Of a DNA stretch of 64,000 nt, positions 1-64,000 are shown piece by piece. A program made the position numbers and the translations under genes. Under the pieces are notes generated by a model. That model was given only the letters and a program-made list of their open reading frames with translations. It had not been told where the DNA came from and did no database searches. Numbering within the stretch: the stretch's first letter is position 1; each line of letters begins with the position of its first letter. The stretch comes from Gemmatimonadota bacterium (lineage in GTDB: Bacteria > Gemmatimonadota > Gemmatimonadetes > Gemmatimonadales > GWC2-71-9), in the NCBI GenBank assembly GCA_039588295.1, contig JBDHAB010000015.1, forward strand, positions 1 through 64,000. The letters are read 5' to 3'.

Positions 1-189
1 GGCAACGTAATCGGCGCGCTGGCCGACGAACCACACGCGCCCGTCTCGACCCACGAAGGGATCGCGCGGACGGGAACGCTCCCACGGCACCTCCCATTCG
101 TGGATGCCAATCGTTTGTTGGGCGGACAGCGTGTCAGCTCCGGCCAGAACGAACGCCGTGGCCAGTAACAGTGCGGTTAGTCGTCTCAT
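1..189 (-). CDS. Secreted Vgb-like (virginiamycin B lyase / beta-propeller family) protein, N-terminal part; runs off the window edge
   Basis: Not in the ORF track. ATG at 189 translates MRRLTALLLATAFVLAGADTLSAQQTIGIHEWEVPWERSRPRDPFVGRDGRVWFVGQRADYVA: a signal peptide followed by an EW.VPW..SRPRDP...DGRVWF blade typical of Vgb-like propellers. Confidence 0.7.
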   Translation of the reverse strand, partial: MRRLTALLLATAFVLAGADTLSAQQTIGIHEWEVPWERSRPRDPFVGRDGRVWFVGQRADYVA

Positions 190-328
190 GAATCGGCTCC
201 AACGTGCCAGGGTCCAGTGCTCGTTCACGCCACTCGCACTCTGCCTTGCCGAGTAGGTGGTTACCTATATATTCCCGAAACTTCTCGAAGTTCGATGGCG
301 ATCTCGGTACACGCTTCTCCGGTTTCCC

Positions 329-2830
329 ATGAGCGACATCTTTGACCGCCTGAAATCGGCACTTGCCGACCGATACGATGTGGAGAGTCCCCTGGGGGAG
401 GGGGGGATGGCGCTCGTGTATCTGGCCAGAGATCTCAAGCACGATCGGTTGGTGGCGGTCAAAGTGTTACGGCCCGATCTGGCTGCTTCACTAGGCGCTG
501 AGCGGTTTCTGCGCGAGATCCACGTTACGGCCAAGCTCAGCCACCCGCACATTCTCCCGCTCTACGATTCCGGTGAGGCCGACGGCCTGCTGTACTATGT
601 CATGCCGTTCATCGAAGGTGAGTCGCTGGCCGACATGGTCGCCCGGGAAAAGCAGCTCTCCATCGACGACGCGATCCGGATCACGAGAGAAGTGGCGGAG
701 GCGCTGAGCCATGCGCACAGCTATGGTCTGATCCACCGCGACATCAAGCCGGACAACGTGATGATGTCGGGCGGGCACGCGATCGTCGCCGACTTCGGGA
801 TCTCTCGTGCCGTGAGCGAGGCAGGCGGCGACAAGGTCACGCAGACCGGGACGTCCATCGGCACACCCTCGTACATGAGTCCCGAGCAGGCGGCCGGTGA
901 TCCCGATCTCGACGGGCGAGCCGACATCTACGCGCTTGGCTGCATGATGTACGAAATGCTGGTGGGCCAGGTGCCGTTCACGGGTCCCAACCCGCAGGCG
1001 ATCATGGCGCGGCACACCATGGATCAGGTGCCGCCGCCGAGCATCATGCGGCAGTCGATCACGCCCGAGCTGGAAGACGTGATGTTCTGTGCGCTGGCGA
1101 AGAGCCCCGCCGACCGGTTTCGCACCGCTCAGGAAATGATCGATGCCCTGACGACGATTGAGACCGGCGGTGCACCACGCGTGCGGACGACGACCCGCAT
1201 TCGCCAGCCCGTCATCGAGCAGCCCGCGTGGAGGAAAGCCGTGGTTCCGGTCGTGTCGGCCGTGGCGGTGTTGGCGTTGGGCGTCGCTGGATGGCAGCTG
1301 TTTGGGGAACGCTCGGGCGGTCCCGTGGCGATCGAGGGCGGCCTCAATCCGACGACTGTTGCCGTGCTGTACTTCGAGGATCTGAGCTCCGATCGGGATT
1401 TGGCCTACGTCGCCGACGGCATCACGGAAGGCTTGATCGATCGGCTGGGTACGGTCGGGGCGCTCAGCGTCATCTCCAGGAATGGTGTCGAGCCGTACCG
1501 TGATCCGAACCTGCCACGGGACAGCGTTGCTCGTATGCTCGAGGCCGGGAGCCTCGTGGCCGGGAGTGTGGAGCCCGCCGGTGACAATCTCCGCGTGACG
1601 GCTCGGTTGATCGCGGGAGAAAGCGGATCCGACATCGGCCGCGCAACGTTCCAAGTGCCGGCGGGTGACCTGCTGCTGGCGCAGGACTCCGTCGTCGAGA
1701 TCGTGTCCCGCTTCCTCCGTGAGGGGCTGGGAGAAGAGGTGCGCACTCGGGAGCTGCGATCGGAGACGCGGAGTGTCGAGGTGTGGGCCTTGGTGCAGCG
1801 GGCGGAGCGGCTGCGAAAGGACGCTGAGGAGTACGCGGTCGCCGAGGACGTGGGGAGGGCGCGGTCGACACTGCGCCAGGCCGATTCTCTGCTGCAGCTC
1901 GCCGAACGTGGTGACCCGGAGTGGGTGGAACCCAGAACCGCCCGGGGCCGGATTGCCTATCAGCGGGCGCGACAGCTGGAGGAGGGCCCTGCCCAAATCC
2001 CGTGGTTGGATTCGGCGTTGACGCACGCGGAGGCTGCCCTGGCGATCGCACCGAACGATGCGAGCGCGCTGGAGCTACGGGGGGCCTCAAGGTATCGCCA
2101 ATGGCAGCGGCGGGTCGTGCCCGATCCAGCCGGGCGGCGGCGTCTGTTGGAGCAGTCGAGAGAGGACCTCGAGGCTGCGGTGGAGGCCGATCCGGGGCTG
2201 GCTAGCGGGTTCGTGCTGTTGAGCCTCGTGTACTATCAATTCGAGGACGTCCCCTCTGCGCTACGGGCGGCCGAGTTCGCCTACGACGCCGACGCGTTCC
2301 TGAGCAACGCGGACGACATCCTGGATCGGCTCTTTTGGGGCTCGATCGACCGCGAGTTCTTGCCGCAGGCACGGCGGTGGTGCCTGGAGGGGGCTCGGCG
2401 GTTCCTCGATCAACCACGCTTCATGAGCTGTCAGCTGTGGCTGATGGTGACGCCCGCGGTGGAGCCCGATGTGGATGAGGCGTGGCGGCTCCGTCAGCGC
2501 ATCGACGCGCTGACCGACGATCGGTTCTACCGGACACAGGCCGACTACGTCCTCGGTGGTGTGCTTGCTCGAGCGGGTCTCACCGACAGCGCCCGGAGCG
2601 TGTTCGGGCGCGCCCGGGCCGCAATCACCAGCGAGGTCGACCCCGATCTCGAGCTGTACCCCGTCGAGGCCTACATGCGGACCCTGGCCGGCGATGATGA
2701 CGAGGCTATCGATTTGCTGAAGGAGTTCACGGCCGCCAACCCGGAGCACGACTTCAGTGAGATGCTGGGCAATTGGTGGTGGCGGGGCCTGCGGAGCAAT
2801 CCGCGGTGGCGGGAGCTGAGCATCGGCTGA
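329..2830 (+). CDS. Hanks-type Ser/Thr protein kinase with TM helix, TolB-N-like domain and TPR-like C-terminus
   Basis: Motifs LGEGGMA, VAVKVL, HRDIKPDN, DFG and GTPSYMSPEQ; hydrophobic segment VVPVVSAVAVLALGVAGW; VAVLYFEDL...ADGITEGLI; helical repeats. Start moved to ATG 329 (MSDIFDRL). Confidence 0.93.
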   Translation: MSDIFDRLKSALADRYDVESPLGEGGMALVYLARDLKHDRLVAVKVLRPDLAASLGAERFLREIHVTAKLSHPHILPLYDSGEADGLLYYVMPFIEGESLADMVAREKQLSIDDAIRITREVAEALSHAHSYGLIHRDIKPDNVMMSGGHAIVADFGISRAVSEAGGDKVTQTGTSIGTPSYMSPEQAAGDPDLDGRADIYALGCMMYEMLVGQVPFTGPNPQAIMARHTMDQVPPPSIMRQSITPELEDVMFCALAKSPADRFRTAQEMIDALTTIETGGAPRVRTTTRIRQPVIEQPAWRKAVVPVVSAVAVLALGVAGWQLFGERSGGPVAIEGGLNPTTVAVLYFEDLSSDRDLAYVADGITEGLIDRLGTVGALSVISRNGVEPYRDPNLPRDSVARMLEAGSLVAGSVEPAGDNLRVTARLIAGESGSDIGRATFQVPAGDLLLAQDSVVEIVSRFLREGLGEEVRTRELRSETRSVEVWALVQRAERLRKDAEEYAVAEDVGRARSTLRQADSLLQLAERGDPEWVEPRTARGRIAYQRARQLEEGPAQIPWLDSALTHAEAALAIAPNDASALELRGASRYRQWQRRVVPDPAGRRRLLEQSREDLEAAVEADPGLASGFVLLSLVYYQFEDVPSALRAAEFAYDADAFLSNADDILDRLFWGSIDREFLPQARRWCLEGARRFLDQPRFMSCQLWLMVTPAVEPDVDEAWRLRQRIDALTDDRFYRTQADYVLGGVLARAGLTDSARSVFGRARAAITSEVDPDLELYPVEAYMRTLAGDDDEAIDLLKEFTAANPEHDFSEMLGNWWWRGLRSNPRWRELSIG

Positions 2831-3180
2831 TCCAGTTCGAGATCGAGGCGAGCCCGAGCCCCCCCCGGGATGCTGCGCCGATGCAACATGCGAGGCCCTT
2901 TGTGACCACCCAAAGTCACACCCAAAGGCCGCTTGATGGGACAAAGGCCCTTGGCTGGCCGCTTTGCGCGTGCGCGGTAGCGGCGTGGGAGTTGCGGAAT
3001 GGTTGAGGATCTCACGTACCAGTGGAAGACCGAGTTTGCGCGGCCCACGCATTTGCGATAGATCATCTACGAATTGAAATCGAGCCAAGCGGGCTTTTCG
3101 GAGCCTTCGGGGTGCGGCAAGGCAAGGGGTGGGTGCATCGACTTGGCAGGACGAGCAGCAGCATTCTTGAGGGGGCAACA

Positions 3181-5619
3181 ATGAGACGGTTCACGGCACT
3201 CGCACTATTGCCACTGATCCTGGCGGCGTGTCAGGATTCCACCACGCCGGACGTCGACCTCCCGGAGGTCATCGGTCGGCCGAACATCGCGCTCACCGGT
3301 CCGGAATCCTACGGGTTCGTCGACGGGTTCGCGTTTCTGCCGCCGCTGGTCGAGTCGCCGGACCTGACGGGTCAGACGCTGAACCCGAACTTGCGGCCGT
3401 TCATCGAGCTGTGGCTGAAGAGCGACCTCTTCATTCCGGGCCTCGGCGATACGGAACCGTACACGTGCGCCCCCGCCGAATCCGAGGCCGTGCCGATCAA
3501 CACATTCACCCCGGAAATCAACCTCGACTTTACGGCCTACACCTACGGGTGGAAGACGAGTGAGGATTTCTTGGCGGATTCCACGGAATACCGTCTGTGT
3601 GTCAAGATCGCGCTCGCGGGCGTGGGTGGGGTACGGGCGGTGCTCGTTGGGCACCGGGACGTGTTCACCGACAAGACAACCAACAGCAACAACCCGGCGG
3701 GGGAGCCGTACCGTTTCCAGAACGGCAGCCAGGTCCCGATCAAGCTGTGGCTGAGCAACCTGCTCCAGTGCACGGACGAAGAGGGCAGGGTGATCGACTG
3801 CACGATCGCGACGTTTGACTCCAACGGCGGCACTGCCACCTGTGACGACGCACAGTGCGGCATCTACGTGCCCGCTGGAGCCATTCCTGAGGGCGAGCTG
3901 CAGACGTTCGAGGTCAGGTACGTCCAGTGTCCGGACTCTTCGGCGCAGACCGGCACCGTGAAGTACCTGTCGGAGCTCGACATCCCGCAGTACCCGGGCT
4001 GCTTGGAGATTACGACGTTTGCCTCGTACGACTGGTCGCAGGGACTCCAGGACGGCATCATTGCTGCGGCCTGTCGGGACGTGAGCGTCCTGGGTCCGCG
4101 GGACGAGCGGCTGCTGTTGCACGTCGAGTCGGCCAGCAACCCGGACTCGATCTATGCGCTACCCACGAAGCCGTTCGACCTCGATTGTGGCCCGACGGCC
4201 GTGGTGCTCGATCCGTCCGCGTCCTTCGGGGAGCGCCTGCGCCACTATGCGGGTCGTGGGGCACGGGCGATTCAGCACGCGCTGCTGCCCTGGACCAATC
4301 CCCCTGTTCTCGAGGCCGCACACGCCGGATTCGGCGGCGGCACCAAACTGAGCTGCCAGGCGCCGCCCGCGGGGCTAGATGGACCCGAGGCGGTTGGGGG
4401 GGAATGCTCGACGCCGTCCCTTGCCTCTGGAGCGGGGTCGGCCGCACAGGCAACGACCGGGCCCGGCGACATCGTCACGTTCAAGATGGTGTGGGCGCTA
4501 CCGTCCAAAATCGCGGCGCGTCTCCAGGTCGTACCGCCCGCGACGACCATCGATTGGATCGATCCGGTCAATACGACGGTCGGCGGCACGCTCTTCCCTG
4601 CCGTGCTCGTGACGGACGAGTGCGAGCCGGACTCCAACGGCGGGATCATCGAGGACTGTGTCGGGGACGTGGAGGCACCGGTCGAAGGCGCAACGGTGAC
4701 GTTCACGCTCTCCGACAACACCACGGTTACAGACACCACCGGACCGGACGGCATTGCCTGGGCACCGTGGACGTTGACGGCGCCGGGCACGTTCATGGCG
4801 AGGGCAGGCGGACTCGGCATCGGAGTCGACCCGAGTCTGGCCTCGGTCACACTCTCGCCACCGCCGGCCGAAGGGGCGTATCAGGACCATATCGGTAACC
4901 TCTCGGTTCTGCTCGAGGAGCCACAGGTGCGGTTCAATGCCGCGGTCTGCAGCCAGAAGGACTTCTTGCTCAACCTGGGGGTGAATCCGGCCGACTACGA
5001 TGGCTCCGCGACGATCCCGATCAACCTGTCGGGGTCGGATTCCGATGTGGCATTCCTGTACTGGGCGACCGATTGCTACCGGACGTACTTCGCGTTCGTG
5101 GTGCCGCAGGCCCCCGACTTCACGAACACCCTGCGCATGGTGTTCGTGGATGATTTGGAGACGCGGTTCGGCTTCGATCCGATGAATCCGGTGCAGTTCT
5201 CTGCCGTTCCCGAGGTCGGGGACGACATGTGGAAGATCTACTTCGATACTAACAAGAAGAACGAGAACACGTACCTCACGTGGATCGTAGAAGACTGGCA
5301 CGTTGCGGACGACTGTACCGGCAGTTCGAAGCAGTCGGAATGCGGCAAGTCCGATCTCGTGGCCGGGCATACGGACGACCTGGTTCCCGGCGATGGCGGC
5401 GCGGCGTACGTCCTGGACGACGCGACGATCTATGAGTTCGCGCGGGAGTTCCCCGCCGATCCAGCCGACGAGGATTCGTACGACTTCAGCCTGCCGGCCA
5501 TCGGTGAGTCCACCTGGGTCGCCTTCTACGTGGTGAGCCAGCGGGGCAACGGCGCGCAGGCCGACATGGAGTGGCCGGACTTCCGTCTCTTCTTCCCAAT
5601 CGAGATCGTGCGGCAGTAG
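3181..5619 (+). CDS. Large Cys-rich secreted lipoprotein of unknown function (possible ZU5-like, Ig-like and C-terminal beta-sandwich modules)
   Basis: ATG 3181 preceded by GAGGGGG; signal MRRFTALALLPLILAAC with lipobox; acidic, beta-rich; APVEGATVTF...TTGPDGIA resembles an Ig-like strand pattern. Confidence 0.8.
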   Translation: MRRFTALALLPLILAACQDSTTPDVDLPEVIGRPNIALTGPESYGFVDGFAFLPPLVESPDLTGQTLNPNLRPFIELWLKSDLFIPGLGDTEPYTCAPAESEAVPINTFTPEINLDFTAYTYGWKTSEDFLADSTEYRLCVKIALAGVGGVRAVLVGHRDVFTDKTTNSNNPAGEPYRFQNGSQVPIKLWLSNLLQCTDEEGRVIDCTIATFDSNGGTATCDDAQCGIYVPAGAIPEGELQTFEVRYVQCPDSSAQTGTVKYLSELDIPQYPGCLEITTFASYDWSQGLQDGIIAAACRDVSVLGPRDERLLLHVESASNPDSIYALPTKPFDLDCGPTAVVLDPSASFGERLRHYAGRGARAIQHALLPWTNPPVLEAAHAGFGGGTKLSCQAPPAGLDGPEAVGGECSTPSLASGAGSAAQATTGPGDIVTFKMVWALPSKIAARLQVVPPATTIDWIDPVNTTVGGTLFPAVLVTDECEPDSNGGIIEDCVGDVEAPVEGATVTFTLSDNTTVTDTTGPDGIAWAPWTLTAPGTFMARAGGLGIGVDPSLASVTLSPPPAEGAYQDHIGNLSVLLEEPQVRFNAAVCSQKDFLLNLGVNPADYDGSATIPINLSGSDSDVAFLYWATDCYRTYFAFVVPQAPDFTNTLRMVFVDDLETRFGFDPMNPVQFSAVPEVGDDMWKIYFDTNKKNENTYLTWIVEDWHVADDCTGSSKQSECGKSDLVAGHTDDLVPGDGGAAYVLDDATIYEFAREFPADPADEDSYDFSLPAIGESTWVAFYVVSQRGNGAQADMEWPDFRLFFPIEIVRQ

Positions 5620-5647
5620 TCCGCGGCTCCACCGATCGCTTCCTGAG

Positions 5648-5677
5648 AACCGGCCCCGGGCAACCGGGGCCGGTTTA
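5648..5677 (+). terminator. Hairpin / probable intrinsic terminator after the lipoprotein gene
   Basis: AACCGGCCCCGG-GCAA-CCGGGGCCGGTT: perfect 12-bp stem with GNRA loop and a short T run. Confidence 0.7.
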
Positions 5678-5741
5678 CGTTGGTGTTCATCGCGTGTGTA
5701 GCTTGTAGTCATGCGAGCGTTCCACGACTCGGCGTAGCCCG

Positions 5742-6626
5742 ATGGGCATCTACCCTCAACCCAACGACTGGCTCTGCGGGCCATTCGCGCTCAAGCATGC
5801 GCTCCTCGTGTTCGGCACGGTTGCCGATGAGCATGATATTGCGCGAGCGGCGGGCACCGATCCGTCGGGCACGGACGAGGTCGAGCTCGACCGGGCGGCC
5901 AAGCGGTATGGTTGCGATCTGCCGACCGTGCGTCGAGAAGATGCCGAGGATGCGCGAACCGATCTCACCGACTATCTGGCGCGTGGGATACCCGTCCTGC
6001 TCTGCATTCAACAATGGGACCACTGGGTCACCGCCGTCCACGAGGACGACGGTCGATTCGTGTTGCTCGACAGCCGCCACCCAGTGGTGGTACGGGTCAT
6101 CCCATGGGAGTTGCTTCGCACGTTGTGGGTGTACCACGGACGGGATCCCCATGCTCGCGGACTCGGCGTCTATGACCTCCATCCGGTGGTGCCACGTCAC
6201 GGCGCGACGTGGCATGCGTCGTTCACCGCCGGTCGCGCGCGCGCGTTGGGGGAGTGGGAGAACCGTTCTCTCACGAGACAATGGGGTGAGTACCTGCACA
6301 CACTGTCGGACATCGCGGTCTCGCGCTCCGAGCCCTCCGATCTGTTCCAACTCTCCCCGGGGGCGTTCTTCGCCCGCCACGAAGAAGCCTTGTTGACGCG
6401 GGCTGCGGTGTCGCGAGCGCTCGATCGGTCAGCTGTGCGGGAGGCGTTGCATCACCTGAGGTTTGTGGCCGACACGTATGACATGATGTTTCGTGCCGAC
6501 GACGAACGGCACGCCGTCGCTGCGATTGCCTCGTTTCTGGACACTCTCAGCGCCCGTGCACGCGGAGCGACACCGGGCTCGGGTCGAACCCCTCTGAGCG
6601 ACCCTGTTCCACCGGAACGCCTGTGA
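5742..6626 (+). CDS. Stand-alone papain-fold cysteine peptidase, C39-like
   Basis: Q-x5-CGP (QPNDWLCGPFALKHAL), WDHWV and VLLDS give the Gln/Cys-His-Asp layout of C39-like peptidases; no signal peptide and no ABC domain. Confidence 0.7.
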   Translation: MGIYPQPNDWLCGPFALKHALLVFGTVADEHDIARAAGTDPSGTDEVELDRAAKRYGCDLPTVRREDAEDARTDLTDYLARGIPVLLCIQQWDHWVTAVHEDDGRFVLLDSRHPVVVRVIPWELLRTLWVYHGRDPHARGLGVYDLHPVVPRHGATWHASFTAGRARALGEWENRSLTRQWGEYLHTLSDIAVSRSEPSDLFQLSPGAFFARHEEALLTRAAVSRALDRSAVREALHHLRFVADTYDMMFRADDERHAVAAIASFLDTLSARARGATPGSGRTPLSDPVPPERL

Positions 6627-6706
6627 TACCAAGCGTCGCACCTTCCCACTAGATTCCGACCATTCGTTACGACAAGGGTAACGAACGAACGAGTCTCCAG
6701 GAGTTC

Positions 6707-8995
6707 ATGATGCGACGGCGTACGAATAGCAGCGTTCTGTTCAGAACCATGTGGGCATGGGTGGTTCTGCTCGTGATGACGGCGACCGCGCTCAGCGCCC
6801 AGGACGCCGATACCCTCTCCCTGGACCGCCTCTTTGCCTCCGGCGAGTTCATCGGCCGCGGTATTGGGCAGGTGCGCTGGATGGAGGACGGAGGGTACAC
6901 GACCCTCGATCGCTCGGAGGATGTGGCGGGCGGCCGGGACATCGTGCGACACGATCCCGCCACCGGCAGCGAGGAGGTCCTGGTTTCGGCGGCGCGGCTC
7001 GTGCCGGAAGGCGCCGAACGGCCCCTCGCGATTCAGGGCTACTCCTGGTCCGAGGACGGCGAACGGTTGTTGATCTTCACCAACTCGCGGCGGGTGTGGC
7101 GCTTCAACACCCGCGGTGATTACTGGGTCCTCGACATCGACAGCGGACGGCTGCGGCAGATTGGCCACGACCGACCGGAGTCGTCCATGATGTACGCCAA
7201 GTTCTCGCCTGACGGGTCGCGCGTCGGCTACGTGAGCGAGAACAACCTGTTCCTGGAGAATCTCGCGACCGGTGCGGTTACCCAGCTCACGACGGATGGC
7301 TCGGAAACGATCCTCAATGGCCGCTTCGATTGGGTTTATGAGGAGGAGTTCTTCCTCGGCTCCCGCGCGGGGGCGGACGGCTGGCGCTGGAGCCCGGACG
7401 GGACCACCATCGCGTATTGGCAGCTTGACGCGAGTGGGGTCGGTGAGTTCCTGCTGATCAACAACACGGACTCCATCTATTCGTACGTCAAACCCGTGCA
7501 GTACCCCAAGGCAGGCACCACGAACTCGGCGGTCCGCGTGGGCGTAGTGTCGCCCGACGGTGGCGCAACGACGTGGATGCAAATTGACCACGATCCACGC
7601 AACAACTACATCGCCCGGATGGAGTGGGCTGGCAATTCGGACGAAATCGTGATGCAGCACTTGAACCGTCTGCAGAACACGCTGCAGCTCATGCTGGGCA
7701 ACGCGAGGACGGGGGAGGTACGTACCGTCCACACCGAGCGGGACGAGGCATGGACGGATGCCATCGACGATCTCTTCTGGTTGGACGGGGGCCGCCGTTT
7801 CACCTGGGTGAGCGAGCAAGACGGATGGCGGCGGCTCTACGTGATGAACCGGGACGGGAGTGGCATGACGCCGATCACTCCGGCGAACGCCGACATGATC
7901 AGCCTCCAGGTGCTCGACGAGGACGGTGGCTGGGTCTATTACATCGCGTCGCCTGAGGATCCGATCCGCCGCTATCTGTATCGGTCTCCAATGAACGGTT
8001 CGCTGCGAGCCGAGCGGGTCTCCCCGCCCGATCAGCCGGGTACCCACGGATACAACATGTCGCCCGATGCCAGGTGGGCGTTCCATACCTTCTCCACCTT
8101 CGACACACCTCCTGTGCGCTCACTGGTGGAGTTGCCCAGCCATCGGGTTGCCCGAGTGATGCAGGACAACGCGGAGCTAGGTGAGAAGGTGGCGACGATC
8201 AAGCAACGGCCTGTCGAGTTCTTCCGTGTGGATATCGGTGACGGTGTGATACTCGACATGTGGATGATGAAGCCCAACGATTTCGACCCGTCGAAGAAGT
8301 ATCCTGCGCTGCTCTACGTGTACGGCGAGCCCTGGGGCACGACGGTCGTGGATCGTTGGGGCGGCACGCAGACCCTCTGGTACCAATACCTGACCGAGAA
8401 GGGATATCTCGTGATGAGCGTGGACAACCGGGGTACGCCGGCTCCGCGCGGACGGGAGTGGCGAAAGGTCGTCTACCAAAAGATCGGGATCATCTCCTCG
8501 CACGATCAGGCGAGCGCGGTTCGGAAGGTCACAGAGGAACGCTCCTACGTGGATCCCGAGCGCATTGCCATTTGGGGCTGGAGCGGTGGTGGTGCGAGCA
8601 CGCTCAACGCAATGTTCCGGTATCCGGACGTCTACAACACGGGTATGGCCGTGGCGTCCGTGCCGGACCTTCGCTATTACGACACGATCTATCAAGAGCG
8701 CTACATGGGACTGCCGCAGGAGAGCCCGGAGGCGTATGAGCAGTGCTCACCGATAACCTTTGCGCATCAACTGGAGGGGAACCTGCTGCTGATGCACGGC
8801 ACCGGAGACGACAACGTCCACTACCAGGGTGTCGAGGCGCTCATCAACAAGCTCATCGAGCACGGCAAGTACTTCACGATGATGGCCTATCCCAATCGGT
8901 CACACGGTATCTTTGAAGGCCGCGGGACGACACGGCATGTGTTCGGGTACCTGACGCGGTACTTGGTGGACAACATGCCGCCGGGCGACTGGTAG
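6707..8995 (+). CDS. Dipeptidyl peptidase IV (S9B family), secreted
   Basis: Signal peptide; DWVYEEE motif; YPKAG; nucleophile GWSGGG; HGTGDDNVH; C-terminal His (RSHG). The exact start may be slightly downstream. Confidence 0.93.
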   Translation: MMRRRTNSSVLFRTMWAWVVLLVMTATALSAQDADTLSLDRLFASGEFIGRGIGQVRWMEDGGYTTLDRSEDVAGGRDIVRHDPATGSEEVLVSAARLVPEGAERPLAIQGYSWSEDGERLLIFTNSRRVWRFNTRGDYWVLDIDSGRLRQIGHDRPESSMMYAKFSPDGSRVGYVSENNLFLENLATGAVTQLTTDGSETILNGRFDWVYEEEFFLGSRAGADGWRWSPDGTTIAYWQLDASGVGEFLLINNTDSIYSYVKPVQYPKAGTTNSAVRVGVVSPDGGATTWMQIDHDPRNNYIARMEWAGNSDEIVMQHLNRLQNTLQLMLGNARTGEVRTVHTERDEAWTDAIDDLFWLDGGRRFTWVSEQDGWRRLYVMNRDGSGMTPITPANADMISLQVLDEDGGWVYYIASPEDPIRRYLYRSPMNGSLRAERVSPPDQPGTHGYNMSPDARWAFHTFSTFDTPPVRSLVELPSHRVARVMQDNAELGEKVATIKQRPVEFFRVDIGDGVILDMWMMKPNDFDPSKKYPALLYVYGEPWGTTVVDRWGGTQTLWYQYLTEKGYLVMSVDNRGTPAPRGREWRKVVYQKIGIISSHDQASAVRKVTEERSYVDPERIAIWGWSGGGASTLNAMFRYPDVYNTGMAVASVPDLRYYDTIYQERYMGLPQESPEAYEQCSPITFAHQLEGNLLLMHGTGDDNVHYQGVEALINKLIEHGKYFTMMAYPNRSHGIFEGRGTTRHVFGYLTRYLVDNMPPGDW

Positions 8996-9055
8996 CGTAA
9001 TCGCCGATCCGCGCTCGGGTAGTATCTTATCTACAATGAATTGATTGGAGCGACC

Positions 9056-9418
9056 ATGGCGTCACGGACCTCGAAGGTCAAGAAAGCTGTCAGGCGCGGC
9101 GTGAGCAAAGCCAAGCGCGCGGCCGGCAAGCGCGGGAAACGCACCAAGAGCGCGGCACGGAAAGCCGGCAAGGCGGTGCGCCGCAGGGCGAAGGCCGCCG
9201 GTAAGGGCCTCAAGAAACGGGTGAAGCAGGTCCGCAGGAAGCGCGCAAAGCGCAGAGTCGGAAAGGCCTTGACGGCCGCAGGGGCTGCAGCTGCGGCTGC
9301 TGGTGTGGCGGTTGCCGCGGGGCTCACGGCAGCACGAAAGAAGAAGCCAGCGCGTAAGAAGAAGAGCACGGCCAGAAAGAAGCGCGCGACAAAGAAGAAA
9401 GCGACGAAGCGCAAGTAG
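9056..9418 (+). CDS. Lys/Arg/Ala-rich histone H1-like basic protein with a central hydrophobic Ala stretch
   Basis: GGAG SD before ATG 9056; MASRTSKVKKAVRRG...KKKATKRK; no acidic residues; followed by a hairpin. Confidence 0.75.
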   Translation: MASRTSKVKKAVRRGVSKAKRAAGKRGKRTKSAARKAGKAVRRRAKAAGKGLKKRVKQVRRKRAKRRVGKALTAAGAAAAAAGVAVAAGLTAARKKKPARKKKSTARKKRATKKKATKRK

Positions 9419-9438
9419 CGAATCAGATACACGAGAAA

Positions 9439-9477
9439 GCGGCATGGCACCGGTACCGACACCCGATGCCATGCCGT
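9439..9477. terminator. Hairpin between convergent genes
   Basis: CGGCATGGCA ... TGCCATGCCG inverted repeat. Confidence 0.55.
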
Positions 9478-9514
9478 TGTTCGCTCCGGACTGAACGTTG
9501 CCGCGCTGTGCGCG

Positions 9515-10693
9515 TTACTCGACCACAGCGCCGGGGTTCGGCAGCACGAGCCGCGCGGCCACGCCGGCGTGGTCTGATGGCCAGGTGCCGTAGCGGCTCA
9601 GGTCGCCTCGGTTGGAGCCCACGAGCCAGGCACGTGCGATCGTCCCGCCAGATCGGGGGCTCGCGCCCTCGGGCAGATTCCTTCCGAGAATCAGGTCGAT
9701 CCGTTGAATGAGCGTGGGTTGCATGTTCGAGAGCGTACCGTCGTGGCAGCACGTGTTCGCTTGCTTCATCGAACCCGCTGCAATCCCAAGGTCATCGTAG
9801 CCCGCCCCGATCAGCGCACTGTAGCCAGCTCGCTCTTCCGCCGGCCCCGGCCGGTTTGGTCCCGTGTTGAAGTCGCCCAGAGCTATCACGGGGCGTGTCT
9901 CGTCCGCGAGCATGGCGATCAACTCATCGGCCTGCTTGTTGCGAATAGTCGGGTCTTCGGCTTCCAGGTGTGTGTTGACGAATCGATACCAGATGCCATT
10001 CAGGTGGGCATCAAGTGCGGTCCAGCCGCGCAGCACCAGAAAGCCCGTCGCCGCTGACGCGGCGTCGGCATAGTTGCCGGCGTCTGGATTGGCAGTCTCC
10101 ACGTCACCTCGCACCAAGATCGCGTCGTAGTCTGTGAGGCGCACGTCACTAAAGGGGACCGGATCAGTACTCCCGATATCGAATCGCGGCACCTCGATAT
10201 CGATGTTCTCAATCAGTACGCCGAGGTGGTAGTCCAGTCCCAACGCGTCGAGCTCCGCGAGAAGCATCGCAAGGAAGTCGAATGCGACATCTTCGGCGTT
10301 CGGGATGAGGTTGCCCTGTGTGATGATGTCGCTCGGGGTCTGTGTCCGCAGCAGCGAGACCTCCTGAAGCCCGATCAGGTGCGGCCTCACGTGCGCGATC
10401 TCGTCAGCCATAGCCCGCGCTCGAGCCGGGAAGTTCGTTGCCAGCAGCGTAGCCCACGCTTCCGCAACGCGAATCGGGATTTGATTCGGATCCGGTTCCA
10501 GAATAATGGGCTCCACCGGTGCGCCGATATACATGTTTCGGGTCATGACCACGATGTCACTCGCGGCGGTCGCTGCCCGGAACGTCGGCTGCGCGGCGGC
10601 GTCGGCCAGCTGTTGTGCAGGGCTGGTGAGGGTGTCGTCGACGCAGCTCGTCGCCAGCAACATGGCGATGCCGAGACCAAGGAAACGTTTCAT
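9515..10693 (-). CDS. Endonuclease/exonuclease/phosphatase (EEP) family lipoprotein
   Basis: Lipobox LATSC; motifs MTRN, IGLQE, NTHL, GDFN, RID and C-terminal PSDH. Confidence 0.88.
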   Translation of the reverse strand: MKRFLGLGIAMLLATSCVDDTLTSPAQQLADAAAQPTFRAATAASDIVVMTRNMYIGAPVEPIILEPDPNQIPIRVAEAWATLLATNFPARARAMADEIAHVRPHLIGLQEVSLLRTQTPSDIITQGNLIPNAEDVAFDFLAMLLAELDALGLDYHLGVLIENIDIEVPRFDIGSTDPVPFSDVRLTDYDAILVRGDVETANPDAGNYADAASAATGFLVLRGWTALDAHLNGIWYRFVNTHLEAEDPTIRNKQADELIAMLADETRPVIALGDFNTGPNRPGPAEERAGYSALIGAGYDDLGIAAGSMKQANTCCHDGTLSNMQPTLIQRIDLILGRNLPEGASPRSGGTIARAWLVGSNRGDLSRYGTWPSDHAGVAARLVLPNPGAVVE

Positions 10694-10774
10694 GTGTCCT
10701 CCGAGTGGGGCCGCTGTTCGCCGGGAAGGTTCCTGCTCCGCTCCAGAGGATTTGCACCGCGATCCCCGGGATCG

Positions 10775-11704
10775 TCAAGCGACCTCGCTCGGCTCCACCG
10801 GACCGGCAGCGTCCCAGCCGTACGTCCGGTAGTCCCATTCGATCTCGTCTCCCCGCACCGTGAGGAGCCCGAATCCTTCGGGGTGACCCATGCGCACGCC
10901 CCTCCACCAGTTGCCGCAGACTGCGCCGGACGTGATGTACTTGCACCCCTTGTACTCGATGGTCTCCCGAACGTGGGTATGCCCCTGCAGGACGGCCTTC
11001 ACGTTGTGCTGAGAAAACAGCTCCACCAGTTCCTTGCCGTTCGTGACCACCACACTCCGCGGCGGCGCCACGGTTGTGCCGCTCGCGTACGCGATGAACG
11101 CGGTGAGGACGGGAATGTGACTCACGACGACGACGGGCGTGTCCGGTCCGGCCGCGTCGAGCTGCGAGCGCAGCCAATCCAACTGTTGCTCATCGACCAC
11201 GCCGATGTACTCAGTGCCGGGTGGGCTGATGCCAATCGAATCGAGCGCGATGAACCGCCACCCTTTGTGGTCGAACGTGTAGAATCGCTCGCCAATTCGG
11301 TCTTCGTACATTCGCTTGCCGAACAGTGGGTCGTCGGCGACGCCCGCGCCCGTGGCGGCAAACCCGAACACGTCGTGGTTCCCGATGACGTTGTAGACCG
11401 GCATCTCCAACATGGCAGCGGTGTCGCGGTACAGACCGTACACCAAATCGGCGCGCAGCCGCCCGGTTTCGGCCACGTCGAAGACGAGGTCACCACCCAT
11501 GATGGCGAAGTCGGGTTTGAGCCGATTCACCAGCCCAAAGCACTGCTGACATCCTTCCGCGGCCCGCAGTTCCGGCTGGATGTGTGTGTCAGTGATGTGG
11601 GCGAACGCGAACGTATCGCTCGATACCGAGATCGAGCTCCGACAACCCCACATGGCGCTCGCCGATCCCAGTCCCACTGCCTTCACGAAGTTCCTTCGGT
11701 CCAT
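10775..11704 (-). CDS. Tat-exported calcineurin-like metallophosphoesterase
   Basis: Start at ATG 11704 gives the twin-Arg signal MDRRNFVK; motifs DTH, GGDLV, GNHD and GHTH. Confidence 0.9.
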   Translation of the reverse strand: MDRRNFVKAVGLGSASAMWGCRSSISVSSDTFAFAHITDTHIQPELRAAEGCQQCFGLVNRLKPDFAIMGGDLVFDVAETGRLRADLVYGLYRDTAAMLEMPVYNVIGNHDVFGFAATGAGVADDPLFGKRMYEDRIGERFYTFDHKGWRFIALDSIGISPPGTEYIGVVDEQQLDWLRSQLDAAGPDTPVVVVSHIPVLTAFIAYASGTTVAPPRSVVVTNGKELVELFSQHNVKAVLQGHTHVRETIEYKGCKYITSGAVCGNWWRGVRMGHPEGFGLLTVRGDEIEWDYRTYGWDAAGPVEPSEVA

Positions 11705-11944
11705 GATCGCCCCTTCTCCCTCCAGATCTTTCATGAAACGGTCGGGATGGAATCGTCCCTCGAAGGCAAACACCTGCGCCAGCTGACCCACGAAGCGAAC
11801 ACCGGCCTAAGCTATCTGTCGCGGGATTGGGGTGCCAGCGAGCTAAGGCTAGCTGCGGCTGCCCGATCTACCCAGTTCGGACCCCCGGGTGTACCTTAGC
11901 GGTGAACAGCGCCGACCGGGCGCGGTCGACGTTTCGTAACCAGG

Positions 11945-12081
11945 TGTCCGTTGCCGGAACGCGAAGGCCCGGCAGCCCAGCGCGGGGGCGATGACCGCGG
12001 CAGCTGATGATCGTTCGGTAGGCACGGGTCCCCCGGACTCCGACGGCATCAACTCAAAGCATCACTCGAGGAGTAGGGGAA
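11945..12081 (+). ncRNA. Putative structured cis-regulatory 5' leader of csp (copy 1)
   Basis: Shares sequence blocks and three stems with the leader of the second csp (27428-27564), including an identical 15-mer and compensatory base pairs. Confidence 0.7.
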
Positions 12082-12291
12082 ATGCGTACCACCGGAACAG
12101 TGAAATGGTTCAACGACAAGAAGGGGTTCGGATTCATCACCCGTGAGGATGGAGAGAAGGACTGTTTCGTCCATTTCTCTGCGATTCAGGGTGAGGGATT
12201 CAAGTCGCTGCAAGAGGGTCAGCGTGTCGAGTTCGACGTCGTAGCCGGCGACAAAGGCCCCTCGGCGCAGAACGTCGTTGTGCTATCCTGA
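12082..12291 (+). CDS. cspA: Cold-shock protein (CSD)
   Basis: GTVKWFN, RNP1 KGFGFI, RNP2 [13 protein letters not shown]. Confidence 0.97.
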
Positions 12292-12315
12292 ACTGAAGCC
12301 GATTCGGCCTCCGGC

Positions 12316-12353
12316 ACGAAGCCACCTCGGAATCGGGGTGGCTTCGTTGTTTT
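12316..12353 (+). terminator. Intrinsic terminator of csp
   Basis: ACGAAGCCACCTCG-GAAT-CGGGGTGGCTTCGT followed by TGTTTT. Confidence 0.85.
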
Positions 12354-12371
12354 CCGAAGGTGAAGGCCGAC

Positions 12372-13550
12372 TTAGGACTTGGGGTCAGTCGCGTTGGACG
12401 ATTCGGGGCTCATACCCCGCAAGGTTGCGGTGAGCGCTTCCGGGCTGGCCGGCTTGGAGGGCTGTGGGACCGCACGACGGGCCCGCTCGGCGTCGAGGTC
12501 GCGCTTGCGCTCGAGCGCGAACCCGACGATCTGCTTCAACGTCTCGGAAAAGCTGTAGCCCGCCTGTTCCGCGGACTCCATGAATGACACGCCCTCGGTC
12601 AAGTCCGGGTTGGGGTTCATCTCCAAGACATAAACCTCATTGCGCTTGCCAAGGCGGATGTCGAGACGGGCGTAGTCCCGGCAACCCGTTGCCTCGTACG
12701 CCTCGAGGGCCACGCGCTCGATGTTGCGAAGGACGCGGCGTTGGATCGGCGCGGGACAGACCGAATGAACGCGGTGGTAGACCTCGGAAAGGGGGTTCCA
12801 CTTCGCAGCGAAACTGATAATCGGCGGGTGGTCCGACGGCAGCTCGGAAAAGTCCCACGCAATCGGCGGCAGCATCTCCGGCGGATAGTTCCCGAGGATC
12901 GAGATGTGAAGCTCCTGCCCGTCGATGAATTCTTCAACGAGCATCGGTGTACCGAACTCCTCGTAGACATACTCCAGGCGTCGCCTCAAGGCTTCATCGT
13001 CATGCGCGACTGACTCACGCTCGATGCCTGAGCTCGCGTCTTCACGAGCCGGCTTCACGATGAGCGGGTAGTGCAACCGCCGGCGCTTGGGAAGCCGTGG
13101 CTCGTGGAGCAGTGCGAACTTGGGCGTGCGCACTCCATTCGCGATCAACACCTGCTTCGTGATCTCCTTCTTGTGACACAGAGCCAGGACGAAGGGCCGG
13201 GAACCCGTGTAAGCGATCTGGTGCAGCTCGAATAGAGCCGCGACGTGTGGCTCCAGTCCCGGATCGTCGTGCAGGTACTCCACCAGATTGAAGACGACAT
13301 CGGGTGGGTTGCGTTTCAAGGCGCGCTCGAGCTTACCGAGGTTCTCTTGGATGTTCACCACCCGCGCACGAAACCCTTGTCGTCGGAGTGCCTTGGCTAC
13401 AGCGCGATACTCATCGAGTACGGTGGGAACCTTGATATCGTACTCGGGCGTGAAGTCCAACTTTGATGGATCCACATCTTTGAGACGTTCGTATTCGTCT
13501 TCGCCTACGAAGTTGTACAGCACGAGAACCGACGGGCGAGGCTCGTTCAT
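12372..13550 (-). CDS. D-Ala-D-Ala ligase-like ATP-grasp enzyme
   Basis: VFNLVE, YTGS, IVKPAREDASSGI, VEEFIDG, RDYARLDIR, LEMNPNP. The N-terminus is not that of canonical Ddl. Start at ATG 13550. Confidence 0.85.
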   Translation of the reverse strand: MNEPRPSVLVLYNFVGEDEYERLKDVDPSKLDFTPEYDIKVPTVLDEYRAVAKALRRQGFRARVVNIQENLGKLERALKRNPPDVVFNLVEYLHDDPGLEPHVAALFELHQIAYTGSRPFVLALCHKKEITKQVLIANGVRTPKFALLHEPRLPKRRRLHYPLIVKPAREDASSGIERESVAHDDEALRRRLEYVYEEFGTPMLVEEFIDGQELHISILGNYPPEMLPPIAWDFSELPSDHPPIISFAAKWNPLSEVYHRVHSVCPAPIQRRVLRNIERVALEAYEATGCRDYARLDIRLGKRNEVYVLEMNPNPDLTEGVSFMESAEQAGYSFSETLKQIVGFALERKRDLDAERARRAVPQPSKPASPEALTATLRGMSPESSNATDPKS

Positions 13551-13554
13551 GGGT

Positions 13555-15156
13555 CTACGGGCCGAGCAATCCCAAGTCCGGCCCACGTTCGACGGCGGGC
13601 CGGCGTGTGGCCGAGGCCTCAACCACTTCGACCAGTCGGTCGGCGAGGGCCTCGAGCGCACGTACCCGCTTCGACGCGGTGTGTGTGAAGATGGAACGCG
13701 ACGTGATGTACGTTCCGACGATCGACACCGTGACCCCGACGACTGCGAAAAGCGGGCTGTGCAGTGTCTCGGTGGCAAGAGCGGCAGCGGTCGCTGCGCC
13801 CGCCCCGCCTCCGCCGCCCATCAGCCCCCCGAACAAGCCACCGGCCAATTGGCCAAGATGCTCTTCGATGTGGATACGGGTCCGGCCGTCCCGCGGTGCC
13901 ACACTGATCTGGACATTGCGGCCGGCGCCCTGGCCCGGGTTTGTCGTGCTCCAGGCAAGTGAGCGACCCAGGGTACTGACATAGCCCACGTTTCCGAGCG
14001 TTGTCCGCATTTCTTCGACGAGAATCGGAAAGTCGGTCTCACGCACCTCCCCGTCGGCTACGCGGTCGATCTGCAGAACATGGGGGCTTCCGAGGAACCA
14101 GGACCATGGCGTGCGCCGCGCCAGCGCACCCGACTTCCCACGCGGTGCGAGGTCTCGTGCCGCTTGACGGACGTGAGCGGGTTCAATCCCGACCTCCGCG
14201 GCCACCTGCTCGACTGCACCTCGCGTGAGCGCTCCATCCTCCGTGGGGTTTGCTGCCTGTATCTCCGCCGCGTGCCCGATGATCTGCCGCACCTCGGAAT
14301 CCCGAAAGCGCTGGCTTGGGCTCGAGGTGCTCCGGAGAGCGGCCGTAAACTCGCCCGGGGTGGGATATCGCTGGTCCGGACGCATTGCCAGCGCCTTCGC
14401 GAGCACCTGTTCCAGGCGCCCCGACAGCCGGTCGAGCTGGGCGCGGTGCTCGGAGGAGGCGTCGATGAATCGGCCCAGCCGCACCGCCTCCTCGGTCAGC
14501 CACAGCCCCGGTGTTTCGCCGATCAACATCTCGTAGAGCACGCAGGCAAGTCCGTAGACGTCCGTGCGGGCATCCAGCTCGCGCACACCCGCCGCCTGCT
14601 CAGGACTCATGTAGCCCGGTGTCCCCAGCGCGAGCCCCGTTCGGGTGAGTTCGGCGCCGCCCGCCGTGGAAACCGCCTTTGCGATGCCGAAGTCCGAAAC
14701 GACGGCGTGACCCTGCACAAACAGAATGTTTTCCGGCTTGATGTCTCGGTGCAGGACGCCCATACGGTGGGCGTAGCTCAGGGCATCCGCTACGCGCAGC
14801 GTGATGGCGAGCGCCTGGGCCGTCTCGAGTCTGGGATTGCTCCCTAGTCGGCTCCGAAGCGATCCACCTTCGACGAACGGCATCGTGTAGTACAGGTATC
14901 CGTTGGCCTCACCGGAGTCGTGGAGCGGCACCACGTGCGGATGGGTGAGACTTGCCGCGATCTCGATCTCTTTGAGGAACCGGTCCGTCCCGATCGACGC
15001 GGCGAGGTCAGGTCGCAGGACCTTGACGGCCACCTGGCGACCATGCTTGCGATCGCGGGCGAGATACACCGTGGCCATGCCCCCGCGCCCCACCACGCGA
15101 GAGAGCTCATACCGTTCGGCGAGCGCAGTGCGGAGCGAGTCGGGTATTTCGGACAT
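13555..15156 (-). CDS. Ser/Thr protein kinase with a C-terminal helical domain and two TM segments
   Basis: GRGGMA, VAVKVL, HRDIKPEN, DFG, GTPGYMSPEQ; Gly-rich hydrophobic C-terminal segments. Confidence 0.92.
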   Translation of the reverse strand: MSEIPDSLRTALAERYELSRVVGRGGMATVYLARDRKHGRQVAVKVLRPDLAASIGTDRFLKEIEIAASLTHPHVVPLHDSGEANGYLYYTMPFVEGGSLRSRLGSNPRLETAQALAITLRVADALSYAHRMGVLHRDIKPENILFVQGHAVVSDFGIAKAVSTAGGAELTRTGLALGTPGYMSPEQAAGVRELDARTDVYGLACVLYEMLIGETPGLWLTEEAVRLGRFIDASSEHRAQLDRLSGRLEQVLAKALAMRPDQRYPTPGEFTAALRSTSSPSQRFRDSEVRQIIGHAAEIQAANPTEDGALTRGAVEQVAAEVGIEPAHVRQAARDLAPRGKSGALARRTPWSWFLGSPHVLQIDRVADGEVRETDFPILVEEMRTTLGNVGYVSTLGRSLAWSTTNPGQGAGRNVQISVAPRDGRTRIHIEEHLGQLAGGLFGGLMGGGGGAGAATAAALATETLHSPLFAVVGVTVSIVGTYITSRSIFTHTASKRVRALEALADRLVEVVEASATRRPAVERGPDLGLLGP

Positions 15157-15277
15157 GTCGGAGGAAAAGGTACACCGCAGATGCCGGGGCGGCGTACCGC
15201 AATACGAATGTCAGCTCCTCGAGTCTATGTCGCGGTGAGCCGCTGCGGCAGAGCGTTCCGCAGCGGCGGAGGCTCTG

Positions 15278-15475
15278 CTACGGCCGCTGCTGCATCCGTT
15301 CCCCGGTGACGATCTCCACGACGGCGTCGATGAGCCGCTGTCGGGCATGATCGACGTCCTGTTGCCGCGTCACCCTGCTCTCGAGCGGCTTGAACTTCTC
15401 GCGATCCACGACTGCGCCCTCGAACTCGCGGAGTGCCTCGTGGATCTGCGCGAGATACTCGTGACCTTTACCCAT
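15278..15475 (-). CDS. Small helical hypothetical protein (65 aa)
   Basis: AAGGAG SD before ATG 15475; amphipathic helical sequence MGKGHEYLAQIHEALREFE...; codon usage typical of the region. Confidence 0.7.
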   Translation of the reverse strand: MGKGHEYLAQIHEALREFEGAVVDREKFKPLESRVTRQQDVDHARQRLIDAVVEIVTGERMQQRP

Positions 15476-15724
15476 CAAACGACTCCTTGCGCCGGGGTTG
15501 CAATTGTCAAATACAACGGAGATCGCTGATGGGCAAGACGTGGCCCGGCCTCCCCGCGGCCTCTCGTGGTCGGAAGCCCAAGTGTATCAGTCGCTTACGA
15601 CAATTGGGCAGCGGACTGAATGAAGGGCCCCAACACGTCATAAAAACTTCATGGCCGCATCTGCTCCTGGTTGTTCGCGGGTGGCAAGCTGAGTTTCGCG
15701 GCACCCTGCACGAACAGACCTGCA

Positions 15725-15868
15725 TGCGGAGTCCACCCCCAGAAGGTAGGGATGGCCACGCGGTTGAGCCGGTGCGTGCAGGATGGCGTCGGGTCCCTGG
15801 TCCGGTCTATCATTCATCGGTTGACGGAGTGGGGTCACCGCGCGGAGCAGGTTGCCTCTCGGCCGTAG
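15725..15868 (+). pseudogene. Probable C-terminal fragment of a hydrogenase maturation protease (HyaD/HybD family)
   Basis: GVHPQKVGMATRLSRCVQDGVGSLVRSIIHRLTEWGH fits the recalled G(V/I)xP...LS..V.......L..WG C-terminal pattern of these proteases; it lies directly before hypA and has no N-terminal catalytic part. Confidence 0.5.
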
Positions 15869-15877
15869 GAACCAATC

Positions 15878-16138
15878 ATGCACGAAATGAGCATTGCCCT
15901 CGAGGTGTGCAACATCGCCGAGGCACACGTGCCGCGTGACGAGCTGGACCAGATCGTCGAGGTCGGACTCGAAGTGGGCGACGCCGCCGGTATCGAGGTC
16001 GACAATCTGCAGTTTTGTCTGGAGGCCCTGCTGTCGAGTCCGCCGTTCGGGCAGGCGAGGCCCGTGATTGCGCGCGTATCCGGTGACGTACTCCGAGTGA
16101 GCTACTTGGAGGTGGATGATGGCCGTCCGGACAGTTGA
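15878..16138 (+). CDS. hypA: Short HypA-like nickel metallochaperone lacking the CxxC zinc module
   Basis: N-terminal MHEMSIA Ni-binding motif, LEVGDAAGIEVDNLQFC and C-terminal GDVLRVSYLEVD; AGGA SD. Confidence 0.82.
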   Translation: MHEMSIALEVCNIAEAHVPRDELDQIVEVGLEVGDAAGIEVDNLQFCLEALLSSPPFGQARPVIARVSGDVLRVSYLEVDDGRPDS

Positions 16139-16322
16139 TCACTCCGGTTGGATCTGCTAGCGCCCGGGTATCCGTCCGCGTCGATGACGTGCGGTAGCCG
16201 TTAGTTCCACTCTGATATTGACGGGCGCATCCGGCCTCTGGCTGTCGCGAGGCTCGACGCGTATCGTAGTTGTCTGTACACGCGTGCAAGTGACATTCCT
16301 TGGCACAGCGGAGGCCACGGTC

Positions 16323-18806
16323 ATGAGGTCCCACTCGTTTTGTCATCTGATGTGCCGCGGCGCGGCTACGCTCGTCGCCGTGGCGCTGCTTCAGCTCGCT
16401 GCCCACCCGGTGATCGCGCAGGGGCCGGATGAAACCGGGTATCGCGTTCCCGATCAGGTGCTCGTGGACATTGTCGACGCGCCACCAACTCCCGGCGTCA
16501 TGGTGAGTCCCGACGCCGAATGGATGCTGCTGGTTGGGAGCCCAAGCCTGCCGCCCATTTCCCAACTCGCTGAACGGGAACTGCGCCTTGCTGGGATGCG
16601 AATTGCGCCGGCGGCGAACGGACGCAGCCGAACGCGCCCCTACAACGGGCTCAGGCTGGTGCGCATGTCCGACCTCGAGGAGCGTGCGGTTTCGGGCATG
16701 CCGTCGAATCCGCAGATCGAGAACGTGCGCTGGTCCCCCGATGCCAAGTGGGTTTCGTTCACGAATCGCACCGACTCCGGCATCGCCCTCTGGATCGCAA
16801 ATGTCGAGCGGGCCGCCGCGCGGCAACTCACGGAGCCGATCCTCAACCTGACGGCGGCCGGCGCTCCCACGTGGGTATCCGATAGTCGAACCTTGATTCT
16901 CACGATGGTACCGGACTCGCGTGGTGGCGAGCCCGAGCGCCCGTCCGTTCCGGCGGCGCCGACCATTCAGGAGAACATCGGCAAGACCGCTCCGGCGCGG
17001 ACGTACCAAGACCTGCTCAAGAACGCGTACGACGAGTTGCTGTTCGAGCACTACACGACGGCGCAACTTGCCAAGATTACGGTCGACGGTAAGCTGATCT
17101 CCCTCGGCGAGCCGGGCATCATCTGGGATTTCGACCCATCTCCCGATGGGCGGTTCGTCCTCGTACAGACCATTCACCGTCCGTTCTCGTACCTCGTGCC
17201 GGCGTACCGCTTCCCGCGCCGGGTGGAGGTGGTCGATTTGAACGGGAATCCCGTACACCTAGTCGCGGACTTGCCGCTCATGGAGGAAGTTCCCGTCGCG
17301 TTCGGCAGTGTCCCGACCGGTCCGCGCTCGGTTGGATGGCGTGCGGATGCGGCGGCGACGCTCGTTTGGGTCGAGGCCCAGGACGGCGGTGACGCGGGCG
17401 CTCCCGCCGATGAGCGTGACCGCGTCTTCACGCAGCCAGCGCCGTTCGACGGTGAGCCGACGCCGCTCGTCACGCTGAGCCTGCGTTACGCGGGGGTTCG
17501 GTGGGGCTCCGATGACCTCGCGCTGGTGGCAGAGAGCTGGTGGCGCACCCGCCAGGTGCGGACTTGGCGCCTCCGTCCGGGCGCGGACCGGGCTGAACCC
17601 CAGCTGCTGATGGATCGGTCGTACGAAGACCGGTATGCCGATCCCGGAAACCCGATCATGACGGACAACGACTGGGGCCGCTCGGTGCTCCTGACAGCAG
17701 ATCGGGGTCGTACGCTGTTCATGGCCGGACAAGGAGCGTCGCCGGAAGGGGATCGGCCGTTCTTGGACCGGATGGACGTACGGACGAAGCAGACCGAACG
17801 GCTGTTTCAGTCTGAGGCGCCCTACTACGAGCGTCCGCTACAGGTACTCGACGACCGCGGCAGATATGTTTTGACGCTGCGCGAGTCACAGGAAGATCCA
17901 CCGAACTATTCCGTGCGTGATCTTCGCAGCAATACCACCCGGCAAGTGACGTTCTTCCCCAATCCGACGCCGCAACTCGCCGGCATGCACAAGGAGATGA
18001 TCCGTTACAAACGCGCGGACGGCGTGGATCTCACGGCCACGCTGTATCTGCCGCCGGCCTACGAACCGGAGCGCGACGGTCCGTTGCCAATGCTCATGTG
18101 GGCGTATCCGCGCGAATTCAAGAGCGCAGATGCTGCAGGCCAGGTCAGCGGATCGCCGCATCGGTTTACGCGCTTGAGTGGCTGGTCCACGCCCATCTGG
18201 TGCGCGCTGGGGTACGCGGTGCTCGACGGACCCACCATGCCGATCATCGGGGAGGGTGAAGCCGAGCCGAACGACTCGTACGTCGAACAGCTCGTGGCGT
18301 CGGCCCAGGGGGCGGTGGATGAGGTCGTACGGCGAGGCGTCGCCGACCGCAATCGCCTAGCGATCGGCGGACACTCCTATGGCGCGTTCATGACGGCGAA
18401 TCTGCTCACGCACTCTGACCTCTATGCCGCCGGAATCGCGCGCTCCGGAGCGTACAACCGCTCTCTCACTCCGTTCGGCTTCCAGGCGGAGGAGCGCACG
18501 TTTTGGGAGGCACCCGAGGTGTATTTCCGGATGTCGCCGTTCATGAACGCCGATAAGGTCAACGAGCCGATCCTGTTGATACACGGCGAGGCAGACAACA
18601 ACTCCGGGACCTTTCCCATCCAGAGTCAGCGCTACTATCACGCGCTCAAAGGACAGGGCAAGACCACTCGACTCGTGATGCTTCCGTATGAGAGTCACGG
18701 CTATCGCGCCCGCGAGTCGATTCTGCACATGCTCTGGGAGATGCAGACCTGGATGGACCGGTATGTGAAGGGAGCATCTGAGGAGAGGAAGGTCTCGCGG
18801 CGGTGA
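16323..18806 (+). CDS. Secreted S9 prolyl-oligopeptidase family peptidase
   Basis: GGAGG SD before ATG 16323; signal peptide; WAYPREF, GGHSYG, HGEADNNSGT, ESHGY catalytic triad. Confidence 0.92.
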   Translation: MRSHSFCHLMCRGAATLVAVALLQLAAHPVIAQGPDETGYRVPDQVLVDIVDAPPTPGVMVSPDAEWMLLVGSPSLPPISQLAERELRLAGMRIAPAANGRSRTRPYNGLRLVRMSDLEERAVSGMPSNPQIENVRWSPDAKWVSFTNRTDSGIALWIANVERAAARQLTEPILNLTAAGAPTWVSDSRTLILTMVPDSRGGEPERPSVPAAPTIQENIGKTAPARTYQDLLKNAYDELLFEHYTTAQLAKITVDGKLISLGEPGIIWDFDPSPDGRFVLVQTIHRPFSYLVPAYRFPRRVEVVDLNGNPVHLVADLPLMEEVPVAFGSVPTGPRSVGWRADAAATLVWVEAQDGGDAGAPADERDRVFTQPAPFDGEPTPLVTLSLRYAGVRWGSDDLALVAESWWRTRQVRTWRLRPGADRAEPQLLMDRSYEDRYADPGNPIMTDNDWGRSVLLTADRGRTLFMAGQGASPEGDRPFLDRMDVRTKQTERLFQSEAPYYERPLQVLDDRGRYVLTLRESQEDPPNYSVRDLRSNTTRQVTFFPNPTPQLAGMHKEMIRYKRADGVDLTATLYLPPAYEPERDGPLPMLMWAYPREFKSADAAGQVSGSPHRFTRLSGWSTPIWCALGYAVLDGPTMPIIGEGEAEPNDSYVEQLVASAQGAVDEVVRRGVADRNRLAIGGHSYGAFMTANLLTHSDLYAAGIARSGAYNRSLTPFGFQAEERTFWEAPEVYFRMSPFMNADKVNEPILLIHGEADNNSGTFPIQSQRYYHALKGQGKTTRLVMLPYESHGYRARESILHMLWEMQTWMDRYVKGASEERKVSRR

Positions 18807-18867
18807 GGCCGCGGTGGTGAGACGGTGGGACGGTGGGCATGTGCCGTCCTACCTTGTCACCCTTCCG

Positions 18868-19842
18868 TCACAACGCGAGTTCCGACCCCACACCCTGCTT
18901 CCTCGCCCGCCCCAGTAGCAGCACACCCGTTACCACGTCTTCGAGCGCGAGCCCGAGGTTGATGCACACGATGCGCTCGTCCGCCGTCTCGCGACGGGGT
19001 CGCTCACCGGTCGCGATCTGGCCCAGGTCGGCGTACGCACGTGGTGTGGTACGGAAGTAGCCGACGGAGCGGTAGTACTCCATCTGGTCAATGTCGTCCG
19101 TGGCGAGTTTCTCGACATCAGCCAGTGCCGCCCCGGTCCAATAGGAATCGAAGTCGAGCGCGCAGGCAAAGGCACCCGGTGCGAGCCAGCCCGGTTCAAT
19201 CGTCGGTTCCGGCTCTTTGAGAATGGGGCCACTTGTGACCACGAGATCCTGGCCGTCCATCGCCTCCCGCGCCGACGCCACGACCTCGACGGTGATGCCG
19301 TGAGCGTCCGTCATGTCTCGCGCGAACCGCTCGGCCACTTGCCGCTCGATGTCGAACACCTTCACAAACTCGAGTTCGAACACACACGACAGCGCTTCGA
19401 GATTGCTTCTACCCTGAACGCCACACGCGATGATGCCAACGCTTCTGGCATCCGGTCGAGCCAGGTACCTCGCGGCCACTGCTGTCGCGGCACCGGTTCG
19501 CATTGCCGTGATCCACGTCGCGTCCATGACGGCCGTGGGGAGACCCGTGCCGGGATCGTTGAGGATTACGAGCCCCGAGATGTAGGGAAGCTCCCGGGCT
19601 CGATTCTCGGGATACCCGGCGATCCATTTCATGCCGGCGGCCTCGAACCGGGGGACATAGGCCGGCATGGCGTGGACGAACGCGTTCTCACGCGGATGGA
19701 TTCCCGGTTTCGGAGGCATTTCGACCTGCCCGCGCCCCTTCTCGCTGAAGGCAGTATCGAGGGCATCGATGATCTCGCGCATGGAGAGGTCGAGCGCTTC
19801 GACGTCACGGCGCGATAGATAGCGGAGGTTGTGAGTCATCAT
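18868..19842 (-). CDS. Ornithine cyclodeaminase / mu-crystallin family protein
   Basis: EMPPK, HAMPA, GMKW, ITAMRTGAA, Rossmann-like IIACGVQG, GLALEDV. Confidence 0.9.
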   Translation of the reverse strand: MMTHNLRYLSRRDVEALDLSMREIIDALDTAFSEKGRGQVEMPPKPGIHPRENAFVHAMPAYVPRFEAAGMKWIAGYPENRARELPYISGLVILNDPGTGLPTAVMDATWITAMRTGAATAVAARYLARPDARSVGIIACGVQGRSNLEALSCVFELEFVKVFDIERQVAERFARDMTDAHGITVEVVASAREAMDGQDLVVTSGPILKEPEPTIEPGWLAPGAFACALDFDSYWTGAALADVEKLATDDIDQMEYYRSVGYFRTTPRAYADLGQIATGERPRRETADERIVCINLGLALEDVVTGVLLLGRARKQGVGSELAL

Positions 19843-20050
19843 GAGCGTGTCTCTGGTGTGGTAGAGGAAACATGTGGGCGGAGAGTGGCGCGCGGGAGTA
19901 CCGAGCGGCGCTACCGCCTGTGAACGGACCGATTAGGTTGTTACTCGTAGGGGCTGTTCGTCAGCGGGAGCGGTCCGTGATCCCCCACGGGCCAAGGCGT
20001 TGCCCAATCGGCCCCCCGTTGATTTCACTCCACAACAATGGGACGTAACA

Positions 20051-20677
20051 ATGACCCACAACTCTCTGGCCGACCTCCGTAGGAGTGCCGTGGTCGTCAT
20101 CGACCTCGCCAACGATTTCGTGTATCCGGGCGGTGTCATTGCCGACGCCGGCGGCGCCGAGTACCGAGCTCGGGCCCAGGCAATCATCCCGGCACTCAAG
20201 AAGCTGCTGACGGCCGCTCGGCGGGTCGGCGTCCGAGTCGTCTACGCCACCGACGCGCACACGCCGAGCGATACGGAACTCCGCAAGTGGCCGCCACACG
20301 CTATGCAGGGCACGAAGGAGGCGGAGATCGTGGAGGACTTGCGTCCGGAACCGGGTGACCTCGTAATCGAGAAACAAACATACAGCCCGTTTGTGAGTGG
20401 CAATATGGATGCGCAACTCAAGGCACATGGAATCGACCGGCTCTATGTCACCGGCCTTCACACGGATTGCTGTGCGCGTCACACCTCAGGTGACGCCTTT
20501 CAGCTCGGGTATGATTTGGCATGGGTCACGGATGCCATGCAGGCGTTTACGGAAGAGGCGCACACGAGTGGACTCGAGTACTTCAAGGCCTGGTACGCGT
20601 CCGATCCTGAGCGCCAGCTCCGAACCGTTGACCAGATCGTGACCGAATGGGAGCAAGCGACAGCCGCGGTGGCATAG
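20051..20677 (+). CDS. Isochorismatase-family cysteine hydrolase
   Basis: VVIDLANDF (Asp), DAH, WPPH, IEKQTYSPF (Lys), GLHTDCC (Cys). Start at ATG 20051. Confidence 0.9.
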   Translation: MTHNSLADLRRSAVVVIDLANDFVYPGGVIADAGGAEYRARAQAIIPALKKLLTAARRVGVRVVYATDAHTPSDTELRKWPPHAMQGTKEAEIVEDLRPEPGDLVIEKQTYSPFVSGNMDAQLKAHGIDRLYVTGLHTDCCARHTSGDAFQLGYDLAWVTDAMQAFTEEAHTSGLEYFKAWYASDPERQLRTVDQIVTEWEQATAAVA

Positions 20678-20690
20678 ACCTTACTGGTGA

Positions 20691-20719
20691 TGCGCCGTAC
20701 CTCCTTGCGGTACGGCGCA
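20691..20719 (+). terminator. Hairpin after the hydrolase gene
   Basis: TGCGCCGTACC-N7-GGTACGGCGCA, 11-bp stem; no clear U-tract. Confidence 0.45.
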
Positions 20720-20813
20720 CCCTGCTACATTTGTCTCTGTAGTATCCCTCCAGGTTCCTCCCGGCTTTGAGGGTCGCATTTGCCTCGGACACTCTGCCTG
20801 CGGAGACTCGACT

Positions 20814-21797
20814 ATGACGCCGCATCACGTGACTCGGCGCGATTTCGTGGCCATGGGAGCCGTGGGAACGGCTTCGCTGCTCCTATGCCGAGATCCACTC
20901 ACCCCTGAACCGCCGATGCCGGAACGGCCGCTTGGCCGGACGGGACACCGGGTCCGTCTGTTCAGCCTCGGGGGGCAGGCCACACTCGAGCGCGAGGGGA
21001 CTCGTGATGAATCCGTGGCCATCGTCAACCGCGCGATCGACCTGGGCGTGAACTACATCGACACGGCTGCGGCGTACGGTCAGGGAATCAGCCAGACCTA
21101 CATCGGCGAGGTCATGGCGACCCGACGGGACGAGGTCTTTCTTGCGACGAAGACGCATAACCGCACGCGCGACGGGTCGCTGGAGCTGCTGGAGCGAAGT
21201 CTCGAGCTGCTCCAGACCGATCATCTCGACCTCTGGCAGCTCCACAATGTGCGGCAGACGGATCAGCTCGATCGGATCTTCGCCGCCGACGGGGCGATCC
21301 ACGCTCTTCAGCAGGCGCGAGACGAGAACATGGTGCGGTTTCTCGGGATCACCGGACACTTCGATCCGGCGGTGCTCCTCGACGGGATCAACCGGTTCGA
21401 CTTCGACACGATTCTCATGGCGCTCAATCCGGCCGACCCGCATCACCTGCCGTTCGCGGCGGAGCTATTGCCGGAAGCGAATCGGAAGGGAATGGGCATC
21501 ATTGCGATGAAGATTCCTGCCCGCGGCCGGATGTTTCGCGAGGGCGGCCTCACCTCGATGAAGGACGCCATGAGTTGGGTGCTGTCTCACCAGGTGAGCA
21601 CCGTGATCGTGGGTTGTGATACCGTCGCGCAGCTGGAAGAGAACGTGCAGATCGCAAGGGGTTTCGAGCCGATGTCGCAGGCGGAGCTCGAGCGCGTCGA
21701 GGGCCTGACGGCGAGCTATGCAACGGACGCGGCGTTCTTCAAGCGTGACGCGTCTGGATGGCAGCGGCGCGGAGATGACGACCAAGACACCGATTGA
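20814..21797 (+). CDS. Aldo/keto reductase with a twin-arginine-like leader
   Basis: TRRDF leader; RPLGRTG, GVNYIDTAAAYG, FLATK, LQTDHLDLWQLH. Confidence 0.9.
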   Translation: MTPHHVTRRDFVAMGAVGTASLLLCRDPLTPEPPMPERPLGRTGHRVRLFSLGGQATLEREGTRDESVAIVNRAIDLGVNYIDTAAAYGQGISQTYIGEVMATRRDEVFLATKTHNRTRDGSLELLERSLELLQTDHLDLWQLHNVRQTDQLDRIFAADGAIHALQQARDENMVRFLGITGHFDPAVLLDGINRFDFDTILMALNPADPHHLPFAAELLPEANRKGMGIIAMKIPARGRMFREGGLTSMKDAMSWVLSHQVSTVIVGCDTVAQLEENVQIARGFEPMSQAELERVEGLTASYATDAAFFKRDASGWQRRGDDDQDTD

Positions 21798-21852
21798 CCG
21801 CGAATCTCGCAAGCGCTGGATAAGGGGAAGATGTAAAGGGAGGAGCGTCGAG

Positions 21853-23025
<1,173 letters not shown>

Positions 23026-23052
23026 GCGAGGCTAGGAGCGCAGACGTCGTCG

Positions 23053-23814
23053 CTAGTTGCTGCTGAACCGTTCCAGGAACCCGCGCTCCTCGGGTGAGAG
23101 GCTGCCTACGCCGTGGGCACCGATCTTGTCGAGGATGCGGTCGAGTTCTTCCCGATTCACCGGATGGATGTCGTCGCGTGAGATTTGCTGCCAACGTTTC
23201 ATGGCGCTCGCCGCGTCGCGGACCGGTGGTTGAGTCGGGTCGGCCTTCTTCTTGAACTTCCGAGCCGGCGAGCGCCATTCGGCCCACTTCATATAGAGCC
23301 AGCCACCGAGGAAACCTCCGAGGTGGGCGAAATGCGCGATGCCCCCGCGAGCCCCTCCGAGGCCACCGTACAGCGATAGTGCGGTCATGATGATCACGAG
23401 CCACCGCGCCTGGATGGGCAGCACGCCCCAGATATAGATGAGGGCTCGTGGCCAATAGCGCGCAAAGGCCAACAAGACGCCGAAGACCGCCCCCGATGCG
23501 CCAACAATGGCGGTGCGCGGGGTGAACGGCAGTGACACGATCGCCGCCATGATACCAGCCGCAAAGTACAGCATGATAAACCTGCTGCTGCCGAGCCGCT
23601 CCTCCACCCGCGGTCCGAAGAAATACAGCGCCAGCATATTGAAGAACAGATGGAACAGCCCGGCGTGGAGGAACATGTACGTGATGACGGTCCACGGCCT
23701 GATTGGAATGAGGACGGGGACCAGGACCAGCCCTCGCCATAGCTGCGGGAACGCCATCGAGACCAGATACATCGCCGCGTTGGCGAAGAGCAGTCGGGTC
23801 ACCCACGGGGTCAT
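23053..23814 (-). CDS. Rhomboid intramembrane serine protease
   Basis: HLFFNM, GASG, AHFAHLGG; several TM helices; C-terminal LDRILDKI domain. Confidence 0.93.
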   Translation of the reverse strand: MTPWVTRLLFANAAMYLVSMAFPQLWRGLVLVPVLIPIRPWTVITYMFLHAGLFHLFFNMLALYFFGPRVEERLGSSRFIMLYFAAGIMAAIVSLPFTPRTAIVGASGAVFGVLLAFARYWPRALIYIWGVLPIQARWLVIIMTALSLYGGLGGARGGIAHFAHLGGFLGGWLYMKWAEWRSPARKFKKKADPTQPPVRDAASAMKRWQQISRDDIHPVNREELDRILDKIGAHGVGSLSPEERGFLERFSSN

Positions 23815-23927
23815 AGCTAGGAAGGCTAGGCGGATGCGCCGCGCGACGCCACCCGCTCGGTTCCCGTTTCCGGAGTGCGAGGTATCTTAAAGTCTCCTTG
23901 ATCATCCTCTTCGCCGGCACGAGCGCC

Positions 23928-25568
23928 ATGCCCCGACCTCACTTCATCAAGCGGCGCGACTCGCGATCCACCGGTGGCGGCATCACCGGCGGGAAGGTCA
24001 CGCTCCCGCCAGATCTGATCGAGAAGGCGGGCAAGCGCCTGGGATTGGCCGCGCTCGTGTACGCGGTGGCATATCTGCTGGCGTATGGCACGAGCCGAGT
24101 CACACAGAATTTCGCCGACATTTGGGGGGGTGGCTTTCCAAACCTCCCCGATTTCTGCGCGGCCGGGTTCATCGCCCTCGCCATCGGGATGTTCTTTCTC
24201 GCTCGCAGCCAGTTGGTGGCCGGCACGCAGCTGCTGGACCTCGGCCTCGTGTTCGAGGTGGTCGGAGCCATCGGGATCGACTTCTTCTTCGTCTGGGGAC
24301 TCTGGCCCACGGGCTTACAGATGACAGGGATCTCGTGGGTTTGTGTGTGGATCGTCTTCTTCCCGCTCATCGTACCGAGCACTCCGGGCAAGACGCTGGT
24401 GGTCTCGCTTCTGGCAGCCTCCGCGACACCGGTTCTGTATCGCATTGGTGTCGCGCAGGGCGGCGATCCGCTGGGTGCGACGGCGCTGTCATACATCATC
24501 CCGAACTACATCTGCGCTGGGATCGCCGTTGTTGGCGCCCGCGTTGTGTACCGACTCGGATCCGACATCAGCAGGGCCCGTCGCATGGGATCGTACCAGC
24601 TCGTCGAAAAGCTGGGAGAAGGCGGCATGGGTGAGGTGTGGAAGGCCGAGCACCGCATGTTGGCGCGCCCGGCCGCGATCAAGCTCGTTCGCGGAAGCCC
24701 GGCAGGTACCGGCCCGGGTCGCACAACGGGCAGCGACGTTCATCGGTTCGAGCGAGAGGTGCAGGCGACGGCGCAGCTGCGCTCGCCGCACACGGTGGAG
24801 GTCTACGACTACGGGCTCACCGAGGACCGCACTTTCTACTACGTAATGGAGTTGCTGGACGGGCTGAGTTTGGAAGAGTTGGTCACGCAGTACGGACCGA
24901 CCCCGGCGGCGCGGGTCGTGCACATCATTCGGCAGGCGTGCCACTCACTGGCGGAGGCACATGCGCGAGGGCTCGTGCATCGCGACATCAAGCCTGCGAA
25001 CATCTTCCTCTGCCGCTACGGACTCGAATACGATTTCGTGAAGGTGCTTGACTTCGGGCTCGTGAAGCCGGCTGGCGTGGACGCGCCCGGCGATGTGAAG
25101 CTCACCGACGTCGGCTCGTTTGCGGGGACGCCGGCCTACGTCTCGCCCGAAGCGGCCATGGGTGAGCGGGACAAGGTGGACATGGGGAGCGACATCTACT
25201 CGCTCGGTTGCGTGGCGTACTGGCTGCTCACCGGGCGTACGGTGTTCGCCGGGTCAACACCGATGCAGGTGCTGTTCCAGCACGTGCATCAGGAACCGGC
25301 TCCCCCGTCCAGCTGCACCGAACTCAAGATCCCGAAGGAACTCGATGCGCTGGTGCTCGAGTGCCTCAGGAAAGAGAAGGAAGCGCGCCCTCGATCGGTG
25401 GAGCAGCTCGGTGCTCGCCTCGAGGCACTTCCGTTCGACGATCCGTGGACGGTAGAACGCTCACGACAGTGGTGGGATCGTCACCGACCGGCGCGGCACG
25501 AGGCACAGGTTGCCTGGTCGGTGGCGGATACTGCAGCCGGCGCGGCTCAGCCGATCGCCAAGCTCTAG
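23928..25568 (+). CDS. Membrane-embedded Ser/Thr kinase with an N-terminal multi-TM sensor region
   Basis: About six hydrophobic segments, then LGEGGMGEV, AAIK, HRDIKPAN, DFG, GTPAYVSPE. Confidence 0.92.
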   Translation: MPRPHFIKRRDSRSTGGGITGGKVTLPPDLIEKAGKRLGLAALVYAVAYLLAYGTSRVTQNFADIWGGGFPNLPDFCAAGFIALAIGMFFLARSQLVAGTQLLDLGLVFEVVGAIGIDFFFVWGLWPTGLQMTGISWVCVWIVFFPLIVPSTPGKTLVVSLLAASATPVLYRIGVAQGGDPLGATALSYIIPNYICAGIAVVGARVVYRLGSDISRARRMGSYQLVEKLGEGGMGEVWKAEHRMLARPAAIKLVRGSPAGTGPGRTTGSDVHRFEREVQATAQLRSPHTVEVYDYGLTEDRTFYYVMELLDGLSLEELVTQYGPTPAARVVHIIRQACHSLAEAHARGLVHRDIKPANIFLCRYGLEYDFVKVLDFGLVKPAGVDAPGDVKLTDVGSFAGTPAYVSPEAAMGERDKVDMGSDIYSLGCVAYWLLTGRTVFAGSTPMQVLFQHVHQEPAPPSSCTELKIPKELDALVLECLRKEKEARPRSVEQLGARLEALPFDDPWTVERSRQWWDRHRPARHEAQVAWSVADTAAGAAQPIAKL

Positions 25569-26734
25569 CGTCTGGAGGCTGTCGGTCGTTCTTTCGACTG
25601 CGTGAGGATCTGCGAGACCAGTTCGTCGTTGTTCTTGGTCCGCCGCATCAGGTCGAGCAGCTCCTTCATCGCATCGGCGGCCGGCAAGTTCGCGAGCCAG
25701 TGGCGGAGAGAGCGCGACGCTTCGAGGGCCTCCGGAGAGAGTAGCCGTTCTTCTCGTCGGGTGGCACTCGCGTTGAGGTCGATGGCGGGGTAGATGCGAC
25801 GCTCGGCCAGCTCGCGGCTCAGCACGAGCTCGCTGTTCCCGGTCCCCTTGAACTCCTCAAAGATCACCTGATCCATGCGCGAGCCCGTATCGATCAGGGC
25901 GGTCCCGATGATGGTGAGCGAGCCGCCGCTCTGCTGAGGGTCGATGTTGCGAGCGCTGCCCAGAAATCGCTTGGGCCGCTCCATCGCGGTGGCGTCGAGA
26001 CCGCCTGACAGCGTCCGCCCACTACTCTTCTCGACCCGGTTGTGGGCACGGGCCAGCCGCGTGATCGAATCCAGGATGATGACGACATCGTCACCCTGCT
26101 CGACGCGGCGGCGCGCCCGTTCCACCGTGAGGTCGGCGACGGCCACGTGTCGGGTTGCCGGGAAGTCAAACGTGGATGCAATGACCTCACCGAATCCGCA
26201 GGCCTCCATCTCGGTGACTTCCTCGGGTCGTTCGTCCACCAGGAGGATGAGCAACAACGCCTCCGGGTAGTTCTTCACGATTCCCTCGGCGAGGGCCTGG
26301 AGCACCATCGTCTTGCCCGCCTTTGCCGGCGCGACGATCATGGCACGCTGCCCTAGCCCGACCGGGCAAATCAAGTCGATCACGCGATTGGTGTAATCCA
26401 GGCCGCCGAGGCGTGTGAGGTCACAGTCGAGGGTGAGCGGCTTGTTCGGGTGAATAGCCGTGAGTTCGTTGAACCGGGGCCGGGTGTTGCCCCTGATGGC
26501 AGGCCGGCCGTTGACGGCCTCCAGCCGGGTCAACGAACGGCTCTTGCCGCGCCCAGATGGCTCGCCAACTTGGCCGGCGAGTTCGTCGCCGGTTCGCAGC
26601 CCGAATTGCTGCACGATCTTCCGGCCGACGTGAATGTCGCCGCGGGACGGCAGATATGAGTGCTCCGGCCGCCGCAGGAATGCAGCGCCCTTCGCAGTCA
26701 CGTCCAATACGCCGAGAACTGGTGCGTCGGTCAC
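25565..26734 (-). CDS. rho: Transcription termination factor Rho, short divergent form
   Basis: GLGQR, Walker A APAKAGKT, DERPEE, LDSITRLARAHN, SGRTLSGG, IFEEFKGTGNSE, SATRREE. It begins directly at the OB fold (GVLDV). Confidence 0.93.
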   Translation of the reverse strand: MTDAPVLGVLDVTAKGAAFLRRPEHSYLPSRGDIHVGRKIVQQFGLRTGDELAGQVGEPSGRGKSRSLTRLEAVNGRPAIRGNTRPRFNELTAIHPNKPLTLDCDLTRLGGLDYTNRVIDLICPVGLGQRAMIVAPAKAGKTMVLQALAEGIVKNYPEALLLILLVDERPEEVTEMEACGFGEVIASTFDFPATRHVAVADLTVERARRRVEQGDDVVIILDSITRLARAHNRVEKSSGRTLSGGLDATAMERPKRFLGSARNIDPQQSGGSLTIIGTALIDTGSRMDQVIFEEFKGTGNSELVLSRELAERRIYPAIDLNASATRREERLLSPEALEASRSLRHWLANLPAADAMKELLDLMRRTKNNDELVSQILTQSKERPTASRR

Positions 26735-26886
26735 GAGCGTGGGTGGTAGTAGGTACTGGTTATGAGAGTACGGCCGTCTAGGGTCGTCTCTGGTATCTGA
26801 TTAGTCGGGGGGTCTACGGCCCGTCTATCGGGCTTCTCCCTCTGAACGTAGTGCTGTCGGGACGACGCGCAAGGTGCGTCCGCCGA

Positions 26887-27108
26887 TCAGTTCTTGTGGC
26901 GAAACGTAATGCGGCCGCGAGTCAGATCGTACGGTGACACCTCGACGGTCACACGATCACCCGCGAGGACCCGGATGCGGTTGCGCCGCATCCGCCCGGC
27001 AATGGTGGAAAGGACCGTATGTCCGTTCTCTAATAGTACACGGAAGGTGGCGTTCGGCAGTACCTCGGTCACCGTTCCCTGGAGTTCGATTGCGTCTTTC
27101 TTTGTCAT
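26887..27108 (-). CDS. infA: Translation initiation factor IF-1
   Basis: [30 protein letters not shown]...[36 protein letters not shown] at 27108. Confidence 0.97.
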
Positions 27109-27154
27109 GCGCCCTGCGGCTGTACTTCCTGCTTCAAGATGGTGGATGATAGCT

Positions 27155-27190
27155 CGGGGGGCCGCCGTTGACCACCCAGGCGGCCCCCCG
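27155..27190 (-). other. Strong GC hairpin between csp and infA, without a U-tract
   Basis: CGGGGGGCCGCC-N12-GGCGGCCCCCCG, perfect 12-bp stem. Confidence 0.6.
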
Positions 27191-27214
27191 TGCGCGATCA
27201 GCGAGTGGCTCGCC

Positions 27215-27427
27215 TCACTCGGCGAGCTTCGACACATTCTCGGCGGCCGGACCCTTGTCGCCCGATACGAGATCGAACTCGACCCGTTCGCCTTCCTTGA
27301 GTGACCTGAACCCAGAGCCCTGGATCGCGGAATAGTGGACGAAGCAATCCTTCTCGCCCGCATCCGGGGTAATGAATCCATAGCCCTTGCCATCGTTGAA
27401 CCACTTCACCAATCCAGTCGTACGCAT
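27215..27427 (-). CDS. cspA: Cold-shock protein (CSD), second paralog
   Basis: [19 protein letters not shown]...[10 protein letters not shown]...KGPAAENV; true start is ATG 27427. Confidence 0.97.
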
Positions 27428-27564
27428 CGCCCTACACCCTCTTTGCGTTTGCGTGGTCGGGGTCCGGTCTTCCGGCACTGTCCGACTACTGGTCCTACGC
27501 GGCTCGAGCCCCCGCGCTGGGCCGCCCCGGGGTGAGCCCTCGCGCACCGGTGGGGCGACGGACA
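27428..27564 (-). ncRNA. Putative structured cis-regulatory 5' leader of csp (copy 2)
   Basis: Homologous to 11945-12081, with covarying stem pairs. Confidence 0.7.
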
Positions 27565-27570
27565 TCATGG

Positions 27571-27610
27571 ACAACAAAAATAGGGACGGGCCCACCGGGG
27601 CCTCATCCCT
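27571..27610 (-). terminator. Intrinsic terminator / attenuator inside the csp upstream region
   Basis: Minus strand AGGGATGAGGCC-CCGGTG-GGCCCGTCCCT followed by ATTTTTGTTGT. Confidence 0.7.
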
Positions 27611-27668
27611 TATTCACTTACCCACAGGCTTACTGCACTCAACCCTCGGTACCTGAACAACGCCCACA

Positions 27669-27697
27669 AAAGTATCCCCTGCGCGACTCGGTGTCAA
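27669..27697 (-). promoter_or_regulatory. Sigma70-type promoter upstream of csp-infA-rho
   Basis: Minus strand TTGACA-N17-TACTTT. Confidence 0.7.
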
Positions 27698-27834
27698 AAG
27701 CGGGTTCTACGATGCGCCCAACAGCAGTACCCCCCATCCACCCGATCGTGCAGCGGCCTTCTGGCACGCCCCGCCCCCCAGCACGTCCACAACCCCGTCG
27801 CCACCACGACGAGCACGGTGGGGAGACCCGGGGA

Positions 27835-28396
27835 TCATGCGCGGCGACGGCCGACGAAGGCTCCCACCAACGGTGGGAGCCAGCAGAGATTGGCGAGGAT
27901 CGTCTCGAGCGCGGTGAGCACCTGTGTGGTTGGGCTGAAGCCCACCAGTCGGGCCACTAGCAGGCCTGTCGGGACCGCCAGAATGACGCCGAGTCCGGCC
28001 AGCATGACGGGATGCCTGAGGTAGGCCTGCGCGCCGAGTCGGAGCGATCCTGTCCGCCGCCGCAGGAATACGAGCCCGGCCACGTTCGCCCCGATCTGGT
28101 CTGCCATGGCATAGAAGTACGGGATGTAGAAGCTCTCCACACCGTAGACATCGACCCCCGCCAGCCGGCTGCCGCGAGATACGCTTGCGGACGGCGTACA
28201 CCCCTTCCAGGAGGCTTTCCCCTTCGCCCGAGAGCGTACGCACGAGCCATTGTCCGACGCCACTCCGGTGGAGCCCAAGAGCATCCAGCACGCCACCCAA
28301 GAGGAATCCGCCGACGTACCCCGCAACGGTGTATCGGATCAGCTCTCGGAACTCGTCCGAGTCGTTTGCGACTTGCTTCCGAAGTTCGTCGCTCAC
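27835..28396 (-). pseudogene. Frameshifted membrane protein of unknown function
   Basis: GTG at 28396 overlaps the adh stop. The protein-like frame ([16 protein letters not shown]...[16 protein letters not shown]) switches near 28170 to another frame ([29 protein letters not shown]...LCWLPPLVG). Confidence 0.65.
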
Positions 28397-29400
28397 GCGG
28401 TGGTCGTTCGGGGCTCGGCGATCACGAGGACGGCGGCGCCGCGCACCTCGCCGTCGCGCAGATGCTGCAACGCGACGTTCGCGTCGGACAGTGCGTACGC
28501 CTGCGTTTCGGTGCGCACGGGGACCTGAGGCGCCACCTCGAAGAACTCCTCCCCATCCCGGCGCGTCAGGTTGGCGACGGAGCGCACGACCCGCTCGCCC
28601 CACAGGATGTGGTAGGGGAATGCCGGGATCTCGCTCATGTGGATGCCGGCGCAAACCACCGTGCCTCCCGGCGCGACCGCCTGCAGTGCAGTGGGAACGA
28701 GAGGTCCGGCGGGGGCGAAGATGATCGCGGCATCGAGCGGTTCGGGCGGGCTGGCGGTCGACGATCCGGCCCACTCCGCTCCCAGCGCGCTCGCAAAGTC
28801 CTGACCCTCAGTGTCTCCCGGCTTCGTGAAGGCGAATACGCGGCGGCCTTGGTGTCGCGCTACCTGGGCAACGATGTGTGCTGCTGCGCCGAATCCGTAC
28901 AGGCCCAGCCGTTCGGCATCACCCGCGGTGCGCAGTGAGCGATACCCGATGAGGCCCGCGCAGAGGAGTGGTGCGGCCTGGCGATCGGTGAAGCTGTCGG
29001 GGATGGGGAAACAGAACCGGGCATCCGCCACGGTGTACTCGGCATACCCGCCGTCGATGTCGTAGCCCGTGAACCGAGCCCGGTGGCAGAGATTCTCGCG
29101 GCCCGTCGCACAATAGTGACAGGTCCCGCACGTCCATCCGAGCCACGGCACGCCGACGCGATCACCGTGGGCAAACCGGTCGACACCTTCACCAATCTTC
29201 TCGACAACACCGACGATTTCATGACCCAAGACCAGCGGCAGCTTCGGGTTCGGAAGGTCCCCCTCGATTACATGAAGGTCCGTGCGACACACGGCGCAGG
29301 CTCCCACCTTGAGCAGGACCTGTCCGGCCCCGGGTGCAGGCTGCCCCAGGAGCCTCTCCTCGAGCGGTGTCCCCACTCGCTCGAACACCATGGCTCGCAT
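28393..29400 (-). CDS. Zinc-dependent alcohol dehydrogenase (MDR family)
   Basis: CAVCRTD, GHEIVG, structural Zn site CGTCHYC...C, APLLCAG, GFGAAA; start ATG 29400. Confidence 0.94.
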   Translation of the reverse strand: MRAMVFERVGTPLEERLLGQPAPGAGQVLLKVGACAVCRTDLHVIEGDLPNPKLPLVLGHEIVGVVEKIGEGVDRFAHGDRVGVPWLGWTCGTCHYCATGRENLCHRARFTGYDIDGGYAEYTVADARFCFPIPDSFTDRQAAPLLCAGLIGYRSLRTAGDAERLGLYGFGAAAHIVAQVARHQGRRVFAFTKPGDTEGQDFASALGAEWAGSSTASPPEPLDAAIIFAPAGPLVPTALQAVAPGGTVVCAGIHMSEIPAFPYHILWGERVVRSVANLTRRDGEEFFEVAPQVPVRTETQAYALSDANVALQHLRDGEVRGAAVLVIAEPRTTTA

Positions 29401-29401
29401 C

Positions 29402-29800
29402 TCACCACCCTCGCTTAAAACGTTCGATCTCGCGGCGCTTTTTCTTTGTCGGTCGACCCTTGCCCTCGTACGCCGCCTGTGGTTGTTGCTTGAGTTGTGT
29501 CTTGAGCTTCTCGCGAGCCGAGAGACTTTCCGGCGTCTCGTGGTAGAGGGTCTGCGCAATCTTGGCTGGGCCGCGGTGCTCGGATAATCCGAGAATCTCG
29601 ACGATGAAGTCGTACGGTGGCCGGCGTATTCGCAGCGTGTCGCCAACCTGCACGTGGGTCGATCGTTTCACACGGGCGCCATTCACTTGGATCTTCCCAC
29701 CGTCGATCGCGGTCGCGGCAAGCGACCGTGTCTTGTAGAACCGGGCGGCCCACAGCCACCGGTCGAGGCGCACCTTGTCATCGTTGGGACGCGCGTTCAT
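29402..29800 (-). CDS. hslR: Ribosome-associated heat shock protein Hsp15 (S4 domain)
   Basis: VRLDRWLWAARFYKTRSLA...GRPTKKKRR. Confidence 0.95.
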   Translation of the reverse strand: MNARPNDDKVRLDRWLWAARFYKTRSLAATAIDGGKIQVNGARVKRSTHVQVGDTLRIRRPPYDFIVEILGLSEHRGPAKIAQTLYHETPESLSAREKLKTQLKQQPQAAYEGKGRPTKKKRREIERFKRGW

Positions 29801-29911
29801 TCTACGGTGCCTCTGGGGGTGGCGGCGGTGTGTGGCCTACCGTGAGAGCGTATTCCGTCATCGGAAAGATATGAGTGTCAACGTACTTCAGCACGCAATG
29901 AGGAGGCTGTG

Positions 29912-31477
29912 ATGCCGCGACGGTGGATCATGTGGGGTATCGGTCTGGTGCTGCTACTTGCGGGCCGGGGACTCAGCGCTCAGACGTTTCCTACTGAGGA
30001 TCAGGTCATCAAGCAGATGTGGCAAGAGGGCATGGAGAACTCCCATGCCTATCGGTTGGCGCAGGCGCTGTTGGACTCGCTCGGGCCGCGCCTCTCGGGC
30101 TCGCCGGGCCATCGCGCGGCAAACGAATGGGCGGTGGCGAAGCTGCGGAGTTGGGGAATCGACGCGCGCAACGAGCAGTACGGGACCTGGCGTAACTGGC
30201 GTCGCGGGATCAACCACGTCGACCTGGTGGAACCGCGGGTACGGTCCCTCGAGGCAACCATGTTGGCCTGGAGCCCCGGCACGGACGGCAAGGTGAGAGG
30301 CGGGCTTACCATTCTGCCGGATGTTGAGAGCGAGGAAGCGTTCGAACAGTGGCTGCCACAGGTCCGTGGGAAGTTCGTGCTCACCTCGTATGCCGAGCCA
30401 ACCTGCCGTCCGGACGCCAACTGGGAGGAGTTCGCGACCACGGCGTCCTTCGAGCGACTCAAAGCGGAACGCGCGGAGGCGCGCCGAGCGTGGCGCACGC
30501 GGATTGAGAACACCGGGAATCCCCGCGAGCTGGCTCAGCGTCTCGAGGCCGCCGGGGCGATTGGGATCCTCGGTTCCAACTGGTCCAGTGGTTGGGGGGT
30601 GACACGGATCTTCTCCGCCAGCACCAAACTGGCACCGACGTTTGCTCTCAGTTGCGAGGACTATGGCCTCGTGTACCGGCTCGCTGAGAACAATCAGGGA
30701 CCGGTCATCGAGGTGGAAGCGGACGCCGAGTTCATGGGCGAGCAACCGATCTTCAACACGATCGGTGAGATCCGCGGCGGTGAGAAGTCGGACGAGTACG
30801 TCGTTCTGTCAGCGCACTACGATTCGTGGGACGGGGCGTCGGGTGCCACGGACAACGGCACCGGTAGCATCACGATGCTCGAGGCCATGCGGATCCTCAA
30901 GGCCAGCTACCCAAACCCCACGCGCACGATCATCATGGGTCTTTGGGGAGGAGAGGAGCAGGGGCTGATCGGCTCGCGCGCGTTCGTGGAGGATCATCCT
31001 GAGGTGATCGAGGGTCTCCAGGCGGCCTTCAATCAGGACAACGGGACGGGACGCGTCGTGAACATCGCGATGCAGGGGTTCGTGGGGGCCGGAGCCCACT
31101 TTGGGCGGTGGTTGTCATACATCCCACGTGAGATTACTCAGCACATCGACCTCAACATTCCTGGTCGGCCCGGTGGCGGCGGGAGTGACTACGCCTCGTT
31201 TGTGTGTGGGGACGCGCCGGCGTTCAACCTGTCGGCCCTGAACTGGGATTACTTCCGGTACACCTGGCACACCAACCGTGACACGTTCGACAAGGTCGTG
31301 ATGGACGACTTGAAGAACAACGCCACGCTCACCGCGATGCTTGTTTACCTGGCATCCGAAGATCCGGAACGCATTCCTAGAGATCACATTGTGCTGCCGG
31401 TGAGCCAGCGCACAGGCGAACAGATGACGTGGCCGGAATGCCGGCCGGCGCGGAGAAGTTCGGAAGCAGGCCAGTAA
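29912..31477 (+). CDS. Secreted M28 family metallopeptidase (carboxypeptidase Q-like)
   Basis: Signal peptide; GPRLSGS, SAHYDSWD, GATDNGTG, GEEQGL, NQD, WHT. Confidence 0.92.
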   Translation: MPRRWIMWGIGLVLLLAGRGLSAQTFPTEDQVIKQMWQEGMENSHAYRLAQALLDSLGPRLSGSPGHRAANEWAVAKLRSWGIDARNEQYGTWRNWRRGINHVDLVEPRVRSLEATMLAWSPGTDGKVRGGLTILPDVESEEAFEQWLPQVRGKFVLTSYAEPTCRPDANWEEFATTASFERLKAERAEARRAWRTRIENTGNPRELAQRLEAAGAIGILGSNWSSGWGVTRIFSASTKLAPTFALSCEDYGLVYRLAENNQGPVIEVEADAEFMGEQPIFNTIGEIRGGEKSDEYVVLSAHYDSWDGASGATDNGTGSITMLEAMRILKASYPNPTRTIIMGLWGGEEQGLIGSRAFVEDHPEVIEGLQAAFNQDNGTGRVVNIAMQGFVGAGAHFGRWLSYIPREITQHIDLNIPGRPGGGGSDYASFVCGDAPAFNLSALNWDYFRYTWHTNRDTFDKVVMDDLKNNATLTAMLVYLASEDPERIPRDHIVLPVSQRTGEQMTWPECRPARRSSEAGQ

Positions 31478-31479
31478 TA

Positions 31480-31549
31480 GGAAGGGGGAAGGGAGAAACG
31501 AGAGGGAGCAGGGGGAGTAACCCCTTCTCCCTCTCGCTCTTCCCTTCCC
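31480..31549. repeat. Purine-tract/pyrimidine-tract long inverted repeat between convergent genes (probable bidirectional terminator)
   Basis: GGGAAGGGAG..CGAGAGGGAG.AGGGG / CCCCTTCTCCCTCTCG.CTCTTCCCTTCCC. Confidence 0.6.
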
Positions 31550-31550
31550 A

Positions 31551-32285
31551 TCAGTCGACTCTGCCCAGCAGCGTGTCGTGATGCAGCAGGATCAACGTCC
31601 GGAGGTAGGTCCCGATGCGGTCCCTGCCTTCGAATCCCGCTGCTAGAGCGGCCGCCTGCCTGCGATCGGCCGGTATTTCCTCACTCTCGGCGTAGTGACT
31701 GAGCCCGCGATACACGCCAAGCGTGAACTGATCCCACGCAGCGCCAACCACTTTTGTGAATATCAGGTTCTCGGGACGATCCAGAGCCGCAGCGTAGGCG
31801 TTTTCCATCTCACGCTCGCGATACAGCGCGTCGCGCTTACCCGGCAAGGCGATGAACATCTCGACGTGAAAGAATGCGCCCGCTTCGATTGCCGGGCGTA
31901 CGGCGTCGAGCCGAGGGCCTTTGACAAAGAGCTCCTCGCGCCACGCCACGTGTTCCGCGACTCGGCGCTCGAACTCGTGCTCCGGAACGCCCGAGCGTTC
32001 CGCGGCGCGCCGCCGCGCCACCAGACGTTCGGGCGAATAGTGCGTCGCAAAGCTCTCGATCGGGTAGAGGAGCATGAGGTCCCATTGATCGCCCTGTCGA
32101 TGTCGCATGATGAACGGCCGTTCCTCAACCGCGGCGTCCAGTACATCCATGCGACCCTGATATAGCGCGATCACCTGGAGCAACGCGCCTGGCGCGGCGC
32201 GGATGAACACGGCCTTGTACACGTAGGAGGAATCGGCTTGCGGGGGCACGGAGACGAGGGCCAGCGCCAAAAGCAAGAGCGGCAT
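31551..32285 (-). CDS. Secreted hypothetical protein (two repeated alpha/beta units, possibly NIPSNAP-like)
   Basis: ATG 32285 with GGAG SD; signal MPLLLLALALVSVP; the pattern RAAPG...WD recurs as IALPG...WD. Confidence 0.7.
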   Translation of the reverse strand: MPLLLLALALVSVPPQADSSYVYKAVFIRAAPGALLQVIALYQGRMDVLDAAVEERPFIMRHRQGDQWDLMLLYPIESFATHYSPERLVARRRAAERSGVPEHEFERRVAEHVAWREELFVKGPRLDAVRPAIEAGAFFHVEMFIALPGKRDALYREREMENAYAAALDRPENLIFTKVVGAAWDQFTLGVYRGLSHYAESEEIPADRRQAAALAAGFEGRDRIGTYLRTLILLHHDTLLGRVD

Positions 32286-32378
32286 CGCAGTTCTCCCCGA
32301 GATAAGAGTCCGGAGACAAGGTCGTGCGGCGCCGGGTACGCCGCAACTTCCGAAAGTCGGCGGTATCTTTGACCTGCC

Positions 32379-33242
32379 ATGGACGTGCTGCTCGTTACCT
32401 GTGCCGCCATGCCGGGGCTTCACGACGACGACCGCTACCTGCTGAACGCGTTGCGCGAGCGGGGGGTTCGGGCAGAACCCGCTGTGTGGGAAGATCCCTA
32501 CCGTGAATGGTCCACCGCACGCATGTGCGTCGTTCGGTCGGCGTGGGACTACTCGTACCGTCGCGACCAGTTTGTGGCGTGGGCTGAGTCGGTCCAGCGT
32601 GTCACCCAGCTGTGGAACTCGGCCTCGGTCGTCCGGTGGAACACGCACAAGCACTACTTGTGCGATCTCGCGGATGCGGGTGTCCCGGTTGTTCCGACGG
32701 TGGTCTTGCGCGCGCGCTCCGAGGTGGTGCTCGAGACGGAGCTCTCGGAGCGGGGCTGGACCGACGCCGTGCTCAAAGCAGCCGTCGCGCAGACGGGACG
32801 CTATGCGATGCGCATCTCGGCCGGTCATGTTGCGGCCGGACAGGAGCACCTCGATCGCATACTCCCTCACGAGGACATGCTGCTGCAACCGCTCCTACCG
32901 TCGGTTGGGAGGCGTGGTGAGATCTCGATCGTGTTCGTCGCTGGCGAGTTCACGCATGCCGTACGCAAGCTCGGCACGGCTGACCAATTCATGGTCCACC
33001 ACGACTACGGTGGGACCGTCACGCCGGGCCGTCCGTCCCGGACCGAGCTTGAGCTTGCCCACCGCGCGATCGAGCACGTGCGCGAGCCGCTGCTGTATGC
33101 CCGCGTCGACGTGGTCGCGGATGAGCGTGGACGTCCGGTCATCATGGAGTTCGAGCTGGTGGAGCCGGAGCTGTTCTTCCGCTATTCCGAGGCGGCAGTG
33201 ACCCGTCTGGTAGCCGCGATCGAGCGCAAGCTGAAATCATAA
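32379..33242 (+). CDS. RimK / glutathione-synthetase-like ATP-grasp protein
   Basis: RSAWDY, WNTHKHYL, GEISIVF, YARVD, MEFELVEPELF. Confidence 0.85.
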   Translation: MDVLLVTCAAMPGLHDDDRYLLNALRERGVRAEPAVWEDPYREWSTARMCVVRSAWDYSYRRDQFVAWAESVQRVTQLWNSASVVRWNTHKHYLCDLADAGVPVVPTVVLRARSEVVLETELSERGWTDAVLKAAVAQTGRYAMRISAGHVAAGQEHLDRILPHEDMLLQPLLPSVGRRGEISIVFVAGEFTHAVRKLGTADQFMVHHDYGGTVTPGRPSRTELELAHRAIEHVREPLLYARVDVVADERGRPVIMEFELVEPELFFRYSEAAVTRLVAAIERKLKS

Positions 33243-33324
33243 AGGCAGACTGCAGCCGCGCACCTGCTGGTCACCCCCTGCCGCATTCTCAACGCGGCGT
33301 TCACAATTACTTAACCTGCGCAAC

Positions 33325-33354
33325 TTGTGCGCCCCGTGTCCGAGTGCGTATCAT
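33325..33354 (+). promoter_or_regulatory. Possible sigma70 promoter of sdhCAB
   Basis: TTGTGC-N18-TATCAT in an AT-richer intergenic stretch. Confidence 0.3.
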
Positions 33355-33407
33355 CTATCGAGCTTCGGCCTCTTAGGCCCGCCACTTGGGATTGATGGGG
33401 AGTGACG

Positions 33408-34088
33408 ATGCGACGGGTACTGAGCCTCTACCGCTCGTCTGTTGGCAAGAAGATCCTCATGGCCGTCACGGGCGTCTTCTTCGTCTTCTTTGTCCTCGCG
33501 CACATGTACGGGAACCTGCACGCGTTCCAGGGGCCCGAGAAGTTCAACCACTACGCTGAGTTTCTGCGGGAAGTCGGTGATCCCATCTTCGCGCACGGAC
33601 AACTGCTCTGGATCTTCCGGATCCTGCTGTTGCTCGCGGTGGGCATCCATGTGCTGGCTGCGTTCCAGCTCTGGTGGATGAGCAACGACGCGCGGCCGGT
33701 GAAGTACGCGCGAGGCCTCACGCCCGAGGAGTCCACCTACGCATCGCGCACGATGCGTTGGGGTGGCGTGCTCATCTTTCTCTTCGTGGTCTATCACCTG
33801 CTCCATTTCACCATCGGCTCAGTGCACCCGAATTTCGTACCCGGTGCCGCGTACGAAAACCTGATCATTGGGTTCCAGTCGTGGGTGGTGGTCGCGTTTT
33901 ACATCATCGTGATCGGCGCATTGTCCTTGCATCTGTATCATGGGGTCTGGAGCGGCCTCCAGACATTGGGTGTCAATCATCCGCGGTACAACAAGGTTCG
34001 ACGCCCGATCGCACTACTCGTGGCTGGTGGGATCTTTCTCGGATTCATTTCGGTCCCGGTTGCCGTCGTGACCGGGATCGTCTCATAG
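33408..34088 (+). CDS. sdhC: Succinate dehydrogenase/fumarate reductase cytochrome b subunit
   Basis: [33 protein letters not shown]; five TM helices; precedes the flavoprotein gene. Confidence 0.92.
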
Positions 34089-34105
34089 GTGTGGAGGGGC
34101 TGCCC

Positions 34106-36019
34106 ATGGAGCTCGACTCGAAAGTTCCTTCCGGGCCGATCCAGGAGAAGTGGAGCAAACACAAGTTCGACTCGAAGCTGGTCAACCCGGCCAACAAGCG
34201 GAAATATGAGGTCATCGTCGTCGGCTCGGGCTTGGCCGGCGCGTCCGCGGCTGCTTCGCTCGCCGAGTTGGGTTACAACGTCAAGTGCTTCTGCTATCAG
34301 GATAGCGCGCGCCGCGCCCACAGCATCGCCGCGCAGGGTGGCATCAACGCCGCGAAGAACTATCAGAACGACGGTGACTCGGTTTGGCGCCTGTTCTACG
34401 ACACGGTGAAGGGCGGCGACTACCGTTCGCGCGAGGCCAACGTATATCGGCTCGCGGAGCTGTCCGGTAACATCATCGACCAGTGTGTAGCGCAGGGCGT
34501 GCCGTTTGCGCGTGAGTACGGCGGGTTGTTGGACAACCGCTCGTTCGGTGGTGCGCAGGTTTCGCGGACCTTCTATGCGCGAGGCCAGACCGGTCAGCAA
34601 TTGCTCCTCGGCGCCTATCAAGTGCTCATCAAGCAGGTCGGCATCGGCACGGTCAAGATGTTCCCGCGCAGCGAGATGCTGGATGTAGTCCTCGTCGATG
34701 GGCAAGCACGTGGGATCGTGGTCCGCGACATGGTCACGGGGAAGATCTCGTCGCACGCCGCACATGCGGTCGTGGTAGCGACCGGCGGTTACTCCAACGT
34801 GTATTTCTTCTCGACGAACGCAAAGGGCTGCAACACCACCGCGATCTGGCGGGCACACCGGCGCGGCGCACTGTTTGCCAATCCGTGCTTTACGCAAATT
34901 CACCCCACGTGCATCCCGCGCGCGGGCGAGTTCCAATCGAAACTCACCCTGATGAGTGAGTCGCTCCGTAACGACGGGCGGATCTGGGTGCCGCAGAAGC
35001 AGGGTGAGACCCGTCGCGCCAAGGACATTCCCGAGACCGAGCGCGACTACTACCTCGAGCGGCTGTACCCCAGCTTCGGCAATCTCACCCCGCGCGACAT
35101 CGCCTCGCGGCGGGCCAAGGAGGCGGTCGACGATGGCCGCGGGGTCGGCGAGCTGCGAAACGGGGTCTATTTGGACTTCCGGGACTCGATTCAGCGTGTG
35201 GGCCAGCCGGTCATCGAGGAGCGGTACGGCAACCTGTTCGAAATGTACGAGCGCATCACGGGTGAGAACCCGTATGAGGTCCCAATGCGAATCTACCCGG
35301 CACCGCACTACACGATGGGCGGGCTATGGGTCGATTACAATCTCGAAAGCACGATCCCAGGACTGTTTGTCATCGGTGAGGCGAACTTCTCCGATCACGG
35401 TGCGAACCGCCTCGGAGCGAGCGCGCTGATGCAGGGGTTGGCGGACGGATACTTCGTGCTGCCATACACCCTCAGCGACTATCTGGCGCGGGTCGGGCCG
35501 GCAAAGACCGATCCCGGCCACGCGGCATTTGGTGAAGTCGAGCGTGAGGTCTCCCATCGCATGAGCAGGCTGATCGGGATCAACGGCAACCGCACAGTCG
35601 ACAGCTTCCACCGCGAGCTCGGGCAGATCATGTGGGATCGCTGTGGGATGGCTCGCAATCGCGAGGGATTGCAGCAGGCGCTCACTCACATCCCCGAGCT
35701 GCGCGAGCAGTTCTGGAAGGACGTTCGGGTCACCGGACGTGGCGAGGACTTCAATCAGTCACTGGAGAAAGCGGGTCGCCTTGCGGACTTCCTGGAACTG
35801 GGTGAGCTGATGTGCCACGACGCGCTCCAGCGGGAGGAGTCGTGCGGTGGACATTTCCGCGAGGAGTCGCGGACCCCCGAAGGTGAGGCCAAGCGCAACG
35901 ACGACGACTTCGCCTACGTCTCCGCCTGGGAGTTCACCGGCGTGGGTTCGGCCCCGAGACTTCACAAGGAACCATTGGAATTCGAAAACGTCCCCTTGTC
36001 GCAGCGGAGTTACAAGTAA
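34106..36019 (+). CDS. sdhA: Succinate dehydrogenase/fumarate reductase flavoprotein subunit
   Basis: [60 protein letters not shown] before ATG 34106. Confidence 0.96.
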
Positions 36020-36765
36020 TGGATCTCGTTTTGCACATCTGGTGTCAGGCCAGTGCGACGGCAAAGGGCAGCTTCGTCCGCTATGAAGCAAAGGATATCA
36101 ACGAGCACGCGTCGTTCCTCGAGATGCTCGACATCGTGAACGAGCGCCTGATGGAAGGTGGTGAGGAGCCGATTGCGTTCGAGCATGACTGCCGCGAAGG
36201 CATCTGTGGGAGCTGCGGTGTCGTGATCGGTGGCACTCCGCATGGGCCTCAGCACGGTGCGGCAACGTGTCAGCTGCACATGCGCCACTACAAACAGGGT
36301 GACGAGATCTGGATCGAGCCCTGGCGGGCCAAGGCCTTCCCCGTCATCAAGGATCTCGTGGTCGACCGTGGTGCGCTCGATCGTATCATGCAAGTCGGCG
36401 GTTACATCTCGGCCCGCACCGGGAGCCCGCCGGACGCCAACGCCATACCGATCAAGAAGGTTCACGCTGACCTCGCGATGGACGCAGCGGCCTGCATTGG
36501 ATGTGGCGCGTGCGTCGCCGCCTGCCCCAACGCCTCGGCCATGCTGTTCGTGTCCGCCAAGGTCTCCCACCTCGGTCTGCTGCCGCAGGGCCAACCGGAG
36601 CGGCGCGAGCGGGTGCTCAACATGGTGGCCCAGATGGACGCTGAGGGGTTCGGCGGCTGTACCAACCACGCCGAATGCCAGGCCGCCTGCCCCAAAGAAA
36701 TCAGCATCGACTTCATTGCTCGGCTGAACCGGGACCTCTTCGGGGCAACGCTGGCAGCGGGATAG
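36019..36765 (+). CDS. sdhB: Succinate dehydrogenase/fumarate reductase Fe-S subunit
   Basis: [38 protein letters not shown] coupling with sdhA. Confidence 0.96.
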
Positions 36766-36825
36766 CGAGAAAGGACGAGGGAGAGGAGATAAGGCTGCGG
36801 CCGCTGTCCTCCCCCTTCCCCTTCC

Positions 36826-36884
36826 CCGTTATCCCTTATCCCTTGTCCCTTATCCCTTATCCCTTGTCCCTTGTCCCTTATCCC
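36826..36884. repeat. Heptamer tandem repeat (CCCTTRT)n
   Basis: Seven consecutive CCCTT(A/G)T units at 36833-36881, preceded by one degenerate CCGTTAT. Confidence 0.95.
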
Positions 36885-37003
36885 CAACTCCATTTGAACA
36901 TTCTCCCCATTCCCCGTATCTAATTTTCCGAACCACTGATCGGCCTCGGAGTGGAGCGCGGGTTCTGCAGAACGACCTGGAGCTGACGACCGCAGAGCGG
37001 GAT

Positions 37004-37510
37004 GTGATCGACGTGGAGCTCGCTGTGAGCGGTGACTCCCAGGCCTTCGAGCGCCTGTACCGGCGCCACGTGGGACGGATGCTCAGCCTGTCGTGCTGGC
37101 TGATCGGCCACGACGACGTGGATGACGTGCTTCAGGAGATCTTCATCCGCGTGTGGGAGAAGCTGCACACGTTTCGCGGGCAGTCGGCGTTCAAGACCTG
37201 GCTGCATCGGTTGGGGACCAACGTCATTCTGCGGCGCCGGCAGGAGCGGCGCACGCACGCGGAGCGGCACGTGGGGGGATCCGTCGAGACGACGGGCGTG
37301 AGGGCGGAGCGAATGACGCCAGGACTCCGAGTCGATTTGGAAACGGCGGTTGACGGACTGCCAACGAAGGCGCGTGAGGTGTTCGTGCTGCACGACATGG
37401 CCGGGTATAAGCACGAAGAGATCGCGAAGATGCTCGAGATTTCTGCGGGTACCTCCAGGTCGCAGCTCCATCACGCGCGCATGGCCTTGCGGCGCTACTT
37501 CGAGGCCTGA
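37004..37510 (+). CDS. ECF RNA polymerase sigma factor
   Basis: AFERLYRRH, DVLQEIFIRVW, FKTWLHR, region 4 GYKHEEIA...GTSRSQLHHAR. The start may lie slightly upstream. Confidence 0.92.
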   Translation: MIDVELAVSGDSQAFERLYRRHVGRMLSLSCWLIGHDDVDDVLQEIFIRVWEKLHTFRGQSAFKTWLHRLGTNVILRRRQERRTHAERHVGGSVETTGVRAERMTPGLRVDLETAVDGLPTKAREVFVLHDMAGYKHEEIAKMLEISAGTSRSQLHHARMALRRYFEA

Positions 37511-37520
37511 GGAGCGAACG

Positions 37521-38213
37521 ATGCGGGACGTCTGGATGGGTCAATTGTCAGCGTATCTCGATGGCGAGCTGGGCGGCGCAGCACGGCGACAGCTTGAGGG
37601 TCATTTGGAGACCTGCCAGGACTGTCGGACCGCGTTGGCAGGGCTCGAGAAAGTGCGGGCATGGGCCGAAGACTACGAGGGGCGGCCGCCCGAACACGAC
37701 GGCTGGCCACAGGTCGAGGCGGCGATCCGTGACCGGGCGCGTGGCAAGGTGCTGCAATTCGAGCGGCCCTCGTCACCAGGGCGGCGTGTGCGCTTCGGTG
37801 TGCCGCTTGCCATTGCCGCCTCCATCGCGCTACTCGCGGTGGCGGGGGGCAGTTGGTGGCTCGCTCGGGCCACCGCACCGACACGCAGCGTGACGATTCG
37901 ACCCATGGTATCGGGCGTGGCGGTTGCGGCCGGCGCGACCTCGCAGACCGCACTGCTTGCCGCGGAGCGATATGGTGCGGCCATTGCGCAGCTCGAACAC
38001 GCACTGCTCGAGGGCGAGGACCGTCTCGATGCGGAGACGGTGCGGATCGTGCGCGAGAAGATGGTGATTGTCGATCGCGCCATCGCCGATGCGCGGAACG
38101 CCCTCGTGAGAGATCCCGGTAGCAGCTATGTCGCCGAGCACTTCGCCGGGATGTTGCGCCGCAAACTCATGTTGTTGCGGAATGCCGCGACAGCGGCGCC
38201 TTTCAGAAGCTGA
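37521..38213 (+). CDS. Zinc-binding (zf-HC2) anti-sigma factor
   Basis: LSAYLDGEL...HLETCQDC; single TM; GAGGAG SD before ATG 37521. Confidence 0.88.
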   Translation: MRDVWMGQLSAYLDGELGGAARRQLEGHLETCQDCRTALAGLEKVRAWAEDYEGRPPEHDGWPQVEAAIRDRARGKVLQFERPSSPGRRVRFGVPLAIAASIALLAVAGGSWWLARATAPTRSVTIRPMVSGVAVAAGATSQTALLAAERYGAAIAQLEHALLEGEDRLDAETVRIVREKMVIVDRAIADARNALVRDPGSSYVAEHFAGMLRRKLMLLRNAATAAPFRS

Positions 38214-38228
38214 GAAAGAGAGAGAACC

Positions 38229-39146
38229 ATGCTGTTGCATATTGCAGCCGGTGCGCTCGTAGCGCTCGCATCGTTTCAGGACACGGATACGACGTTCAGC
38301 GTGAATCCGAGGATGCGGCTTGACGTGAGCAACTACGCCGGCGAGATCGTGGTTCACACATGGGCGCGAAACGAGGTGCGGATTCAGGCGGACCATTCCA
38401 GCCGTGACGAGATCCGGATCGACCGGACCTCGTCTGAGATCCTCGTGCGTACGGCATCCTGGGCCCGTCTGGCCGAGGACTTCGAGATCGAGGTCGGCGA
38501 GGATCGGGTCGGGATCTCGTTCGGTGGCCTGCGCTCTCCGTCGGTGGTCGATTACGAGATCACGGTGCCCGAGACGATGGCGCTGGAGCTTGGGGGACCG
38601 TATACCGACGTCATTGTGGACGGAGTCCGTGGGGAGGTCACGATCAAGGTGGCCGAGGGCGACGTTCAGTTGGTCGGCGGACGTGGCCGTGTTGCGGTGA
38701 GTGTGGTCGAGGGTGACATCGTCGTGGAAGAAGCCCAGGGCGACCTCAAGCTGTTTGCGCTCGACGGCGAGATCACCGTGGATCGCGCGTCGGGGCGCAT
38801 CGTGGCCGAAACGACCGACGGGGAGATCCGGTTGGATGCAGTCGACGCCGAGAACGTCGAGGCGATTTCGGTAGAGGGCGACATCTGGTTCGCAGGGCCG
38901 GTGCGTTCCGGCGGCCTGTACACCCTCACCACCCATGACGGCGACGTCACAGTGCTGATCCCGCCGAGCGCGAGTGCACGTGTCACGGTGGCGACGTGGG
39001 ATGGTGAGTTCTCGACCGAGTTTCCGGCCACGATTCCCGATCGGATTTCCGGCCGTCGGATCACGTTCACGCTGGGTTCGGGGGATGCGCGGATCGAGAT
39101 CGAGTCGTTTGACGGCGACATCGAGCTGGAGGTCTGGGAGCCGTAG
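38229..39146 (+). CDS. DUF4097-like beta-strand repeat protein, secreted
   Basis: Signal peptide; repeated xxxGDI/GEI beta units; typical third gene of ECF operons. Confidence 0.82.
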   Translation: MLLHIAAGALVALASFQDTDTTFSVNPRMRLDVSNYAGEIVVHTWARNEVRIQADHSSRDEIRIDRTSSEILVRTASWARLAEDFEIEVGEDRVGISFGGLRSPSVVDYEITVPETMALELGGPYTDVIVDGVRGEVTIKVAEGDVQLVGGRGRVAVSVVEGDIVVEEAQGDLKLFALDGEITVDRASGRIVAETTDGEIRLDAVDAENVEAISVEGDIWFAGPVRSGGLYTLTTHDGDVTVLIPPSASARVTVATWDGEFSTEFPATIPDRISGRRITFTLGSGDARIEIESFDGDIELEVWEP

Positions 39147-39182
39147 AGTTGCTCGCAGCCAACGGTATCTCGCGTTCGAATT

Positions 39183-39217
39183 GCACGGGCCCCACCTTGG
39201 GTGGGGCCCGTTGCTTT
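39183..39217 (+). terminator. Hairpin / probable terminator of the ECF operon
   Basis: ACGGGCCCCACC-TTG-GGTGGGGCCCGT followed by TGCTTT. Confidence 0.65.
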
Positions 39218-39247
39218 GCCAGAAAAAGATGAAACTTAAGCCTCGCC

Positions 39248-40528
39248 ATGGGTGAGGCATCCCACCACCGTGTTGTGAATTTCTGGTCCGCTTTCGGACC
39301 GGGACTGCTCTGGGCCGCCGCCGCGATCGGGGTGTCGCATCTCGTGCAGTCCACCCGGGCGGGAGCCGAAGCCGGTCTCGGCCTGGCTGGGGTGATCCTC
39401 CTAGCGCTGATCCTCAAATACCCCTTCTTCGAGTACGGACCGCGCTACGCCGCCGCCACCGGCATGAGCCTCGTGGAAGGCTATCGCCACATCGGCCGCT
39501 GGGCACTGTGGCTTTACTTCTTTATCACGGTCACGACGTCGGTCGTGATTCAGTCCGCCATCATCCTGTTCACGAGTTTCCTGCTCAACTACGCCTTCGA
39601 CCTCAACTGGCCGCTGCCGGTGATGGGAGGCGTGGTGCTCATGGGATGCGCGTTGGTTCTGTGGATCGGGCAGTTTCCCCTGCTGGACAGAACCGTCAAG
39701 GTGGTCATGGTGATTCTGGCGGTCTCGACGGTCGTGGCGGCGGTGGTGATCCTAGGACGGGTGGATGGATCGACGTTGGCGCTCGTGCCTGAGATCGGGC
39801 TGGGGGAAGGCGCGGTCTCGTTCGCCTTTCTTCTGGCACTGGTCGGCTGGATGCCGTCCGCGATCGACATCGCCGTGTGGAGCTCGCTGTGGACGCTGGC
39901 GAAGAACCGGGCGATGGGGGATAGGGTGGACGTGGCCACAGCGCGGCTCGACTTCGGGATTGGCTACGCCGGCACGGGGTTTCTGGCATTCTGCTTCCTG
40001 ATCCTTGGGGCGGGCGTGATGTTCGGGTCGGGGACGTCGTTCAGCGGGGCGGGCACGGTGTTCTCCACTCAGCTCGTGCACCTCTATAGTGCGGCGCTCG
40101 GGGCATGGGCGCGCCCCATCGTGCTGGTCGCCGTGCTCACGACGATGCTCTCGACGTCGATCACGGTGGTGGATGGTTTCCCCAGGGCCATCGAGCGCAC
40201 GATCGTCAACCTCCGTCCCGGCCACACCGACGAGCGTGGCGTTCCAGCGGCCGGTACGATCTACTGGGTGGCGTTGCTCGCCCTGGGGTTCCTCACCGTC
40301 GCTGTCCTGCAGCTGTTTGTCGGCAACCTCACCACAATGGTCGACTTCGCGACCATCGTGTCGTTCCTTACGGCACCAGTGCTTGGGTACCTCAACCTTC
40401 GGGCGGTCACGTCAGAGGACGTGGCGCCGGCAGATCGGCCGAGCGCCCGGATGCTCGTGTTGTCCTGGATCGGGCTGGTGTTGTTGGGTGGCACCGCGAT
40501 GGTCTATCTGGTATCCCGGGTGTGGTGA
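39248..40528 (+). CDS. NRAMP-family divalent metal cation transporter-like protein
   Basis: GPGLLWAAAAIGVSHLVQSTRAGA, KYPFFEYGPRY, GWMP, DGFPR; about 11 TM helices. Confidence 0.85.
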   Translation: MGEASHHRVVNFWSAFGPGLLWAAAAIGVSHLVQSTRAGAEAGLGLAGVILLALILKYPFFEYGPRYAAATGMSLVEGYRHIGRWALWLYFFITVTTSVVIQSAIILFTSFLLNYAFDLNWPLPVMGGVVLMGCALVLWIGQFPLLDRTVKVVMVILAVSTVVAAVVILGRVDGSTLALVPEIGLGEGAVSFAFLLALVGWMPSAIDIAVWSSLWTLAKNRAMGDRVDVATARLDFGIGYAGTGFLAFCFLILGAGVMFGSGTSFSGAGTVFSTQLVHLYSAALGAWARPIVLVAVLTTMLSTSITVVDGFPRAIERTIVNLRPGHTDERGVPAAGTIYWVALLALGFLTVAVLQLFVGNLTTMVDFATIVSFLTAPVLGYLNLRAVTSEDVAPADRPSARMLVLSWIGLVLLGGTAMVYLVSRVW

Positions 40529-40606
40529 TGGGGCGGCTGACCCGTTGAGTGATGCCTTCGGGTGTCTATTCTTACCGACCAAATCACCGGCCATAGGGAG
40601 TCTTCG

Positions 40607-41056
40607 ATGAAACTTGCACGCCCGTTTGCCGTGGCGGCCTTGGGAATGACGCTCGCCGTCGCGTGCGGTGACGATGGCCCAGGCGTGGTAACGCTCGACG
40701 ATCTCGTCGGAACCTGGAACGCCACCCAGTTCGAGCTGACGAACCCTGCCGATCAGGCGCAGAGTTTCGACTTCATCCAGAACGGCGGGACTGTAACGCT
40801 CACGATCGCCGCGAATGGGGCGTTCAACGGTGAGCAAACCCTGTTCGGGTTCACCGACACCTTTGGAGGGATGGTTGTTATCTCGGGTAACAGAATGACG
40901 GTCACCGATACGCAGGACCCGACGGAAGTCACGGTGTTCACGTTCTCGCTATCGGGCAACACGCTGTCGCTCACGTCCACTGATATCGAGTGGGACTGGG
41001 ACAACGACGGTAACGATGATTCGGCGACGTTGGACGGCACCATGGTGCGGCAGTAG
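40607..41056 (+). CDS. Lipocalin-like lipoprotein
   Basis: Lipobox LAVAC; LVGTW motif; beta-rich; GGGAG SD before ATG 40607. Confidence 0.75.
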   Translation: MKLARPFAVAALGMTLAVACGDDGPGVVTLDDLVGTWNATQFELTNPADQAQSFDFIQNGGTVTLTIAANGAFNGEQTLFGFTDTFGGMVVISGNRMTVTDTQDPTEVTVFTFSLSGNTLSLTSTDIEWDWDNDGNDDSATLDGTMVRQ

Positions 41057-41146
41057 GGCTCCATTGAGAGGACGAACGTAGGACGAGCGCCTCATCCGGG
41101 TGTGCCGGGTGAGGCGCCGCTCTTTGCGGGTCCCAGGGGCTCGCGA

Positions 41147-42658
41147 CTAGGAGGGGCGGCGAGGCGGCACCATGTCGGCCATGAGCCGGTCCGTGTCCTC
41201 GGGCGGCCGAGTGAGCCAACTCACCAATACCGTCATGAAGAGCGACGCAGCGAACGCGGGGATCAGCTCGTACACCAGTCGTTCCAGCACGGGCACGTTC
41301 TCCCACACGAACGTCACGATGGTTCCCGTCACGAGGCCGGTGATGACTCCGGCTCGGGTGGTCCGGCGCCAGTAGAGCGCCAGGATCGAGGTCGGGCCGA
41401 TGGCGGCGCCCACGCCGGCCCAGGCGAACAGCACGAGCCAGAACACCAGTTGTTCGGCCAGCACGCCGAAGACGAGCGCGGCCGCCACAAGCACCGCCAC
41501 CATGATGCGGCTCAGCAGCACGAGACGTTGCTGCGGCACCATCTCGCCGCGGTGCAGGATCTTCTCGTAGAGATCGCGCACCACGCTGGACGCGGCCACC
41601 AGCAGCTGGGAGTCGGCGGTGGACATGATCGCGGCAAAGATGGACGCCACCACCACGCCGAAGAACACCGGGTGCAGATGCTGCGCCGCGAGGATCGGAT
41701 AGAGCTGCTCGGTGTCGCCGTCCGGCAGCAGGGCGGCGTCGGGGAAGTACACGCGGCCTGCGAGCCCGATGAACAGGGCGCCCCATGCCATCACCACGTT
41801 CCAGATCGTTCCCACCACCGCCGAGTAACGGAGCTGATCGGGATCGGCGATCGACATGTAACGCACGATGATGTGCGGGTTGCCGGGCGAGCCCAGCCCA
41901 ATCCCCAGGAATCCGATCGCGGCGCCGAACGACAGCGCGGCCGGATCGATCGAAGTCGGGTCCAGTGTCTGCAGCTCGACCAACACCTGAGCGAGCCCGC
42001 CGCGATCGATAATCGCGATGAGCGGGACCACGACCAAGGCCACGATCATGATGCAGGCCTGGATCATGTCGGTGCGGCTCACGGCGAGGAACCCGCCCAG
42101 TACCGTATAGAGCAGCACGATTGCCGCGGTGATGAGGACGCCGGTGGTGGGGTCGACCCCGAAGCTTCCGGCGAACGCCTTGCCGCCGCCCACGAACTGG
42201 GCGGACACGTAGCCCACCATGAAGATCAGGATGATCACGATGAGCACGGAGCGGAGGAGGCCGCTCTTGTCGCCGAATCGTGCGGCAAAGAAATCGGGCA
42301 GGGTCACGCAGTCGTGGGCTTCGGCGAAGTGGCGAATGCGCCGTGCATAGAACAGGAAGAGGAACATCTCGGCCGTGATGTAGCCCGTCACGGCCCACAC
42401 TGCGGCGGCGCCCATCGTGTACGCCATGCCCGTGACGCCCAGGAGGAGCCACGCGCTCCGGCCGGACACCACGGCGGAGAGTGCCACCACGAAGCGGTGC
42501 ATCTTGCGCCCACCTATGAAGAACTCGCTCACCCCGCCGGATGAGAAGCGTGCTGAGGCGATGCCGATCCCGATCACCACTACCAGGTAGGCGACGAAGC
42601 TCGCAACCGCGTACGGGTTTGCCGTTACCTGGACCGCGGTGGTGGCGCCCTCCTGCAT
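41147..42658 (-). CDS. putP: Sodium/proline symporter (SSS family)
   Basis: FFIGGR, ALSA...SAWLLLG, YTVLGGFLAVS.TD, GNPHI..RYM, AAIMSTADSQL. Confidence 0.85.
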   Translation of the reverse strand: MQEGATTAVQVTANPYAVASFVAYLVVVIGIGIASARFSSGGVSEFFIGGRKMHRFVVALSAVVSGRSAWLLLGVTGMAYTMGAAAVWAVTGYITAEMFLFLFYARRIRHFAEAHDCVTLPDFFAARFGDKSGLLRSVLIVIILIFMVGYVSAQFVGGGKAFAGSFGVDPTTGVLITAAIVLLYTVLGGFLAVSRTDMIQACIMIVALVVVPLIAIIDRGGLAQVLVELQTLDPTSIDPAALSFGAAIGFLGIGLGSPGNPHIIVRYMSIADPDQLRYSAVVGTIWNVVMAWGALFIGLAGRVYFPDAALLPDGDTEQLYPILAAQHLHPVFFGVVVASIFAAIMSTADSQLLVAASSVVRDLYEKILHRGEMVPQQRLVLLSRIMVAVLVAAALVFGVLAEQLVFWLVLFAWAGVGAAIGPTSILALYWRRTTRAGVITGLVTGTIVTFVWENVPVLERLVYELIPAFAASLFMTVLVSWLTRPPEDTDRLMADMVPPRRPS

Positions 42659-42753
42659 CAGCGCCGTCTGTCTCTCGTAATTCGCGCCAGCACCATCGCA
42701 ACTGCGATGATCGCGGCGGGCAGGGCGAGCATGGTGAGGTAGAAAGAGGTCAT
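42658..42753 (-). CDS. 31-aa single-TM small protein translationally coupled to putP
   Basis: MTSFYLTMLALPAAIIAVAMVLARITRDRRR; its TGA overlaps the putP ATG (TGATG). Confidence 0.6.
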   Translation of the reverse strand: MTSFYLTMLALPAAIIAVAMVLARITRDRRR

Positions 42754-43001
42754 GGGGTCAGGTGCTCTCGGTTTTCAATCCCGACACTCGGCGCCGGAAT
42801 GTGATGTGTTGCGATACTCGGCGCCAGGCTTCTACCAGGTGTCAGAGTTCTCACCAGTGATCGTTGAGCGTACTCGGCCGCGAATGCAAAGATGCAATTG
42901 ATGATCGATTGTGTCGTTGTTCCCCCCACTTTGGCCTAGCGGTGATGCGCGTCGCGCCGTAACGTAGACCGCCACCTTTTCCCTCGAGGGGGGGTGGCGC
43001 G

Positions 43002-45746
43002 ATGGATCTTCTGGAGCGGCTCAGCACGCTCCTCAAAGAACGCTATGAGGTCGAGCGTGAGCTCGGGCATGGAGGGATGGCTGTTGTCTTCCTCGCTCGG
43101 GACATCCGCTATAACCGCCAGGTTGCGATCAAGATTCTTCGTCCCGAGCTGGCTGCGTCGGTCGGCTCCGAGCGATTCCTGCGGGAAATCCAGATCGCAG
43201 CTCAGCTCCAACATCCCCACATTCTCCCGCTGTTCGACTCCGGTGAAGCGAACGGACTGTTGTACTACGTCATGCCATATGTGGAGGGTGAGTCGCTGCG
43301 GAACCGGCTCGGTCGCGAGAAGCAGCTTTCCGTCGATGAGGCCCTCGGGATCGCGAAGAACGTGGCTGACGCGCTGTCGTATGCCAACAGCCGCGGGGTC
43401 ATCCACCGGGACATCAAGCCGGAGAACATCCTGCTATCTGGCGACAACGCGGTGGTCGCTGACTTCGGGATCGCGCACGCGTTCAGCGAGGCGGGCGGTG
43501 AGTCGCTGACCGAGTCCGGTGTGGCCGTCGGCACCCCGGCCTATATGAGTCCGGAGCAGGCCGGAGGCGAAGCGGACCTCGATGCCCGCAGCGATGTGTA
43601 CGCACTCGGTTGCGTGCTCTATGAGATGCTCTCGGGAGAGCCGCCATTCACTGGCCGCACTGCCCAGGCAATTCTCGCTCGCCATCTGCAGGAGCGCGTG
43701 CCTTCGCTGGAGGTTATACGGCCTACTCTACCCTTCTCGGTCGTCGATCTAGTCGAGCGAGCGCTGGCGAAGGTACCGGCCGATCGGTTCCGGACTGCGC
43801 AGCAGGTCGTGGAGGCGATTCGGGTGTGCGAGACTGGGACGGTTCCTCGGCGCAGGTTCCGGCGGACCCGACGAGGCATGGTTTGGGCGGCCGTAGCGGC
43901 TGGGTTCGCCGTTGTCGCCGCGGCGTGGTACCTCGGCGGTCTAGGCGAAGCGACCGGCAACCCAGATTACATCGTCGCGTTCCCGCTCACGGTGACTGGT
44001 GAGCAGTCTGTGGTGAGCGCGGACATGGGCGGAGATGTGGCCATTTATATCGTCGGGCTGCTCGATGGGTGGGGAGCGCTTACGTGGATCAACGGGTCAG
44101 ACTTGGTGGAAGGACCGCCCCAGGGCGGCGAGGGTGACTTATCTGTGCGAGGCATGCGGTCCATCGCCCGCGAAGCTGGTGCAGGCTACTTCGTCACGGG
44201 CCGGCTGATGCTTGTGGGCGAACGCACGACGCTACTACTCGCTCTCTACGATGTCGAGCAGCAACAGCCCGTTCAACGATCCGACACCGCAGGTCCACGT
44301 GTAGCGTACCTCGACCTCGGCCTTGGTGCCGTGGCCCCACTGCTGCTTTCTCTGCTTCCTGCCGAGCAGTCGGTGGATGTTGAGGCCATTGCAGGAAGGA
44401 GCGCAGAGGCAGTGCAGGCCTTCGTGCAGGGGGAGCGGACCTACGGCCAGGGGCGATTCCGCGAGGCCTGGGAGCACTATGACACGGCCCTCGCTGAGAA
44501 CCCGCAGTTTGCGCTCGCGGCCTACAAGGCTGCCAAGGCGGCGGTCTGGCTCGACAGTCTCGGCCAAGGGCGGCGCTTCGTTGAGATCGCCGTAGCACAC
44601 CTTGGCAACCTCCCGCCCCGCGACCAGGACTTGGCCCGGGGGCTCCACTGGTTCATCGAAGGCGATGCCGATTCAGCGCTCGCGTACTTGAAACGTGCCC
44701 GGGATTTGGACGCGTTCAGGCCCGACGTCTGGATGGCGATAGGGCAAGTCTACCGGCATCTGATCCCGATGGAGCCGAGCCAGGACTCCTTGGCACTGGA
44801 TGCGCTCGAGACGGCTCACGGAGTGAGTGCGGCGTTCACGCCCCCCATCGTGGACCTCGCCAAGCATTACGCCAGGGTGGGACGTGTGGCGCAGGCGCGG
44901 GATCTCGTAGAGGAGCTGCGCACGAAGGGGGCTGACACGAGCGATCTCCGCTCGATCGATCTGATGCTACGGTGTGCCACCGATTTGCCGGCGGCGATCG
45001 ACTGGGACGCCGAGGTCCGAGCCGGGATGGACCTCGTGTTTCACGGGTCTCGCTGGTTCGCTATCGGCGCCTCAAACCCGGCGTGTGCCATTGCCGGCTG
45101 GGAGGCCGTGGTACGCGACACGACCGCGCCGGCCGAGTGGCGATTCTCGGGGGCGATAGGGCTGTCGAGCCTGCTTGCCGGCCTCGGGCGCACCACGGAA
45201 CTGGTGGAGTTCCTGGACACCCGCGCACCGTATCCACAAAACCGGTGGCTGTACATAACGGTAGCACTAGCGGGCCTCGACGTCGGGGACCGGGCCGAGC
45301 TGGTTGCAGCCTCGCTGCGGGGTGACCCGTGGGAGGATCAGATTGCACTTCGCCTGTGGTTCCTGGGGCTGTGGGATGCCTCGTCGGGACGGGTCGAGGA
45401 GCTTCGTGCCATCGTCGACGCGCTCGCCGCACGGCTTCACGGGGAGGAAGCCACCCGGCGGGACTCGGTAGTCCACCGATCCCTCATCGCACACCTCGCG
45501 CTTGCAGAGGGCGATACGGCGAAGGCAACTCAGTTGCTCGAGCGCCTGCGCCCCTCGGCTCCCCGTCCCTCACTCACGTGGTCTCCGTGGGAATCCCTGG
45601 GCTATGAGTGGCTCACACTTGCCCGGCTGCTTGAAGCGCAGGGTGACTCGGCAGGCGCCGCGCGCGTGGCCGCCATCGCAGAAGCACCCGGGTCGGCGGC
45701 CAACGTGATGTTCCGCAGGCCACTCAGAGCGCTTCAGGGGCGGTAA
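43002..45746 (+). CDS. Ser/Thr kinase with TM and TPR-like C-terminal region
   Basis: LGHGGMA, VAIK, HRDIKPEN, DFG, GTPAYMSPEQ; TM VWAAVAAGFAVVAAAWYL; TPR-like helices. Confidence 0.93.
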   Translation: MDLLERLSTLLKERYEVERELGHGGMAVVFLARDIRYNRQVAIKILRPELAASVGSERFLREIQIAAQLQHPHILPLFDSGEANGLLYYVMPYVEGESLRNRLGREKQLSVDEALGIAKNVADALSYANSRGVIHRDIKPENILLSGDNAVVADFGIAHAFSEAGGESLTESGVAVGTPAYMSPEQAGGEADLDARSDVYALGCVLYEMLSGEPPFTGRTAQAILARHLQERVPSLEVIRPTLPFSVVDLVERALAKVPADRFRTAQQVVEAIRVCETGTVPRRRFRRTRRGMVWAAVAAGFAVVAAAWYLGGLGEATGNPDYIVAFPLTVTGEQSVVSADMGGDVAIYIVGLLDGWGALTWINGSDLVEGPPQGGEGDLSVRGMRSIAREAGAGYFVTGRLMLVGERTTLLLALYDVEQQQPVQRSDTAGPRVAYLDLGLGAVAPLLLSLLPAEQSVDVEAIAGRSAEAVQAFVQGERTYGQGRFREAWEHYDTALAENPQFALAAYKAAKAAVWLDSLGQGRRFVEIAVAHLGNLPPRDQDLARGLHWFIEGDADSALAYLKRARDLDAFRPDVWMAIGQVYRHLIPMEPSQDSLALDALETAHGVSAAFTPPIVDLAKHYARVGRVAQARDLVEELRTKGADTSDLRSIDLMLRCATDLPAAIDWDAEVRAGMDLVFHGSRWFAIGASNPACAIAGWEAVVRDTTAPAEWRFSGAIGLSSLLAGLGRTTELVEFLDTRAPYPQNRWLYITVALAGLDVGDRAELVAASLRGDPWEDQIALRLWFLGLWDASSGRVEELRAIVDALAARLHGEEATRRDSVVHRSLIAHLALAEGDTAKATQLLERLRPSAPRPSLTWSPWESLGYEWLTLARLLEAQGDSAGAARVAAIAEAPGSAANVMFRRPLRALQGR

Positions 45747-45875
45747 GGGGACAAACCGCAGTGAGCATCACGAGCAAAGCACGAATGGAGTGACAGCGAA
45801 GCTCAAGACGGGCTCGGGAGGTGGGGTAGGCGAGTGGCTCGTTGAGACAGTGGTCGTCAATACAGGGAGGCGGAG

Positions 45876-46088
45876 ATGCCGAAGAAGCTGAAATCAAAGA
45901 AGGAGTATGAGTACGAGCCGCATGTTCCAGGAAAGCCGTTCGGGCCGACGGAGGATCTCGAGCACTGGTCCGTGCTGATGCACGAGTGGGCGAACCAGGT
46001 GAACGATGCAGTGCACAAACTCGAGAAGCACTGCAAGATAGAAAAGAACCCCGACGACCCGCCGGAGCCGCCGTGGGGTTTTGGATAG
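45876..46088 (+). CDS. 70-aa hypothetical protein with a Pro-rich, Trp-containing C-terminus
   Basis: GGGAGG SD; fills the gap between two kinases; charged/helical sequence ending NPDDPPEPPWGFG. Confidence 0.72.
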   Translation: MPKKLKSKKEYEYEPHVPGKPFGPTEDLEHWSVLMHEWANQVNDAVHKLEKHCKIEKNPDDPPEPPWGFG

Positions 46089-46220
46089 GGGCAAATAGGC
46101 CGGCGCCGCTGGATGCGGTAGACCCGATTACCGGCGCGACGCGATTCGCGAGGTCAGGCCTCTAGCCAAGCCCTTCCCCGGGTGGCAAGTTAGACCGCCG
46201 CTTACCTCCCGGGGCTCCGG

Positions 46221-49043
46221 ATGGATCTTCTGGATCGCCTTTCCGCCGTCCTCTCGGGGCGCTATCAGGTCGAGCGTGAGCTCGGGCATGGGGGGATGGC
46301 CCTTGTCTTCTTGGCTCGGGACCTCAAGATCGATCGACAGGTCGCCATCAAGGTTCTGCGTCCCGAATTGACGCAATCCATCGGCGCCGAGCGCTTCGTC
46401 CGCGAAATCCAGATCGCCGCCAACTTGCAGCACCCCCACATCCTCCCGGTATTCGACTCAGGGCAGACGGACGGGCTGTTGTACTACGTGATGCCGTACG
46501 TGGAGGGCGCTACGCTACGCACCCACCTGGAACGCGAGGGACAGCTCTCGATCGAGGAATGTCTCCGCATCACTCGCGAGGTCGCGGAAGGCATCGACGA
46601 GGTACACAAGCACGACATCGTGCATCGCGACGTGAAGCCGGAGAACATCTTCTTATCCGGTGATCACGCCGTGCTGGCGGACTTCGGAATTGCCCACGCG
46701 TATACCGAGGCCGGTGGCGCGACCTTCACCGATTCGGGAATTGCGGTCGGCACACCGCAGTACATGTCTCCCGAGCAGGTCGCCGGTGACCAGCGCATAG
46801 ACGGTCGCTGTGACGTCTATCAGTTGGGGTGCGTGGTCTACGAGATGCTCACCGGCGGACCGCCGTTCGAAGGTCCGACGACTCAGGCGGTCATTCTGAA
46901 GCAACTCCAAGAGCGCGTGCCCTCGCTCGACATTGTCAGGCCCGGAATTCCCGGGGGGATGGTCAAGGCCGTTGAGAAGGCGCTGGCCAAGGTACCGGCC
47001 GACCGGTTTCGAACAGCGCTCGACTTTGCACGGGCACTGGAATCGGGAGCTGAGGTCTCTGCTGCGCCGGGCGGTAAGCGCGCGGTCCGCACCACGGCGA
47101 TAGCCGGAATTGCGCTTGCGGTTGGGTTGCTTCTCGGCTGGCGTCTCCTGTATCCACCGGGGCTGCCGCTGGATCCCAACCGGGTCGTGGTCTTCCCACT
47201 TGCTGAGACTGGACTGCAACGGCTGGAGCCGGGCATTGGCGGTCTGGTCGCGGAGATGATTGGGACGGCGTTGGAGGGAGCGGAAGCGCTGCGATGGACC
47301 TACGGCGGCTCGTGGCTCCAAGGAGAGGAGCGTGGCGATCCCAGCAGAGTGTCAGTCCAATTGGCAGACTCGATCGCAGAGAGGGTTAGGGCGCGGTATC
47401 ACGTGTTGGGGTCGGTCGTGGAACGCGGCGACTCGGCGCACGTGATTCTCCGGCTGCATGACGTCCGGCTGCATGACGAGGTTGACCAGCGGACGGCGCC
47501 GGGACTGGTGCACATCGACTCCGTGGTGCGTTCCGGTTATCGGGCCACCATTGGCATCGTAGCGGACCTGCTCGAAGGAGATCGAGCAGTCGACCTCTCG
47601 GCGGTAATCGAGCGGAACCCGGCCGCAGTGACCCTTTGGATGCGGGGAGATCAAGAGTATCGGCGGTCACGATTCGCTCAAGCGCTTGAGTTCTATCGGC
47701 GCGCGTTGGAGTCCGACTCGCTGCTCGCCATGGCGGCGCTGAAAGGCGCGTTGGCGGCGAACTGGGAGCACCGAAATGACGAAGCCGAGGACCTGCTCGC
47801 GGTGGCACTCAGGCCCACCTCCGGCCTGGCAGAAAACCACGTGCACTTTGCGCTTGGCCTGCAACACTACTTCACGGGGAACGCGGACTCGGCGATCGCT
47901 CGGTTCACGGCGGCGTTAGACCGCGATCCAGACTGGCCTGAAGCCTGGACGGCGCTTGCCGAGACCCACCGGCATCTGCTGGCCGACGGCTCGAATCCGG
48001 ACTCGATCGCGGTGGCGGGCTTCCAGCGAGCTATTGAGGTCGATCCAGAGTTCACCCCGCCGTTGAAGCATCTCGTCGAGTATGCGATTTGGCGTGGAGA
48101 GATCGAACAGGCTGAACGATTTGCGGACCGGTTTCGTGAGGTCGTGCCGGACAGCGCATTGTCGCTCGGGATCGATCTGATGGTTCGGTGTGTGCGCGAC
48201 GGGCCGAGCATGATCGCTTGGGATGGGCTGGCCGCTGTGGAGCCGCTCAGGGTCTTGGAGGCGGCATTCGTCTTCGGTGTCCGCGGCACACATCCGGAGT
48301 GCGCTGAGGTGGCCTATCGCGCGGTACTGGAGTCGGCGAGATCGAGCCGAGAGGTGCGGTTGAGTTGGGGGGCGTTGCTGGGACTGCAGAGTCTTCTTCT
48401 GGCCGTCGGCCGGGTCGACGAGGCGCGACAACTGCTCGATGCCAACGCTGCTGGGTCGTGGCTCTATCTGCTCGATGCTGCCGCGGGGTTTCCGTGTGAG
48501 GACCGTGCGTATGACGTGGCGCGTACCCAAGTCCCGGACTACCGGATCTATGCTGTCCCCACGCTGTGGCTCTTCGGCCAGTGGGTTGCGCGTCGGGACA
48601 GCGCGGCGCTCGTGACCGATATCGCGGCGCTGGTATCCGCGAAGGCCGAGTCCACCCAGACACGGAGAGATCGCCTGGTCGCGAAGATCATGCGTGCCTA
48701 CGCGGCGCTCGCGTCGGCGGATACCACTGCTGCCGTTGGCCGGTTTCAGGACTTGAAACCGACGGGTCGCAAAGCGGACATCCTCTGGGACCCGTGGGAG
48801 TCGCTGGGAGCCGAGCGGATGGTGCTGGCGGAGTTGCTGTTCGGACAAGGCCGGTATGAAGAGGCGTATAACACGGCGGCGCTGTTGGAGCACCCGGAGC
48901 CTGTTCCCTACCTGCTGTACTTCCCGGGGAGTCTCGACCTCAGAGCGCGCGCTGCGGAGGCCATGGGGAGACGAGACGTAGCGGACCGCCATCGCCGGCA
49001 ACTGGAGCAGCTGCGCTCGCCAGCGGGCAGAGGCGGTCGCTAG
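46221..49043 (+). CDS. Ser/Thr kinase with TM and TPR-like C-terminal region (paralog of 43002-45746)
   Basis: Same kinase motifs (HRDVKPEN, DFG); shares FTPP, IDLMxRC and PWESLG with the upstream paralog. Confidence 0.93.
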   Translation: MDLLDRLSAVLSGRYQVERELGHGGMALVFLARDLKIDRQVAIKVLRPELTQSIGAERFVREIQIAANLQHPHILPVFDSGQTDGLLYYVMPYVEGATLRTHLEREGQLSIEECLRITREVAEGIDEVHKHDIVHRDVKPENIFLSGDHAVLADFGIAHAYTEAGGATFTDSGIAVGTPQYMSPEQVAGDQRIDGRCDVYQLGCVVYEMLTGGPPFEGPTTQAVILKQLQERVPSLDIVRPGIPGGMVKAVEKALAKVPADRFRTALDFARALESGAEVSAAPGGKRAVRTTAIAGIALAVGLLLGWRLLYPPGLPLDPNRVVVFPLAETGLQRLEPGIGGLVAEMIGTALEGAEALRWTYGGSWLQGEERGDPSRVSVQLADSIAERVRARYHVLGSVVERGDSAHVILRLHDVRLHDEVDQRTAPGLVHIDSVVRSGYRATIGIVADLLEGDRAVDLSAVIERNPAAVTLWMRGDQEYRRSRFAQALEFYRRALESDSLLAMAALKGALAANWEHRNDEAEDLLAVALRPTSGLAENHVHFALGLQHYFTGNADSAIARFTAALDRDPDWPEAWTALAETHRHLLADGSNPDSIAVAGFQRAIEVDPEFTPPLKHLVEYAIWRGEIEQAERFADRFREVVPDSALSLGIDLMVRCVRDGPSMIAWDGLAAVEPLRVLEAAFVFGVRGTHPECAEVAYRAVLESARSSREVRLSWGALLGLQSLLLAVGRVDEARQLLDANAAGSWLYLLDAAAGFPCEDRAYDVARTQVPDYRIYAVPTLWLFGQWVARRDSAALVTDIAALVSAKAESTQTRRDRLVAKIMRAYAALASADTTAAVGRFQDLKPTGRKADILWDPWESLGAERMVLAELLFGQGRYEEAYNTAALLEHPEPVPYLLYFPGSLDLRARAAEAMGRRDVADRHRRQLEQLRSPAGRGGR

Positions 49044-49089
49044 GGAACTAACGGCCGGTACAGTCGATAGGGTGTTCGACGCCCCGGCA

Positions 49090-49920
49090 CTACTCAGTCA
49101 GCGCGCCCGCCAACTCCCCGCTGCTCCCCCAGCGCCTCCCCGGGTCCTTCTCCAACGCGCGTAGGATCGCGTCCTCCACATGCTGGGGAATGTCCGGGCG
49201 CACCACCCGCACGGACGGCGGTTGTTCGGCGACGTGCCGGGCGATGACGGCCTGCGGTGTGCGGCCGGTGAAGGGCGGTTCGCCGGCCAGCATCTCGTAC
49301 AACACACACGCAAGGGAGTAGACGTCGCTTCGGTGGTCGAGTTCCCTCTCGCCGGACGCCTGCTCGGGGCTCATGTAGGTCGGGGTGCCGACGATGAGTC
49401 CGCTGGTGGAGATGCGCTCACCCCCGGCTGCAACGACCGCCCGCGCGACACCGAAGTCGCAGATCATCGCCCGACCGTCGTCGAACATGACGTTCTCCGG
49501 CTTGATGTCGCGGTGGATGACCTCCTGCGCGTGCGCGTAGTCGAGTCCCGCCGCCACGTTGGTCAGGATTGCGACCGAGTCGTGCACCGAGAGCCGCTTC
49601 TCCCGCTCGAGCCGCGTCCGCAGCGAGCCGCCATGCGCGAACGGCATCACGTAGTAGACGAACGACCGCGACTCGCTCGACTCGAGGAGGGGTAACACGT
49701 TGGGGTGGTCCAGCCTGGAGAGAATCGCGATCTCTTGGTGAAACCGTTCGTGCAGAATGGTCACCGCGAACTCCGGACGCAGCACCTTGACCGCGACGTC
49801 CCGGCCGCTCGCGAGATCCTTCCCCGCATACACCAGCGACATCCCGCCCTTTCCGAGCGAGTGGGTGATCTCGAAGCGGTCGGCCAGGGCCTGCTTGACG
49901 GTCTCGAGCTGTACGGGCAC
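49090..49920 (-). CDS. Stand-alone Ser/Thr kinase domain protein
   Basis: LGKGGMS, VAVKVLRP, HRDIKPEN, DFG, GTPTYMSPEQ; ends just after the kinase domain; GTG 49920 with GGAGG SD. Confidence 0.9.
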   Translation of the reverse strand: MPVQLETVKQALADRFEITHSLGKGGMSLVYAGKDLASGRDVAVKVLRPEFAVTILHERFHQEIAILSRLDHPNVLPLLESSESRSFVYYVMPFAHGGSLRTRLEREKRLSVHDSVAILTNVAAGLDYAHAQEVIHRDIKPENVMFDDGRAMICDFGVARAVVAAGGERISTSGLIVGTPTYMSPEQASGERELDHRSDVYSLACVLYEMLAGEPPFTGRTPQAVIARHVAEQPPSVRVVRPDIPQHVEDAILRALEKDPGRRWGSSGELAGALTE

Positions 49921-50069
49921 GGGAGGCTGCCTCCACCGCGACGTCGCACAGCATACGGCCCGCGGGGCGCGGCCGCCAGAGTGCGGCGGCGTCCCACGAT
50001 TCCCGACCACCCGATTCGGGCATCCATCTGGAGATAGGAATGGGCGCCCAGACGGTCGGGGCTGACGGC

Positions 50070-50612
50070 CTAGCTCCCCCCTCCTCCGAACCAGCCGGTG
50101 GCATCGAAGACGTAGACGATACTCACGTACTTGAGAGCGAGGCCTAAGAAGCTGAACGTAAAGGCACGGACCACGCCGAACCGGGTCATGCCCGCCACCA
50201 GCATCATGTTGGGGGATGACAAGGGGAAGAGATTGAACACGAAGATGGCCCAACTGCCCCACTTCTTGACGATCTCGCGGAACCGCTCGAACCGCTTCTC
50301 ACCGATAAAGTTGCGGACGACGGCGCCGGCCACGAGCCGGCCGATACTGTAGTCGATTGCCTGAGCCGCGAGAGCGGTGATCACCGCCAATACGATCAGC
50401 ACCGCCCCGCCGTGACCCTCGGCCATGTAGTACGGCAGCAGCGCCTCCACCGGCATCAAAAGGAAGAACAGGTAGCCGGCGAAGTGGACGATCCCGAAGG
50501 ACGTGAGGCCGGGCTGGCGACCGGAAAACACCTCGCGGCCCAAGGTGGAAGACACGATGAAGATTGCCACCACGACCGTGAGGACTCCGAGCAAGAGCCT
50601 GCGTCTACTCAT
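50070..50612 (-). CDS. DedA/VTT (YqaA-like) membrane protein
   Basis: LMPVEALL, IDYSIGR, KWGSWAIF...FPL, AGM; hydrophobic. Confidence 0.75.
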   Translation of the reverse strand: MSRRRLLLGVLTVVVAIFIVSSTLGREVFSGRQPGLTSFGIVHFAGYLFFLLMPVEALLPYYMAEGHGGAVLIVLAVITALAAQAIDYSIGRLVAGAVVRNFIGEKRFERFREIVKKWGSWAIFVFNLFPLSSPNMMLVAGMTRFGVVRAFTFSFLGLALKYVSIVYVFDATGWFGGGGS

Positions 50613-50661
50613 CGCGCCCGGGAAGCTCCGGGACGTCGCCGCTCATCCAGTGGGGTCCCGC

Positions 50662-52026
50662 TCAACAAGGCTCTCCGCGTCGGGCCCTGCGGGGGAAGAC
50701 GATGACGCTCTCATTTCCGTCGGCCCCGACCGCAGCCACACCAAAAAAGTAGTTGTCGATGATCAGCCCCTCGAACGCGTGAGCCGGCACATCACCAACC
50801 CAGCGAGTGTGGTCCCAGGTCGGTGAATCGGTGAGCCGCCAATACACCCGGTAGCCAGCGACCCTCTCGGGGTCTGTCGGCGGCTCCCACGCCAGGCGGG
50901 CGTGTGGCTGCACCGCACCGCACACCCGTACCTCACGAGGCGGGCCAGGCGCCCCCGCCAACGCTGCCAGCGTTGCCGCGTTGAGGGCGGTGAGCTTGGC
51001 GGCGTAATCGAAATCCACGCCTTCGATCACGTCACCGTACGCGATCCCCTCCTCCACTCTGATGTCCTGATGCTGGCGGTGGTAGTTCTCGTTCGTCTCC
51101 ATGATCCGGACCGCCGGGAACCCGAGATCGGCGAACGGCCGGTGATGCCCGCCGCGGCCGAACCGGTCGAGCCGGTAAACCATGATGATGTCCAGATTCG
51201 TGACGTACCGATCCGCGATACGGTCGACGTACCGCGCGAGCTGCCTGGAGATGCCGTCGACCTCACCACCGGTGAACCGCCGTGTCCGACGCGCCTGTTC
51301 AGTCTCGGTCGGCGGCGTACCGTCGGAGAACACTCTGGCCGTCGTATTCTCGATGACACCGCTGATCCCCTCGACGTTTCCGATCATGTCGTTGTTGAGC
51401 ACGGCTTGGAGGTTCCAGCCACGGTCTACTGCCATCTGGGCGACGGTACGTCCGCCGAACAGCCCCTGCTCCTCTCCGGAGAGGGCGAGATAGGCGATGG
51501 AACCTGCAAACCGGTGCTTGGTGAGCAGGCGGGCAGCTTCGAGTGTGCCCGCGACACCACTCGCGTTGTCGTTCGCGCCGGGAGCCGAGTCGGTCGAGTT
51601 CATCCCGCTCGTAATGCGGCTGTCGATGTCGCCGCTCATCAGGACGACGCGGTTGGGGTCACTCGTCCCGCGCTGGAACGCCACCACGTTCACCACGTTG
51701 GTGGGTTCGGGCAGCCGACCACCAGCGGGGAAGAGCTCCGTGACGAAGAACACGTCGAGGCAGCCGCCGCAGGCCTGGGAGATGCGGTCGAACTCCGTCT
51801 TGATCCACCGGCGCGCAGCGCCGATGCCTCGGCTGTCGGACAGCGTATCGGACAGGGTATGACGGGTGCCGAACGACACCAGGGTGCGAATGTCCGATTC
51901 GATCCGATCCGCGGAAAGGGAACGTACGATGTCGTGGATCCGCGGATCGTCGCGCGGCGGTACCTGCTGTGCGACGAGCGGCCGGACAGCCATGAGAACG
52001 ACACATGGGAGCAGCGGGACGCGCAT
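50662..52026 (-). CDS. Secreted M28 family peptidase with a C-terminal FN3-like domain
   Basis: FGTRHTLSD, GDIDSR, PGANDNASG, GEEQGL, NNDMIG, DRFGRGGHH; LAW...GYRVYWR...VAAVG; start ATG 52026. Confidence 0.88.
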   Translation of the reverse strand: MRVPLLPCVVLMAVRPLVAQQVPPRDDPRIHDIVRSLSADRIESDIRTLVSFGTRHTLSDTLSDSRGIGAARRWIKTEFDRISQACGGCLDVFFVTELFPAGGRLPEPTNVVNVVAFQRGTSDPNRVVLMSGDIDSRITSGMNSTDSAPGANDNASGVAGTLEAARLLTKHRFAGSIAYLALSGEEQGLFGGRTVAQMAVDRGWNLQAVLNNDMIGNVEGISGVIENTTARVFSDGTPPTETEQARRTRRFTGGEVDGISRQLARYVDRIADRYVTNLDIIMVYRLDRFGRGGHHRPFADLGFPAVRIMETNENYHRQHQDIRVEEGIAYGDVIEGVDFDYAAKLTALNAATLAALAGAPGPPREVRVCGAVQPHARLAWEPPTDPERVAGYRVYWRLTDSPTWDHTRWVGDVPAHAFEGLIIDNYFFGVAAVGADGNESVIVFPRRARRGEPC

Positions 52027-52185
52027 GCTGCAGCTCCTGCGGCAGTGGTGCAGATGGTGGCCGGCCGAACCGGGTCCGCGACGTTGGCGAGGTACGCTAC
52101 GCCGGGGCATGGATTGACGCAAGTTACGTGCGTCGTAGCTTAGAACGTGCATCGGTGACACGGTTTCCAGCACAGGGAGCGGCTC

Positions 52186-52677
52186 ATGCAGCGTTCGAGA
52201 ATCATGCTTGTTCTGACGTGCGCAGTCCTCCTCGCTTGTACCCAGGAGGTGACGCGCCGCGAGATCCTCGTCGAGCAGCAAGTGGTAGAGGATCGCTTGA
52301 ACAGCTGGGTGCGATTGATGAACAACGCAAAGCTGGACAGCCTCATGCTGTTCTACGATCAAGTACCGGAGCTGCAGGTCCTCTGGTCTGACGGCCAGCG
52401 AACGGGGGGTTGGGAGGAGACGGAGCAAGGCATCCGAGATTTCTTTGGCGGCCTGCAGTGGATGAACTTCGTCGTGAGCGAGATCGAGGTGGAAGTGTTG
52501 AGCCAGCGGGCCGCGACCACGACGTTTCGTCACTCGACCGATATCATCCGCCGTGATGGTCAGCGGCTACCCGTTTCGTCGGGCCAAGGCACCCAAGTGT
52601 GGCTCAAGGATCAGGACGACGATCTTTGGAAAATCCACACGTCGCACGTTTCGGTGAGCCAGCCGTCAATGAACTAG
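52186..52677 (+). CDS. NTF2-like (SnoaL/DUF4440) lipoprotein
   Basis: Lipobox LLAC; C-terminal TQVW...WKIHTSHVS. Confidence 0.78.
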   Translation: MQRSRIMLVLTCAVLLACTQEVTRREILVEQQVVEDRLNSWVRLMNNAKLDSLMLFYDQVPELQVLWSDGQRTGGWEETEQGIRDFFGGLQWMNFVVSEIEVEVLSQRAATTTFRHSTDIIRRDGQRLPVSSGQGTQVWLKDQDDDLWKIHTSHVSVSQPSMN

Positions 52678-52846
52678 CGGGACGGGACAGCGAGTACGAA
52701 GACATGGGGGTGGAGCGGGGTTCGGTCCCGCGCCGCCCCCCGACCCCCCCGGCCGTCACCTGCCGTCAAGTTTTTGTGCCCCAACCGCTTGTGCGAATTG
52801 GACTTGTCTTGTATCCTATCGCAACCTTTCGCCGGAGGCCCGGCCG

Positions 52847-53962
52847 GTGTCGGACCCCTTTCTAAGCTCCGACGAATACGCCGAACGCGCTCACAAGCTC
52901 TACAACGAAGGTCTCTACGAGGCGGCAATCGCCGAGTTGCGGGAGGCAATAGACTGCTATCCGCACGCGGTAGAGCTGCACGTAGGCCTGGCCTACGTCC
53001 AGCTCGCATGCGAAGAGTTCGTGTGGGCGCGTGGCAGTTTCCAGAAGGCGCTGGCCCTCGATCCGAATGATGAGGAGGGGTTGGCCGGATTGGGCGAGGC
53101 GCTCCTCAAGCTCGGTGACCGTACGGGAGCGGTCCAGTGCTTCGACCGCGTGCTGGCGCTCGGGTTCCGCGAGGACCACGATCTGATGTTGCAGATCGGG
53201 CGCGCCCTGTTTCGAGAAGGCATGCTGCGCCACGCACGCGGCTTCTTCGAGATCGCCGTGGAGAAGCACCCGGACTCGTCGGACGCGACCGCGTCGCTCG
53301 GATACGCGGCGCACCGACTGGGCGACGAGGATGTGGCCCTCTACTGGCTGCGTCGGGCGCTGGATTTGGAGGAGGGGCACAGCGAGGCGCGCGTGTACCT
53401 CGGCAACCTCCTGTACGACCGCGGCGAGTACGAGGCGAGTCTGTTCCACTTCGAGCAGACCGAGCCTGTCGAGCACTACGACGAACTCGCCCTGTGGCGC
53501 ACGATCGAGTTGAAGAAGTCGATCTATCGCCTCCCGGGCAACGACCCGGAGCTTGTTCCCTGGCAACGACGGCTGGCGGATTTGGCCGGTGAGCGGGACC
53601 CGGTAGATCAACTCCTCACCGACATCGCCAACACGCAGCCCGATGGGACGGTCCGCGACCCCCGCCAGATCGAGCTGTTCGGCACGCTCCTCACAGAGCT
53701 CCAAGGCATGCAGCGGCGCCCACCCAGCGAGATTCACCGGGTCAAGACCGCTACCGGTGTGACCTATGCGGGGACCTGGGAAGAGATCGTGTTTCAGATG
53801 AAGATGGACGACCGCGATGGGCTGAGCACGTCGGTCGCCGAGTTCATGCAGCGGGTTGCAAAACGAAGCCGCCGGGATAGCGGGGTGATCATCCCCGTGT
53901 CCGACGCAAGGAGCTTCGTGGAGGGCGTGGCCGCGGCGGGCCTGGTGCAGATTCTGCGGTAG
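52847..53962 (+). CDS. TPR repeat protein with an unknown C-terminal domain
   Basis: Several TPR-like units (ALALDPNDEEGLAGLGEAL, EARVYLGNLLY); GGAGG SD before GTG. Confidence 0.85.
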   Translation: MSDPFLSSDEYAERAHKLYNEGLYEAAIAELREAIDCYPHAVELHVGLAYVQLACEEFVWARGSFQKALALDPNDEEGLAGLGEALLKLGDRTGAVQCFDRVLALGFREDHDLMLQIGRALFREGMLRHARGFFEIAVEKHPDSSDATASLGYAAHRLGDEDVALYWLRRALDLEEGHSEARVYLGNLLYDRGEYEASLFHFEQTEPVEHYDELALWRTIELKKSIYRLPGNDPELVPWQRRLADLAGERDPVDQLLTDIANTQPDGTVRDPRQIELFGTLLTELQGMQRRPPSEIHRVKTATGVTYAGTWEEIVFQMKMDDRDGLSTSVAEFMQRVAKRSRRDSGVIIPVSDARSFVEGVAAAGLVQILR

Positions 53963-53992
53963 CCCGCGATCACCCTCCTAATAGTAAGGAAG

Positions 53993-54027
53993 ACGGCCGA
54001 CGCGACCGCACGGTCTGCGTCGGCCGT
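53993..54027. terminator. Hairpin after the TPR gene
   Basis: ACGGCCGACGC-GACC...GGTC-T-GCGTCGGCCGT inverted repeat. Confidence 0.5.
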
Positions 54028-54089
54028 TGGCCACTCCGGGAGGGCAACCACCGGCCTGCCCTGTCATCGGAGCGGTTACCTTTCCGGCC

Positions 54090-56690
54090 ATGCCATTCGC
54101 CACCGACGTCGAACGACGGGTGCTTCCCAATGGACTGACGCTCCTGGTTCAACGCGATACCTCCGCCCCCGTGGTGGCGGTTGTGACCTACGTCAGAGCC
54201 GGGTACTTCGACGAACCGGACGCGTGGGTGGGGATCGCGCACGTGCTGGAGCACATGTACTTCAAGGGGACCGCCCGCCGAGGACCCGGCGACATCGCGC
54301 GTGAGACACAACAGGTGGGTGGCTACATCAACGCCGGCACGATCTACGACAAGACCGTCTACTACACGGTGCTGCCCTCGGCGGACGGCGGTCTCGAGAA
54401 GGCGCTGGACGTGCAGGCCGATGCGCTCATGCACGCGGCGCTCGATCAGGACGAGCTGCGCCGCGAACTCGAGGTCATCATCCAGGAAGCAAGGCGCAAG
54501 CGGGATACCCCGAGCGCCGTGATCACCGAGACACTGTACGAGCAGCTGTTCCGGGTCCACCGCATGCGTCGCTGGCGTATTGGCACAGAGCGGGGGCTCC
54601 GGCAACTCACGGCGGCTGACGTGCGTGCCTACTACGAGACTCGCTACACGCCGGACAGGGTGGTTGTCGCCTTGGTCGGCGCGCTTGATGTGGCCCACGC
54701 GGCGGCGATCGCAGAGGAGACGCTTGCCGGGTGGTCGCGACCGAGTGCGACCGTCGAAGGCTCCCCGCCCGAGCCATCCGGTACCGAGGCCTCTGGCCGC
54801 GTACTGCGCGGCGATGTGGAGCGCCCGCTGGCGAGCGTCGGATGGCGAACGGTCCCCACGCTCCATCCCGACGCCGCAGCCCTGGATGTTGCGGCCACGA
54901 TCCTGGGTGCGGGCCGTGGGTCGTCACTCTACCGGACGCTCAGGATTCCCGGAATTGCGGCCAGTGCCTACGCGAGTCACTACACGCCCACGGAGGTCGG
55001 TGTGTTCGAGCTCGGTCTCGAAGCCGATGCTGTGCACATCGATGAAGCAGTGGAACGATCGTGGGGTCTTGCGGCGCAGCTCGCCACCGCTCAGCCGGTG
55101 CAACCGGAGCTGGAGCGAGCGCGTGCGCTGTTGGCGACGTCGTGGGCGCGCCGCAACGAGTCGATGGAAGGCCGGGCGGCGGCGCTCTGCGAGGGGGAGG
55201 CCTTGGGCGACTACCACCTCGTCGACGATATGCTGCAGTGGCTGCTCGGCGTGTCGGCCGACGACGTCCAGCGCGTCGCAAGGGAGTACCTCGAGCCTTC
55301 GGCGGCATCGGTGGCGCTCTACCTCGGTGAGGACGGCGAGACCCGGTTCGAGAATGCCTGGCCGCCACGGACCGCGGGTGTCCAAGTGCTCCCACCCATA
55401 GCCGTGCATGAAGCCGGCTTGCCGCGTGCCGTGCGGCGCGCTGCGGAGCGCAATCGGCTCACGGGTGGCATCACGCATTGGGTCCTGCCGGGGATCGACA
55501 TCCTCGCCAGGCCAAAGCGCGGGTCGGGTGTGGTCACGCTCCAGTTCCAATTCCCGTGGGTCCCATCGTGCGAGGATGCGGACAGCGCCGGCATCTCCTC
55601 ACTCCTGGCCCGGACGGCGCTCCGCGGCGCCGGTGGCTTGCAGGCCGAAGCCTTGGCACAGGCGGCCGAGCTCCTGGGCGGGACGATCACACCGAGTGTC
55701 GGCTCGGAAACGATGGGGTGGAGGACCTCCGTGCGGCCGGAGGGAATGGAGCGCGCAGCACGGCTCCTCGCGATGTTGGCGCGCGAACCGCATCTGCAGC
55801 TCGATGACGTGACGCGGGAACGAGTGCTCCAAGCGAGCGACGCACGACGGGCGCGCGACGACATGTTCCGCTATCCCGCGCAGCAGGTGTTGGCGCAGGC
55901 ATTCCCTGACCACGCGTATGGCCTTCCGAGACTGGGAGAACCGGAACGGGTGCTCGGGTACGGCGTGGATATGCTGCAGGCGTGGTCGGGTCGGCTGCTG
56001 AACACGCGCCCCGTGCTGATCGCCGTGGGCGATTTCGTTCCGGACGACGTGCCCCGGCTACTCGAGCCGCTGGCGCAATGGGAGGCACTGACCACCCCGC
56101 CATCGTCCGCACTGCCGGCGCCCAGTTGGGCCGCGAGGCGAAGTTCCGAGCCGCGAGACAAAGAACAGTCCGCGATCGCGATTGCGTTTGCGGCGCCGCC
56201 GTTCGCCTCCCGCGAGCGCTATCCGCTCAGGGTCGTGGCGGCATTGTTGAGCGGCCTCGCGGGACGGCTGTTCGACGCGCTTCGTGAGCGGCGGTCGCTG
56301 GCGTACACGGTGACCGCAATTCCCTGGCTCGCGCGGCAGGCCGGGGCGATGCTCTGCTACATTGCGACTTCGCCCGACCGTGAGACCGAGGCGCGTGAGG
56401 GAATGCTGGCGGAGCTGCGTCGACTCGTGACTGAGCCGCCGACGACCGCCGAGCTCGATCGAGCCAGGAGTTACGCCGCAGGATCAGTGGAGATTCGGCA
56501 GCAGAGTGGTGGGGCGCTGGCGGGTGAGATTCTCGAAGCGTGGGTGCACGGCACGGTAGATGATCTGGACGCCGTCCCGGAGCGTTTGCGGCAGGTGAGC
56601 CACGAGGATGTCGTCACGGTGGCCGAGAGCGTGTTTCTCACCGACGAGTGGGCCGAATACGTGGTGCGGGGAACGGGCGGGTCGAGCTGA
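54090..56690 (+). CDS. M16 (pitrilysin-family) zinc peptidase, two-lobed single chain
   Basis: LPNGL, inverted zincin HVLEH, NAGT, C-lobe RLFDALRERRSLAY; start ATG 54090. Confidence 0.9.
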   Translation: MPFATDVERRVLPNGLTLLVQRDTSAPVVAVVTYVRAGYFDEPDAWVGIAHVLEHMYFKGTARRGPGDIARETQQVGGYINAGTIYDKTVYYTVLPSADGGLEKALDVQADALMHAALDQDELRRELEVIIQEARRKRDTPSAVITETLYEQLFRVHRMRRWRIGTERGLRQLTAADVRAYYETRYTPDRVVVALVGALDVAHAAAIAEETLAGWSRPSATVEGSPPEPSGTEASGRVLRGDVERPLASVGWRTVPTLHPDAAALDVAATILGAGRGSSLYRTLRIPGIAASAYASHYTPTEVGVFELGLEADAVHIDEAVERSWGLAAQLATAQPVQPELERARALLATSWARRNESMEGRAAALCEGEALGDYHLVDDMLQWLLGVSADDVQRVAREYLEPSAASVALYLGEDGETRFENAWPPRTAGVQVLPPIAVHEAGLPRAVRRAAERNRLTGGITHWVLPGIDILARPKRGSGVVTLQFQFPWVPSCEDADSAGISSLLARTALRGAGGLQAEALAQAAELLGGTITPSVGSETMGWRTSVRPEGMERAARLLAMLAREPHLQLDDVTRERVLQASDARRARDDMFRYPAQQVLAQAFPDHAYGLPRLGEPERVLGYGVDMLQAWSGRLLNTRPVLIAVGDFVPDDVPRLLEPLAQWEALTTPPSSALPAPSWAARRSSEPRDKEQSAIAIAFAAPPFASRERYPLRVVAALLSGLAGRLFDALRERRSLAYTVTAIPWLARQAGAMLCYIATSPDRETEAREGMLAELRRLVTEPPTTAELDRARSYAAGSVEIRQQSGGALAGEILEAWVHGTVDDLDAVPERLRQVSHEDVVTVAESVFLTDEWAEYVVRGTGGSS

Positions 56691-56711
56691 TGAGTTGGGC
56701 CGCGGGAAGTG

Positions 56712-57170
56712 CTAGAACATCGACATCGCGAGGAAAGAGCGGAGGTTCTCGTTCGTGATGCGCAACCGTTCCGAAAGCAGACGCACGACGCCCCAGAGCA
56801 CCTTGAACGCCAGGTCACGATCGAAATCCAGGAGCATCTCGAAATCGGACCGCGTGATGGTGAGCAATCGGCAATCGGTATTCGCGATAGCATCGGTGGA
56901 TCGCTCGGACCGGTCGAACACCGACATCTCGCCGAAGCAGGCGCCTTGCTTGAGTACCGCGAGCGCCTCTTCACCCGAGCCAGGTACCTGGCGAGAAACC
57001 CGAACGTCACCTTCGGCGATGATGAAGAGTCGGTTGCCCGGGTCCCCTTCCTTGAAGATCGTCTGGCCGAACTTGAAGTGTTGTTCTTTGCAGATCTCGG
57101 CCACGCGATCGATCTCATTGTCTTCGAGATCCTTGAAGATCGCCGCTTGCTTGATGAGTGCCGTGTCCAT
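56712..57170 (-). CDS. Stand-alone cyclic-nucleotide-binding domain protein
   Basis: IFKEGDPG, FGEMSVFD...RSTDA; no HTH; start ATG 57170. Confidence 0.88.
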   Translation of the reverse strand: MDTALIKQAAIFKDLEDNEIDRVAEICKEQHFKFGQTIFKEGDPGNRLFIIAEGDVRVSRQVPGSGEEALAVLKQGACFGEMSVFDRSERSTDAIANTDCRLLTITRSDFEMLLDFDRDLAFKVLWGVVRLLSERLRITNENLRSFLAMSMF

Positions 57171-57248
57171 GCAGCCTCTCGCGCCGTGGCGCGCCCCAGG
57201 GATATGCAAGTTATAGGTCGCCCGGGAGAGCGGCAAGCAAGACCACTG

Positions 57249-57752
57249 GTGCGCGCGCCGGATATTCTTACCGCGCTGCGGCTGCCGCTTGCCGCGGCGT
57301 TCGTCGTGTTCGATCACGGCCTCGCACGCCTGGCGATCGTGGTCATCGTGGCGGCCTCGGATTTCGTGGATGGAATTTGGGCACGTCGGATCGGTGGGTC
57401 TCGGCTCGGGGCCGCGCTCGATCCGATTGCCGACAAGGCCTTCATCATATCCGCGTTCGCGGTCGTGGCACGGAGCGGGGTGCTCGCTCCGGTCGAGCTG
57501 CTGGGCGTGTTGCTGCGCGATATCGTGGCGGTCGGGGCGTTCCTCGTGACGTGGGCGTTGCGGCGGCCGACCACGCTGCCGGCGCGAGCCGGCGGCAAGG
57601 CCGTCACGGTCTGCCAGCTGCTTACGCTCATTGCATTCCTGGCAGGGTCGGATCTCGTGCGGCCACTCGCCTGGGCCACAGCGGCGATCGCGGTGTATGC
57701 GATTGCCGACTACACACGCGCCGCGCCCAGCATCACGCGGCGCCCGCGCTGA
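57249..57752 (+). CDS. CDP-alcohol phosphatidyltransferase family protein
   Basis: PDILTALR, signature DFVDGIWARR...GAALDPIADK, GKAVT. Start is uncertain (GTG 57249 or ATG 57204). Confidence 0.88.
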   Translation: MRAPDILTALRLPLAAAFVVFDHGLARLAIVVIVAASDFVDGIWARRIGGSRLGAALDPIADKAFIISAFAVVARSGVLAPVELLGVLLRDIVAVGAFLVTWALRRPTTLPARAGGKAVTVCQLLTLIAFLAGSDLVRPLAWATAAIAVYAIADYTRAAPSITRRPR

Positions 57753-57842
57753 AGGGGGCGAGCTGGTTGCTCGAATCTCACCCGATCGATGCGTTCAGCC
57801 GGCATCGTGTGCTCATCGGGCTGTCGACGGGGAGAGTGATTC

Positions 57843-58259
57843 ATGCCGGAACTGAGAGCCATCCGGCTCGACTGGTCGGGTGATGGCCTGCGGTTCTCGG
57901 GTGGGGGGACCGAACCCGAGACGCCGCCAGTGGTCATCGATGGCGATGGTCGAGCGGGCCCGAGCCCGATGCTCACGCTGTTGCTGGCGGCGGCGGCGTG
58001 TTCGGGAGCGGACGTCGTTGTGATACTCGAGAAGATGCGGGTCGGCCTCCGCTCCCTGAGCGTCGATGTGCGCGGGATCCGGCGGGACGAAGAGCCGAGG
58101 CGCTACATCGATGTCCGGTTCCATTTCCGGATGGCGGGTGAGGGCTTGGATCGCGCAAAGGCTGAGCGCGCCGTCGGCCTCTCGCTGGACAAGTACTGCT
58201 CCGTGGTCCACTCGCTCGCATCGGATGTCGCGGTCGGTTATGAGATCGAGCTGGCGTAG
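57843..58259 (+). CDS. OsmC/Ohr family (YhfA-like) protein
   Basis: GPSPM..LL.AAAACSG and KYCSV conserved Cys pair. Confidence 0.9.
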   Translation: MPELRAIRLDWSGDGLRFSGGGTEPETPPVVIDGDGRAGPSPMLTLLLAAAACSGADVVVILEKMRVGLRSLSVDVRGIRRDEEPRRYIDVRFHFRMAGEGLDRAKAERAVGLSLDKYCSVVHSLASDVAVGYEIELA

Positions 58260-58710
58260 GCTGCTGAGCGGTGTGATCGCCGGTGTCGGGCTGACCGGCT
58301 CGCTCGAGGCGCAGGCCACGCGCGAGCTGCAGGTGCAGGCGCTCGGTGCGTTCGCGTCCGCCGAGTTCATCGGGGGCGGCCTGGGCGTCGCGCTGCGGAC
58401 CCGCGGCCGTGCACGGGTCGGAGTGACGCTGAACGCCGGTGATCTCGATGGATCTTTGGCCGGTCGTGCCGAAGCCGTCGCGTCGTATCATCTCAACCCA
58501 TACGCCGTCCGCGGAATCACGCCTTACGCCGGTGGTGGTGTCGCGGTAGCGGCGACCGAGGTGGAAACCTTCGAGTATGTCGTGATTCTCGTGGGGGTGG
58601 AGACCACACCCGGCCGACGCAACGGATGGTTTGCCGAGGTTGGGATCGGTGGTGGGGTTCGGGTCTCGGCCGGATTCCGAGTTCGCTGGCGCTCACGCAG
58701 TCGGCGCTAG
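58240..58710 (+). CDS. Hypothetical small outer-membrane beta-barrel-like protein
   Basis: Signal-like N-terminus; alternating beta strands (TPYAGGGVAV, WFAEVGIGGGVRVSAGFRVRW). Confidence 0.6.
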   Translation: MRSSWRRLLSGVIAGVGLTGSLEAQATRELQVQALGAFASAEFIGGGLGVALRTRGRARVGVTLNAGDLDGSLAGRAEAVASYHLNPYAVRGITPYAGGGVAVAATEVETFEYVVILVGVETTPGRRNGWFAEVGIGGGVRVSAGFRVRWRSRSRR

Positions 58711-58719
58711 CGTTCCCGT

Positions 58720-58752
58720 CAAAAAAAGAACCCCGCTTTCATGGCGGGGTGT
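58720..58752 (-). terminator. Intrinsic terminator
   Basis: Minus strand ACCCCGCC-ATGA-AAGCGGGGT followed by TCTTTTTTT. Confidence 0.8.
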
Positions 58753-58779
58753 TGATCATACGAAGCGGCGAACCGTCGT

Positions 58780-59040
58780 CTAGCTCGGTGCGCCGACGAT
58801 GGGGCGCGAGATGACCGGCTGACAATAGCGCTCGCCCAGCCCTCGTAGATCTGCCAGCTCGGCCTCGGTGAGCGTGGGATACCGCTCCGCCATGTACTCG
58901 ATGGTGTCGTCGAACCACTCCTTCTGATGCTCGGGCGTCGCCTGGATCACCCCACACCGAAGAATGTGGTTGTACAGCTCGTCCCTCGCCTTGTCGAGCG
59001 CTGACGGATTACCTTGCTTCGTCGGACGTTTCTTTCCCAT
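58780..59040 (-). CDS. Hypothetical helical protein (86 aa)
   Basis: GGGAG SD; protein-like composition; followed by a terminator. Confidence 0.75.
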   Translation of the reverse strand: MGKKRPTKQGNPSALDKARDELYNHILRCGVIQATPEHQKEWFDDTIEYMAERYPTLTEAELADLRGLGERYCQPVISRPIVGAPS

Positions 59041-59207
59041 GCGGTGGTCTCCCCTGTGACGCGCTGGCCCACGCGTTCCGCGAGGAAAGTAAACAGCTAA
59101 GTCGCGGCATGCAAACCGCCTGCGCTCGATCGAGTGAGTAGATTTCCGTGGCTGGCCAAGCAGCGGCCGGGCGGATGTGGCACATGTAGGTTCGTGATGG
59201 AGTGGCC

Positions 59208-59531
59208 ATGCAGGAACCGACCTATAATGAAGAAGCGCGCACCCGGCGGTTGATCGAGCTGCTGCGGGCGCTGGCGGCCCGGATCCGAGCGCTCGAGGGC
59301 GACGAGGACCTCCTGGCGGCCGGCCCGGAGTTGCTCAAGCTCATGGGTGACGCCCGCAGCGAGCTGTTCCACTATGAGGTGCGGTGCACCTACGACTCGC
59401 CAGAAGTGGCCGAGAGTCGCCGGATCGTGGATCAGGCGCGCAAACGCATGCGGTCGTTGGAATTCACCGAGCCAAGCCAGGAACTCGAAAGTGAGGAGGG
59501 TGACGAGCCATGGCGCGGTCGACAAACCTGA
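59208..59531 (+). CDS. Hypothetical helical protein, first gene of the dsbA-ccm operon
   Basis: GGAG SD; overlaps the dsbA start; coiled/helical composition. Confidence 0.7.
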   Translation: MQEPTYNEEARTRRLIELLRALAARIRALEGDEDLLAAGPELLKLMGDARSELFHYEVRCTYDSPEVAESRRIVDQARKRMRSLEFTEPSQELESEEGDEPWRGRQT

Positions 59532-60178
59532 AACCGTTCTACATCGCGTTTGGAGCGCTGGTGGTGGTGGGTGCCGGGGCCATCTGGCTGGCACGGCGGA
59601 ACAGTGCGCCGGTCCCGGTCGGCCCCATGCCGGTCAACACCTCGTCCTTCTCCGGCTGGGTCTTGGGAAGCGACTCCGCACCGGTCGAGATCATCGAGTA
59701 CGCGGACTTCGGCTGCGGCGCCTGCGGCATCTTCACGGTATTGAACGCCCCGGACATCAAGCAACGGCTGGTGAACACCGGCCGCGTTCGGTGGCGGTTC
59801 CGCGACTACCCCATCCCCAGCCACGCCGCCTCACCGGCGGCCCACATGGCCGCCGCCTGTGCCGGGGAGCAGGAGCAGTTCTGGCCGATGCACGACGTGA
59901 TCTTCGGCAATCAGTCGAACTGGGGGCGCGAGCGACGTCCCGAGCGGCGGTTCCGCGACTACGCGCGGCAGATGGGATTGGACATGGATCGCTTCGACGA
60001 GTGCACGGAGTCCCAGCGGTATGCGGCGCAGATCGATGCGGCGAAGCAGGAAGGAGTCGCGGTCGGTGTGCACTCGACCCCGAGCTTCGTGATCGGAGGG
60101 CTGCTGGTGGCGGGAGCGCTCGCCTACGATAGCCTGGTCGTGCTGGTGGAGCGCGCGGAGGCTGCCGTCCGGCAATGA
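59510..60178 (+). CDS. DsbA/BdbD-like thioredoxin-fold oxidoreductase, membrane anchored
   Basis: N-terminal TM; APVEIIEYADFGCGAC; FWPMHD; cis-Pro loop STPSF. Confidence 0.9.
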   Translation: MARSTNLKPFYIAFGALVVVGAGAIWLARRNSAPVPVGPMPVNTSSFSGWVLGSDSAPVEIIEYADFGCGACGIFTVLNAPDIKQRLVNTGRVRWRFRDYPIPSHAASPAAHMAAACAGEQEQFWPMHDVIFGNQSNWGRERRPERRFRDYARQMGLDMDRFDECTESQRYAAQIDAAKQEGVAVGVHSTPSFVIGGLLVAGALAYDSLVVLVERAEAAVRQ

Positions 60179-60633
60179 GGCACCGCATGATCACTGCGGT
60201 GCTGGCCCTCGCGGGCTTCTTCATCTCGCTCTACCTGTGGCTTTGGAAGGTTGGCTTTCTGGGTTCCATGGCTTGCGGCGACGGCGGGTGTGAGACCGTC
60301 CAGTTGAGCGAGTACGCCCAGTTCTTCGGCGTGCCGGTCGCGTTCTACGGCATGGTGGGCTACCTCGTGCTCGTCGTCGTGAGTCTGGTGGGGCTGCAGC
60401 CGCGCTGGATCGATCGCCGGTGGCCGACGGCGTGGCTGGCAGCCGTGGCAGGACTCGGTGTGGCGTTCAGCGCGTACCTGACATACCTGGAGGCAGCGGT
60501 CATCCACGCGTGGTGCCGCTGGTGCGTCGTCTCCGCTCTGCTCATTGTTGCCATTCTCCTGGCCGCGCTCGCTGGGCTCCGAGGACCTGGCCGGCCGGCC
60601 CCCGCTTCCACTGCCGCCGCATCGCATCGGTGA
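60175..60633 (+). CDS. Vitamin K epoxide reductase (VKOR) family protein
   Basis: Loop Cys pair CGDGGCETV, GVPVA, active-site WCRWC; four TM helices. Confidence 0.92.
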   Translation: MRHRMITAVLALAGFFISLYLWLWKVGFLGSMACGDGGCETVQLSEYAQFFGVPVAFYGMVGYLVLVVVSLVGLQPRWIDRRWPTAWLAAVAGLGVAFSAYLTYLEAAVIHAWCRWCVVSALLIVAILLAALAGLRGPGRPAPASTAAASHR

Positions 60634-61310
60634 CCACCCCACCTGCTGTCCGGGCGCGGGAGGTATCGCGCCGGTTCGGATACCGTTGGGTCCTGCGCGA
60701 GGTTTCCATGGAAATCGCGCCCGGCGAGGCGGTGTTGCTCGTGGGTGGAAACGGCGCGGGAAAGACCACGCTGCTCCGGGTCATGGCGCGACTGCTCAAG
60801 CCCTCCAAGGGAACCGTCGAATGCCGTGGGCTGGTTGGCATGGTGGCGCATCACTCGATGCTCTACGATGCGCTGACGGCCCGCGAGAACCTGGCCTTTG
60901 TTGCGCGGCTCCACGGGCTGCCGCGGGGGGACAACCTCGACGCGTTGTTGGAGCGGTTGGGGCTGGCGCACGTCTCGGGCGAGCGGATCGCGACCTTCAG
61001 CCGCGGAATGCTGCAGCGCCTCGCCATCGCCCGTTCGCTGCTGCACGATCCGGACGTGCTGCTGTTCGACGAACCGCTCAGTGGCCTGGACGAGGCAGGG
61101 GCGCGCGTCGTCCTCGAGGTTCTCACCGAGCTGCAGAAGCGAGGCACGGCGGCCGTGATCGCTACACACCAGCTCGTTGAGCTGGTGGCGGTCGCGGGGC
61201 GGGTGGGGTTCATGGTGAACGGCAAGCTCGTGGCCCTCGAGCCACTCGATGGACGGGATGCCGCGTCCGTGGTTGACCGCTATCGGGAGCTGGTGTCCGA
61301 TGGGGGCTAG
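60630..61310 (+). CDS. ccmA: Heme exporter ATP-binding protein CcmA
   Basis: GGNGAGKTT, FSRGM, LLFDEP; precedes ccmB and ccmC; GTG 60630. Confidence 0.88.
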   Translation: MTTPPAVRAREVSRRFGYRWVLREVSMEIAPGEAVLLVGGNGAGKTTLLRVMARLLKPSKGTVECRGLVGMVAHHSMLYDALTARENLAFVARLHGLPRGDNLDALLERLGLAHVSGERIATFSRGMLQRLAIARSLLHDPDVLLFDEPLSGLDEAGARVVLEVLTELQKRGTAAVIATHQLVELVAVAGRVGFMVNGKLVALEPLDGRDAASVVDRYRELVSDGG

Positions 61311-61986
61311 CGACCTTCTCAGGGTGACCTTCGCGGTCGCGAGGAAGGACCTTCAGGTCGAGTGGCGCACCAAGACCGCGTTCGTATCGGCGCTGGTGTT
61401 TGCGGTGCTCGTGCTCGCGGTGCTCTACTTCGCGCGTGACAAGACGAGCGTGGGCGATTTCGACATGGCGCCCGGGGCGCTGTGGGTCACCTTCACGTTC
61501 GCCGGCATGCTGGGGCTGAATCGCGCGTTCCTGCTCGAGCGGGAGAACCGGGCGCTCGATGGATTGCGGCTGACTGCCGCCTCCCCGTCCGCCATTTTCC
61601 TGGGCAAGATCCTGGGCAACCTGGTCTTCCTGGGGGTGGTGGAGCTGGTCTCGCTGCCGCTCTTCATTCTCTTCTATGACGTGCCGATCTGGCGGCAGCT
61701 GCCGCTCTTGATCGGAGTGGTCGCCCTGGCCACGATCGGTTTCGTGTCGGTGGGTACGTTGCTGAGCGCGATGGTCGTCCGGACCCGGTTCTCCGAGGTC
61801 ATGCTCCCGGTGCTCCTCCTGCCATTCCTGGTGCCGCCCATCGTGAGTGCCGTGCAGCTCACTTGGCGCATTCTGGCCCTCCGGCCCTTGAGTGAATTGA
61901 CGGGCTGGCTTAGCTTGCTCGCCGCATTCGATATCATCTTCTTCACGATCTCCCTGCTGCTTTTCGAGGCGATTCTCGTCGAATGA
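61300..61986 (+). CDS. ccmB: Heme exporter permease CcmB
   Basis: KDLQVEWR, FLLEREN..LDGL, LPVLLLPF; six TM helices. Confidence 0.9.
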   Translation: MGASDLLRVTFAVARKDLQVEWRTKTAFVSALVFAVLVLAVLYFARDKTSVGDFDMAPGALWVTFTFAGMLGLNRAFLLERENRALDGLRLTAASPSAIFLGKILGNLVFLGVVELVSLPLFILFYDVPIWRQLPLLIGVVALATIGFVSVGTLLSAMVVRTRFSEVMLPVLLLPFLVPPIVSAVQLTWRILALRPLSELTGWLSLLAAFDIIFFTISLLLFEAILVE

Positions 61987-62687
61987 CACGTCGTGACCGC
62001 GCGCTCGTTACTGCCCGTCGGGGGAGTGTCCTTACGGTGATCGCACTGCTGGGCCTCGTCGGGGTCTATGTACGCGCGCTCGCGTTCACTCCCGTCGAAC
62101 GCACCCAGGGACTGGCGCAAAAGATCTTCTATGTCCACGCCCCCGTCGCGTGGGCAGCACTCCTCGCCTTCGGCATCTGCGGTCTGTTGAGCCTGCTGTA
62201 CCTGGTGCTGCGGGATCGCAAGCTCGATCTCCTGGCGGCGGCGTCCGCCGAGGTGGGCGTGGCCTTTGGACTCGTGATGCTCATCACGGGGCCCCTGTGG
62301 GGGAAACCGGTATGGGGCACCTGGTGGACGTGGGATGCGAGATTGACGTCCACCCTGTTCACGTTCCTGCTGTTCGTCGGGTACCTGGTGTTACGCGGCG
62401 CGTTGACCGACTTCGAGGTGCGTGCGCGGTTCTCGGCCGTGCTGGGGGTGATGGCGCTGGTGCTGGTGCCGTTCATTCACGTCACGGTGTACTGGTTCAG
62501 GACGCTGCACCCCGATCCCGTGGTGCTGAAGCCGGAGGCGCCGTCGCTGCCGAACGTCATGCTGGTGACGCTCCTGACGTCCATGGCGGTGTGCACGCTG
62601 CTCTATGTGGGATTCCTGATGCAACGCTACGGTCTCGAGGTGCTGCGCGACGTTCACGAAGAGGAGGCGGCCGGTGGAATATCCTGA
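61983..62687 (+). CDS. ccmC: Heme chaperone/exporter CcmC
   Basis: IFYVHAP, WWD domain WGKPVWGTWWTWDARLT, TLHP. Confidence 0.93.
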   Translation: MTRRDRALVTARRGSVLTVIALLGLVGVYVRALAFTPVERTQGLAQKIFYVHAPVAWAALLAFGICGLLSLLYLVLRDRKLDLLAAASAEVGVAFGLVMLITGPLWGKPVWGTWWTWDARLTSTLFTFLLFVGYLVLRGALTDFEVRARFSAVLGVMALVLVPFIHVTVYWFRTLHPDPVVLKPEAPSLPNVMLVTLLTSMAVCTLLYVGFLMQRYGLEVLRDVHEEEAAGGIS

Positions 62688-62790
62688 GAACGGCGTCTAT
62701 ATGGTCGCGGCCTACATCGCGACGGCGGTGATCATTCTGGGATACGCCGGGCTGCTCTTCAGGGCGTTACGCAGGTACTGGAAACGTTAG
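62674..62790 (+). CDS. ccmD: Probable CcmD (38-aa single-TM protein)
   Basis: Below the ORF-track cutoff. GAGGAGG SD, GTG start overlapping the ccmC end; MEYPENGVYMVAAYIATAVIILGYAGLLFRALRRYWKR has the CcmD-like Y.xxAY motif, a TM helix and a basic tail. Confidence 0.72.
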   Translation: MEYPENGVYMVAAYIATAVIILGYAGLLFRALRRYWKR

Positions 62791-62799
62791 CCCTGGCGA

Positions 62800-62850
62800 T
62801 CGACGCACGCTGGGGCGGGGGCCAGGTGGCTCCCGCCCCAGTGGCGTCGA
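62800..62850. terminator. Long hairpin between convergent ccmD and aquaporin genes
   Basis: TCGACGC..GCTGGGGCGGG ... CCCGCCCCAGT.GCGTCGA. Confidence 0.6.
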
Positions 62851-62854
62851 GGCG

Positions 62855-63544
62855 CTACGTGGTCTGCTCTTCCTTCTTCGGCAACAGGAGCCCTCCCCAG
62901 ATCGCGGCTGCGACGCCCGCGCCGAGCAGTGGTCCCACCCAGTAGATCAAGTGCGCCTGCCAGTTGCCGGAGATGAGGGCCGGACCGAACGCCCGGGCCG
63001 GGTTCATCTGCGCGCCGGTCATCGGTCCGCCAACGAGGATGTCAAAGATCAGGACGAGACCGATGCCGAAGCCGCCGACCTTCGGGGCGTCAGGGGACAC
63101 CGCGGTGCCGAACACGGCGCTCACCCAGAAGAGGGTGAGCAGCGCCTCGATCACGATGGCCTGGGTGTCGGTCAACAGGCCGGAGATGCGCGGCGCGCCG
63201 TAGCCCGTCGCTTCGCCGGCGAGGCTTGGAAGGAGCAACCGGACGAGGAGCACGGCGAGGGCGGCCGCCAACAGTTGGCTCACGACGTAGAGGGCGCCGG
63301 TCTTGGAGTCGATCTTCTTCGTCAACCACAGCGCGAACGTGACCGCGGGGTTGATGTGACCGCCGGAGATGTTCATGGTGGCGGTAATCACGATGGCGAG
63401 CGCGAAGGCGTGCGCGAGTGCCACCCCCACGAGTCCCAGTTCGCCGCCTCTTGCCGCGTCGACGACGACCGCTCCCGTCCCGATGAAGACGAACGCGAAC
63501 GTTCCCCAAAACTCGGCCGCAACCGGTCGGATGATGCTGCGCAT
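62855..63544 (-). CDS. MIP family channel (aquaporin)
   Basis: AEFWGT, SGGHINPAVT, MNPARAFGP, YWVGP. Confidence 0.95.
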   Translation of the reverse strand: MRSIIRPVAAEFWGTFAFVFIGTGAVVVDAARGGELGLVGVALAHAFALAIVITATMNISGGHINPAVTFALWLTKKIDSKTGALYVVSQLLAAALAVLLVRLLLPSLAGEATGYGAPRISGLLTDTQAIVIEALLTLFWVSAVFGTAVSPDAPKVGGFGIGLVLIFDILVGGPMTGAQMNPARAFGPALISGNWQAHLIYWVGPLLGAGVAAAIWGGLLLPKKEEQTT

Positions 63545-63600
63545 GATGGAGTCCCCTCTGTGAGTGGGTGCAGGACGGCACTAAAAGTACCCGTGCTGGC

Positions 63601-63999
63601 CTATCCGAAAACCCCCTGAACGAGGAGCGCAACCAGCGCCCCGATAGCGGTAGCCGACAGGTTGACGCCATCGTTGTCCAGCCATTGCGCCCCGCCGATC
63701 AGGCGGCTGGGGCTACCACACGCGTGAACTCGCTGCTCGGTCTCCTGGTTGCAGCCGTCGCAGTGGTAGTGCCCCTGAAGCGTGGCGCCGAGGATCGAAT
63801 CGGCGAGGCTTCCGATGGCGCCCCCTAGGGCGGCCCCGACCGCCGTCCAGGCGCCGACGCCGAGCAGGGAGGTGACTCCGCCCAGGGTGGCTGCGCCGGC
63901 GAGGCTTGCTATGGTCCCGCGCGGAGTGACGGCCCCGGACGTTCCGGCGGCAACGACACGGCCACCGGTGATGAGCCGCGGAGGATGAGGTGATCGTGT
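63601..63999 (-). CDS. DUF92 (TMEM19-like) membrane protein, C-terminal part; start lies outside the window
   Basis: Manual translation gives PRLITGGRVVAAGTSGAVTPRG...DSILGATLQGHYHCDGC...HACG...WLDNDGVN, stop at 63601-63603. Confidence 0.85.
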   Translation of the reverse strand, partial: TRSPHPPRLITGGRVVAAGTSGAVTPRGTIASLAGAATLGGVTSLLGVGAWTAVGAALGGAIGSLADSILGATLQGHYHCDGCNQETEQRVHACGSPSRLIGGAQWLDNDGVNLSATAIGALVALLVQGVFG

Positions 64000-64000
64000 G

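Follow-up and report, generated by a model that had tools for sequence, protein, structure and literature searches.

A modular leader of cold-shock protein genes in Gemmatimonadota with a covarying pseudoknot and a predicted two-fold stem, a candidate translational switch held open by cold

Introduction

In Escherichia coli, the cold-shock protein (Csp) CspA is able to bring the mRNA that encodes it into the closed conformation. According to the accessible portions of PMC7873864, PMC4166951 and PMC9947658, the cspA mRNA (RF01766) possesses a long 5′ UTR and two mutually exclusive folds between UTR and coding region, of which the closed one hides the Shine-Dalgarno sequence (SD) and the AUG, and the open one is similar to an intermediate of folding. 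Short fragments of cspA adopt a structure like that of the cold form (PMC9947658, in part). The E. coli genes cspB, cspG and cspI form a long stem between UTR and coding sequence (CDS) at 37 °C, which hides the ribosome-binding site (RBS) as well as the initiation codon, and a shorter stem made of UTR alone at 10 °C, which frees them, with covariation, as described in the accessible part of PMC13271884. In the operator of phage T4 gene 32, a compact pseudoknot is located 5′ of a region with little structure and of the RBS (PMC535899, in part).

The leader of csp genes reported here resembles all three systems in this architecture. It differs from the leader of cspA in its helices, in possessing an upstream pseudoknot and an internal terminator-like hairpin, and in belonging to another phylum. 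Neither a pseudoknot nor a leader terminator is described for cspB, cspG and cspI in the accessible part of PMC13271884, whereas this leader has a pseudoknot and a terminator-like hairpin. The effect of cold has been shown for those three genes and is proposed here, and the likeness is one of architecture, not of compared sequences. In the accessible part of PMC535899, the gene 32 operator has a spacer of UUAAA repeats and no two-state stem is described, whereas here the linker is A/C-rich and a stem, P3, lies in between. This comparison concerns layout, and protein binding on this leader is putative. The gene 32 operator is the best structural analogy for the pseudoknot.

By analogy, the leader likely works like the enterobacterial csp thermometers, yet it falls outside RF01766. 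The search of the whole window against Rfam, proposed in the earlier note on this DNA as the check for an existing family, gave no gathering match. The cspA thermoregulator RF01766 scored 74.8 bits in copy 1 and 10.9 bits in copy 2 (threshold 78), with alignments that lie, by eye, in the coding region and the 3′ terminator, skip the UTR core and break many UTR pairs. No paper describing the leader was found in the literature outside subscription journals. The accessible main texts of PMC5737381 and PMC11109978 (whose supplements might list one) contain no csp or Gemmatimonad motif, and the same applies to the main text of bioRxiv 10.64898/2026.09.15.751765 and to one supplement of PMC8632094, as far as accessible.

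Organisation of the two leader copies

The window is the whole stretch of 64,000 nucleotides that was analysed, from a Gemmatimonadota genome named G000 below; L-numbers denote individual csp leaders of the set. As the earlier note had described, the window harbours two leaders, at 11945-12081 (+) and 27428-27564 (-), each located 5′ of a csp gene (PF00313). Their features are as follows, ON and OFF being the proposed open and closed folds.

Copy 1
11892..11897 (+), -10 hexamer TACCTT, predicted from sequence; relatives possess TAGCTT or TACCTT at the same place, by eye
11910..11939 (+), putative degenerate terminator-like hairpin with a weak U tail
11950..11976 (+), accessory stem P1, not constant among leaders, with the last two pairs in competition with S1
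11975..11999 (+), H-type pseudoknot, with S1 at 11975-11978/11986-11989 and S2 at 11981-11985/11995-11999
12006..12050 (+), P3 (ON stem), with the 5′ strand at 12014-12027, the 3′ strand at 12033-12044, the anti-SD ACUCC at 12037-12041, and a distal GAUG/CAUC at 12006-12009/12047-12050
12051..12081 (+), A/C-rich linker and SD (GGAGU, 12070-12074)
12082..12291 (+), csp gene 1, 69 aa; codons 2-5 (12085-12096) are the partner of the P3 5′ strand in the OFF fold
12316..12347 (+), terminator-like hairpin 3′ of csp gene 1

Copy 2
27669..27697 (-), predicted sigma70-type promoter TTGACA-17-TACTTT, read from the sequence and under the scanner threshold
27610-27582 (-), terminator-like hairpin, followed by a U tract at 27580-27571 (-), within the predicted 5′ UTR
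27521..27559 (-), accessory stem P1
27497..27522 (-), H-type pseudoknot, with S1 at 27522-27519/27511-27508 and S2 at 27517-27512/27502-27497
27456..27492 (-), P3 (ON stem), whose 5′ strand is the partner of codons 2-5 in the OFF fold
27428..27455 (-), A/C-rich linker and SD-like GAGGGU (27441-27436)
27215..27427 (-), csp gene 2, 70 aa
26887..27108 (-), infA (IF-1), directly 3′ of csp gene 2; then a rho-like gene (26734-25565)

Both copies possess TGTCC, the helix CGCGG/CCGCG, P3, the A/C-rich linker and the SD, and the three compensatory pairs between copy 1 and copy 2 that the earlier note had recognised in P1 were confirmed. An identical 15-mer is shared by both leaders and has these two copies only in the 4.5-Mb genome. 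The element extends past 11945-12081: upstream lie a terminator-like hairpin and a promoter-like site, and at the other end the OFF helix extends into the coding region; this leader-codon helix and the hairpin were absent from the earlier note. A consensus scanner found no promoter for copy 1. Copy 2 has a strong hairpin; that of copy 1 is degenerate and fails the terminator filter, which the other four csp leaders of G000 pass. Linkers consist of 79% A+C over 142 leaders.

Csp gene 2, infA and the rho-like gene likely form one operon under the copy 2 leader, with presumed co-transcription. The window also encodes, at 9041-9418 (+), a Lys/Arg/Ala-rich ORF of 125 aa that is histone-like by composition.

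Distribution of the leader

G000 possesses five csp genes, and the core leader was present on all five. From 41 related genomes, 115 out of 146 csp matches were taken, with the weakest matches and one unpublished genome omitted, and P3 was found in 58 of these 115 csp leaders. A covariance model built from 55 of the 58 matched in G000, at E<=1, exactly the five csp leaders and nothing else. Across the phylum, the model matched in at least 49 of 111 genomes (one unpublished), belonging to four of twelve families; since 32 candidates were scored per genome, genomes without a match are not proven to be leader-free. A csp gene was present at 62/62 fetched model-match loci (61/61 without the locus of the unpublished genome).

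The search with a P3-only pattern in 10 of the 64 parts of GTDB revealed 120 loci, 72 of them directly 5′ of csp. Sixty-nine out of the 73 Gemmatimonadota-labelled loci are immediately 5′ of csp; of the remaining four, two run off their contigs at the start codon and two are without a csp gene. The other 47 records include three csp-linked loci. A match to P3 was also found in a named Gemmatimonas record (L183). Among the relatives of a Krumholzibacteriia-labelled genome, matches were found in 4/31, every one beside csp, and therefore the element likely reaches a second phylum. An Acidobacteriota-labelled record was considered as a range extension and rejected; its relatives gave 1/31, which is the record itself, and it is thus not counted as wider range.

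The csp gene is often followed by infA or rpsU, as in the window at 25565-27427 (-), in G000 contig C6 at 175358-175845 (+), and at L016, L017, L023, L025, L123, L139, L295, L296 and L300. In G000, one csp gene is followed by infA and the rho-like gene (in the window) and another by rpsU, and these pairs recur in relatives. Such neighbourhoods look like a small gene set for translation and cold.

Other csp leaders are built differently. L002, L003, L005 and L032 are short leaders of the same genus, about 70 nt before the csp start and without any module, which adjoin, by eye, the same divergent metallophosphoesterase as copy 1; the element therefore seems to have been lost or gained at one locus. 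L096, L097, L099, L100, L102, L103, L105 and L109 possess a different conserved leader of about 60 nt with two nested helices, located 5′ of a MSRITGRV-type csp paralogue in one family.

An H-type pseudoknot in the leader

The helix called P2 in the earlier note corresponds to stem S2 of an H-type pseudoknot, in the order GCCC, 1-2 nt, S2a and GGGC, then a loop that varies (4-7 nt in most cases) and S2b. The stems S1 and S2 are interleaved, L1 has 0-2 nt, L2 has 0-1 nt, L3 has about 3 nt or more, and both stems covary. The pseudoknot with the GGGC of the P2 loop, suggested in the earlier note, exists, but its partner is the GCCC right before P2 and not the 5′ GUCC. This GCCC overlaps the last two pairs of P1, a variable accessory stem that usually ends 0-2 nt before S1. 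The 5′ GUCC was rejected as a pseudoknot partner at the level of the family: TGTCC, taken before as the shared start, occurs in 8/142 leaders and is no family feature. Neither is the CGCGARGGC of the P1 region, which is present in 2/142 leaders, the window copies alone.

Among 226 unique leaders, 166 possess P3 and 142 a clear S2. In alignment A2, whose members were selected by P3 alone, a blind mutual-information scan placed its three highest-ranking pairs in S2. Changes on both sides were found in 6/6 pairs of S2 and 2/4 pairs of S1. S1 is short; at least 3 bp were formed in 129/142 leaders, compared with 8-36 when partners were shifted, and 13/142 failed this test. Counting S1 at a fixed offset gives too low a number because L1 varies. 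Close relatives show clean swaps in S1, such as GCCG/CGGC in L217 beside GCCC/GGGC in L209 and L210, GCCA/UGGC in L160 beside GCCG/CGGC in L047, and GCGC/GCGC in L039. Compensations in separate lineages comprise L217 versus L209/L210; L047/L185/L219 and L160; L039; L158; L163; and the L027/L234 group. For the inner S1 pair, scored on 102/148 rows, the tree-based null gave 7/2000.

A first free descriptor of the pseudoknot also scored many unrelated hairpins, and therefore anchored and held-out tests were used. The held-out set comprised 69 leaders picked by P3 alone (72 minus 3 identical to training leaders). With a sequence-free descriptor, the pseudoknot was detected in 59/69 of them, compared with 5/46 non-csp pattern loci and 5-13/69 shuffled sequences; 10/69 have no pseudoknot. 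Folding z-scores of single copies (0.03 and -1.53) are no better than shuffles, and the evidence is thus comparative.

P3 and the rival leader-codon fold

Codons 2-5 are the complement of the P3 5′ strand, and the SD is the complement of ACUCC, which is contained in the P3 3′ strand. Over 166 leaders, matched pairing was stronger than permuted pairing both with the SD (-11.2 vs -10.3 kcal/mol) and with codons 2-5 (-15.2 vs -13.7 kcal/mol), differences that kinship inflates.

Anchoring was possible in 148 leaders, and in these the synonymous sites were analysed. The base that precedes GURCGG forms a Watson-Crick pair with the codon-3 wobble base in 79/148 leaders (45 expected), including 43 G-C and 32 C-G pairs, and the R base of GURCGG pairs with the codon-2 wobble base in 114/148 (91 expected). 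Control wobble positions of the same 148 leaders showed no pairing excess. Tree nulls, under a simple substitution model and on coarse trees built from later codons (about 175 coding bases), gave 0/2000 for the codon-3 pair and 1/2000 for the codon-2 pair, compared with 198/500 and 222/500 for the controls. The codon-3 signal is present in held-out rows (45/66, 26 expected), where the codon-2 signal alone is weak (54 vs 49 of 66). In agreement with the fold, CGT is the first Arg codon in 119/154 cases, compared with 32/191 for later Arg codons.

The anti-SD helix covaries poorly: out of 20 ACCCC leaders, six have the matching GGGU and 12 keep GGAG. The pairs of P3 itself change on both sides in 2/10 cases, and matched strands pair no better than permuted ones; this scant covariation is partly due to the choice of members by P3 sequence.

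When the coding start is included, OFF is the minimum-energy fold in 124/148 leaders, and in RNA ending at the AUG, P3 is the minimum-energy fold in 110/148. At equilibrium, cooling enlarges the gap toward the closed fold (median -10.6 to -15.0 kcal/mol) with no shift to ON at 10 °C, and a cold effect would therefore be kinetic. In both window copies, ON and OFF are within about 2 kcal/mol of each other, and the minimum at 37 °C keeps P3, being slightly lower. Copy 2 has an A-G mismatch at the base facing the codon-3 wobble.

Similar to csp thermometers, the leader sits in a csp 5′ UTR (with the transcription start predicted) and has two predicted, exclusive folds, one of which hides the SD and AUG by covarying pairing between UTR and CDS. 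The phylum survey, the covariation with tree nulls and the lack of an Rfam family support the view, already taken in the earlier note, of a lineage-restricted, covarying cis-regulatory RNA.

In one family, L018, L019, L067 and L074 lack P3 and retain the other two modules, terminator and pseudoknot. The last part of the first hairpin in these leaders could pair with codon 2 and the start codon, which might stand in for the OFF pairing.

Upstream hairpin, promoter and module sets

A hairpin with U tract was detected in 141/165 P3 leaders in the sense direction, compared with 16 antisense and 30 shuffled, at a median of 140 nt before the AUG, and in 24/58 leaders without P3. A promoter-like TTG..TAnnnT was found upstream of the hairpin in 80/133 leaders (median 52 nt) and downstream in one, and thus the hairpin is likely inside the 5′ UTR. 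In 133 leaders, the search for an antiterminator helix found none; the upstream 40 nt paired with the 5′ arm at -9.2 matched, -9.3 permuted and -9.9 shuffled. Of the features of a terminator/antiterminator attenuator, the leader has the G+C hairpin and U tract (weak in copy 1), but no competing antiterminator was found in these 133 leaders.

Modules were counted in 223 leaders, a set in which the motif is enriched: the full set of three was found in 105, terminator and switch in 32, pseudoknot and switch in 24, terminator and pseudoknot in 12, single modules in 19, and none in 31. In G000, a profile built from 42 sequences of the terminator module had low sensitivity, matching two csp leaders and, weakly, one other place.

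The sole infA of G000 follows csp, and its stand-alone rpsU has no terminator-like module in front. In the rpsU-csp operon at L029, a terminator-like module is located, by eye, 5′ of rpsU, and a hairpin very similar to it lies directly before the csp gene at L054. L175, L181, L199, L227 and L240 are minimal leaders, in which P3 closely follows the terminator U tract, without P1 or pseudoknot.

Proposed mechanism

The location of the leader, the pseudoknot, the leader-codon helix and the hairpin are demonstrated by comparison between leaders. We consider it reasonably probable that this modular csp 5′ leader, with its covarying pseudoknot and two-fold stem, is a kinetic translational switch held ON by cold. 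Transcription is predicted to start about 45 nt before the terminator-like hairpin, which likely limits read-through; relief of this hairpin by Csp antitermination is a guess. The H-type pseudoknot of 4+5/6 bp, for which covariation was found, would fold next; it is compatible with both states, and its likely role in this model is to receive a protein or to insulate the folding of its neighbours. P3 is predicted to form first, during transcription, leaving the linker, SD and AUG open (ON). After synthesis of codons 2-5, these could pair with the 5′ strand of P3, and ACUCC, thereby released, could pair with the SD. A single long hairpin would then enclose the start site (OFF), which is usually the state of lower predicted energy. 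Both the order of folding and the energies are model predictions.

Temperature as the trigger is suggested by gene context and by analogy with E. coli cspA. At warm temperatures, the relaxation of ON to OFF is likely fast. Cold would prolong the ON intermediate, so that ribosomes load and Csp is made, together with IF-1 or S21 where their genes follow.

Alternative explanations

The two-state anatomy is consistent with a thermoswitch or with Csp autoregulation, both named in the earlier note. That the switch is thrown mainly by Csp protein and not by temperature is possible, though on balance unlikely, and would be compatible with a cold-held kinetic switch, not exclusive of it. Csp would bind at the pseudoknot and at the A/C-rich linker, in the manner of T4 gp32 at its pseudoknot operator, and block the start site or catalyse refolding from ON to OFF; it may also melt the upstream terminator. 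The gene 32 operator has the same layout, in which a pseudoknot and then an unstructured stretch precede the RBS, and its gene likewise encodes a protein that binds single-stranded nucleic acid (PMC535899, accessible part). A pseudoknot-like element is kept by 17/60 P3-less leaders, several with it directly before the linker and SD, but in most leaders P3 intervenes between pseudoknot and RBS. The lack of a cold shift to ON in equilibrium folding also favours a role of the protein, as does the assistance that Csp chaperones give to the lpxP switch (PMC13271884, accessible part). However, E. coli CspA stimulates, and does not repress, the translation of closed cspA mRNA in the cold (PMC9947658, accessible part), and therefore the sign of any Csp effect here is uncertain.

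We regard as tentative, and as slightly less likely still, a three-layer autoregulatory leader, in which Csp would land on the pseudoknot and govern both the terminator read-through and the ON/OFF fold. To our knowledge, there is no report of structure-specific pseudoknot recognition among bacterial Csp chaperones.

It is improbable that the leader senses no signal and that the OFF fold acts as a timer closing untranslated mRNA for decay, with the pseudoknot and hairpins setting a fixed stability or dosage per paralogue. Such a role would fit modules that are optional and occur in differing combinations, and the presence of the leader on all five G000 paralogues, given that in E. coli only some csp genes are cold-induced (PMC7858274, accessible part). 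However, the selection at synonymous sites that keeps a second, exclusive fold is what switches show. RNase J (TIGR00649) was not found in the whole G000 genome, rated 96% complete, which makes a block of a 5′ exonuclease less likely.

An orphan riboswitch, one of the options in the earlier note, in which the pseudoknot would be the aptamer and bind an ion or small molecule, is very improbable because the pseudoknot loops are variable (L1 is A, G, C or U, L3 differs in length and sequence, and no invariant unpaired bases are available for a ligand pocket) and the pseudoknot can be lost while P3 stays; it also takes part in neither of the P3 folds and is located downstream of the terminator-like hairpin, and model matches were found beside csp genes only, although small H-type pseudoknots are the aptamers of the preQ1 and SAM-II riboswitches and the S2 core CG-Y-G-R is strongly kept (partly forced by anchoring).

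Implications

A kinetic switch held ON by cold would mean that an abundant and little-studied phylum has independently arrived at control of cold shock by RNA. It would be compact (about 90 nt), with a second fold that is readable in synonymous codon choice, a rare kind of evolutionary evidence for an alternative structure between UTR and CDS. Natural leaders with differing sets of terminator, pseudoknot and switch let each part be tested. The pseudoknot raises the question of whether Csp chaperones can read folded RNA. If the three-layer reading were true, the supply of Csp, IF-1, S21 and Rho would be coupled to cold across much of the phylum.
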